Below are positions 1-29,877 of a stretch of 29,877 bases of DNA, piece by piece. The notes beneath the pieces are model-generated. The model worked only from the letters and a program-made list of their open reading frames with translations. It ran no database searches and was not told the DNA's origin. This stretch comes from Candidatus Kerfeldbacteria bacterium (lineage in GTDB: Bacteria; Patescibacteriota; Patescibacteriia; SBBC01; CAIJZX01), in NCBI GenBank assembly GCA_016217865.1, contig JACRFO010000024.1, positions 1 to 29,877 of the forward strand, in the 5' to 3' direction. Each line of letters begins with the position of its first letter. Positions within the stretch are counted from its first letter, which is position 1. A program made the position numbers and the translations under genes.

Positions 1-513
1 CGCTACCTTTCTTTTTCGACCTGTTTCCGGCGTGAAGCTGGCAGCTACGGGCGCGATACAAAAGGTATTCTCCGCGTCCACCAGTTCGATAAACTGGAAA
101 TGTTCTCGATTACAACAGACGATGCTTCTGATGCCGAACATGACTTCCTGTTGCACCTCGAGGAGAAGCTGTGGCACGGCTTGAATATCCCGTATCGCGT
201 CTTGAACCTCTGCGCTGGCGATCTTGGTTGGCCCAGCGCTCGAACCTATGACATTGAAGCCTGGCTACCTGGACAAGGGGAGTATCGCGAAGTCTCTTCA
301 ACTTCAACCACCACAGATTACCAAGCCAAGAACCTCGGCATTAAAGTTCGTCGTGAGAACGGACGTGAGTACGTTCACATGCTCAACGGTACCGCTTTTG
401 CGATTGGGCGTACGCTTATCGCAATTATCGAAAACTACCAACGCCCTGACGGTCGCATCAACGTCCCGAAAGCCTTGCAGCCGTTCATGGGAAAGCTGAA
501 GGTGATTGGGTGA
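1..513 (+). CDS. serS: Seryl-tRNA synthetase, C-terminal part (5' end outside window)
   Basis: Frame 1 is open from base 1: RYLSFSTCFRREAGSYGRDTKGILRVHQFDKLEMF (class II motif 2), TYDIEAW, EVSSTS, HMLNGTAFAIGR (motif 3), ENYQ. Confidence 0.97.
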   Translation, partial: RYLSFSTCFRREAGSYGRDTKGILRVHQFDKLEMFSITTDDASDAEHDFLLHLEEKLWHGLNIPYRVLNLCAGDLGWPSARTYDIEAWLPGQGEYREVSSTSTTTDYQAKNLGIKVRRENGREYVHMLNGTAFAIGRTLIAIIENYQRPDGRINVPKALQPFMGKLKVIG

Positions 514-1646
514 GTGCCGTGCCGTCCCGTTTCCAACGTACGTGGATTGAACTGTCACGGTCGGCCCTCCGTCACAACATGGCGCAGTTGCAACAACTCG
601 TCGGCTCGCAGGTCCAGCTCATGCCGATTGTTAAGGCTAATGCCTATGGCCATGGAGTGCGACAAACGGTCGACGCTCTCGGTGACTTACGCCGTTGGGG
701 ATTTGGTGTCGCAACGGGAGCGGAAGGCCTGCAGCTCCGGACATTACAACCGCATGGACGCATTCTTGTTCTGAGTTCATGGCAACCAGCCCAGCTCCGC
801 CAGCTTGTCAAAGCTCAACTTGAGCTCGCCGTCTGGGACGAGGTCTCGTTAGCAGCGATTCAGTCTCTACCACAGTCACTCCGACGCCAAGCTCGCGTCC
901 ACCTCAAGCTGGATACTGGTACCACACGGATTGGATTTCAACGGTCTGACCTCCCGGTACTCTATCGTCGTCTCGCTCGGCAAGTCATCCACGTTGTCGG
1001 CATCTTCTCTCATTTTGCAAATGCCGAAGAGGCCGGTCAGACAAGAACCAAACAACAGTTACATAATTTTACGACACTTCTTGATGCTCTACACATACCG
1101 CTGCAGGAGATAGACACCCATATGGCCTGTACCGCTGCGGCTATGGCCTATCCTGGGGCTAGATTTGGCCTTATACGGCCAGGAATGGGCTTGTATGGCC
1201 TCTGGCCTTCCCCACAAATCCAGGCTCGTTTACGGGCTACCCATCCGACGTTTCAATTGCAACCAGTGCTGTCCTGGAAAAGCCGCCTGCTGCAAATCAA
1301 AACCGTTCCGGCTGGAACAGCTGTTGGCTACGGTTCGACCTGGCATGCGCCACGACGGATGTCCGTTGGCGTCGTCCCAGTCGGGTATGCTGACGGTTAT
1401 GATCGACATTGGTCGAACGCGGCCTGGGTCACGATCGCTGGGAAGCGCGCCCCAGTCATCGGCCGAGTGTGTATGAATATGTTCATGGTCGACCTGCGAC
1501 ACATTCGCCGGCCACGTCCCGGTCAGGAAGTGACGTTACTTGGTCCGGGTATCACGGCTGATACGTTGGCAGCTTTGCAGGGGACGATCAACTACGAGGT
1601 GACGACACGTCTGTCGCCGGACATTCAACGCATACTGACGAGGTAA
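510..1646 (+). CDS. alr: Alanine racemase
   Basis: PLP-lysine motif VKANAYGHG, HLKLDTG, RPG.GLYG, VGYG, GYADG, GRVCM, TINYE; GTGA overlap with the serS stop. Confidence 0.96.
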   Translation: MSAVPSRFQRTWIELSRSALRHNMAQLQQLVGSQVQLMPIVKANAYGHGVRQTVDALGDLRRWGFGVATGAEGLQLRTLQPHGRILVLSSWQPAQLRQLVKAQLELAVWDEVSLAAIQSLPQSLRRQARVHLKLDTGTTRIGFQRSDLPVLYRRLARQVIHVVGIFSHFANAEEAGQTRTKQQLHNFTTLLDALHIPLQEIDTHMACTAAAMAYPGARFGLIRPGMGLYGLWPSPQIQARLRATHPTFQLQPVLSWKSRLLQIKTVPAGTAVGYGSTWHAPRRMSVGVVPVGYADGYDRHWSNAAWVTIAGKRAPVIGRVCMNMFMVDLRHIRRPRPGQEVTLLGPGITADTLAALQGTINYEVTTRLSPDIQRILTR

Positions 1647-1651
1647 TATCT

Positions 1652-2680
1652 ATGGCTTGGTGGATGATAAACCGCCGAAAAGTCCCGCGACCTGAACTCA
1701 TCGGGCCGCATAAATCGTCGAACCCAATGTTCGCCGAAGGTTCGCCCGAACACCTCGCGCTGTTTCGCCAACGCGTATTATCGGCCCTGGCCTTAGTGTT
1801 CGTTGTTGGCGCGGCAGTGTGGTTAGTGTATGGACCATGGTTCAGGATTACTACCGTAGCGGTCACCGGCACACGAATCATTAACCCCACGAGTCTCCAG
1901 CGCGTAACAGAACGGTACGTTGATGGTCGGCGGTGGTATATTCTTCCCAATCGAACACTCTGGGTTCTATCAGCTGGCCATCTCACAAAAACTCTTGAGA
2001 AACAAATCCGCCAGCGCTTATCGATTGAATTGGTCACGGTGGTCAAGCAGCGGCCGCATACCCTCAAGATCGTCGTCGCCGAACGAACGCCGGTGGCGAC
2101 GTGGTACGATGGCCGACAGTATGCCACGGTGGACCGTCATGGCGTCATCATCGACCTCCAAGCGGCAGCGATCCAAAACCTCCCACTCATTACTGACGAG
2201 AATGAACAAGCGTTCGGTGTCGACTCTAGTGTCGTAAAACAAGAGGTCATATCAGCCATCCTAGGAATCGAGAGGGAACTCACCACAGCCAAGCTCAAGA
2301 TGGTCACATTCCTTATTCCGGTCCCAACCTGCCCAATCACGATCGAACAAATCGAACCGGAATCAACCAATGCAAATACAAACCAATCAAGCGTCAACAT
2401 CAACGCCACGGCGAATACCAACGCGACTGTGAGCCAGACTAACCGCAACAGCAATACTAATACCACCCGCGCTGTCCAGCGGCCCTGTGACCTCCAAGAG
2501 CTCAAGTACAGCAGCCAAGAGGTCCACGTCCAGCTCCAGGACGGTCCACGCGTGCTATTTGATCGTCACGGCGACGTTGCCCAAGCCGTTCAGTCACTCA
2601 CGAAGGTGCTGAAGCAACCGCAGGCGAGTCCGATCCATACTATTGATGTCCGTTTCGGAGAACGGGTGTACGTCCAATAA
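1652..2680 (+). CDS. ftsQ: FtsQ/DivIB-like cell division protein (single TM + POTRA + C-terminal domain)
   Basis: Basic N-terminus, TM (VLSALALVFVVGAAVWLVY), F.I..V.V.G POTRA start, P.TLKIVVAERTP, C-terminal TIDVRFGERVY. Confidence 0.8.
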   Translation: MAWWMINRRKVPRPELIGPHKSSNPMFAEGSPEHLALFRQRVLSALALVFVVGAAVWLVYGPWFRITTVAVTGTRIINPTSLQRVTERYVDGRRWYILPNRTLWVLSAGHLTKTLEKQIRQRLSIELVTVVKQRPHTLKIVVAERTPVATWYDGRQYATVDRHGVIIDLQAAAIQNLPLITDENEQAFGVDSSVVKQEVISAILGIERELTTAKLKMVTFLIPVPTCPITIEQIEPESTNANTNQSSVNINATANTNATVSQTNRNSNTNTTRAVQRPCDLQELKYSSQEVHVQLQDGPRVLFDRHGDVAQAVQSLTKVLKQPQASPIHTIDVRFGERVYVQ

Positions 2681-2765
2681 GCCTGTATTCAGTATCGGCT
2701 TCCTGTAGTGACGTAAAAGGTATATTAAACGACGCATATACCCAGAAAAGAAAGGCGCGACCGAC

Positions 2766-2795
2766 TACTCCCCTCTATCCGCCGGGGAGGTATTT
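2766..2795. terminator. Possible hairpin terminator between the convergent ftsQ and M23 genes
   Basis: TACTCCCC-10 nt loop-GGGGAG(G)TA followed by TTT; overlaps the M23 stop codon. Confidence 0.35.
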
Positions 2796-4076
2796 GAGTG
2801 GGTCATCTGGTAAGCCATTCAAACGCACTTCGAAGTGGAGGTGTGGACCGCTCGAGTACGGACCGGAACCGGCGGCACCCCACGCTCCCCCGGACAACCC
2901 AATCACATCCCCTTGCTGGACAACTTGGTCAGCGTGGACGTAAATCGCTGACATGTGGAGGTAGCGGGTAGACATGCCATTCAAACTCGGGTGGATGATA
3001 GCGATATAGTTCAAGGCGCTCACCTTGCGGCCGTTGATCGTCATGTAGTTGGGGCTGAAGGCAGCCGAAACGACACCGTCAGCGGTGGCCCGGACCGGTG
3101 AGCCGACCGGCGTGCCAACATCAAGTCCAGAGTGTTCACCGATGATGCGACGGTATGGGTACTCCGGGTCGTGGAAATATGCCGTAACTCGACGGGAACC
3201 AATTGGCCAGATGAGTCCAGTTGATGAAAAATCTTCCGCCGAGAGATCAGTTCCGTTAAGTTTCGCTTGGAGCTGCTTCTCGAGGAGGTTGATCGTGGCG
3301 TTTGCCTGCTGCTCTTCCTGGGCAGCTTGCTGGGCCAAAGTTTCGTACTCATCCGCCGACTTCTTCGCCCCATTCAACAGTTGATCCTTCAGATTTTTCT
3401 GATCAATTGTCGACTGTTTTTGCGTGACCAGTTGCGCTTGGGCCTGCTTCTGTTCGTCCCGTGTCTCTGATAATTGGTCTTGCTTGCTCTGCAGGTCTTC
3501 GCGCAGCCGCTTTAAACTGCCAATCGAATCGCCGAGTGACTGACTGATTGAGGCTGTGGCTTGGGCTTGGCTGTAGAAGTCAGCCAGTGAACTGTGGGTA
3601 AAGACAAGCGATAGTGTTGTCGTTCGCGTATTGGCGTCGAGCTGGCGGATCGCTTCGGCGAGTTTCCCCTTTTGGGAATCGATATCCGTTGTCTTTTGGT
3701 CAATACTCTGCTGGAATGCTCGCATCTGGAGATCAAGGCTGCCAATTTCTTCTTCCTTCGCTTGAATAGCAAAGTTCGTTTCGGCAATCTGATTGTCGAT
3801 CACCCGAATTTGGGCTTGGATATCCTGGACTTGTCCGGTCGCCGTTTCGGCGGCTTGCCGGAACTGTTCGGCTTGCTCCTGCAGCTCGCTGATATGCTTC
3901 TTCTTCTCTTCGATCTGCGCGTTGATTTCTGAAATGGGATCAGGAACTGCTGCAACCGAAGTCGAATCAGGTGGAGTCGTCGTTTGCCCAATGGCTGGTT
4001 GCTGGGCCACGCTAAACACGCCGATGAGCGCAGCGAGGGCCAAAACGAGGGCTGTACTGTTTGTCTTCGACACCAT
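2775..4076 (-). CDS. Secreted coiled-coil + M23 metallopeptidase (EnvC/CwlO-like murein hydrolase or activator)
   Basis: Signal peptide after ATG 4076 (GGAG upstream), long heptad coiled coil, M23 motifs HSGLD (HxxxD) and GPHLHFEVR (HxH). Start moved from 4178 because that overlaps gltX. Confidence 0.9.
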   Translation of the reverse strand: MVSKTNSTALVLALAALIGVFSVAQQPAIGQTTTPPDSTSVAAVPDPISEINAQIEEKKKHISELQEQAEQFRQAAETATGQVQDIQAQIRVIDNQIAETNFAIQAKEEEIGSLDLQMRAFQQSIDQKTTDIDSQKGKLAEAIRQLDANTRTTTLSLVFTHSSLADFYSQAQATASISQSLGDSIGSLKRLREDLQSKQDQLSETRDEQKQAQAQLVTQKQSTIDQKNLKDQLLNGAKKSADEYETLAQQAAQEEQQANATINLLEKQLQAKLNGTDLSAEDFSSTGLIWPIGSRRVTAYFHDPEYPYRRIIGEHSGLDVGTPVGSPVRATADGVVSAAFSPNYMTINGRKVSALNYIAIIHPSLNGMSTRYLHMSAIYVHADQVVQQGDVIGLSGGAWGAAGSGPYSSGPHLHFEVRLNGLPDDPLKYLPGG

Positions 4077-4089
4077 AGTGTGTGCTCCG

Positions 4090-4118
4090 AGAATAGCAAA
4101 AAACCGCTTGATTGTCAA
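4090..4118 (-). promoter_or_regulatory. Sigma70 promoter of the M23 gene
   Basis: TTGACA (4118-4113), 17 nt, then TG-C-TATTCT (-10 at 4095-4090). Confidence 0.8.
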
Positions 4119-4134
4119 CTGTAACTCGTAATCC

Positions 4135-5592
4135 TTACAGGAATGCGGCGATCCGTCGCTGGCTTTCCGCTGGCCCAAGCAACGCGATCAAATCGAAGAC
4201 ATCCGGACTAGCTGGCCGCAAACTCAAGGCCACGCGAAGCGGCCAAAGGACGTCACCGTTCTTCTTACCAGCGGCCGCGATCGCTACCAGCATGGCCGCC
4301 TTCAATCCAGCCGCCGTCCAAGTGCCGGACTGGGTCTGTAACCAGGTTGAAGCCCAGGTGAGGTCCTGTTGAACCTGATCAGTCTTCCCCTTCTTCGGCA
4401 CGAGCAGCGATCGTTCGAAGGTGGTGAGCTCCGAATCCCAGACCGACGGGAACACGAAGTTAATCAGCTGGTCAATATCCGACAATTTTACCAACCGATC
4501 CTGGACCAGCCGTAATGCGGCCGTCAGCCAGGTAGGACTGACTTGATCTGCAGGTTGGTGCCAGAATGGTTCCAAACGGACCTGAAGTTCGTCAGGCGTC
4601 AGTCGGCGGATATACAATCCATTCAACCAATCGAGCTTCGTTTGATCAAAGATAGCCCCGGAGGGATGGACGTCCTCAATGGCAAACTGGGCTAACACGT
4701 CATCCGTGGTCATCACTTCGGCTTCCCCTTTTGGATGCCAGCCCATCAGGACGAGGAAATTGCGCATCGCTTCCGGTAAGTACCCTTGGTCACGGAACAT
4801 CAGGGCCGAAGTCGTCCCGTGCCGCTTCGACATTTTTGACCGGTCCGTTCCGAGGATTAGTGGAAAGTGGGCGAAGGCCGGGACCTCCCAACCGAGCGCT
4901 TGATAAATGAAGAGGTGTTTCGGCGCTGACGGGAGCCACTCTTCGGCCCGGAAGACGTGGCTAATCTGCATCGCGTGATCATCAACCACAACCGCCAAGT
5001 GATACGTCGGATAGCCGTCGGACTTCATGATAACGCTGTCGTCAAGCAGGTCGTATTTGAATATTACATCCCCGCGAATGAGGTCGTGGAGCGTGACCGT
5101 CCCGGTCTCTGGTAGTCGTAAACGCACAGTCGCCGACTCCCCTGCTCCGCGGCGTCGATCAGCCTCTTCGCGAGTTAGTGTCGCACAATGTTTGTCATAC
5201 CGAGGCGGAAGTTTAGCCGCTGTTTGTGCTGCCCGAACTTGTTCTAAACGTTCAGGCGTACAGAAACAGTAGTAGGCGCGCCCACTACCGACCAACTGCG
5301 CCGCTGCATCCTGGTACAACTGTAGGCGTTCTCTCTGGATATATGGTCCAAACGATCCGCCTTCCTGCGGTCCCTCATCAGGCGAAAACCCTAACCAGTA
5401 CAAGGCTTCGTAGATACGGTCAGCGCTACCGGCGACAAATCGTTTCTGGTCGGTATCCTCAATCCGGAGAACGAACGTCCCGTGGTGCTGTTTCGCGTAC
5501 ACCCAATTGAACAGCGCGATCCACAACGTACCGATGTGGACTTCACCGGTTGGTGATGGGGCCAGTCGGACTCTAACGGGTGCGTTTGGCAT
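4135..5592 (-). CDS. gltX: Glutamate--tRNA ligase
   Basis: RLAPSPTGEVHIG (HIGH), LRIEDTD, YYCFC, PTYHLAVVVDD, KMSKR. Confidence 0.97.
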   Translation of the reverse strand: MPNAPVRVRLAPSPTGEVHIGTLWIALFNWVYAKQHHGTFVLRIEDTDQKRFVAGSADRIYEALYWLGFSPDEGPQEGGSFGPYIQRERLQLYQDAAAQLVGSGRAYYCFCTPERLEQVRAAQTAAKLPPRYDKHCATLTREEADRRRGAGESATVRLRLPETGTVTLHDLIRGDVIFKYDLLDDSVIMKSDGYPTYHLAVVVDDHAMQISHVFRAEEWLPSAPKHLFIYQALGWEVPAFAHFPLILGTDRSKMSKRHGTTSALMFRDQGYLPEAMRNFLVLMGWHPKGEAEVMTTDDVLAQFAIEDVHPSGAIFDQTKLDWLNGLYIRRLTPDELQVRLEPFWHQPADQVSPTWLTAALRLVQDRLVKLSDIDQLINFVFPSVWDSELTTFERSLLVPKKGKTDQVQQDLTWASTWLQTQSGTWTAAGLKAAMLVAIAAAGKKNGDVLWPLRVALSLRPASPDVFDLIALLGPAESQRRIAAFL

Positions 5593-6349
5593 AACGGTGT
5601 TTCATCAACTCAATCATGAATCGCCACGTTGCATTCCGAACTCGCTGACGTCGAAACTGCGGCTGGTAGTGCTGACCAGCGGTCAGGTACGTATACAACC
5701 ATTCAAAACCGACGCGTCGGATGAACTGCGGCGGTCGACGGACAGTACCAGCCAGGTAATCAAAGGTCCGCCCCACGCCCATGGCCAGCCGGACGTCATG
5801 CAATCCAGGGCGATGGCGGTCAATCCACAGTTCTTGTTTCGGTGCACCAAGGGCCACTAAGAGAATAGTCGGCTTGGCCTGATGGATCCGCTCGAGAACG
5901 CGCCGATCATGAACCTTCTGCCAAGGTCCACGGAATCCTGATTCGACTCCGACGACTTTCAGTCCAGGATTCGTGGCAACTAACGTCTGGGCCGCCCATT
6001 CGGCCACCCCTGGTCCACCACCGAACAAGAAGACTGACCAGCCCTGCTCGCCCGCCGAGCGCATTAAGTCGTTGACGAAGTCCACTCCGGGTATCCGTTG
6101 CTGAAGTTGATCACCTTGCAGACGAGCACCGACATGGAGACCCATGCCGTCAGCCAATGACAAGTCGGCGTCATTCAAAATTCGCCGGAAGGTCGGATGG
6201 GCCGTTGCTTCGAGGAGGAACTCTGGACCCGGGGTGACGACATGGTGGAAGCGTGGTTCGGTGATGAGCCGACTGGCCGCCTGCAGGGCTTCTTCCGTGG
6301 TCAGGTTATCGACCGTGACGCCCATGATGCTAATAGCCTTCCGTTGCAT
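5573..6349 (-). CDS. WecB/TagA/CpsF family glycosyltransferase (GT26)
   Basis: VVTPGPE, ADGMG, RIPGVDF, FLFGG, LVALGAPKQELWI, GVGRTFD, GFEWLY; ATG 6349 is supported by a promoter. Confidence 0.92.
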   Translation of the reverse strand: MQRKAISIMGVTVDNLTTEEALQAASRLITEPRFHHVVTPGPEFLLEATAHPTFRRILNDADLSLADGMGLHVGARLQGDQLQQRIPGVDFVNDLMRSAGEQGWSVFLFGGGPGVAEWAAQTLVATNPGLKVVGVESGFRGPWQKVHDRRVLERIHQAKPTILLVALGAPKQELWIDRHRPGLHDVRLAMGVGRTFDYLAGTVRRPPQFIRRVGFEWLYTYLTAGQHYQPQFRRQRVRNATWRFMIELMKHRYAKRTR

Positions 6350-6388
6350 AGGTTGAAGCCTACCAGAAAAAATGGTATAATTCAAGAC
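6350..6388. promoter_or_regulatory. Two overlapping divergent sigma70 promoters
   Basis: Plus strand: TTGAAG (6353-58), 17 nt, TG-G-TATAAT (6376-81). Minus strand: TTGAAT (6385-80), 17 nt, TG-G-TAGGCT (6362-57). Each -10 is 7 nt from an ATG. Confidence 0.75.
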
Positions 6389-7879
6389 ATGAAACGGGTA
6401 TTCTCAATTTTCGGTATCGCCTCACTCTTGTTGACCACGAGTCCGGTTTTGCTGCGCGCTCAAGTCGCCCCAGGCAGTACTTTTAATCCCAACCTGATCA
6501 TCACCGACGACCAACTCCTCGACACGTCCATGTCACGGAATCGGATTCAAGAATTTCTCAATAGCCACAACGGCGTGTTGAAAAACTACGTTTCCTCGGA
6601 CATCACCGGTACGTTGAAGCCGGCCGCACAATTGATCTACGAGGCCGCCCAAGCAGCCCAAATTAACCCGAAGTTCATCCTCGTCATTCTCCACAAAGAG
6701 CAGAGCCTCATCGATGACGCTGTACCCGCCCAAAGCCAGCTGGATTGGGCTACGGGATACGCATTTTGTGATAGCTGTAGCAGTGACACGCCCAGCATTC
6801 AACAGTATCGCGGTTTCGGTAAGCAAGTCTGGAACTCGGCCCAACTCATCCGTCGCTACCTGAATAACCTGCAAACGATTGGTGTCACGACGCGGGCGAT
6901 TGCTAACACCTGGGGACCTGGAAAGACCAATGGGGTGCTCTGTATCGATAGTGACTTCAATTCTGGGCGGAATATTTGTACCCCGGGTTCGACGATCCTG
7001 ATCACGCCGGCGAATTTCGTTACCTCGATTCTCTACACCTACACCCCGCACCCGGGCGGTAATTACTCCTTCTGGAAGATTTGGAACGGCTACAACTTCA
7101 CCCTCACTCGGTTCTATCCGAATGGCACAGTCCTGCGGACGAAGAGCAGTTCCTCGATCTACCTCATCAGTAACGGCCTCAAACGTCGGTTTGCGTCGAT
7201 GTCAGCGTTTTTATCGCGGTACAGCTTGAACCAAGTCATCACGGTGAGCGCCGACCAACTCGCCCAATATGACAACGGGCAAACCATATCGTTCGCGAAC
7301 TACTCACTAGTTTCCCCACAAACCGGCGGCGTCTACTTGCTCGTTGACGACGTGAAGCGACCGATCAAATCAAAGCAAGCTTTCCTTGCAGCCGGCTTCC
7401 AAAATGACGAAGTAATCAAAGTGAAGTGGTCGGATCTCCAGTCGTACATCGACGGTGAACCAATTACGCCGGATAACATCTACCCTTCTGGTATTCTCAT
7501 GCAGAATAAGAAAACCGGCGCCGTCTTCTTCGTCAAAGACAAGATCAAACACGGCATTATGAGTAGTGCGATTTACAAATCACGCTTCGGCATACAGAAA
7601 CCTATTCGCGTCCAACCGGCCACGCTCGCCACCTATACAGATGGAGCAATGATCGGATTCAAGGACGGCGATCTCGTCCAAAGCAAGTCAGGTGGGCCAC
7701 TCTACTTCATCTCGAACGGCAACCGGCTTCCGATCGCCAGCTGGGCCGCGGCTCAAGCTTACGGCTTTGATAAGATTATTAAAACTGTTATCAAGACCGA
7801 CGATAAGTCCTTGGCGCTGCACCCGCTCGGTCCGACGCTTGATGTCGGCGGGGCGATTCAAACCGCTAACGCCCGCTAA
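6389..7879 (+). CDS. Secreted protein with putative lysozyme-like N-terminal domain and four ~60-aa C-terminal repeats
   Basis: Signal peptide MKRVFSIFGIASLLL...AQ; INPKFILVILHKEQSL...ATGYAFCD...YRGFGKQV; repeats of the pattern (Y/F)xxGxL...VY(L/F)I.xGxK(R/H)...Y.DG..I. Start moved from 6197. Confidence 0.75.
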   Translation: MKRVFSIFGIASLLLTTSPVLLRAQVAPGSTFNPNLIITDDQLLDTSMSRNRIQEFLNSHNGVLKNYVSSDITGTLKPAAQLIYEAAQAAQINPKFILVILHKEQSLIDDAVPAQSQLDWATGYAFCDSCSSDTPSIQQYRGFGKQVWNSAQLIRRYLNNLQTIGVTTRAIANTWGPGKTNGVLCIDSDFNSGRNICTPGSTILITPANFVTSILYTYTPHPGGNYSFWKIWNGYNFTLTRFYPNGTVLRTKSSSSIYLISNGLKRRFASMSAFLSRYSLNQVITVSADQLAQYDNGQTISFANYSLVSPQTGGVYLLVDDVKRPIKSKQAFLAAGFQNDEVIKVKWSDLQSYIDGEPITPDNIYPSGILMQNKKTGAVFFVKDKIKHGIMSSAIYKSRFGIQKPIRVQPATLATYTDGAMIGFKDGDLVQSKSGGPLYFISNGNRLPIASWAAAQAYGFDKIIKTVIKTDDKSLALHPLGPTLDVGGAIQTANAR

Positions 7880-7883
7880 CAGT

Positions 7884-8660
7884 ATGCCGATCGTCGCCGC
7901 GGCGGTCGTTCCGCACTCCCCTCTCCTCATCCCGGCTATCGCCAAAGACCACGCGCCGCTCGCCGACCAAACGCGGCAAGCGATCAAAGATATTGGCGCG
8001 GAAATCTACGCCAGCGCGCCCGACGTCGTTGTTGTCTGTACGCCGCACGGTCCGGCGATTCGCGGCAGTTTTGTTATTCATACCGCTACGCATTTCCACG
8101 GTACCCTCAAAGACTTCGGTGACTTCCAAACCGCTGTCGACGTTGAATGTTCGACCGCCACCGCCCAAGAGATAAAACAGCGCGCGGAACATGACCGCGT
8201 TCCAGTCCGACTCCAAACCGATGAACAACTTGATTACGGCACATCAGTTCCCATGGTGTTCTGGCAACCGCACTTTTCTCATATTCCGCTTCTACCAATC
8301 ACCACGACTGACCACCCGCCGGAGGAACTTTCGCGAATCGCCCGGGTCATCCACGACGTCGCCACGGCAAGCAGCAAACGATTTGCGCTCGTCGCTTCGG
8401 CCGACTTGTTGCGCCGGACTGATCCGGGGTCAGCCGAATCCCGCCGCCCCCAACCACTCGAACGCAAAATATCGCAAGCCATAACCGCTGTTGACCCAAG
8501 TGGCATTCCAGAAGACCAACCGATTGATGTATGCGGCTTAGAGCCGATCACGCTCTTGCTCCACGTCTTGCACGGCCTGGCCGACCACGGGTCAATCACT
8601 TCGTTTGAGGCCCCATTTGGTGTCGGGCTCTTGACGGCAACATTTTCCCTGCGGCGATGA
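7884..8660 (+). CDS. MEMO1/AmmeMemoRadiSam protein B-like, class III extradiol dioxygenase (LigB) fold
   Basis: AAVVPHSPLLIP, TPHG, LDYGTSVP, VASADL, DVCG, FGVG. Start set at ATG 7884, just after the upstream stop. Confidence 0.75.
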   Translation: MPIVAAAVVPHSPLLIPAIAKDHAPLADQTRQAIKDIGAEIYASAPDVVVVCTPHGPAIRGSFVIHTATHFHGTLKDFGDFQTAVDVECSTATAQEIKQRAEHDRVPVRLQTDEQLDYGTSVPMVFWQPHFSHIPLLPITTTDHPPEELSRIARVIHDVATASSKRFALVASADLLRRTDPGSAESRRPQPLERKISQAITAVDPSGIPEDQPIDVCGLEPITLLLHVLHGLADHGSITSFEAPFGVGLLTATFSLRR

Positions 8661-10417
8661 CCGTAGCTCGCGTCATCCCGCTCCGGCGACTTCCGAGCGA
8701 TGTCCCGTGGTTTGATTACCTTGTCCCAGACGGCCAGACCGTCCAGCGAGGCCAGTTCGTCGACGTGTCGTTTCGCCGTCGCCCACTCCGTGGAGTCGTC
8801 TGGTCAATGGCCGATCAGTCAGTCTTCCCACACTTAGAAACAATTCAACACATTCATGAGCATTGGTTGACTGATTGGCAACTGGCAGCAATTGAGGCTT
8901 TGATCGCTGAAGGTGGTTCGCCTGCATCAATTGTAGCCTCAACAGTCCCGCCGACTGGGCGCCGGCCACGACGAACGATACCATCAAGATCAACGAAGTC
9001 CGGCCGTCCGGCCAGTCATTCCGTACCAACTGAACGGACATGGTGGTACCGTGAACGAGCCCAAATTGTTCGAACAATTCTTGATTGGGCTTCAGCGCTT
9101 TCCACCAGCGGAATTATTCTGACCCCCACGCTCGAGGACGCTGATACCTTGGTCGAGTACCTGAATCGCGCTGGCGTACCGGCTCGTGCTGTTCATGGCC
9201 AGACAACTAGTCCGACCTACCGTGAAACCTATGCGCTCATCCAGACCACGCCGCTCGTTGTGGTCGGCACATGGAAGGCCTTACTCCTACCGTTCCATGA
9301 ACCGCCGGCCATCCTCATCGACCAAGAAGAACATCCAGCCCATAAACAGTCACTCCAGTACCCGCGGTACGATACCCGGCGAATCGTGTCTCACTTGAAC
9401 ATCCAACCGATCGCTACCACGCCCGCTCCGTCCATCTCCTGGTTTTACGCGCACCATCCCACTCCGCCCATTGACGAGCGGCCGCGTGAACTCGGTGCAC
9501 TCGGCGTCCCTGGGAGTAGTCATTGGCTTTCGAGTCGCGTCCAAGACCTTGTGACGACCGCTCACCAGAAGAACCAGCAGCTTGTCGCCATCGTCCCACG
9601 ACGGGGCTTTGCACGCTTGATCGCTTGCCGCGACTGCGGATGGGTGCTGGCCTGCGAGCAATGCTACAAGCTGTTGACGCTTCGCCGTGACGCGACACAC
9701 CATGTCACCTGTTCGTGGTGCAGTCATCACCAGTCAATTCCCAGTCAGTGCCCGTCCTGTCAAGGCACACGCTGGTCATACCACGGCCTTGGTCCTGAAC
9801 ACTTCGTTGACATTCTTTCCACCTTCAACCCCAACATTACCGCCGTGCCAGCGATCAACCCCGCCGTTGATGCGACGGTCTACGTTGATACCTACCAAGC
9901 GGTGCGCTCTGTAGCCGATCTACCACGGCTGGCTGGCATCTTGGTCATCAGCGGTGATAGCCTGCTCAATATCCCCGATCCAGTCGCGGCCGAACGTGCT
10001 TGGCAGTACCTCAACCGGCTGCAAGCAACCGCCCCAGCGATTCCGTTAGTCGTTCAAACGTTCCAACCGGACAGTGACTTCTGGCAGCGCTGGGTATCGC
10101 ATGGTGACGCGGCCTGGTATGAGCATGAAATCCAAGACCGACGCCGTCTACAGCTCCCTCCCTTCGTCGAAACGTGGCTCGTCCGTTACGCCGGTCCGAA
10201 CTTCGAACAGACCATCGTCAGTAAGCTGCATGAACTGACGACCCACCACGGTGCGTCGTGTACGGTGAAACGCTTACCGGACGCTGTATCGCCACAGCGG
10301 ACTGTGGGCAGACTACTCATTACCTCCACGCAGCCACTCCGCGACCAGTTCGATGTGCCGAACGAATTTCCCCCGCCCTGGCAGGTGGACATGAGTCCGT
10401 CGTCATGGCTAGAGTAA
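8657..10417 (+). CDS. priA: Primosomal protein N' (PriA), helicase motifs degenerate
   Basis: N-terminal FDYLVP...RGQFVDVSF...GVV 3'-DNA-binding domain; DQEEH...KQ...PRY; RRGFA followed by four CxxC pairs; VVQTFQPD; LPPF. Confidence 0.88.
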   Translation: MTVARVIPLRRLPSDVPWFDYLVPDGQTVQRGQFVDVSFRRRPLRGVVWSMADQSVFPHLETIQHIHEHWLTDWQLAAIEALIAEGGSPASIVASTVPPTGRRPRRTIPSRSTKSGRPASHSVPTERTWWYRERAQIVRTILDWASALSTSGIILTPTLEDADTLVEYLNRAGVPARAVHGQTTSPTYRETYALIQTTPLVVVGTWKALLLPFHEPPAILIDQEEHPAHKQSLQYPRYDTRRIVSHLNIQPIATTPAPSISWFYAHHPTPPIDERPRELGALGVPGSSHWLSSRVQDLVTTAHQKNQQLVAIVPRRGFARLIACRDCGWVLACEQCYKLLTLRRDATHHVTCSWCSHHQSIPSQCPSCQGTRWSYHGLGPEHFVDILSTFNPNITAVPAINPAVDATVYVDTYQAVRSVADLPRLAGILVISGDSLLNIPDPVAAERAWQYLNRLQATAPAIPLVVQTFQPDSDFWQRWVSHGDAAWYEHEIQDRRRLQLPPFVETWLVRYAGPNFEQTIVSKLHELTTHHGASCTVKRLPDAVSPQRTVGRLLITSTQPLRDQFDVPNEFPPPWQVDMSPSSWLE

Positions 10418-10420
10418 CCC

Positions 10421-10449
10421 TTGCTTTCATAAGCCGAGTAACGTAAACT
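10421..10449 (+). promoter_or_regulatory. Sigma70 promoter of def-fmt
   Basis: TTGCTT (10421-26), 17 nt, TAAACT (10444-49); ATG follows after 8 nt. Confidence 0.6.
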
Positions 10450-10457
10450 ACTCCCCG

Positions 10458-10970
10458 ATGTCACGCACGAAACTACCATTGTGGACCATTTTCAAGCCTG
10501 AACAGGTGTCGATGCTCCGTACGCGAGCAGTGGAAGTACCGGCCGCGACAATCACGACAGCCGACTTCCAATACTTGATTGATGACATGGTCAAGACCAT
10601 GCATCAGGCAAATGGTATCGGTCTCGCTGCTCCGCAGGTGGGAAACAGCATCCGTCTCGCCGTCATCAGTCCAGATGCCGACCCGAGTTTGCACCAGCCA
10701 CTCGTCCTGATAAACCCCATCCTCACGGACCACAGCCCAGATCAGGAACGGGGTGAAGAAGGGTGCTTGTCTGTGCCAAAAGTGTACGGTCTCGTCGACC
10801 GGGCCCGACGGGTCACCGTTAAGGCTCTCGACCGGACCGGCCAACCATTTACGCTGGTGGGGACCGGGTTACTGGCTAGGGTCATGCAACACGAAGTCGA
10901 CCACTTGAACGGGACGTTATTCATTGATCGCACCGACCGGATCACGACTGGTCGAGACCTGCTGCCATGA
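10458..10970 (+). CDS. def: Peptide deformylase
   Basis: All three motifs: GIGLAAPQVG, EGCLSVP, QHEVDHLNG. Confidence 0.97.
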   Translation: MSRTKLPLWTIFKPEQVSMLRTRAVEVPAATITTADFQYLIDDMVKTMHQANGIGLAAPQVGNSIRLAVISPDADPSLHQPLVLINPILTDHSPDQERGEEGCLSVPKVYGLVDRARRVTVKALDRTGQPFTLVGTGLLARVMQHEVDHLNGTLFIDRTDRITTGRDLLP

Positions 10971-11902
10971 AGCACCGACTGGTCATATTTGGTTCCAGCG
11001 CTTTCGGGCTGCCGGCTTTTTCTGTCATGGCCAAGCATCCCGCGATGGAAGTAGTCGGCGTCATTAGCCAACCAGATCGCCCTCAGGGACGTCACCACGA
11101 ACTCACCCCAACACCAGTCAGTGCATGGGCGCGTGAAAGTAGTCTACCGTTGTGGCAATTTCCTTCGTTACAGGAATCCGCTATCCAGGAACGACTCGCT
11201 GCTCTGCGTCCCGATATCGCGCTGGTCGCGGCCTATGGTTTGATTTTACCGTCCGCTGTCCTCTCCATCCCATCGCGGGGATGCATCAACATTCACGGGT
11301 CGCTTCTGCCCCGTCACCGCGGCGCCAGTCCGATCGCCGCCGCCATCGCGGAAGGTGATGCCATGGCCGGGATCAGCTACATGCTCATGGACGCCGGTGT
11401 TGATACCGGCCCAGTCATCCATAAGTACGCGCTCCCCCTCCATGCAGACATCACCCACCCCGAACTTGAGCAGGCACTCTCTGACTTAGCTGGGAAAACC
11501 ATCCAGACCGCGATCGATGGTTGGCTGGATGGAACGTACGTTCCGGTTGCGCAAGATAATCAGTTGGCCACACGTTGTTCACGACTGACGAAAGAAGATG
11601 GCCGGGCGCATTGGGATTCCGGTCGGCGTTTATCCCGTCTCATCCGCGCCTATACTCCCTGGCCGGGCGTTTGGACCGAGTGGAACGGACAAGCCATAAA
11701 ACTCCTTGCAGCCACGTACGAAGCGACCACACCAACCGCCAAGCCCGGCACTGTTGTACAACTCGAACAACGGCGTTGGGGTATCATGTGCGGAGACGGA
11801 ATCATTGTACCCAGTCTTGTTCAATTTCCCGGTAAGAAACCACAACCGGCCGCCACCGTTCCCGGCAGCTACCCAACTTTCATCGGCACTCAGCTCAACT
11901 AG
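10967..11902 (+). CDS. fmt: Methionyl-tRNA formyltransferase
   Basis: VISQPDRPQGR, VAAYGLIL, INIHGSLLPRHRGASPI, MDAGVDTG, LTKEDG, IRAYTPWPG; ATGA-coupled to def. Confidence 0.96.
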   Translation: MKHRLVIFGSSAFGLPAFSVMAKHPAMEVVGVISQPDRPQGRHHELTPTPVSAWARESSLPLWQFPSLQESAIQERLAALRPDIALVAAYGLILPSAVLSIPSRGCINIHGSLLPRHRGASPIAAAIAEGDAMAGISYMLMDAGVDTGPVIHKYALPLHADITHPELEQALSDLAGKTIQTAIDGWLDGTYVPVAQDNQLATRCSRLTKEDGRAHWDSGRRLSRLIRAYTPWPGVWTEWNGQAIKLLAATYEATTPTAKPGTVVQLEQRRWGIMCGDGIIVPSLVQFPGKKPQPAATVPGSYPTFIGTQLN

Positions 11903-13413
11903 CTCCGACTCTTCTCGGTTACGAAGAAACCGAGATACTTGCCAAACATCAAGCGCGTTTGCGCCTCAATCGCCGGAATAGACCCGAAGACAATCATCGT
12001 CACTGGCAATAACAGCCACTGGCCAATCATCATCACGTACTGGTACCGCGGAATGTGCTGCGGCCGTTTTGGCAACATGACGGTGCTGATGATAGCGGAC
12101 AAGAGCAACCCGAGCATCGCCCCGGACATCAGCCGTTGCAGGATCAGCGGTGCATTATTTGCCAAAACCGAACTTTCCAGCGCCACCCGGTTTGCCGCAA
12201 ACGGCAGCCAGCCGAGCAGCAGGATCAGCAGCGGCGCCGTCGCCCAAGAGTAGGTTCCTTCGAACTGGTTCCAACTGTACTTCAGTTTTGTCCGGAGTGG
12301 GATGCGGTGGTTGTGCCGGAAGTTCCACAGCATGAACGGTAAGTTTTCTGCACCGTACGCCCAACGGCGGATTTGTTTGTACTGGTTGACCAAGCTGCGC
12401 CAAATGGATGGAGCTTGGACGGTGTCCATCGAAATAGGAATGTACATCGGCGTGACGGTGTAGTGACCGTCGTAATGGATGAAACACTGTAAGAATATCC
12501 GCGAATCTTCCGAAACGACGTCGTTTTGCCAAAACCCAACATCGACCAGTGCCTGAAACGGCATGCTGTGTGAGGAAAAGGTGAAGAGTCGGTCGGGACG
12601 CATCGTATCGCCAAGCAACCAGAAGGTCGTACTGGTCGCAACGACCCGCATCAACGCCATCGCGTCCCAGATGTTGTTGTGGAACAGCGGGATCGGCTGG
12701 TAGCTCGTGTGGAGCTTGTCGGGGTGGGTCGCGTACGTATAGGCCAGGTACGAGAAGTAGTGTGGATGAGCGACCGAATCTGCATCAAACGTCGAAACGA
12801 TGACGTGGTCGTAGGGAATGTGCAGCCGATCCACTAACTCCTTGGCCTGCCGCCCGGCCCAGGCGATGTTCGCACCTTTACCAGCTACTTCACCCGGGAG
12901 ATCAGCTGGGTGCTCAACCGTCAGCACCTGGCCGAAGGTACCGGAAAAGTGTTTCGTGACGTTAGCCATCAAGTCGGCCGCGTGTTCATGGTATCGTCCT
13001 TCGGTCGCGACCACGACGATGAAACGATCGAGCGGGTAATCGATCTTCGATAACGATGTCAATGTTTCGCGTAACACCTCCCACGGCTCATGCGCAATCG
13101 GGATCATAATCAAGTGGTGGAGCGACTGCCAGTCCGGGACGGTGTGGAGCCGTTCTGGCCAATCGACTCGCAGTGCGGCCTGGTAACGACGGAAGCCCAT
13201 CACCAAGTACGATCCGACGTAGATGACCCGCACCACCCAGTAGACGTCGAACACGACAATGAAGGCGATGGCCCACAGCGGAGCAAAGAAACTCACCGCA
13301 ATCGCTAACACTAAACTGCCCCAAACCGCTAATCCGGGGAATATTTCTAAGACACGGTACGCTCGCCGTTCAGACAGCCAGTCGAGTCGCCAGAAACGAG
13401 AAAAGACAGTCAT
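11899..13413 (-). CDS. Polytopic GT2 glycosyltransferase, processive-synthase type
   Basis: N-terminal TMs, GKGAN, TFDADS (DxD), VSEDS, QIRRW (QxxRW), several C-terminal TMs; converges on fmt with a 4-nt CTAG overlap. Confidence 0.85.
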   Translation of the reverse strand: MTVFSRFWRLDWLSERRAYRVLEIFPGLAVWGSLVLAIAVSFFAPLWAIAFIVVFDVYWVVRVIYVGSYLVMGFRRYQAALRVDWPERLHTVPDWQSLHHLIMIPIAHEPWEVLRETLTSLSKIDYPLDRFIVVVATEGRYHEHAADLMANVTKHFSGTFGQVLTVEHPADLPGEVAGKGANIAWAGRQAKELVDRLHIPYDHVIVSTFDADSVAHPHYFSYLAYTYATHPDKLHTSYQPIPLFHNNIWDAMALMRVVATSTTFWLLGDTMRPDRLFTFSSHSMPFQALVDVGFWQNDVVSEDSRIFLQCFIHYDGHYTVTPMYIPISMDTVQAPSIWRSLVNQYKQIRRWAYGAENLPFMLWNFRHNHRIPLRTKLKYSWNQFEGTYSWATAPLLILLLGWLPFAANRVALESSVLANNAPLILQRLMSGAMLGLLLSAIISTVMLPKRPQHIPRYQYVMMIGQWLLLPVTMIVFGSIPAIEAQTRLMFGKYLGFFVTEKSRS

Positions 13414-13421
13414 CGCGGCTC

Positions 13422-13450
13422 ACTCTACCACAACTTGGCCATCATGTCTA
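13422..13450 (-). promoter_or_regulatory. Sigma70 promoter of the GT2 gene
   Basis: TAGACA (13450-45), 17 nt, TG-G-TAGAGT (13427-22); ATG follows after 8 nt. Confidence 0.65.
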
Positions 13451-14950
13451 TCGTCCAATCGTGATAATCGTGTGGAGGCGTAACGCTTGTCTCGCCAGCG
13501 CAAGCCGATCAGCCGTAACTGCATAGAGCGTCAGGAGAGTCTGTCCGCGCTTAACGCGATCCCCGAGCTTCTTGTGTAAGTAGATGCCCGCCCGTTTTTG
13601 GTCTGGCGCACCCAAGGTTCTCGCTATTTCATCAATCGCGCGATTATTGATCGCGGAGACCCGGCCAGTCGCCGATGCTTTGACGTCCGCTGTTAACGTC
13701 CCGGCCAGGAGTTCATCAGCATCAACTAGCGGATTTCCGCCCTGCAGCTTGATAATCTGCTGCATCTTTGCCCAGGCCCGACCGCTGCGAAGCGCTTGCG
13801 TCGCGATTGCGTATCCTTTGCCCGTTGTACAAAACGAGGACAGTTCTAAGAGTTCGCCAGCCAGGCCAAGCGCCTTTTCCTCCAGGTCGCGCGGCCGGTT
13901 GTCCTTCTGTTGGAGGACTCGGAGCACATCGCGCGCCTCGAGGGCTGGCCCGATCCCCTGACCAATCGGTTCATTAGCCCGATCAAATTTGACCCGGACC
14001 GAAATACCAAACGCGCGGCCAACGTCGCGGAACCTTTGCTCTATTTTCCGACCCTCAACGAGGCTAGATATTTTTGTCCCTGGTCCGTACGGGAGATCGA
14101 TAATCAGGTAGCGTACCCCCATCGCCACTTTCTTAGCCATGATACTGACGATCATTTTATCGTACGGCTCGAGCGACAACGGTCGCGAGACACGGATAAT
14201 GATGTCGTCTGCCGGGGCAATGCTCAACCCGCCACCCCAGATGAGGCAGCCACCGGCCTGACGGACGATCCGTCGAACGGCCGCGCCGTCAAAACTGACC
14301 GGCGCCAGGACTTCCATCGTATCAGCCGTGCCTGACGGCGATGTGATGGCTCGCGACGAGGTTTTTGGGATGAGGAGGCCGAGGGAGGCGATAATCGGTA
14401 TCGCCACCATTGTTGTCCGGTTCCCGGCAAGTCCGCCAACCGAATGCTTGTCGACCACGAGTCGGCGTCGCCAGGTAAACATTTCTCCGGTTTCAGCCAT
14501 TGCTCGGACCATGCCCACTAACTCCCGCGTCGTATACGGCTTGATGTACCCCGAAGCAACAAAGTAGGTCGTCTCAATCGCACTCAAGCGATGACTGACG
14601 ATATCCGAGATGATCGAGTGAATCTCACTCGCCGTGATCTCTTTACCGAGCAGTTTCTTCTTAATCGCGGCGATTGATGGCGGACGCGCGAGAACATCAA
14701 TGGTAACGGTTTGGCCGTCAGTAGGCTTCAGTATCCGCCACAAGTCAGTAAAGACGCCAATTTCGCCGTGGCGGATGGAGTGGTGCGTAATATCAGCAAC
14801 CGCAGTGATTGTCCGTTGCTGGTAGCGGATCTGCAGGCGATCGCCTGGGGTAATCCCAAACGCATCAGCATCACGGCCACGGAGCAGGACAACCTGCGTA
14901 TCGCCACCGGTGTCGATATCAATCCGCCGGATGTTGAGAACAAACGCCAT
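13448..14950 (-). CDS. deoA: AMP phosphorylase (archaeal-type thymidine phosphorylase family, ~500 aa)
   Basis: N-terminal extension with GDRLQI, DKHSVGGLAGNRTT, KTSSRAITSPSGTADTMEVLAPV, SIMAKK, IGQGIGPALEARDVL, AGIYLHKKLGD. Confidence 0.92.
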   Translation of the reverse strand: MAFVLNIRRIDIDTGGDTQVVLLRGRDADAFGITPGDRLQIRYQQRTITAVADITHHSIRHGEIGVFTDLWRILKPTDGQTVTIDVLARPPSIAAIKKKLLGKEITASEIHSIISDIVSHRLSAIETTYFVASGYIKPYTTRELVGMVRAMAETGEMFTWRRRLVVDKHSVGGLAGNRTTMVAIPIIASLGLLIPKTSSRAITSPSGTADTMEVLAPVSFDGAAVRRIVRQAGGCLIWGGGLSIAPADDIIIRVSRPLSLEPYDKMIVSIMAKKVAMGVRYLIIDLPYGPGTKISSLVEGRKIEQRFRDVGRAFGISVRVKFDRANEPIGQGIGPALEARDVLRVLQQKDNRPRDLEEKALGLAGELLELSSFCTTGKGYAIATQALRSGRAWAKMQQIIKLQGGNPLVDADELLAGTLTADVKASATGRVSAINNRAIDEIARTLGAPDQKRAGIYLHKKLGDRVKRGQTLLTLYAVTADRLALARQALRLHTIITIGR

Positions 14951-14952
14951 GG

Positions 14953-15927
14953 TTACCGTTTCATCACTGCAACCGGGTCAGGGATACGTCGGCTGTGGAG
15001 AATGCCGATCTTTGCGCCGATGTGGCGAATGACGGATTCTGAATTGGCCGTAGCAAATTGCAAGGACAGCGGAATGTTCCCGCGGGAACGGATAAACGTC
15101 GCAACGAAACCGCTGGTAAATGCATCCCCTGCCCCAGTCGTATCAACGACGTGGATTGGGTGCGTAGTCGAACGCCAGCTGTCTGAACGGTGGCCAGCAA
15201 GGGCGCCTTCTGTACCACCGGTGACAATTGTCACACCATCAACGATTTGCCGGAGCTTATCGAAGCTGGCTTCGTCTTGCTCATATCCGAAACCCATCAA
15301 TCGGGCGGCTTCTTCTTGATTGACGTGGAGAATACTCGTTTGGCTCAAGAGCGGCATCAGCCGCTTCAACCCGAGCGCTAATTCGCCGACACCAGGATCC
15401 CAAGCAATCTTCATGTGGTGCCGAGCTGCATGGGCCCAGATTTTCTTCAGCACAGGCAACTTCCCAGCTAACGACGAAACATACAACCACTGGCTGCGAA
15501 CCTTCGTCCATGGGAAATCTTGTGGGTGAAAATCTGCTGACGCACCTCGGTAGACAAGGGCCGTACGCTCGCCACGGGCAGTTAGTAACAGTACCGAGTA
15601 CGCCGTCGATTTCCGCCGATCGCGTTTCACCAGAGTCGTGGCGATGCGCTCTTGCCGTAAGGCGGATAGGATCTCGCGTCCTCGCGCATCAGTGGCGCCG
15701 ATCTTCCCGAGGAAGCCGGTTCGCAATCCCTGACGAGCAAAAGTAACGGCAGCGTTCGTCGCACCGCCGCCAGTTTCGAAGACGATCTCTTCGACATCAA
15801 TTTTCGAACCGAGTGCAAAGCACTCCCCTTCTCCGGTTGAGAACGAATCATCGCGAACAATTCGGATCCCTCGGCTGCGCAGGAAAACGTCGCGCGTCGC
15901 CGCTCCTATGGTGATGACGTCGTACAT
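14953..15927 (-). CDS. PfkB family carbohydrate kinase
   Basis: GGGATNAA and DTTGAGDAF signatures, N..EA motif. Confidence 0.93.
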   Translation of the reverse strand: MYDVITIGAATRDVFLRSRGIRIVRDDSFSTGEGECFALGSKIDVEEIVFETGGGATNAAVTFARQGLRTGFLGKIGATDARGREILSALRQERIATTLVKRDRRKSTAYSVLLLTARGERTALVYRGASADFHPQDFPWTKVRSQWLYVSSLAGKLPVLKKIWAHAARHHMKIAWDPGVGELALGLKRLMPLLSQTSILHVNQEEAARLMGFGYEQDEASFDKLRQIVDGVTIVTGGTEGALAGHRSDSWRSTTHPIHVVDTTGAGDAFTSGFVATFIRSRGNIPLSLQFATANSESVIRHIGAKIGILHSRRIPDPVAVMKR

Positions 15928-15930
15928 GGG

Positions 15931-16773
15931 TTAGCCCTTTCCCCGACTACCGAATAGAATCATCTTCTGTTTGACGACTTCCATCATTTCTTGCCGGCCA
16001 GAGATCAGGTACTCGCGCGGATCGTAAACAGACCTGTCACGTAATACGCGTCGGACTGCACGGGTAAAGGCTAAACGTAGATCGGTGTCAATATTGATTT
16101 TACAGATTCCGAGTTGCACCGCCCGGCGAATACTCGCTGGGGACGTACCGGAGGCCCCGTGGAGAACTAACGGGACGTTGACTGCCGCTCGGATGCGCTT
16201 CAGGAGACCGAAGTGGAGCCGCTCGCCCGGCACCGGTAAACCGTGACTATTACCAATCCCAACCGCCAACGCATCAACCTTCGTCCGCCGAACAAAGTCC
16301 ACCGCTTGGTCTGGTGTGGCCAAGACCGGAACAGCGGATTTTGCTAAATCCTCCTTGTATTTCACTTGACCTATTTCGCCTTCGGTTCCGATCTGGAACC
16401 TTGCCGCGCGGCGCTTAACCCGGGTTGTGACGGCTACGTTTTGTTCGTAGGACAGCTTTGACCCATCGAACATGATGCCCGTCCATCCATGCCGTAGACA
16501 CTGATCAGCAGCAAGGTAACTCCGGCCGTGATCAAGGTTGAGGACCAACGGGACGCGAACCTGTTTCGCGAGCGAGCGGACAATAGCGGCGAGGTCAGCG
16601 TGCCCGGCGTAAGCAATTGCCTTTTCCGAAGTGTTGATGATGGCTGGAGAGCGAAGATCAGCGGCCGCGGCGACAACGGCTTGAATGTGCTCGAGGTTCG
16701 AGACATTAAACGCGCCAACAGCATATCGACCACGCTGGGCTTTCCGGAGAACCGACTGAAGCGTTGCTAACAT
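15931..16773 (-). CDS. fba: Class II fructose/tagatose-bisphosphate aldolase
   Basis: YAVGAFN, LDHG, MFDGS, EGEIG, GNSHG, LVLHGASG, KINIDTD. Confidence 0.93.
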   Translation of the reverse strand: MLATLQSVLRKAQRGRYAVGAFNVSNLEHIQAVVAAAADLRSPAIINTSEKAIAYAGHADLAAIVRSLAKQVRVPLVLNLDHGRSYLAADQCLRHGWTGIMFDGSKLSYEQNVAVTTRVKRRAARFQIGTEGEIGQVKYKEDLAKSAVPVLATPDQAVDFVRRTKVDALAVGIGNSHGLPVPGERLHFGLLKRIRAAVNVPLVLHGASGTSPASIRRAVQLGICKINIDTDLRLAFTRAVRRVLRDRSVYDPREYLISGRQEMMEVVKQKMILFGSRGKG

Positions 16774-16779
16774 AGCTCT

Positions 16780-16788
16780 AGTATATCA
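16780..16788 (-). promoter_or_regulatory. Extended -10 (TG-A-TATACT) 6 nt before the fba ATG, overlapping the rpe stop codon
   Basis: Minus strand reads CG TGA TATACT AGAGCT ATG. Confidence 0.6.
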
Positions 16789-17430
16789 CGATTTGACCGT
16801 TCGGGTGAACCGCAGCAACTCGCGCCAACGTTTCGCCGGCGTAGCTGACAGCATCACCGAGGAACCGATCGTGAACTCTTTGGCGCCAGCCGCGATGAGC
16901 CGACCGATTGTCCGACGGTTCACCCCGCCGTCTACGGACAACGGTACCCCAGGATAACGGAGAATTGTTTCACGAATGCGTCGGTCAGCTTTGGCGATAA
17001 GTGGTGCATGGTAGTGCCCCGGGTGGACGGTCATAAGTTGAATTCCGTCGACCAGTTTCAGGACTGGACGCAGCCGTGACAGTGGCGTTGACGGATTAAT
17101 GGCGACAACCACCGAGCAACCGGTTCGGCGGATGGACCGGATCGCCGTTATAACATCACGCGACTCGATGTGCACAACAACGGTCGACGGACGGGCTGAC
17201 CGGATCACTGGCACCCAATCCAACGGCCGGGAAACCATCAAATGGAACATAACCGTATGGGATTGGAAGCGATGAGACAAAATGTTCGGGCCGACCGATT
17301 TCGTCGGTACAAAGGCACCGTCCATGATGTCGACATGAACCCGCCGACTCAAACGAGTGGCCAGACGAAACCGCCGACGGTACGACGGCGCTGTAGCCGC
17401 CAGCACAGACGGGGTTAATCTAACGGGCAT
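16786..17430 (-). CDS. rpe: Ribulose-phosphate 3-epimerase
   Basis: PSVL, HVDIMDGAFVP, HLMV, AINPSTP, MTVHPG, VDGGVN, GSS. The likely start ATG 17430 overlaps the rpiB stop. Confidence 0.9.
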   Translation of the reverse strand: MPVRLTPSVLAATAPSYRRRFRLATRLSRRVHVDIMDGAFVPTKSVGPNILSHRFQSHTVMFHLMVSRPLDWVPVIRSARPSTVVVHIESRDVITAIRSIRRTGCSVVVAINPSTPLSRLRPVLKLVDGIQLMTVHPGHYHAPLIAKADRRIRETILRYPGVPLSVDGGVNRRTIGRLIAAGAKEFTIGSSVMLSATPAKRWRELLRFTRTVKS

Positions 17431-17866
17431 GTTCGATACGCGAGATTTCACGCAGACGTCGCTGGTAGCGAGCGATCGGCCGGTATGGTTGTTTCAGCCA
17501 CAGTCGAACGATACGCTTCATTTCAGTAATCGATTGAAAATCCGATGCCAGCGATAGGACGTTCGTCTTTTCATCTCGACGGCTGCGCTGTGCGACCCGA
17601 CTGGACCATCCTTGGACAGCGCGGACTCCTTCAAATTTATTGGCAACGAGAGCCATCCCCACTCCCGAGCGGCAAACCACCACGCCAACGGCGTGACGGT
17701 CTTGTTGAATTGTCCGCGCTAAACGAGCCGCCCAGATCGGGTAATCATCGGTCGGCGTCAACCGAGCTGGACCAAGGTCAATAACTGGCTGGCCACTCCG
17801 GCGCAACCAGGCTACGAGTAGCTGCTTCTTGGTAAAACCTCCATGATCAGCCGCGATGTAGACCAT
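17420..17866 (-). CDS. rpiB: Ribose-5-phosphate isomerase B (RpiB/LacAB family), divergent
   Basis: IAADHGGF, DLG, DDYP, CRSGVG, ANKFEGVRA, TNVL; TG-C-TATACT lies 6 nt before ATG 17866. Confidence 0.88.
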   Translation of the reverse strand: MVYIAADHGGFTKKQLLVAWLRRSGQPVIDLGPARLTPTDDYPIWAARLARTIQQDRHAVGVVVCRSGVGMALVANKFEGVRAVQGWSSRVAQRSRRDEKTNVLSLASDFQSITEMKRIVRLWLKQPYRPIARYQRRLREISRIEHAR

Positions 17867-17881
17867 AGAACTAGTATAGCA

Positions 17882-17907
17882 CAACGCCGGCGGCGAGGCC
17901 GGCGTTG
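17882..17907 (-). terminator. GC-rich hairpin downstream of the cupredoxin gene
   Basis: Perfect 10-bp stem CAACGCCGGC/GCCGGCGTTG with a 6-nt loop; weak U tail; overlaps the -35 region of rpiB. Confidence 0.5.
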
Positions 17908-17912
17908 CTGGG

Positions 17913-18371
17913 CTATTGGACGATGACCGTGCCCTGGAATTTGCTATTCGTACTGTCGTCGTGATCGTGGTAGCCGAAGCTCCCCGTTCGCGTAAACGTG
18001 AAGGAGTAACTCGAACCGTTGGCGACGCCCGACAGACTATCAAATCCCGGGTAGCCGGTATGCGTCGGATGCGGATTTGAGGAGATCTGGTGTGCCGTTG
18101 AGTCGTTGTTCACGAACTTGACGGTATCGCCCGCTTTGATCGTCACAGTCTTCGGTGACACACCGCTCGAGGTAATAGTTACCGTCTGGGCGGTGACCGA
18201 CGGGGTGGTCGTGAACGAACCGGTCGTAGAACTATTCGTCGAGAGTGACGTATTGACATTGGTCGTCACGGTAACATTCGTGTTGCCGGTCGTAACGTTG
18301 GACTTGAACGAACAAGCCGCGCCGAACAGTACCAGCGCCCCTAGACCGACGAGTAAACGTGCGTGTTTCAT
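17913..18371 (-). CDS. Cupredoxin-fold lipoprotein
   Basis: Lipobox FGAAC (Cys20), T/N/S-rich linker, P.TVTIKAGDTVKFVN.D...H, YSFTF...G.FGYHDH, GTVIVQ; GGAGG SD. Confidence 0.8.
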   Translation of the reverse strand: MKHARLLVGLGALVLFGAACSFKSNVTTGNTNVTVTTNVNTSLSTNSSTTGSFTTTPSVTAQTVTITSSGVSPKTVTIKAGDTVKFVNNDSTAHQISSNPHPTHTGYPGFDSLSGVANGSSYSFTFTRTGSFGYHDHDDSTNSKFQGTVIVQ

Positions 18372-18386
18372 ATTCCCTCCGTAGAA

Positions 18387-18992
18387 TTAAAGTTCTTGCG
18401 AAAATGTGTAATTCGCTGGTGGCGTGAGCGTCGTACCCGCCGCCCCCACCATCAAGACGTACGACGTCCGATCACGGAGTACAGTTTCCGGACCGGTTGA
18501 TATTTCCTGACCGTCAGCGAAGAGCTTCAGTTGCTTGGTCGAGTCAAGATTGACGTCTAACAGCTGGGTCAAAGTATACGCTTCATCCCAAACCGTAAAG
18601 AAGTTGCCTAAAGTAAAATCGCGTTTGACCGGCGCTTCCACATGGATCACTCCGGTACCGTCATGGGTATGGAGTGGATGGAGACAATCATTCGTGATGC
18701 CGGTATCGGTTGGGATCGGGCGTTCTGTACCGTCGACAAGAATCGTCAGGTGGCTATGAATGTGAAACGTCGTGGCCATGTCGGTCGTACAAGACAACAC
18801 AATCCGACGTAGCTCATCGGCTTTCTTGGTCGCAGTACTGGCATCCGACGGTGCCGGCCTGCTCATGAACCACCATCCGGCTGACCCGGCCACGATAACG
18901 ATCGCGGCCAGCCACCACCATGGTGCGCGGCTCGTGGTAGCACCGCGTGCGGCTAGTTTTCTTGCGCGTCGTTCAGCCCGGGATTCGTACAT
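18387..18992 (-). CDS. Membrane-anchored hypothetical protein with HIHSHL and HTHD..G.IHVE His motifs
   Basis: Basic N-terminus, one TM, His-rich extracytoplasmic domain; promoter TTGTAT-17-TAATAT lies 6 nt before the ATG. Confidence 0.7.
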   Translation of the reverse strand: MYESRAERRARKLAARGATTSRAPWWWLAAIVIVAGSAGWWFMSRPAPSDASTATKKADELRRIVLSCTTDMATTFHIHSHLTILVDGTERPIPTDTGITNDCLHPLHTHDGTGVIHVEAPVKRDFTLGNFFTVWDEAYTLTQLLDVNLDSTKQLKLFADGQEISTGPETVLRDRTSYVLMVGAAGTTLTPPANYTFSQEL

Positions 18993-19027
18993 AGAGTTAT
19001 ATTACTACTACAAGTCGTAGTATACAA

Positions 19028-19333
19028 TCAGCCACGCAACATGGTCAATTGCTGTCGAGCTTCGGGTGAAATCTTATCGGGGTTCCACGGCGGGTCAAAG
19101 GTGACGTCAATGACGACGGTAGTGCAACCAGTCGCAGCATTGATCTTCGTTTCCATGTCCTGGCGAAAATACGGGACGAGCGGGCAACCGGGCGTTGTCA
19201 GCGTCATCAACACATGCACCGTCGGTCCGTCGACGGTGACATCGTAAATCAGTCCGAGGCTAACGACATCGAGTCCCAACTCCGGGTCGTAACACTTCTG
19301 TAACGCCTGGTACACCTGATCACGCATACTCAT
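19028..19333 (-). CDS. DUF59 / SufT / PaaD-like metal-sulfur cluster biosynthesis protein
   Basis: DPELGLDVVSLGLIYDV, MTLTTPGCP, TFDPPWNPDKIS. Start set at ATG 19333, after the trxB stop. Confidence 0.9.
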   Translation of the reverse strand: MSMRDQVYQALQKCYDPELGLDVVSLGLIYDVTVDGPTVHVLMTLTTPGCPLVPYFRQDMETKINAATGCTTVVIDVTFDPPWNPDKISPEARQQLTMLRG

Positions 19334-19338
19334 GGTCC

Positions 19339-20268
19339 CTACGTGGTGGCGTTGAGATGAGCTAAAAACTTTTCCGCTTCCAGCGCTGCCATGCACCCCC
19401 AGCCAGCAGCAGTCACGGCTTGACGGTAACGGTAATCGGCCACGTCGCCGCCGATGAATACCCCTGGGACGCTGCTGAAGACTTGGTCTTTCACAACTAA
19501 GTACCCTTTCACGTCCAATTCGAGTTGTCCCTGGAAGATCGACGTGTTCGGTTGATGCCCGATAGCTAGAAACACACCGCCCGTGGCAACGTCCTCCGTC
19601 GTCCCGTTTTCGGCATGTTGGAGTTTGACGCCCGTCACGGTTTCGCTGCCGAGCACGTCAACCACGTTGACTCCGTAACGGATGGAAATCTTCGGATCCT
19701 GTTCGGCCCGGTGCTGGAGCGCCTTGCTCGCCCGGAGCGCTTGACCACGAACGAGGACCGTCACCTTCGTCGCAAACTTCGTCAGGTAGGTTGCTTCTTC
19801 CAAGGCTGCATCTCCCCCACCAACTACGACTAGTTCCTTGCCTTTAAAGAAGAAGCCGTCGCACGTGGCACAAGCGGAAACACCATGCCCGCGAAGACGC
19901 TGCTCGTTCGGCAAACCAAGCCATTTCGCCGATGCACCAGTGCTGATAATGACTGATTCGGCCTCCGTCACATCCTCCCCAGCCCAGAGTTTGAAGGGTC
20001 GCTGTGAAAAGTCTACTTTTGTGACAGTCGACTCAACGATGGTCGTCCCAAATCGCGAGGCTTGTTCGCGCATGGCCTGCATCAGTTCCGGACCGATAAC
20101 CCCTTTCGGGAACCCTGGGAAATTCTCGACCTCGGTGGTCCACATCAGCTGGCCACCTGGCTCCGGGCCGGCGAACAACACCGGTTTGAGATCGGCTCGG
20201 GCGGCATAGATTCCCGCGGTGTATCCGGCAGGTCCTGAACCTAAAATGGCGACTTTGACGTGCTGCAT
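19339..20268 (-). CDS. trxB: Thioredoxin-disulfide reductase
   Basis: GSGPAG, GGQL, VENFPG, CATCDG, GGGDAALEEA, GDVAD..YRQAVTAAG.G; TG-C-TACACT lies 8 nt before ATG 20268. Confidence 0.97.
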   Translation of the reverse strand: MQHVKVAILGSGPAGYTAGIYAARADLKPVLFAGPEPGGQLMWTTEVENFPGFPKGVIGPELMQAMREQASRFGTTIVESTVTKVDFSQRPFKLWAGEDVTEAESVIISTGASAKWLGLPNEQRLRGHGVSACATCDGFFFKGKELVVVGGGDAALEEATYLTKFATKVTVLVRGQALRASKALQHRAEQDPKISIRYGVNVVDVLGSETVTGVKLQHAENGTTEDVATGGVFLAIGHQPNTSIFQGQLELDVKGYLVVKDQVFSSVPGVFIGGDVADYRYRQAVTAAGWGCMAALEAEKFLAHLNATT

Positions 20269-20478
20269 AAGACTGCAGTGTAGCACAGACGGCTCAATCT
20301 TCATAACCCAGCGGCGGGGTATTTCGCTTTACCTTAGCCAAAATTATCGGTTCAGTCCCCTGCTCGACTCGTTCTGTGGTTGCATTTTTCACCTACCAGA
20401 CTTGACTGACCTCCCCAGAAAACCCAAGGTTTGCTATACTTTGTGAGGATATTTACTTATTAAGTACGTTGTCACCAT

Positions 20479-20772
20479 ATGGCAGACAAACCAATGACCA
20501 AGTCTGGTCTCGTGGCCTTCCTGGCCGAAAAGTCCGGTATGAGCAAGAAAGACGTGAGCACCTTCTGGGAGCTCCTCGTCGATACGGCCTACAAGCAGGC
20601 CAAGACAGTCGGTGAAATCACCCTGCCGGGTCTCGGCAAGTTGATGAAGAAGAACCGCGCCGCTCGCCAAGGCCGCAACCCGGCTACGGGCGAAACGATC
20701 CAGATTCCGGCCAAGACGGTGGTCAAGTTCCGTGTGGCCAAAGCTGCTAAGGATTCGATCCTCGGCAAATAA
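20479..20772 (+). CDS. hup: HU family DNA-binding protein
   Basis: MTKSGLV, ITLPGLG, RAARQGRNPATGETIQIPAKTVVKFR; TG-C-TATACT at 20432-40. Confidence 0.96.
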   Translation: MADKPMTKSGLVAFLAEKSGMSKKDVSTFWELLVDTAYKQAKTVGEITLPGLGKLMKKNRAARQGRNPATGETIQIPAKTVVKFRVAKAAKDSILGK

Positions 20773-20789
20773 GCGTCCGATTGAAACAC

Positions 20790-20820
20790 CATCCGGCCTA
20801 GCGGCCGGATGTTTGTTATT
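20790..20820. terminator. Rho-independent terminator, probably bidirectional, between hup and the beta-CASP gene
   Basis: CATCCGGCC-TAGC-GGCCGGATG followed by TTTGTTATT; A-rich upstream. Confidence 0.8.
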
Positions 20821-22211
20821 TACACGTCGTACGTTTGCCCGCGCGTTGGGATCGTCACCTGCCAATCAGGATGATCGGTCTGGAGGCGCTGCTGGAGTAC
20901 ACTGGCGCGGTTCGGTTCACCATGAACAAGGTACACGTTACGGACGCCAGTGATGGCGGCCGCGTAGGCCGACAATTCATTCACGTCAGCATGGGCTGAC
21001 AGGTCGTTAAGCGTCGCCACTTCCGCTCTGACCGGGTGGGACCGGCCAAACAACCTGACGGTTGGTTGACGTTCAACGATATGACGGCCAACGGTTCCTT
21101 GGGCTTGGTAGCCGGTAAAGAGCACCATGTTCTTCGGATCATCGAGGGTATTGGCGAGATGGTGCATAATCCGTCCCCCCGTCGCCATCCCTGACGCACT
21201 GATGATCATCAACGGTCCAGACATGCTGTTGAGCGCCTTCGAGTCCTCAACGCTGTGGGTGTACTGTAAGTTCCTAAAGATGAGCGGGTCTTCGCCAGGC
21301 AAACGGAAATCACTTTTCGTTTCTGCATCGTACTCTTGCTGGTGCTGGGTAAAGACCGTCGTGATCTGGCTAGCCAACGGACTATCGACGTAGATGGGCA
21401 GGCGCGGTATCCGCCCCTGGTCCGTCAACTCATGCAACAAGTAGACCAGTTCCTGGGTTCGGCCAAGTGAGAAGGCCGGGACAACGATCTTTCCTCGACG
21501 GGCGACCACCCGCTGGACCAGTTCGGTCAGCTTACCCATGACACTGTGCACCGGTTGGTGTTCACGACCTCCGTACGTTGATTCCATGATCAGCGTCGCC
21601 ACTGGATCGTGGACGACAACGGGGTCGTTGAGGAGTGGTGTATCCTGACGACCTAAGTCACCCGTAAACGCGACCGCCTCCCGGCCATCGGTGACAACAA
21701 TGACTGCCGAACCGAGGATGTGACCGGCGTCGTACAACTTCGCCTTGATGCCCGGACAAACGTCATGCCAGATACCGCTACCATTCGCATACGGCCAAAC
21801 CTGCCAGCGCTGCATGACGGCCGGGATATCTTCGGCTGTGTAGAGCGGAACAACTAATTCTGAACCAGGCCAGCGTTTACGATTAGCATACTCCGCATCC
21901 TGCTGTTGGAGCTTAGCCGCATCAAGGAGAATGAGCTCGGCTAAATCCCGCGTGGCGGCGGTCGAAATAATTGGACCGGTAAAGCCTGATTTCACCAAAA
22001 CCGGCAACAGTCCAACGTGGTCGAGGTGCGCGTGCGAGATGAGTATCGCCGTGATCGAACTTCCCGGGAACGGTAGCCGGTTACGATCACCCTGCTCACG
22101 GGCTGGGCCTTGGTACATCCCACAATCGAGTAGGATTCGCTGTTCGCCGAACTCTACCAAGTGTTTCGATCCGGTCACTTCGCCGGCAGCTCCAAAAAAC
22201 GTCAAACGCAT
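20820..22211 (-). CDS. MBL-fold / beta-CASP ribonuclease (Ysh1/COG1236-like)
   Basis: GAAGEVTGS, LDCGMYQG, SHAHLDHVG, AGHILGS, FTGDLG, MESTYG, AFSLGRTQE, SASGMATGGR, SAHAD, VHGE. Confidence 0.93.
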   Translation of the reverse strand: MRLTFFGAAGEVTGSKHLVEFGEQRILLDCGMYQGPAREQGDRNRLPFPGSSITAILISHAHLDHVGLLPVLVKSGFTGPIISTAATRDLAELILLDAAKLQQQDAEYANRKRWPGSELVVPLYTAEDIPAVMQRWQVWPYANGSGIWHDVCPGIKAKLYDAGHILGSAVIVVTDGREAVAFTGDLGRQDTPLLNDPVVVHDPVATLIMESTYGGREHQPVHSVMGKLTELVQRVVARRGKIVVPAFSLGRTQELVYLLHELTDQGRIPRLPIYVDSPLASQITTVFTQHQQEYDAETKSDFRLPGEDPLIFRNLQYTHSVEDSKALNSMSGPLMIISASGMATGGRIMHHLANTLDDPKNMVLFTGYQAQGTVGRHIVERQPTVRLFGRSHPVRAEVATLNDLSAHADVNELSAYAAAITGVRNVYLVHGEPNRASVLQQRLQTDHPDWQVTIPTRGQTYDV

Positions 22212-22212
22212 A

Positions 22213-23892
22213 TCAATCGGTATCCAGGTGTTTAACTAAGCGTTGGTCGTGCCGACGGAGTTGATCGAGATGTTTGAGTTTGATGTCGCGAGCAATTGCT
22301 TGACCGAGGAGGTGGCCGGCGGTGAGGTGTGGGCGAAAGACGTAATCAACTCCCGCAGCGTAAAGTTGCGCCGTATCAGCGTCGTTCTCGCCCCGAATGA
22401 CCAGCCGCGGTTTCCGCTTCTGACTTCGGAGGTACTCAATCAGGTTTAAATTCTCCGTCATATTCGGAACGGTTGAAATAACGAGTCGCACTCGGCGGAA
22501 ATCTATGTGTTTCAAAATATCATGATCACTCACGTCGCCGAACAGCACGCGGTAACGCCGGGCCTGCAAGTCAGCGACCACATCCGGGTCATCATCAATG
22601 ATGACCAGCTCTTCTCGACCGAGGCTGGTGGCGATGTTCTGCCCGACCCGGTGCGCCCCGATCAAGAGGATTGGCCGGCTGTACATCGGCAGTTCCTCTC
22701 CTTCGGAAGGGGCCTGGCTGCGGTGGAAGAAGCTGACCACTGGTTCGAGCCACCCATACAACCGATCACCATGCATGATCATGTACGAAGAAACCGCAAT
22801 TGTGATAATGCCAACGGCCGTAATGATCGTTACATCCTGCTGATCGATATGCCCGAGGCTCAACCCGAGGCTCGCGAGGATGAGACTAAATTCAGAAATC
22901 TGCGCTACGGTAATGCCGGTAAGAAAACTGGTTCGGCGATGGTAACCCATCCAGCCCATGATGATTAGCACGATGACCGGATTGCCAACAAGCACAAACA
23001 GCGAGTAGACAAGAATCGGGCCAGTCAGGGCTGCCATGTTCGTCAGGACGATGCTGCTACCGAGGACGATGAAGAACAAAACAATGAAGAAGTCACGCAG
23101 TGGCCGAATCCGGCTGGCGATTTGGTAGTGCGTTGAGGAGTTCGCTAAGGCGATGCCGGCGAGAAACCCGCCGATTTCCGTCGACAACCCCATCGAGCGG
23201 ACGATAGCCGCTAAGGCAAAGACCCAGGCCAGGCTCGATAAGAACAGGAGTTCTTCAGAATGAGCAATTTTCGAGAAAATCTGCGGAATGATCGAACGGC
23301 CCAGCCAAAAAGCGAACAAGAACAGGAGGATGGCCTGCCCGATCGTCAGTACCAATGGTCCAGCCGAAACCGTTGCCCCATCGCGGACGCTGGCCAGAAT
23401 CACGAGAAGGAGAATCGCCACGATGTCCTGGACGAGCAGGATGCCGAGACTCAACTTACCGTAGAGGCTGTTAATGTCTTGACGTTCAGAGAGTAACTTG
23501 ACGACCACGACGGTGCTGGAGAACGTCAGCGCCATAGCAATGTAGGCGGCCGAGAGCGGCGTCAGTTGCAAGAAGATGCCGATGAAAAAACCGCCGACAA
23601 AGGTGAAGACGATTTGACCTAAGCCGAGAATAATGGCTGCCCAACCGATCCGTCGCAACGCACCGACGTTAATTTCCAGTCCAACCATGAAGAGCAGGAG
23701 GGTAACGCCGAGTTCTGAAAACGTTTGGTAGATCGGGCGCGTGTCTGTATTCACTAAGCCAACGCCAGCAATCATCATGCCGACGACCAGGTACGCGAGG
23801 ATCATCGGTTGTTTTAGTACACGCGCCACCATCCCTACCACTGCGGTCAGGGAAAGGAGGAGGGCTAACTCGGTGATGCCATCGGTGATCAT
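22213..23892 (-). CDS. CPA2 cation:proton antiporter with C-terminal KTN/RCK domain (KefB/C-like)
   Basis: About 12-13 TM segments; GVTLLLFMVGLE, FSSTVVVVKLL, LLVQD, SQ/ISEFS, IGAHRVG, GDVSD. Confidence 0.9.
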   Translation of the reverse strand: MITDGITELALLLSLTAVVGMVARVLKQPMILAYLVVGMMIAGVGLVNTDTRPIYQTFSELGVTLLLFMVGLEINVGALRRIGWAAIILGLGQIVFTFVGGFFIGIFLQLTPLSAAYIAMALTFSSTVVVVKLLSERQDINSLYGKLSLGILLVQDIVAILLLVILASVRDGATVSAGPLVLTIGQAILLFLFAFWLGRSIIPQIFSKIAHSEELLFLSSLAWVFALAAIVRSMGLSTEIGGFLAGIALANSSTHYQIASRIRPLRDFFIVLFFIVLGSSIVLTNMAALTGPILVYSLFVLVGNPVIVLIIMGWMGYHRRTSFLTGITVAQISEFSLILASLGLSLGHIDQQDVTIITAVGIITIAVSSYMIMHGDRLYGWLEPVVSFFHRSQAPSEGEELPMYSRPILLIGAHRVGQNIATSLGREELVIIDDDPDVVADLQARRYRVLFGDVSDHDILKHIDFRRVRLVISTVPNMTENLNLIEYLRSQKRKPRLVIRGENDADTAQLYAAGVDYVFRPHLTAGHLLGQAIARDIKLKHLDQLRRHDQRLVKHLDTD

Positions 23893-23978
23893 GTCGAGTA
23901 TTTCTGTGTGTTCGTTTTTCGCTTAGCTGTAGTGTACCATACAACCGCCAGCCTGGCAGCTACTCCCCTGCGCACCGC

Positions 23979-24506
23979 CTAGCGCCGAAATTTGACGTAG
24001 ATAAGCTCATCAATCAGGCGGCCGCGTTTATTGAAGTGTTTGATCAGCAGCGCTTCACGCTTGAATCCCGCCTTTTCGAGAACGCGGGCAGAACCGATAT
24101 TGAAGCTGAAGACGTGCGCATCAATCCGGACCAGTCGGTAGCGACGAAACGCGTAGGCGGTGAGGAGACGAACTACCCGGGTCATGATCCCCTGCCCCCA
24201 GTACGGCCGGCCTAACCAGTACCCAAGTGTTCCGCGCTGTCCATCAAGGTCAATCCCGATGACACCAACTATATGTCCATCGATTTCAATACCAAGGTGG
24301 AGCCGATCGGCCTTTTTCTGACGGTACTCGCGCTGTAACACCTTCAGCCAACTCGTCGCATGCGACTTACGGTACGGCGACGGCAATGCTGCAGTGTTGC
24401 GGGCAATCCCGCGGTCGTTGGCATACGTGGCCATGGAATCAGCATCCGACAGTCGCAGGTGGCGGAGTGTAATCGGACCAGAGTGGAGGGTGAAGGGCTT
24501 CTTCAT
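23979..24506 (-). CDS. GNAT N-acetyltransferase, RimJ/RimL family
   Basis: LRHLRLSDA, LGYWLGRPYWGQGIMT, NIGSARVLEKAGFKRE; TG-C-TATACT lies 6 nt before the ATG. Confidence 0.9.
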   Translation of the reverse strand: MKKPFTLHSGPITLRHLRLSDADSMATYANDRGIARNTAALPSPYRKSHATSWLKVLQREYRQKKADRLHLGIEIDGHIVGVIGIDLDGQRGTLGYWLGRPYWGQGIMTRVVRLLTAYAFRRYRLVRIDAHVFSFNIGSARVLEKAGFKREALLIKHFNKRGRLIDELIYVKFRR

Positions 24507-24546
24507 GTATTCAGTATAGCAAAAAACATATGACGTTGGTTATGAG

Positions 24547-24562
24547 CCATGATACCCGCCTC
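24547..24562 (-). repeat. 16-nt exact copy of the tRNA-Gln anticodon 3' strand, variable loop and 5' T-stem
   Basis: CCATGATACCCGCCTC is identical to 24781-24796. Confidence 0.85.
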
Positions 24563-24607
24563 TCCCCGTCCGACACCTCTCTCAAAACGCATGTATATTG
24601 GCACGCT

Positions 24608-24708
24608 GCTCCGGGACATGGATTCGCCCTCACTCCTTATTGCGCTGTCGCTCGGGCCGGGGCTTGCGCTCGGCTGCCACCGGCAGCCGAGCTCGCCCTT
24701 CGAATCCA
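24608..24708 (-). repeat. Structured tRNA-Gln-linked element ending in a 19-nt duplicate of the tRNA 3' end
   Basis: 24608-24626 = 24760-24778; 24699-24708 is the reverse complement of 24771-24780; perfect 11-bp hairpin at 24668-24692. Confidence 0.8.
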
Positions 24709-24757
24709 GTAAACCCAAGAGGTCTGCATCGCACCATCAGGGTGCGCTCCAGACCTT

Positions 24758-24831
24758 TGGCTCCGGGACATGGATTCGAACCATGATACCCGCCTCCAAA
24801 GGGCGGTGTCCTACCATTAGACGATCCCGGA
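24758..24831 (-). tRNA. tRNA-Gln (anticodon TTG)
   Basis: Cloverleaf TCCGGGA...CCGCC-CTTTGGA-GGCGG...CATGG-TTCGAAT-CCATG-TCCCGGA-G-CCA. Confidence 0.97.
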
Positions 24832-24854
24832 AAACGAGACAACAAACCGAAGCG

Positions 24855-24883
24855 AGTGTACCAGGTCTAGCCGGATGTTTCAA
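24855..24883 (-). promoter_or_regulatory. Sigma70 promoter of tRNA-Gln
   Basis: TTGAAA (24883-78), 17 nt, TG-G-TACACT (24860-55). Confidence 0.7.
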
Positions 24884-24885
24884 GC

Positions 24886-25806
24886 CTAGACGCGCAGGTA
24901 TCGGCCGATGGCAAACAGCGATGAAATGACGGACAGGCCGCAACCGACCGCCACTTCGAGCCCCAGAATCGTCCAGAGGTGTTCCCGAACGTAGCCGAGG
25001 ACATTGATGTCATAGCCAGCGAAAAACTGCGCGAAGAATGGATTGGTCAGCGACAGAATCGGAACGAGGACGGCGGTAACGAGAATACTAGCCACGAGGC
25101 CATAGAGCAAGCTGGTGATCACGAACGGCCCACGGACGAAAGCATCAGAAGCGCCGACGAGTTTCATGATCCCGATTTCTTCCCGCTGCGAATAGATTGC
25201 GACGCGGATGGTGTTGAAGACCATCAGAATAGCAATTACCGCAAAGAGCAGTGTTAGCCAAAGAGTGGCGACCTGGACGCGGTTGACGATCAGTGACAGG
25301 CGACTAATAACCGTTTGGTTCGTTTGGAAATTATTTCCCGTGTCTTCGATAATGGATTGGTACTTTGGGTCTTTCAAGGTATTCGCAATCGCTCCATACC
25401 CGTCGAGCGTCTTCGAGGTGATGACCAGGCCAGCTCCGAGCGGATTATCGCCAAGCGCGTCGATTGCGGCATCAACGAGCCCTTTATCAACTGCCGACTT
25501 CTTGAGTTCTTGCAAGTGCTCGGCCCGCGTGATTAGGCGGATAGACTGCACTTCAGGTTTGCGGAGGAGTTCCTGACGGATTTGGTCAACGCGCTGTTCC
25601 GAGGTAGTCGGGATGAAGTAGACAGACAGGTCAACTTTTTGCCGCACGGCCGTGAGCGTCTGTTGCCCGACCACGTTCAACCCGGAGACCAGGCTCATCA
25701 AGAACAGGTTCAGCACGACAATCAGCACGGTAATCAACGATAGCCAAATATTCCGGAAGAAGTTCTGGAAGCCGAAGGTGATCATTCGCCAGAGCGTCAC
25801 AAACAT
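24886..25806 (-). CDS. ftsX: Cell division ABC permease FtsX
   Basis: RNIWLSLITV, KVDLSVYF, DNPLGA, VFNTIRVAIYSQREEIGIMKLVGASDAFVRGPF. Confidence 0.95.
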   Translation of the reverse strand: MFVTLWRMITFGFQNFFRNIWLSLITVLIVVLNLFLMSLVSGLNVVGQQTLTAVRQKVDLSVYFIPTTSEQRVDQIRQELLRKPEVQSIRLITRAEHLQELKKSAVDKGLVDAAIDALGDNPLGAGLVITSKTLDGYGAIANTLKDPKYQSIIEDTGNNFQTNQTVISRLSLIVNRVQVATLWLTLLFAVIAILMVFNTIRVAIYSQREEIGIMKLVGASDAFVRGPFVITSLLYGLVASILVTAVLVPILSLTNPFFAQFFAGYDINVLGYVREHLWTILGLEVAVGCGLSVISSLFAIGRYLRV

Positions 25807-25809
25807 AGA

Positions 25810-26490
25810 TCAGAGGAGATATTTACCGGCCTGTTGATCAGCAATGACGTGACCATGGTCGAGGGTGATGACCCGTTTGTGCAGCATGTTCACAATCTCA
25901 CGATTATGGGTGACGAGAACAACCGTAGTCCCGAATTCGTTGATCTTCTTCAACAGGGCAATGATTTCCTGGGCATTGATTGAATCAAGGTTGCCGGTCG
26001 GTTCATCTGCTACTAGCAGTTTAGGACGATGGACCAGCGCCCGAGCGATGACCACGCGCTGCTGTTCGCCGCCGGAGACCTGGTCGGGATACCGATCCAT
26101 CTTCTGCTCCAGGCCGACAATCTTCAATACTTGTGGAACGACGCTCTTGATCCGAGTCGCGCGTTCGCCGGCGACTTCGAGGGCAAACGCAACATTCTCA
26201 AAGAGTGTCTTCTTTGGAAGCAATTTGAAATCTTGAAAAACGACACCAATCTGACGGCGTAAGGTAGGTATTTCGTGGTGTTTGATGTGGGTAATGTTCC
26301 AACCGCCGATCGTAATGTGACCTTTGTCGGCTTTTTCTTCGGCGATAATGAGCTTGGCGAATGTCGTCTTGCCCGAACCAGATTGTCCGACGATGGAAAC
26401 GAACTCCCCTGCTTCGATGTTCACCGAGACATCCTCCAGTCCAACGTTGCGCCGCTGGTACGTTTTTGTGACGTGTTCGAAGGTGACCAT
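25810..26490 (-). CDS. ftsE: Cell division ATP-binding protein FtsE
   Basis: GQSGSGKT, IGVVFQDFKLL, VSGGEQQRV, ADEPTGNLD, VTH. Start set at ATG 26490. Confidence 0.96.
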   Translation of the reverse strand: MVTFEHVTKTYQRRNVGLEDVSVNIEAGEFVSIVGQSGSGKTTFAKLIIAEEKADKGHITIGGWNITHIKHHEIPTLRRQIGVVFQDFKLLPKKTLFENVAFALEVAGERATRIKSVVPQVLKIVGLEQKMDRYPDQVSGGEQQRVVIARALVHRPKLLVADEPTGNLDSINAQEIIALLKKINEFGTTVVLVTHNREIVNMLHKRVITLDHGHVIADQQAGKYLL

Positions 26491-26494
26491 ACCG

Positions 26495-28090
26495 TTACGA
26501 CCAGGTAAAATTCTTCCAGGCCCAGGAGACGAGGCTAGCAGCTTCGGTAAAGCGTGTGGCCGAGCTCGCTGAACCAAGCAGCGAAACGACGATTTGTGCG
26601 CCCTGGGCATTTTTCACACGCACGACATACGTGTATTTCGACTCATTGATGTATCCCGTTTTTCCGCCGGTAACGGTAATGCCATTATTCCTCGTCAGTA
26701 ACGTGTCAGTCGTCTTGACGGTGTGACGACCACTGCGTGACGCGTAGAACGTGTAGGAGGACCTCGTCGTGACGTAGCGAATCGGCTCGTAGGTATTGAA
26801 TGCCTTCGCCGCCATGATGGCCACGTCTTTGGCCGTCGAGACGTTCCCCGGGTCGAGACCACTCGGCTCGACGAACGTGGTATCAGTCATCCCCCAGGCA
26901 GCCGCCTTGGCGTTCATCCGGGCCACAAACTCGGTCCGAGTGAGTCCAGCCGCCCGGACGAGGGCACTCGCGCCGTTGTTGGCCGAACCCACGAGGGTAG
27001 CGTAGAACAGGTCGCGGAGTTGTACGGTGTCCCCACTCCGGAGGGTTAAGTTATTGTAACCATATGGTTTTCCCGCCGCATCTTTTCCCGTCCCGTCGTT
27101 CGCGTTGTACACGAATGTCGCTTTCATGTTCGGCTGGGTGTCGAGAAATACGACCGCAGTCATCAACTTCGTTAAACTGGCGATAGAATGACGAGAAACC
27201 GCATTTTTCTCTACCAACACCGTACCGGTTGCGGCGTCAACCACCCGGTATGCTGTCGCGCTTAACGTCGGTGTCGGGGCGGTCGCTGCAGCCGTCACTG
27301 TCAGTTTTGGAATACTTTCGGTCTTACTCGCAACCACAGGCTGGACCGGGGTGACGGGCGCGGCCACGTATGGTGAGACCGTCACCTTCGTTAACCCTTT
27401 GTTTGTTGCTTGGAGCTTGTTGTATGCAGCCCACGACAGATCGACAACCCGACCGGCCGGTTGTCCCCAGCGAGAAATAATTTTAACATTGACGCTCTTG
27501 CCGTTCGCGACGTTTTTCACCGTCACAGTGCTACCGACAGGAAAGTCGTTCGAGGTCCCGTGTAACACCGGGTAACGTTTTGAGCAGTAATTCTTGCAGT
27601 ACCACGACGCAATCCCCTCTTGGGTATTCCGATCTTCGAGGACCATGACGTACCCATCGAGAGACGAGACGCCGGCTTGCCACTTCTTCGTAGCGGCATT
27701 GAGTTTCGATGGCAACTTTGACCACGCTGACGTAGTCCGGTCGTACAGCCAGACCGACCGTGACCACATACCCGGTGTATCAGGTAAAGCAACGGCCAGT
27801 TGGTACTTTGAGGTATCGAGCGCCGTGATACCTGAAACGTATAACCGGTAATACGACCCAAGGAGTTTCGTTGACGGTGGCAGTGCTGGGAGGGCGTCGC
27901 TGCTGGGTTTCCACGTGACATCGGCTGGACCGGTCAGAACACCTGGGAAGACCGTTACGTTAGCGCCTCCATCCAGGCGGAGCGTCCAGCCGCTTGAACG
28001 AAGGGCATCGTCAAAGTGGTATGGACTAATCTCTTCGGAAGCCTGGGCAGGCGGCGCGAACGCCAACAGGCTTGCCAGAAGGATGGTCAA
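26495..28090 (-). CDS. Secreted fusion: beta-sandwich domain + RlpA-like double-psi beta-barrel + peptidase S11 (D-Ala-D-Ala carboxy/endopeptidase)
   Basis: GIASWY...FPVGSTVTVKN..NGKSV.V.I...RVVDLS (RlpA-like); SIASLTK, SAN, GGKTG (S11 SxxK/SxN/KTG). The start is uncertain: TTG 28090 is assumed and GTG 28159 is an alternative. Confidence 0.85.
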   Translation of the reverse strand: MTILLASLLAFAPPAQASEEISPYHFDDALRSSGWTLRLDGGANVTVFPGVLTGPADVTWKPSSDALPALPPSTKLLGSYYRLYVSGITALDTSKYQLAVALPDTPGMWSRSVWLYDRTTSAWSKLPSKLNAATKKWQAGVSSLDGYVMVLEDRNTQEGIASWYCKNYCSKRYPVLHGTSNDFPVGSTVTVKNVANGKSVNVKIISRWGQPAGRVVDLSWAAYNKLQATNKGLTKVTVSPYVAAPVTPVQPVVASKTESIPKLTVTAAATAPTPTLSATAYRVVDAATGTVLVEKNAVSRHSIASLTKLMTAVVFLDTQPNMKATFVYNANDGTGKDAAGKPYGYNNLTLRSGDTVQLRDLFYATLVGSANNGASALVRAAGLTRTEFVARMNAKAAAWGMTDTTFVEPSGLDPGNVSTAKDVAIMAAKAFNTYEPIRYVTTRSSYTFYASRSGRHTVKTTDTLLTRNNGITVTGGKTGYINESKYTYVVRVKNAQGAQIVVSLLGSASSATRFTEAASLVSWAWKNFTWS

Positions 28091-28100
28091 ACCGTATACT
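28072..28100 (+). promoter_or_regulatory. Sigma70 promoter of tRNA-Gly
   Basis: TTGCCA (28072-77), 17 nt, TATACT (28095-100). Confidence 0.75.
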
Positions 28101-28111
28101 GCGACTCGTTG

Positions 28112-28185
28112 GCGGGTATGGTTTAGTGGTAAAACGCGACCTTCCCAAGGTTGAGTCACGGGTTCGATTCCCGTTACCCGCTCCA
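28112..28185 (+). tRNA. tRNA-Gly (anticodon CCC)
   Basis: GCGGGTA...CGACC-TTCCCAA-GGTTG...ACGGG-TTCGATT-CCCGT-TACCCGC-T-CCA. Confidence 0.97.
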
Positions 28186-28294
28186 GCAGTGAATGCAAAA
28201 ACGAACCACGTCTATCCACACGGGGCGCTGTTGCGTTCGCTATGCGTGTTGGTTTTCGGCTAGGCATCGGTTACTGACTGTACCACATTTACAG

Positions 28295-29080
28295 CTAGCC
28301 GACAAGGTGGCGCCGAATGAAGGCTAGAACCTGCTGCGCGATGTATTCAACTGCTTGGGCGTCGCGAAAAGGACGATGGGTTTGGACAGGGATGATGACG
28401 CTCTCCTTCGCTGCAGACCCGAGTGTTTCCATGAGTCGCTGACTGTTCTGCGGGCCAACAACTGCGTCATGACTGCTCGAGAGAATCAGCGCAGGTTGGT
28501 GAATCTCCGACAGGATTGGAACAATAGACCTCCGGGCAAAGGTCGCGGTTGCCAGAATACCATTGATTGGCCAGGCGTCGGTCGAACCCATTTGTTGCCC
28601 CCGCTCCCGCTCGGCCGGCGTCAGGCCTTTCTTCGGGTAGTACGGCGTCACGAGGCGCATGAGTCGCAACAGTACGCCTTGTAAGACGCCGCCGCCCGAG
28701 TATGAAAGGGCGGTGTTGACGAGGATTAATCCGTCAATCTCCGACGGGTGTCGGTGAGCCAGGTCGAGGGCCAGCACCCCACCAAAGGACGATCCCATTA
28801 TAATGGTCCGGCGGCAGCGGGACCGAAGCTCCTGCCAACCTGACTCGACCGATGCTTGCCAGTCAGTCACAGTCGTTTGTCGTAGCGCCGCTTTCCCCTG
28901 GCCATGACCAGCCAGGCGCAACCCCAGCACGGTTAAACCCTGTTGCTGCAATAGTTCGGCACATTGACGGTAGTCGCCAATACTGCCGCCGTAACCGTGA
29001 ATAATCAAACAACCCGTCTCGCCTCCAGGCAAGAGAAAGGATTCAGCGGCGGCGGTCACAGGAGTTGACGGGACGGTCAT
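28295..29080 (-). CDS. Alpha/beta-hydrolase carboxylesterase (YvaK/Est30-like)
   Basis: IIHGYGG, LAGHG, GSSFGG nucleophile elbow, SHDAVV (Asp), QTH (His). Confidence 0.9.
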   Translation of the reverse strand: MTVPSTPVTAAAESFLLPGGETGCLIIHGYGGSIGDYRQCAELLQQQGLTVLGLRLAGHGQGKAALRQTTVTDWQASVESGWQELRSRCRRTIIMGSSFGGVLALDLAHRHPSEIDGLILVNTALSYSGGGVLQGVLLRLMRLVTPYYPKKGLTPAERERGQQMGSTDAWPINGILATATFARRSIVPILSEIHQPALILSSSHDAVVGPQNSQRLMETLGSAAKESVIIPVQTHRPFRDAQAVEYIAQQVLAFIRRHLVG

Positions 29081-29093
29081 GGTGCGGTATCGT
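29065..29093 (+). promoter_or_regulatory. Sigma70 promoter of tRNA-Thr
   Basis: TTGACG (29065-70), 17 nt, TATCGT (29088-93); the -35 lies inside the first codons of the divergent esterase. Confidence 0.7.
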
Positions 29094-29105
29094 GAGTGCT
29101 GATTT

Positions 29106-29180
29106 GCCGGTGTAGCTCAGTGGTAGAGCAATGCTTTCGTAAAGCAGAGGTCGTCGGTTCAATCCCGACCACCGGCTCCA
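29106..29180 (+). tRNA. tRNA-Thr (anticodon CGT)
   Basis: GCCGGTG...TGCT-TTCGTAA-AGCA...GTCGG-TTCAATC-CCGAC-CACCGGC-T-CCA. Confidence 0.96.
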
Positions 29181-29296
29181 GAGGGATTGAAGGGCAGCAG
29201 CGAGCGACGCAGAAGCGAGCGATCGCTGAGTTGCCAGTGGCAAGTCGGCGCTGCCCAGGATCAATCCCGACCACCGGCTCCAGAGGGATTGAAGGG
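29159..29296 (+). repeat. 36-nt direct repeat of the tRNA-Thr 3' end plus flank, enclosing a 66-nt structured insert
   Basis: 29159-29194 = 29261-29296 (TCAATCCCGACCACCGGCTCCAGAGGGATTGAAGGG). Confidence 0.9.
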
Positions 29297-29304
29297 GGTA
29301 TTGA

Positions 29305-29877
29305 TTAGTCGCTCACCACGCGGCCTTGCTTCGCGTCCCACGCCACCTGCTGCCAGAACAACCAGACTCGGTACTCACCAAGCTTTGTGGTGAGGAATTG
29401 GTCTACCGACGGAGCGGCAATGGTGATCTGCAGGATGTGGGCTTGTTCTTGTCCATCGACCGTCTTCCGCTCTAGTACCTTGATGATGTGGAAGCCGTAC
29501 TTCGTGTGGATGAGGGCGCTTGGCTCGTTCAAGCCGATAGTGAAGGCGGCCTCATCAATTTCTTTGGCTTGTTCGCCACGGTTGACGAAGCCAAGATCGC
29601 CGCCATTCGAACTGTAGACGTCTTCGCTATACCGTTTTGCAATGTCTTCAAATTTCTGGTCACCTTTCATCACGAGTTCTAATACCGTGTCCGCTTGGCT
29701 ACGCTGGGCGGCGTTCAAGGTATTGTCGAACGACAACTTCTCTTGCAGTTTATCATTGAGCACGACCGGGCGGATGACAAATTGCTTAAACTGCTCTGGG
29801 TCCCACCCATACAATTCGCGAATGGTGGCGATCACCTGGGCTTAATTTCCATTCTGCAGTAATTGCGTGCGGTAGGC
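29305..29877 (-). CDS. PrsA/SurA-like parvulin peptidyl-prolyl isomerase, 3' part; in-frame TAA at 29842-29844 (possible pseudogene or sequence error)
   Basis: FEDIAKRYSED..SSNGGDLGF, HTKYGFHIIKV, HIL; the frame upstream of the TAA continues as protein-like AYRTQLLQNGN to the window edge. Confidence 0.8.

Follow-up and report, generated by a model that had tools for sequence, protein, structure and literature searches.

How a bacterium might use the ribose of scavenged nucleotides is the question raised by a gene cluster from Candidatus Kerfeldbacteria, a tiny groundwater bacterium. The cluster ends in a gene for an archaeal-type AMP phosphorylase (AMPpase), and it belongs to a family without the two enzymes that normally use the product ribose-1,5-bisphosphate (R15P), namely RuBisCO and R15P isomerase. 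We analyzed the whole 29,877-nt stretch that carries it (the window; contig JACRFO010000024.1) together with related genomes.

Layout of the locus

The cluster comprises five co-oriented ORFs on the minus strand (ORF list), given here in the direction of transcription with the promoter-like boxes and the downstream neighbor:

17864–17878, minus strand: TATACT-N6-ATG ahead of the rpiB start codon, candidate leaderless promoter
17420–17866, minus strand: rpiB (148 aa), RpiB/LacAB-family sugar-phosphate isomerase (PF02502, 116.9 bits; TIGR00689)
16786–17430, minus strand: rpe, ribulose-phosphate 3-epimerase (PF00834, 121.2 bits; junction read directly)
16771–16785, minus strand: TATACT-N6-ATG, a −10-like box 6 nt upstream of the fba ATG, candidate leaderless promoter for fba-pfkB-AMPpase
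15931–16773, minus strand: fba, class II ketose-bisphosphate aldolase (PF01116, 310 bits, full length; TIGR00167)
14953–15927, minus strand: pfkB, sugar(-phosphate) kinase of the ribokinase superfamily, in a subfamily that spans CPR and has no curated function (PF00294, 127.7 bits)
13448–14950, minus strand: AMP (NMP) phosphorylase, full length including the N-terminal domain (TIGR03327, 552.8 bits, cut-off 535)
11899–13413, minus strand: GT2-family glycosyltransferase, outside the pathway (PF13632 and PF13641)

Direct reading of the junctions, together with the ORFs, confirmed the compact arrangement reported in the preliminary description. rpiB runs from an ATG at 17866 to a TAG stop at 17420 and overlaps rpe by 11 nt (rpe ATG at 17430, with an upstream GTG at 17451 as an alternative in the ORF list). 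Gaps of 12 nt (rpe-fba) and 3 nt (fba-pfkB) follow, and only the nucleotides “cc” separate the pfkB TAA from the AMPpase ATG, a 2-nt spacing. The enzyme names given earlier also hold at the family level against Pfam and NCBIfam profiles: fba and rpiB exceed the NCBIfam cut-offs of TIGR00167 (cbbA subfamily; 260.3 vs 215.6 bits) and TIGR00689 (120.1 vs 88.3 bits), respectively, and AMPpase matches Thermococcus kodakarensis AMPpase (4ga5; E 4.6e-111, residues 7–485).

As a motif, the −10 element proposed ahead of fba is genuine: the window holds three copies of TATACT-N6-ATG where 0.28 would be expected, and none of 100 shuffles yields as many as three. Two of the three copies coincide exactly with the rpiB and fba start codons. 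A TAnnnT hexamer lies 6–8 nt upstream of the fba ATG in all nine family loci holding fba, and the TATACT preceding rpiB recurs in four of nine; no such hexamer precedes pfkB or AMPpase in the family loci. The 2-nt spacing, the lack of a −10-like box of its own, and the conserved box before fba suggest that AMPpase is probably co-transcribed with fba-pfkB, so that the transcript postulated for these three genes is plausible.

Gene content of the family and distribution in Patescibacteria

The window contains neither RuBisCO nor R15P isomerase, as originally noted, and neither was found in any of the 12 family genomes searched, namely its own (89% complete) and 11 others of the same family, several of them near-complete (R15P isomerase sought as IF-2B). 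AMPpase was found in 11 of these 12 genomes, TIM and GAPDH in all 12, and DeoB above cut-off in none; PhnN, sought as an R15P consumer, was not found. Among the candidates sought (R15P isomerase, RuBisCO, PhnN, and DeoB), no enzyme leading from R15P to ribose-5-phosphate was thus identified, so that the connection of AMPpase to the operon is a gap rather than a finding. A check of five family genomes for further pentose-phosphate and nucleotide enzymes, several of them named in the preliminary description, found transketolase in all five (in the window’s own genome on contig C116, away from the operon), phosphofructokinase (PFK), transaldolase, and GlpX in none, and PRPP synthetase above cut-off in one. 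PNP was present in three of the five; the two in which it was not found are the window’s own genome (G000) and G008, which is 99% complete.

The five-gene order is preserved in 9/9 family loci with enough contig, and the AMPpase gene of the family is monophyletic and retained in at least seven genera. However, synteny in the family extends equally to clearly unrelated flanks (TrxR, cupredoxin, GT2, and fmt), so adjacency inside this one family is weak evidence of functional coupling. Relatives with a 48–50% identical PfkB have the order rpe-fba-pfkB-GT2-fmt and no AMPpase; there pfkB is followed directly by the GT2 gene, which marks the downstream edge of the insertion site, and the phosphorylase is therefore a family-specific addition after pfkB. 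The expected conservation of the five-gene synteny thus held within the family, whereas the adjacency of AMPpase proved limited to it.

Across the phylum, a profile search found PfkB orthologues in 114 of the 151 Patescibacteria genomes sampled (∼75%). In 19 of the best 27 species-level loci, pfkB lies within 10 kb of rpiB, rpe, tkt and/or fba, and the complete order rpiB-rpe-tktN-tktC-fba-pfkB is found in five Saccharibacteria loci. The idea of a dedicated AMPpase pathway does not survive this distribution, since the rpiB-rpe-(tkt)-fba-pfkB operon is phylum-wide and occurs with no AMPpase attached. The cluster is a Patescibacteria pentose-phosphate operon to which an NMP phosphorylase has been added after pfkB in one Kerfeldbacteria family, and PfkB belongs with the pentose operon, not with AMPpase. 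In Saccharibacteria loci L054, L056, and L057, a gene for a LOG/SLOG-family protein directly follows pfkB; LOG/SLOG is a family of nucleotide N-ribohydrolases, a parallel to the appended AMPpase.

AMPpase and R15P isomerase are each present in ∼10% of sampled Patescibacteria genomes. Of 39 AMPpase genomes in the phylum sample, 28 carry the full trio of AMPpase, R15P isomerase, and RuBisCO, and nine, from at least six families, carry AMPpase with both partners missing. Where other AMPpase-only lineages were examined (G028, G034, G066, and truncated forms), the gene does not adjoin pentose genes but lies beside genes for a CAP-domain protein, LUD/CCG proteins, YceG, or MurJ.

The kinase and the fate of the ribose

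PfkB, the sole PfkB-family gene in G000, G007, and G008, reaches no NCBIfam equivalog. Its best match is ribokinase (107.7 bits, cut-off 299.65), and it scores 63.9 bits against the Pfk-2/1-PFK clade model (cut-off 216.4). No reviewed enzyme exceeds 26% identity to it; the nearest is YdjH (26%), followed by IolC and KdgK, kinases whose products are substrates for aldolases. Among the 114 PfkB-positive genomes, 97 are without transaldolase and 107 without PFK (odds ratio for transaldolase 0.29, Fisher p 0.005, with related genomes not independent). Since 17 have transaldolase and 7 have PFK, PfkB is no strict substitute.

The best explanation, to which we give a little less than an even chance, is that PfkB and Fba replace PFK and transaldolase while AMPpase feeds in nucleotide ribose. 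PfkB would phosphorylate the ketose phosphates fructose-6-phosphate and sedoheptulose-7-phosphate at C1, and the class II aldolase would cleave the bisphosphates to DHAP and either GAP or erythrose-4-phosphate, substrate specificities that we infer from gene content and context. With transketolase, the pair could stand in for the missing PFK and transaldolase, converting pentose phosphates to triose phosphates in a presumably irreversible direction, with TIM and GAPDH taking over; if the kinase step is ATP-dependent, the candidate PfkB/Fba route would run one way, towards pentose breakdown. AMP phosphorylase would supply nucleotide ribose by converting scavenged AMP, CMP, or UMP to base and R15P, which would have to enter the pentose-phosphate pool, most simply as ribose-5-phosphate via a putative phosphatase or mutase. 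Of the routes proposed at the outset, the sedoheptulose-bisphosphate bypass fits best, with PFK and transaldolase absent and transketolase present. Clostridia and Entamoeba are established users of such a bypass (PMC7029132, PMC12203962), and papers on CPR describe PFK and transaldolase as missing and name no PfkB substitute (PMC7304191, PMC6031116, PMC7143001).

A less probable reading, to which we still allow a modest chance, is that PfkB is a divergent ribokinase passing free ribose to rpiB-rpe-tkt, with the aldolase serving gluconeogenesis or glycolysis separately and the AMPpase adjacency thematic at most. Bacterial ribokinase is the best NCBIfam match, JGI names the orthologues “ribokinase”, and rpiB, rpe, and tkt in the operon suit ribose catabolism, but the score is about one-third of the equivalog cut-off. 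Aligned to Staphylococcus aureus ribokinase 3ry7, PfkB has also lost the Lys of GGKGAN and has Ala at the position of the ribose-binding Glu, as known from E. coli RbsK. Moreover, the kinase directly adjoins fba in many independent lineages, and this reading leaves the aldolase without a substrate source, as PFK, FBPase (GlpX), and transaldolase are all missing. A ribokinase is nonetheless drawn in a published CPR metabolic map (PMC7143001).

It is unlikely that AMPpase acts alone, trimming the adenylate/NMP pool or freeing bases like AMP nucleosidase, with R15P hydrolysed non-specifically and the position after pfkB an insertion accident preserved by the family’s general synteny. The nine genomes without both partners, the unrelated neighbors in other AMPpase-only lineages, and the equally syntenic flanks are consistent with such a role; against it stand the signs of co-transcription (spacing and boxes) and the LOG/SLOG gene that occupies this position in Saccharibacteria, suggesting that a nucleotide-cleaving enzyme is favored there by selection.

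Only a slim chance remains for PRPP-independent nucleotide interconversion, in which AMPpase would run in reverse (R15P + base to NMP + Pi), as in the Thermococcus nucleoside-to-NMP route, with PfkB as ribose-1-phosphate (R1P) kinase. The scarcity of PRPP synthetase, the short pfkB-AMPpase spacing, and the haloarchaeal ATP-R1P kinase model as second-best match for several PfkB orthologues agree with it, and with no DeoB above cut-off, R1P from PNP (three of five genomes) would lack its classical fate. An R1P kinase nevertheless fits poorly: R1P-kinase models score far under their cut-offs (84 vs 330 and 53 vs 500), neither G000 nor G008 yielded PNP, the kinase is far more widespread than AMPpase or R15P isomerase and mostly occurs without them, it is absent from the six genomes of RuBisCO-trio family f51, and the genes conserved alongside it are fba, tkt, rpe, and rpiB.

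Highly improbable, finally, is the proposal that R15P is funnelled to triose phosphates without carboxylation, through a divergent RpiB acting as R15P isomerase and then through PfkB and the class II aldolase. The other R15P-consuming enzymes sought were not found, and RpiB is unusual as described, keeping Asp-His and the catalytic Cys while the His99-equivalent is Asp, the next Asn is Glu, and the GRHQRR His is Tyr, but these substitutions are shared by most CPR RpiBs of such clusters, including AMPpase-less lineages, and are not tied to AMPpase. R15P is, moreover, locked as a furanosyl 1-phosphate, and isomerising it, as the eIF2B-like R15P isomerase does, differs chemically from the aldose-ketose reaction of RpiB. 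The known non-carboxylating route also uses R15P isomerase, RuBP phosphatase, and a FucA-type rather than an FBA-type aldolase (PMC9700705).

Comparison with known systems

The NMP shunt, or pentose bisphosphate pathway, of Thermococcus kodakarensis and many CPR (AMPpase, R15P isomerase, and form III or II/III RuBisCO) shares its first enzyme with this locus, and the window’s AMPpase groups with class-level CPR AMPpases adjoining RuBisCO and R15P isomerase. However, its second and third steps were not found in the 12 family genomes, and AMPpase here follows pfkB in a pentose-phosphate operon instead of lying beside RuBisCO.

In the YdjH/YdjI and IolC/IolJ pairs, a PfkB-family kinase supplies, by phosphorylation, the substrate that a PF01116-family aldolase cleaves. 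YdjH is the reviewed protein nearest to the window’s PfkB by fold as well as sequence, with IolC next. The identity is low, however; those pairs act on keto-acid sugars or inositol catabolites and lack a pentose-phosphate context.

The haloarchaeal non-carboxylating pentose bisphosphate pathway likewise uses nucleoside ribose without RuBisCO, through a PfkB-family kinase and a DHAP-making aldolase (PMC9700705). It starts with guanosine phosphorylase and R1P kinase (Sato et al. 2022, PMC9700705) and requires RuBP phosphatase, a FucA-type aldolase, and R15P isomerase, whereas here the last was not found and the aldolase belongs to FBA class II; haloarchaeal NMP phosphorylase occurs only in RuBisCO-bearing species (PMC9700705).

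The sedoheptulose-bisphosphate bypass of Entamoeba histolytica and cellulolytic clostridia follows the same gene logic, with no transaldolase, a transketolase, and a kinase plus FBP/SBP-type aldolase (PMC7029132, PMC12203962). Known cases employ a PPi- or ATP-dependent PFK of the PFK-A superfamily, whereas the candidate here is a ribokinase-superfamily PfkB encoded inside the operon.

The Saccharibacterial rpiB-rpe-tktN-tktC-fba-pfkB-LOG/SLOG operon has an orthologous kinase (30–43% identity), the same partners, and a gene of nucleotide-cleaving type after pfkB. It differs in including tkt, which lies elsewhere in the Kerfeldbacteria family, and in its appended enzyme, a hydrolase-type protein expected to give ribose-5-phosphate directly, in place of the R15P-yielding phosphorylase found here.

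Operon structure and transcription

ORF reading shows in the window a long run of minus-strand genes, inside which five lie closely packed:

17420-17866 (-), RpiB
16786-17430 (-), Rpe
15931-16773 (-), class II aldolase (Fba)
14953-15927 (-), PfkB-family kinase
13448-14950 (-), AMP phosphorylase (AMPpase), 500 aa

All five family assignments were confirmed with Pfam and NCBIfam, bearing out the co-oriented cluster of the preliminary description, and our reading of the junctions agrees with the spacing claimed there (an 11-nt overlap, then gaps of 12, 3 and 2 nt). The aldolase is full length (PF01116, 310 bits, profile positions 2-277 of 277); it passes the cbbA subfamily model TIGR00167 (260.3 vs 215.6 bits) and scores 299.2 bits against the FBA equivalog TIGR01859, under its cut-off of 343. 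The source genome, G000 (836 kb, 127 contigs, 88.9% complete), comes from groundwater, and the stretch was found in groundwater DNA runs of one study only, with no RNA run among them. Just 5' of rpiB, genomes of its Kerfeldbacteria family (G000 and 11 relatives; hereafter the family) encode a cupredoxin-like protein (152 aa; 17913-18371, minus strand), surprising for a fermentative CPR genome, and such a protein lies near the cluster also at two other compared loci (L039, L045).

Three instances of the pattern TATACT-N6-ATG lie in the window (0.28 expected):

16771-16785 (-), TATACT-N6-ATG exactly at the fba start codon
17864-17878 (-), TATACT-N6-ATG exactly at the rpiB start codon
24504-24518 (-), TATACT-N6-ATG preceding ORF 23979-24506

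This motif alone was enriched among the promoter patterns scanned; a generic promoter scan (7 vs 4.7±2.1 in shuffles) and a terminator scan (8 vs 8.6±3.3) showed no enrichment. The arrangement fits leaderless mRNAs with a -10 box abutting the start codon. The -10 element claimed earlier before fba is thus present as a TATACT exactly at the gene's start, and all nine family loci holding fba keep a TAnnnT hexamer 6-8 nt ahead of its ATG. No comparable box lies ahead of pfkB or AMPpase in the family loci, which points to fba-pfkB-AMPpase as the likeliest transcription unit.

AMP phosphorylase without its known partners

The AMPpase passes the curated equivalog cut-off of TIGR03327 (552.8 vs 535 bits; family orthologues 508-553 bits) and aligns over residues 7-485 with the solved Thermococcus kodakarensis enzyme 4ga5 (E 4.6e-111). 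It has the extra N-terminal domain (~84 residues) that is without counterpart in thymidine and pyrimidine-nucleoside phosphorylases; for pyrimidine nucleoside phosphorylases the alignment starts only at about residue 95. Judged from its family, the enzyme is predicted to phosphorolyse AMP, CMP and UMP to the base and ribose-1,5-bisphosphate (R15P).

Neither the RuBisCO large subunit (PF00016; form III or II/III) nor the eIF2B-like R15P isomerase (PF01008) was found in any of the 12 family genomes, G000 included, so that the absence claimed for this DNA holds across the family, 10 of the 11 relatives carrying AMPpase. Several of the relatives searched are 96-100% complete in 2-20 contigs. Control genomes do give isomerase matches, and in four genomes of the same class but other families AMPpase adjoins RuBisCO and R15P isomerase, so the canonical trio is detected by these searches in close relatives.

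AMPpase was present in 39 of 401 evenly drawn Patescibacteria genomes, accompanied by both partners in 28, by the isomerase only in two and by neither in nine. The last group includes two genomes of the family and members of three other families, with full-length or N-terminally truncated forms. The lack of both known partners beside AMPpase thus recurs in a minority of genomes and is no assembly artefact. Among haloarchaea, NMP phosphorylase has been reported solely in RuBisCO-bearing species (PMC9700705). The AMPpase genes of the family form one clade (100/100), kept while at least seven genera diverged, within an unresolved class-level polytomy; since the polytomy does not separate gain from retention, the gene may either have arrived by transfer or have been retained with loss of its partners.

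No recurring metabolic partner emerged beside AMPpase in other AMPpase-only genomes; in two of these, G028 and G034, it lies among unrelated genes (CAP-domain protein, S11 peptidase, MnmA, LUD/CCG proteins). Truncated homologues of ~430 aa with the N-terminus missing were also seen at loci L122-L126 (genomes G143, G213, G331, G342 and G389), all in genomes where neither RuBisCO nor IF-2B was matched. YceG (MltG-like) always flanks them, MurJ and FtsK often, and their function may differ from that of AMPpase.

The PfkB kinase in a pentose-phosphate operon

The order TrxR-(small genes)-cupredoxin-rpiB-rpe-fba-pfkB-AMPpase-GT2-fmt was found in 9/9 family loci whose contigs are long enough. Flanking genes that are clearly unrelated are just as well conserved; synteny within the family by itself therefore tells little of function. 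Beyond it, PfkB orthologues 48-50% identical occur in the context (rpiB)-rpe-fba-pfkB-GT2-fmt-def-priA, from which AMPpase is absent, and one further orthologue has a split transketolase on one side and fba on the other. We scanned 185,579 species genomes for the kinase and compared the best 27 species-level matches: rpiB, rpe, tkt and/or fba lay within 10 kb of the kinase in 19 of these, and five Saccharibacteria loci had the full order rpiB-rpe-tktN-tktC-fba-pfkB. Its profile was positive in 114/151 sampled genomes of the phylum, mostly in single copy. Among the loci compared, AMPpase adjoins the kinase in the Kerfeldbacteria family alone. Taken together, the loci of distant relatives and the 114/151 distribution place the kinase as a core part of a phylum-wide pentose-phosphate operon, with AMPpase as an addition peculiar to the family, placed between pfkB and the gene of the glycosyltransferase. 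The five-gene arrangement noted earlier is therefore conserved within the family, but among the loci compared the adjacency of AMPpase does not extend beyond it.

Several Paceibacterota and Saccharibacteria loci contain a conserved ORF of ~415-424 aa with no Pfam match between pfkB and fba (L037:4574-5848, L042:1137-2384, also L046, L047 and L066). MAGs titled 'uncultured Gammaproteobacteria' (L044, L045, L055, L065) have CPR-type rpiB-rpe-(tkt)-pfkB clusters with GT2-fmt synteny, and these labels look wrong.

Homology places the kinase in the PfkB/ribokinase superfamily (GG, NxxE and the TGAGD catalytic base; G53-G55, N203/E206 and T264-D268 invariant in alignment A1), outside the PF00365 phosphofructokinases (PFK), and no NCBIfam equivalog was reached by the window protein or five orthologues. 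Scores fell below the cut-offs for bacterial ribokinase (TIGR02152, 107.7 bits vs 299.65; CPR orthologues 109-126 bits), for two ribose-1-phosphate (R1P) kinase equivalogs (84 bits vs 330 and 53.4 vs 500) and for the Pfk-2/1-PFK clade (TIGR03168, 63.9 bits vs 216.4; TIGR03828, 57.3 vs 292). If a PFK, the protein would represent an independent PfkB lineage. The best PDB match reaches only E 1e-18 (1tyy, ribokinases, YdjH, sulfofructose kinase), and among reviewed proteins YdjH (26%), IolC, ribokinases and KdgK come nearest. An AlphaFold model (pLDDT 78.5; lid regions 12-53 and 108-127 poorly modelled) matched YdjH, IolC, ribokinases and KdgK in Swiss-Prot by Foldseek at TM 0.70-0.76, a range that does not discriminate. 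Alignment with the S. aureus ribokinase makes a canonical ribokinase less likely, as the Lys of GGKGAN is deleted and Ala aligns with the Glu that binds ribose.

PF00365 phosphofructokinase, transaldolase (TAL_FSA) and GlpX FBPase were each found in 0/5 family genomes, so no other source of bisphosphate for the aldolase is seen. Transketolase (Transketolase_N) is present in 5/5, and the operon kinase is the sole PfkB-family gene in three of the five. TIM and GAPDH are encoded in 12/12 family genomes; their genes are adjacent in G000 (contig C38:16998-18727), a pairing repeated in all 11 other genomes. Without a transaldolase substitute, transketolase would be unable to link pentoses to trioses. 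The simplest solution would be a sedoheptulose-bisphosphate route, in which the kinase, as predicted from gene context, would phosphorylate S7P and F6P at C1 and the class II aldolase would then split both bisphosphates. Such a route is known in Entamoeba and cellulolytic clostridia (PMC7029132, PMC12203962).

In the phylum sample, 97/114 kinase-positive genomes are without transaldolase and 107/114 without PFK. Transaldolase occurs in 15% of the genomes that have the kinase and in 38% of those that do not (odds ratio 0.29, Fisher p 0.005), a comparison that is indicative only because related genomes are not independent, and the relation is not exclusive, both genes occurring together in 17 genomes. 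The missing PFK and transaldolase have been reported for CPR bacteria, and ROK and ADP-PFK alternatives tested (PMC7304191, PMC6031116, PMC7143001); these papers make no mention of a PfkB candidate for the gap. A literature search of incomplete coverage, which does not prove novelty, returned no paper joining sedoheptulose bisphosphate with the Candidate Phyla Radiation, or linking pfkB to both Saccharibacteria and transaldolase.

The preliminary description had proposed such a bypass fed by nucleotide ribose. The bypass is the best-supported function for PfkB and Fba, while the feeding depends on a link from R15P to the pentose pool that we infer.

Fate of R15P and comparison with known systems

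To our knowledge, AMPpase in CPR bacteria has hitherto been read only as a RuBisCO feeder. Because about a quarter of the sampled AMPpase genomes are without RuBisCO and R15P isomerase, and the family has AMPpase in a pentose operon, R15P must have another fate. Known consumers were sought: R15P isomerase was not found in the 12 family genomes, PhnN was not over cut-off in five genomes, and DeoB-type phosphopentomutase was not over cut-off in 12. AMPpase thus appears to be a lineage-specific feeder for whose product no known sink was found in the family's genomes. Of the genes proposed earlier for a genome search, rbcL, R15P isomerase and transaldolase were not found and transketolase is present; PRPP synthetase (prs, TIGR01251) was over cut-off in one of five genomes (G005; the set being G000 and G005-G008), the other four giving just short PRTase-motif matches in ORFs of 158-240 aa. 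The usual route to PRPP would accordingly seem closed to most of the family.

Three Saccharibacteria loci (L054, L056, L057) encode, directly 3' of pfkB, a LOG/SLOG-family protein (PF03641, PF18306); characterised members convert nucleoside 5'-monophosphates to base and ribose-5-phosphate. That separate lineages have two unrelated enzymes of nucleotide-cleaving type at the same operon end speaks for an operon that burns nucleotide ribose. LOG-family genes were found in none of four near-complete family genomes searched. G000 does carry a match (PF03641/PF18306; contig C33:3423-3929, plus strand; contig 4.8 kb, GC 54%), which may belong to this strain alone or have strayed in during binning.

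A possible, if rather unlikely, reading is a third, undescribed variant of the pentose bisphosphate pathway, run by the family and perhaps by other AMPpase-only Patescibacteria: the R15P released from NMPs by phosphorolysis would be turned into a pentose monophosphate, either through an unrecognised enzyme or through PfkB or a mutase acting on the side, and the product burnt via the transaldolase-free PfkB/aldolase route. The conversion, which might conserve glycosyl-phosphate energy, is an inferred step and the main weakness of coupling AMPpase to the operon. If the reading is true, a cell without PRPP synthetase, PFK, transaldolase, RuBisCO and DeoB could live on scavenged nucleotides.

For the family, salvage is a live rival: PfkB would be an R1P kinase and AMPpase would work backwards, as is recognised for Thermococcus (PMC9700705). 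The occurrence of the kinase throughout the phylum is hard to square with it. This distribution and the missed cut-offs of the R1P-kinase models also leave the R1P kinase suggested earlier a weak option.

The preliminary description had further routed R15P to triose phosphates, without carboxylation, through a divergent RpiB, PfkB and the aldolase. RpiB passes TIGR00689 (120.1 bits vs 88.3), misses the equivalog TIGR01120 (94.6 bits vs 138.65), and keeps the DH pair and the Cys of CRSGVG when aligned to RpiB structures. The substitutions are real: the equivalent of His99, the residue assigned to ring opening, is Asp, the next Asn is Glu, GRHQRR reads ARYQRR, and RRDEKTN stands opposite R(Q/E)H(D/N)NAN of solved RpiBs in the alignment. 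Among 25 aligned cluster RpiBs, however, His is replaced by Asp or Glu in the majority of CPR lineages, whether they have AMPpase or not, a minority keeping it (L045, L054, L060, L067). The change is a phylum-level peculiarity of the enzyme, and its sharing by AMPpase-less lineages removes the basis for the RpiB route.

Metabolic reconstructions of CPR/Patescibacteria have repeatedly found PFK and transaldolase missing and invoke a pentose-phosphate 'workaround', which cannot run without transaldolase. A PfkB kinase adjoining an aldolase in a pentose operon, in about three-quarters of sampled genomes, would close both gaps at once; a PfkB-type F6P/S7P kinase filling them in most Patescibacteria is our first, testable prediction. 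The second is an R15P-consuming step by an unrecognised enzyme, and AMPpase without its partners points both to such an enzyme and to episymbiotic bacteria drawing carbon from scavenged nucleotides.

The system shares its first enzyme with the pentose bisphosphate pathway (NMP shunt) but differs in R15P isomerase and RuBisCO, each 0/12 in the family. The haloarchaeal non-carboxylating pathway combines R15P isomerase with a RuBP phosphatase and a Ru1P aldolase; compared with it, the parts examined were the isomerase, of which none was found, and the aldolase, PF01116 here and FucA-type there. The sedoheptulose-bisphosphate bypass is alike in transaldolase (0/5), transketolase (5/5) and a class II aldolase, here within the operon, whereas the kinase is a PfkB rather than a PF00365 PFK. 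We regard the system as an NMP shunt joined to a pentose operon that has no transaldolase.

Follow-up and report, generated by a model that had tools for sequence, protein, structure and literature searches.

The elements that follow the tRNA-Gln and tRNA-Thr genes of the window (the whole stretch of 29,877 nt analyzed here) are members of one large family of tRNA-linked modules, and their architecture is that of the E. coli tRNA-linked repeats (TLRs) and RtT RNA. They are co-oriented with their tRNA genes, and matched arms enclose a conserved fold. We give a probability of about one half to the reading that both are TLR/RtT-type modules and most likely tRNA-trailer RNA, read through from the tRNA gene and matured in the manner of a tRNA 3' end; transcription, processing and upkeep of the arms are the parts that we infer. 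What favors trailer RNA is the parallel with RtT and RrA/B/F, together with the retention of modules at the same tRNAs across genera. The earlier note had described the two elements as one family with a shared architecture, and every feature that it listed was located in place (Table 1). Its observation that two core motifs occur in opposite order was likewise borne out, and reflects two covarying subtypes, type A (the Gln copy) and type B (the Thr copy).

Table 1. Coordinates in the window of the Gln and Thr modules, their parts and the neighboring tRNA genes.
Feature	Position	Strand	Support
tRNA-Gln(UUG), type A host gene	24758..24831	-	ARAGORN; Rfam tRNA
Hairpin spacer from tRNA-Gln to element, 41 nt, unique	24717..24757	-	MFE -23.1, z -4.1
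Type A module, full covariance-model match	24606..24713	-	R1 105.8 bits, E 2e-23 genome-wide; fold z -3.0
Gln anti-T arm TGGATTCGAA, reverse complement of tRNA-Gln TTCGAATCCA; 5' strand of closing helix P1	24699..24708	-	
Gln P2-P3 long hairpin, GGGC...GCCC	24660..24698	-	apical CTGCC-GGT-GGCAG at 24674-24686
Gln P4 variable hairpin, CCC-GAGCGAC...GGAGTGA-GGG	24627..24656	-	
Gln 3' copy, exact 19/19 of tRNA-Gln positions 56-74	24608..24626 (= 24760-24778)	-	repeat comparison
tRNA-Gly(CCC), element-free here	28112..28185	+	ARAGORN
tRNA-Thr(CGU), type B host gene	29106..29180	+	ARAGORN; Rfam tRNA
Type B module, full model match	29177..29282	+	R2 115.3 bits, E 7e-28 genome-wide; fold z -3.2
Thr anti-T arm GGGATTGAA, reverse complement of TTCAATCCC	29183..29191	+	
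Thr helix GGGCAGC/GCTGCCC, enclosing hairpins a and b	29192-29198 / 29250-29256 (span 29192..29256)	+	
Thr hairpin a, contains CGAGCGAC	29198-29228	+	
Thr hairpin b, TTGCC-AGT-GGCAA	29228-29246	+	
Thr 3' copy, 22 nt exact, tRNA-Thr positions 55-76 including CCA	29261..29282	+	
Start of a second unit at Thr, truncated (GAGGGATTGAAGGG)	29283..29296	+	39-nt repeat, 38/39

Modules and their host tRNAs in the source genome

The source genome (G000) belongs to Kerfeldbacteria within the Patescibacteria and is an 836-kb assembly, 89% complete, of a ~1-Mb genome. Genome-wide searches with covariance models showed that 11 of its 41 tRNA genes (~27%) have an intact same-strand module directly 3', eight of type A and three of type B. 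There are 13 copies in total, 11 of them directly 3' of a tRNA; solo copies without a tRNA link lie on contig C56 and at C90:14936-15047. Each module is gene-less, ~85-115 nt long, and is made up of an antisense copy of the T-loop/T-stem 3' strand of its own tRNA, a conserved three-way junction and a copy of that tRNA's 3' end, which runs from the T-loop to the CCA over 17-22 nt.

These ends track the tRNA that each module follows, as the earlier note had proposed from the two loci. In nine of the 11 tRNA-linked copies in G000 the 3' copy matches its cognate tRNA over 17-22 nt, and in the remaining two, with one mismatch each, over 15 and 10 nt, whereas matches to non-cognate tRNAs reach at most 10 nt. 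At 5-9 bp in most cases, the anti-T helix is short, and its tRNA-specific part consists mainly of tRNA positions 59-65; for contiguous anti-T pairing the value is 4.9 when both arms come from one copy and 1.6 when they come from different copies (permutation p ~0.0006). Given the covariance-model E values, the placement of the copies 3' of tRNAs and their cognate-matched 3' copies, the Gln and Thr elements are not chance likenesses.

The type A model starts 44 nt from tRNA-Gln, within the typical spacing range of 40-54 nt. The Gln 3' copy covers the T-loop, the T-stem 3' strand and the acceptor 3' strand; it has lost the CCA, and it pairs in P1 as the 3' strand except for an unpaired tail. The Thr module has no spacer, its first 4 nt overlapping the CCA end of tRNA-Thr. 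A single unit there is followed by 14 nt of the next, a fractional tandem iteration like those of E. coli tyrT and of the relative G026. Partial tRNA copies also occur: a tRNA-Gln fragment lies nearby at 24547-24562, and a 45-nt partial copy of the Pro-cgg tRNA on contig C42.

Distribution, fold and spacing in relatives

We searched 101 genomes of the class and fetched 56 loci from relatives (28 type A and 28 type B). Type A occurs in 26 of the 101 genomes and type B in 21, with a union of 37, and all 12 genomes of the source genome's own family are positive for type A or B. A co-oriented tRNA lies directly 5' of 47 of the 56 fetched loci (25/28 for type A, 22/28 for type B), and their hosts comprise >20 tRNA species with matched arms each time. 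The tie to tRNA 3' flanks and the further tRNA-linked copies that the earlier note had anticipated are thus found both in G000 and across the class. A phylum-wide sample gave only weak matches to the type A model R1, in 5 of 150 genomes, and the subtype thus hardly extends beyond the class. An exact-pattern scan of genome contigs was too permissive and returned mostly chance matches in high-GC genomes, with four real Patescibacteria/Kerfeldbacteria loci.

Presence varies at a single tRNA, as had been suggested. The statement that tRNA-Gly lacks the element is correct for tRNA-Gly(CCC) of G000 but not for the same tRNA in three relatives (G001, G002 and G016), which carry a type A element there. 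Alignment of empty and filled tRNA-Gly sites across relatives yielded no insertion boundaries, the flanks being too diverged, and the duplicate tRNA genes of the assembly (Arg-tcg, Ser-tga, Gln, Asn) sit in unrelated contexts and so provide no empty/filled pair. In a search of sequencing runs, this DNA turned up in no RNA run and in one DNA run, that of the source groundwater metagenome. Among the contigs of that metagenome we found no joint that skips the Gln or Thr element, the sole variant being the C56 paralogue.

In type A, 92% of cells are paired and 17 of 21 pairs show changes on both sides; the figures for type B are 94% and 25 of 28, and none of 500 shuffles did as well for either type. 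The Arg-tcg module displays a double compensatory change in P2 between G000 and G003, from GGGCC/GGCCC to GGATC/GATCC. When copies at same-isoacceptor tRNAs are compared between species and between genera, identity is 81-87% over the element, 26-41% in the spacer and 44-52% in the downstream 80 nt. G-U pairs are rare in the helices (2-3%), and the counts of G-U versus A-C, 25 versus 22 in type A and 19 versus 10 in type B, give no clear strand bias. Both properties would also be compatible with a hairpin in DNA, or with arms whose complementarity is maintained by templated repair.

Spacing between tRNA and element is tight, with a median of 47 nt and a similar distance in E. coli, over spacers of unconserved sequence. 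A hairpin with a T-run is found in only nine of 64 spacers, and good intrinsic terminators precede some copies (Asn on C99 and the C56 copy). Promoter-like sites lie upstream of both tRNA-Gln and tRNA-Thr, and no same-strand promoter-like site was found directly before either element. The G026 array has two units and then a truncated third. The Trp copy in G000 retains a base that has since changed in tRNA-Trp, indicating that this copy is old and not freshly templated.

Proposed trailer RNA and rival readings

The module is a conserved three-way-junction domain, closed by antisense and sense T-loop/T-stem copies of the upstream tRNA and ending in that tRNA's acceptor 3' strand and CCA. As trailer RNA, it would be made when transcription that starts at the tRNA promoter continues through the short hairpin behind the tRNA. 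The promoter-like sites upstream of both tRNAs, the small share of spacers with a hairpin and T-run, and the tight, E. coli-like spacing speak for this reading. Because module and tRNA share their terminal ~20 nt, the tRNA 3'-end machinery would make the module's 3' end too, releasing a stable structured RNA. Unequal crossing-over between 3'-end repeats in the DNA could generate the arrays, and the arms may be kept matched by selection on the closing helix with occasional gene conversion or templated repair from the adjoining tRNA gene. Against trailer RNA, some copies lie behind good intrinsic terminators, the helices have no clear strand bias, and the presence and absence at tRNA-Gly(CCC), the solo and core-only copies and the arrays look like the dynamics of repeats or mobile DNA.

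A possible, if rather doubtful, alternative is a non-autonomous mobile DNA element (MITE-like or mini-integrative), inserted at or behind tRNA genes under T-loop guidance by an enzyme acting in trans, with arms rebuilt from the target and the fold serving as a DNA hairpin or recombination site. Such an element would suit the range of >20 host tRNA species, to each of which the arms are fitted, the patchy presence at one tRNA within the genus (Gly-ccc), tandem arrays with truncated last units, solo and core-only copies, and helices without a G-U preference over A-C. A repeat from T-loop to CCA, like T-loop-class att sites, and a ~47-nt distance that is fixed although the spacer sequence is unconserved also argue for it. 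Other inserts share the tRNA 3'-end repeat, for example a GIY-YIG gene at tRNA-Lys, another point on its side; none of the 28 type A loci in relatives had a GIY-YIG gene within 1.5 kb, and an Rfam scan of GIY-YIG loci returned tRNAs only. The earlier note had looked to a tyrosine recombinase or an HUH/RAYT enzyme in trans, a proposal that the gene content of G000 speaks against. Searches of this 89% complete genome found no Y1/RAYT transposase (PF01797), TnpB/Cas12-type, IS110, reverse transcriptase or phage-type integrase gene; it has one large serine recombinase, and its sole tyrosine recombinase (PF00589) is Xer-like and lies on C80, near no module copy. Mobility is further opposed by same-isoacceptor copies that are conserved across genera like tRNAs while their flanks are randomized, by the age of the Trp copy, and by the arrangement itself, since an inverted arm and a 20-nt direct copy with the element between them fit no known transposition chemistry. 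To our knowledge, movement of an E. coli TLR has never been observed, which also counts against this alternative.

Two further readings carry much less weight. The modules could be scars of prophages or islands that a tyrosine integrase inserted in the tRNA T-loop and that were later deleted, leaving attL and attR ~100 bp apart, an already disfavored view that we consider highly improbable. Integration into tRNA genes classically leaves partial tRNA copies (PMC9897764), and the further ones nearby (Gln at 24547-24562, Pro-cgg on C42) count in its favor, as does a repeat covering the T-loop to the 3' end; yet what separates the repeats is not random residue but one of two conserved folds that covary and recur at dozens of tRNAs and genomes, an inverted T-loop copy is unexpected from integration, and phage-type integrases were not found in G000. 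Less credible still is a guide-RNA-like module, in which a scaffold bears a 20-nt 3' guide with the sequence of the tRNA gene 3' end and would home an RNA-guided nuclease or transposase to tRNA genes. The modules do have this form, with a folded scaffold and, behind it, a 3' segment whose sequence is that of a DNA target, and a conserved GGTT upstream of the target may be an adjacent motif, but G000 yielded no TnpB/Cas12-type or IS110 gene, and the first 5-9 nt of the putative guide are tied up in P1. TLRs are present in E. coli K-12, where, as far as we know, no RNA-guided effector is linked to them, which again weighs against guiding.

Two subtypes, occurrence at about a quarter of the tRNAs of a streamlined genome, strong covariation and cross-genus retention argue that the TLR design is selected and far wider than its Rfam family suggests. 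It is conceivable, though on balance unlikely, that TLR-type modules form one ancient cross-phylum class, from Enterobacteria to Patescibacteria, with arms re-templated by an undescribed copying mechanism from the tRNA that each follows, or else that they have a conserved role in tRNA 3'-end metabolism. If either version were true, the covarying, abundant modules of Patescibacteria would give a comparative handle on the 45-year-old TLR puzzle. The dozens of diverged examples can serve to establish the parts that matter: the tRNA-matched closing helix, the TTGCC-N3-GGCAA hairpin and the ~47-nt spacing. The modules are also unannotated structured DNA, which annotation pipelines could take for tRNA fragments or att sites.

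Comparison with known systems

E. coli TLRs have been known since 1978 (Egan and Landy, 1978; Rudd, 1999; as cited in PMC8144298), and no function or origin has been established for them, three rrn-linked sRNAs aside (PMC8144298). [quoted passage not shown] An E. coli unit consists, in order, of an anti-arm GGGGAAGGAT, GAGAAG, a GTTGCC-GCA-GGCAAC hairpin, GGCCCGA...GCGAG and the last 19 nt of tRNA-Tyr. The arms of E. coli TLRs match Tyr, Pro, Ser and Lys tRNAs, and the tyrT-tyrV locus has four full units and a fraction.

Like these TLRs, the modules described here lie directly 3' of, and co-oriented with, many different tRNAs with matched arms, ~50 nt from the tRNA, and form tandem units with a fractional last one. 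Both have (T/G)(C/A)GAAG after the arm, a TTGC(C)-N3-(G)GCAA hairpin, GGCCCGA...GCGAG before the copy, and a terminal 18-22 nt that is the host tRNA's own 3' end; in the RtT consensus structure, as here, the fold is closed by pairing of the copy's T-loop/T-stem part with an antisense arm on the 5' side. Type B has the topology of the Rfam RtT consensus, whereas type A differs from E. coli TLRs in branch order, with the TGCC hairpin first and the small P4 last. The T-stem 5' half is present as a direct copy in E. coli units and absent from the modules, and the copy of the tRNA 3' end starts at position 58/59 there and at 55/56 here. Unlike E. coli, the host is a small Patescibacteria genome with modules at ~27% of its tRNAs.

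The suggestion that the element is undescribed is therefore not supported by its architecture (RF00391; PMC8144298), although RF00391 itself scores no copy: it (gathering threshold 45 bits) gave no match at E<=1 in the window region or at E<=10 genome-wide, and an Rfam scan of the window region at E<=1 returned tRNAs only. R1, searched against 1.5 kb of E. coli tyrT/V, aligned full-length and in register to all four units (E 0.001-0.02), and had no match when searched against the whole E. coli genome; the top two matches of R2 in E. coli were TLR units, at a non-significant E of 0.2-0.4. Since neither RF00391 nor R1/R2 cross-detects at genome scale, we regard the modules as a distinct version of the TLR kind and make no claim of common descent with E. 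coli TLRs. Our literature search found no description of such modules in Patescibacteria.

Other systems share single traits. As cited in PMC8144298, 3'ETS-leuZ is a functional RNA excised from the part of a tRNA primary transcript that lies behind the tRNA; it is a single-locus sponge without the tRNA-matched arms or shared core of the modules. REP/BIME/REPIN-RAYT repeats and MITEs are also short, gene-less, structured, multi-copy intergenic sequences, but the modules are strictly tRNA-linked and co-oriented, have termini copied from the adjoining gene, fold into a three-way junction and not a simple palindrome, and have no RAYT gene. IS200/IS605 elements with a TnpB guide RNA differ in that neither a TnpA (Y1) nor a TnpB gene was found in G000. 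CIME-type or T-loop-class integrative elements likewise leave the tRNA intact and flank their insert with a direct tRNA 3'-end repeat from T-loop to CCA, whereas the modules are only ~100 bp long, with a conserved fold, an inverted T-loop copy and no cognate integrase. Such CIMEs and tyrosine-integrase islands have one att specificity per family, while the modules span >20 tRNA specificities within one family.

Modules behind tRNA genes in the window's genome and its relatives

Three tRNA genes were called in the window by ARAGORN, and the features that the earlier note described behind two of them are all present, with nothing of the kind behind tRNA-Gly, as it had said (table). The two elements represent the subtypes, type A (the Gln copy) and type B (the Thr copy), of a module of ~85-115 nt with an anti-T arm, a three-way-junction core and a 3' copy of its own tRNA's 3' end.

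Parts of the two window elements and of the E. coli K-12 tyrT-tyrV repeat unit, in order
Feature	Positions	Strand	Description
tRNA-Gln(UUG)	24758-24831	minus	ARAGORN call
tRNA-Gly(CCC)	28112-28185		ARAGORN call
tRNA-Thr(CGU)	29106-29180		ARAGORN call
Gln element, part 1		minus	hairpin, 41 nt, nearest the tRNA
Gln element, part 2	24699-24708	minus	TGGATTCGAA, exact reverse complement of tRNA-Gln TTCGAATCCA
Gln element, part 3		minus	helix GGGC...GCCC, cap CTGCC-GGT-GGCAG
Gln element, part 4		minus	CCC-GAGCGAC...-GGG
Gln element, part 5	24608-24626	minus	copy of tRNA positions 56-74, 19/19
Thr element, part 1	29183-29191		GGGATTGAA
Thr element, part 2			GGGCAGC/GCTGCCC around CGAGCGAC-containing hairpin and TTGCC-AGT-GGCAA hairpin
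Thr element, part 3	29261-29282		22-nt copy of tRNA-Thr positions 55-76
Thr element, part 4	29283-29296		first 14 nt of a second unit
tyrT-tyrV unit, part 1			GGGGAAGGAT, reverse complement of tRNA-Tyr positions 59-68
tyrT-tyrV unit, part 2			GAGAAG
tyrT-tyrV unit, part 3			hairpin GTTGCC-GCA-GGCAAC
tyrT-tyrV unit, part 4			GGCCCGAAGGGCGA...GCGAG
tyrT-tyrV unit, part 5			AATCCTTCCCCCACCACCA, last 19 nt of tRNA-Tyr

The modules are one family, tied to tRNAs. The window is contig C122 of the genome G000, 836 kb in 127 contigs and 89% complete. Further tRNA-linked copies were sought in the 3' flank of each of its 41 tRNA genes, and 11 are intact: type A behind Arg-tct, Arg-tcg, Glu-ttc, Ser-tga, Gln-ttg (two genes), Leu-cag and Leu-gag, and type B behind Asp, Trp and Thr-cgt. 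An armless type B copy (C90:14936-15047) and a decayed left half-module behind tRNA-Asn also occur. Nine of the 11 intact modules have a 3' copy that matches the cognate tRNA over 17-22 nt; in the remaining two, each with one mismatch, the match is 15 and 10 nt. Matches to other tRNAs reach at most 10 nt. Covariance models were built from nine type A copies (R1) and three type B copies (R2). By R1, type A occurs in 26 of the class's 101 genomes, among them 10 of the 11 others in the window's own family; by R2, type B occurs in 21, and 37 of the 101 carry either subtype. Of the loci fetched, 25/28 of type A and 22/28 of type B have a co-oriented tRNA immediately 5' of them; more than 20 tRNA species serve as hosts. 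Across a phylum-wide sample R1 gave only 5/150 weak type A matches. Public records with matches are titled as Candidatus Kerfeldbacteria and 'Patescibacteria group' MAGs.

Several copies depart from this arrangement. A solo type A copy (C56:7394-7500; L011:295-401, minus), ~90% like the window's Gln copy, has no called upstream tRNA and a terminator-like hairpin on each side, recalling the pair of terminators that flanks E. coli rrn tRNA-linked repeats (TLRs); its downstream hairpin is homologous to that behind the window's tRNA-Gln. Type B cores that lack a tRNA 3' copy (C90:14936-15047, 48 nt upstream of tRNA-Lys, and loci L222, L225 and L235) end in CCCAGGAAGAGCAAC. Four isoacceptors are duplicated in G000 in unrelated contexts (contigs C12/C50, C32/C58, C33/C122 and C9/C99; estimated contamination only 0.23%). 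For Arg-tcg, whose two genes are identical (77/77), and Ser-tga, a module follows one gene and none the other; one Asn-gtt gene has the decayed half-module and the other none, and both Gln-ttg genes have a module. In the window, a third tRNA-Gln fragment (24547-24562, minus; wider repeat 24537-24563) spans the anticodon stem to G53, ending exactly at the T-loop, 45 nt past the Gln element's 3' copy and directly upstream of a gene starting at 24506.

Fold, covariation and age

Single copies are predicted to fold into a three-way junction whose closing helix, P1, is formed by the anti-T arm and the T-loop/T-stem section of the 3' copy, leaving the acceptor 3' strand and CCA single-stranded. Covariation is strong in both subtypes, with 92% of cells paired and changes on both sides in 17 of 21 pairs for type A (42 sequences), and 94% and 25 of 28 for type B (35 sequences); in the type A control, none of 500 shuffles came close, nor did any slid register. 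P1 is short (5-9 bp) yet copy-specific: contiguous pairing averages 4.9 within copies versus 1.6 between copies (permutation p ~0.0006). At tRNA position 59 the pair occurs in four forms. G-U pairs are scarce and their excess over A-C is slight (25 versus 22 in type A helices, 19 versus 10 in type B), so that the fold is compatible with a role in RNA or in DNA.

We compared the G000 copies at Arg-tcg, Ser-tga, Trp and Thr-cgt with relatives G003, G007, G006 and G011. At the same isoacceptor, elements are 81-87% identical across species and genera, close to the conservation of the tRNA itself, while spacers (26-41%) and the downstream 80 nt (44-52%) are essentially random. In P2 of Arg-tcg, two species of one genus differ by a double compensatory change. 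At Trp, the G000 copy retains a base that has since changed in its tRNA, and that G006 still has; the copy is therefore old and has not been continuously re-copied. Together, these comparisons argue for long retention of the modules, in genomes of ~1 Mb, under selection on their fold.

Possible mechanisms: a read-through trailer RNA or a mobile DNA element

The earlier note had left two readings, a cis-acting tRNA 3'-trailer RNA and a non-autonomous mobile element served by an enzyme in trans. The former is the best-supported mechanism, given promoter placement, the scarcity of terminator-like spacers and the E. coli precedent. Promoter-like sites lie upstream of both tRNA-Gln and tRNA-Thr in the window, and none was found directly before either element on the strand it occupies; only 9 of 64 spacers combine a hairpin with a T-run after it, although a stable hairpin forms in 20 of 45. 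The module would be transcribed by read-through from the tRNA promoter, and the tRNA 3'-end machinery, via the shared ~20 nt, would generate the 3' end of the resulting trailer RNA.

A mobile DNA element, the main rival, would account for the many host tRNAs with arms matched to each, for a module at tRNA-Gly(CCC) in G001, G002 and G016 where the window has none, and for arrays, solo copies and core-only copies; the repeat, from T-loop to CCA, also has the extent of classical attachment sites. However, no Y1/RAYT, TnpB, IS110 or reverse transcriptase gene was found in G000 (89% complete), and the only tyrosine recombinase there is Xer-like, alongside one large serine recombinase. We also know of no chemistry that places an inverted arm and a 20-nt direct copy around a core, and since gene conversion between dispersed copies can yield similar cores at different tRNAs, their similarity is no proof of transposition. 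A simple integration scar would not leave such a conserved, covarying core, and that reading is excluded.

Other inserts carry copies of tRNA 3' ends. In the locus at C90:15095-15560 (L042/L044), a gene for an 80-aa GIY-YIG nuclease comes after tRNA-Lys(UUU), and beyond it lie a small hairpin and 19 nt that repeat the 3' end of tRNA-Lys; G009 and G006 have a type A module in place of that gene. Small GIY-YIG genes are multi-copy in 87 of 101 genomes of the class, 16 of 30 fetched loci lying 74-374 nt 3' of a co-oriented tRNA, some with a tRNA-end repeat after the ORF. The large serine recombinase (C90:18474-18908, minus; open frame 521 aa) may be the sign of an integrated element; it lies ~3 kb from the tRNA-Lys/GIY-YIG locus. 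A second, unrelated GC-rich insert of ~135 nt (C62:2360-2500; L006:229-370) sits past the type B element of tRNA-Asp and closes with a further 16 nt repeating that tRNA's 3' end. A 45-nt copy of the 3' part of tRNA-Pro(CGG) (C42:1034-1109), from anticodon stem to CCA, lies 38 nt downstream of it; in a Kerfeldbacteria MAG (L082), a degenerate version behind tRNA-Pro(CGG) precedes a type A module.

Comparison with E. coli tRNA-linked repeats

The 22 TLRs of E. coli K-12 are spread over ten loci in tRNA or rRNA operons and are recognised by a 3' 18-19 bp identical to the 3' end of the immediately upstream gene; those in tRNA operons have no known function, and the three rrn-linked TLRs are sRNAs, which arise when transcription passes a first terminator and are then processed (PMC8144298). 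Reading the K-12 tyrT-tyrV locus part by part, we found that its units contain the parts seen here in an identical order (table), and the architecture, which the earlier note put forward as a candidate undescribed element, is therefore already known as TLR/RtT-type. TLRs at Pro, Ser and Lys tRNAs likewise have arms matching their own host. E. coli TLRs and the modules here also have a similar tRNA-to-element spacing (here a median of 47 nt over 64 copies) and tandem units ending in a fractional one. The Rfam consensus of RtT RNA (RF00391), in which anti-arm and 3' copy form the closing helix and an inner helix, two hairpins and an unpaired CCA-ending tail complete the fold, has the topology of the window's Thr element.

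Scores are low in both directions: RF00391 matches nothing in the whole of G000; R1 aligns full-length and in register, but weakly, with the four tyrT/V units and has no match genome-wide on E. coli; and R2 ranks TLR units first there, at an E of only 0.2-0.4. The elements are thus of the same kind as TLRs while falling outside RF00391 by score, and common descent with the E. coli repeats is possible.
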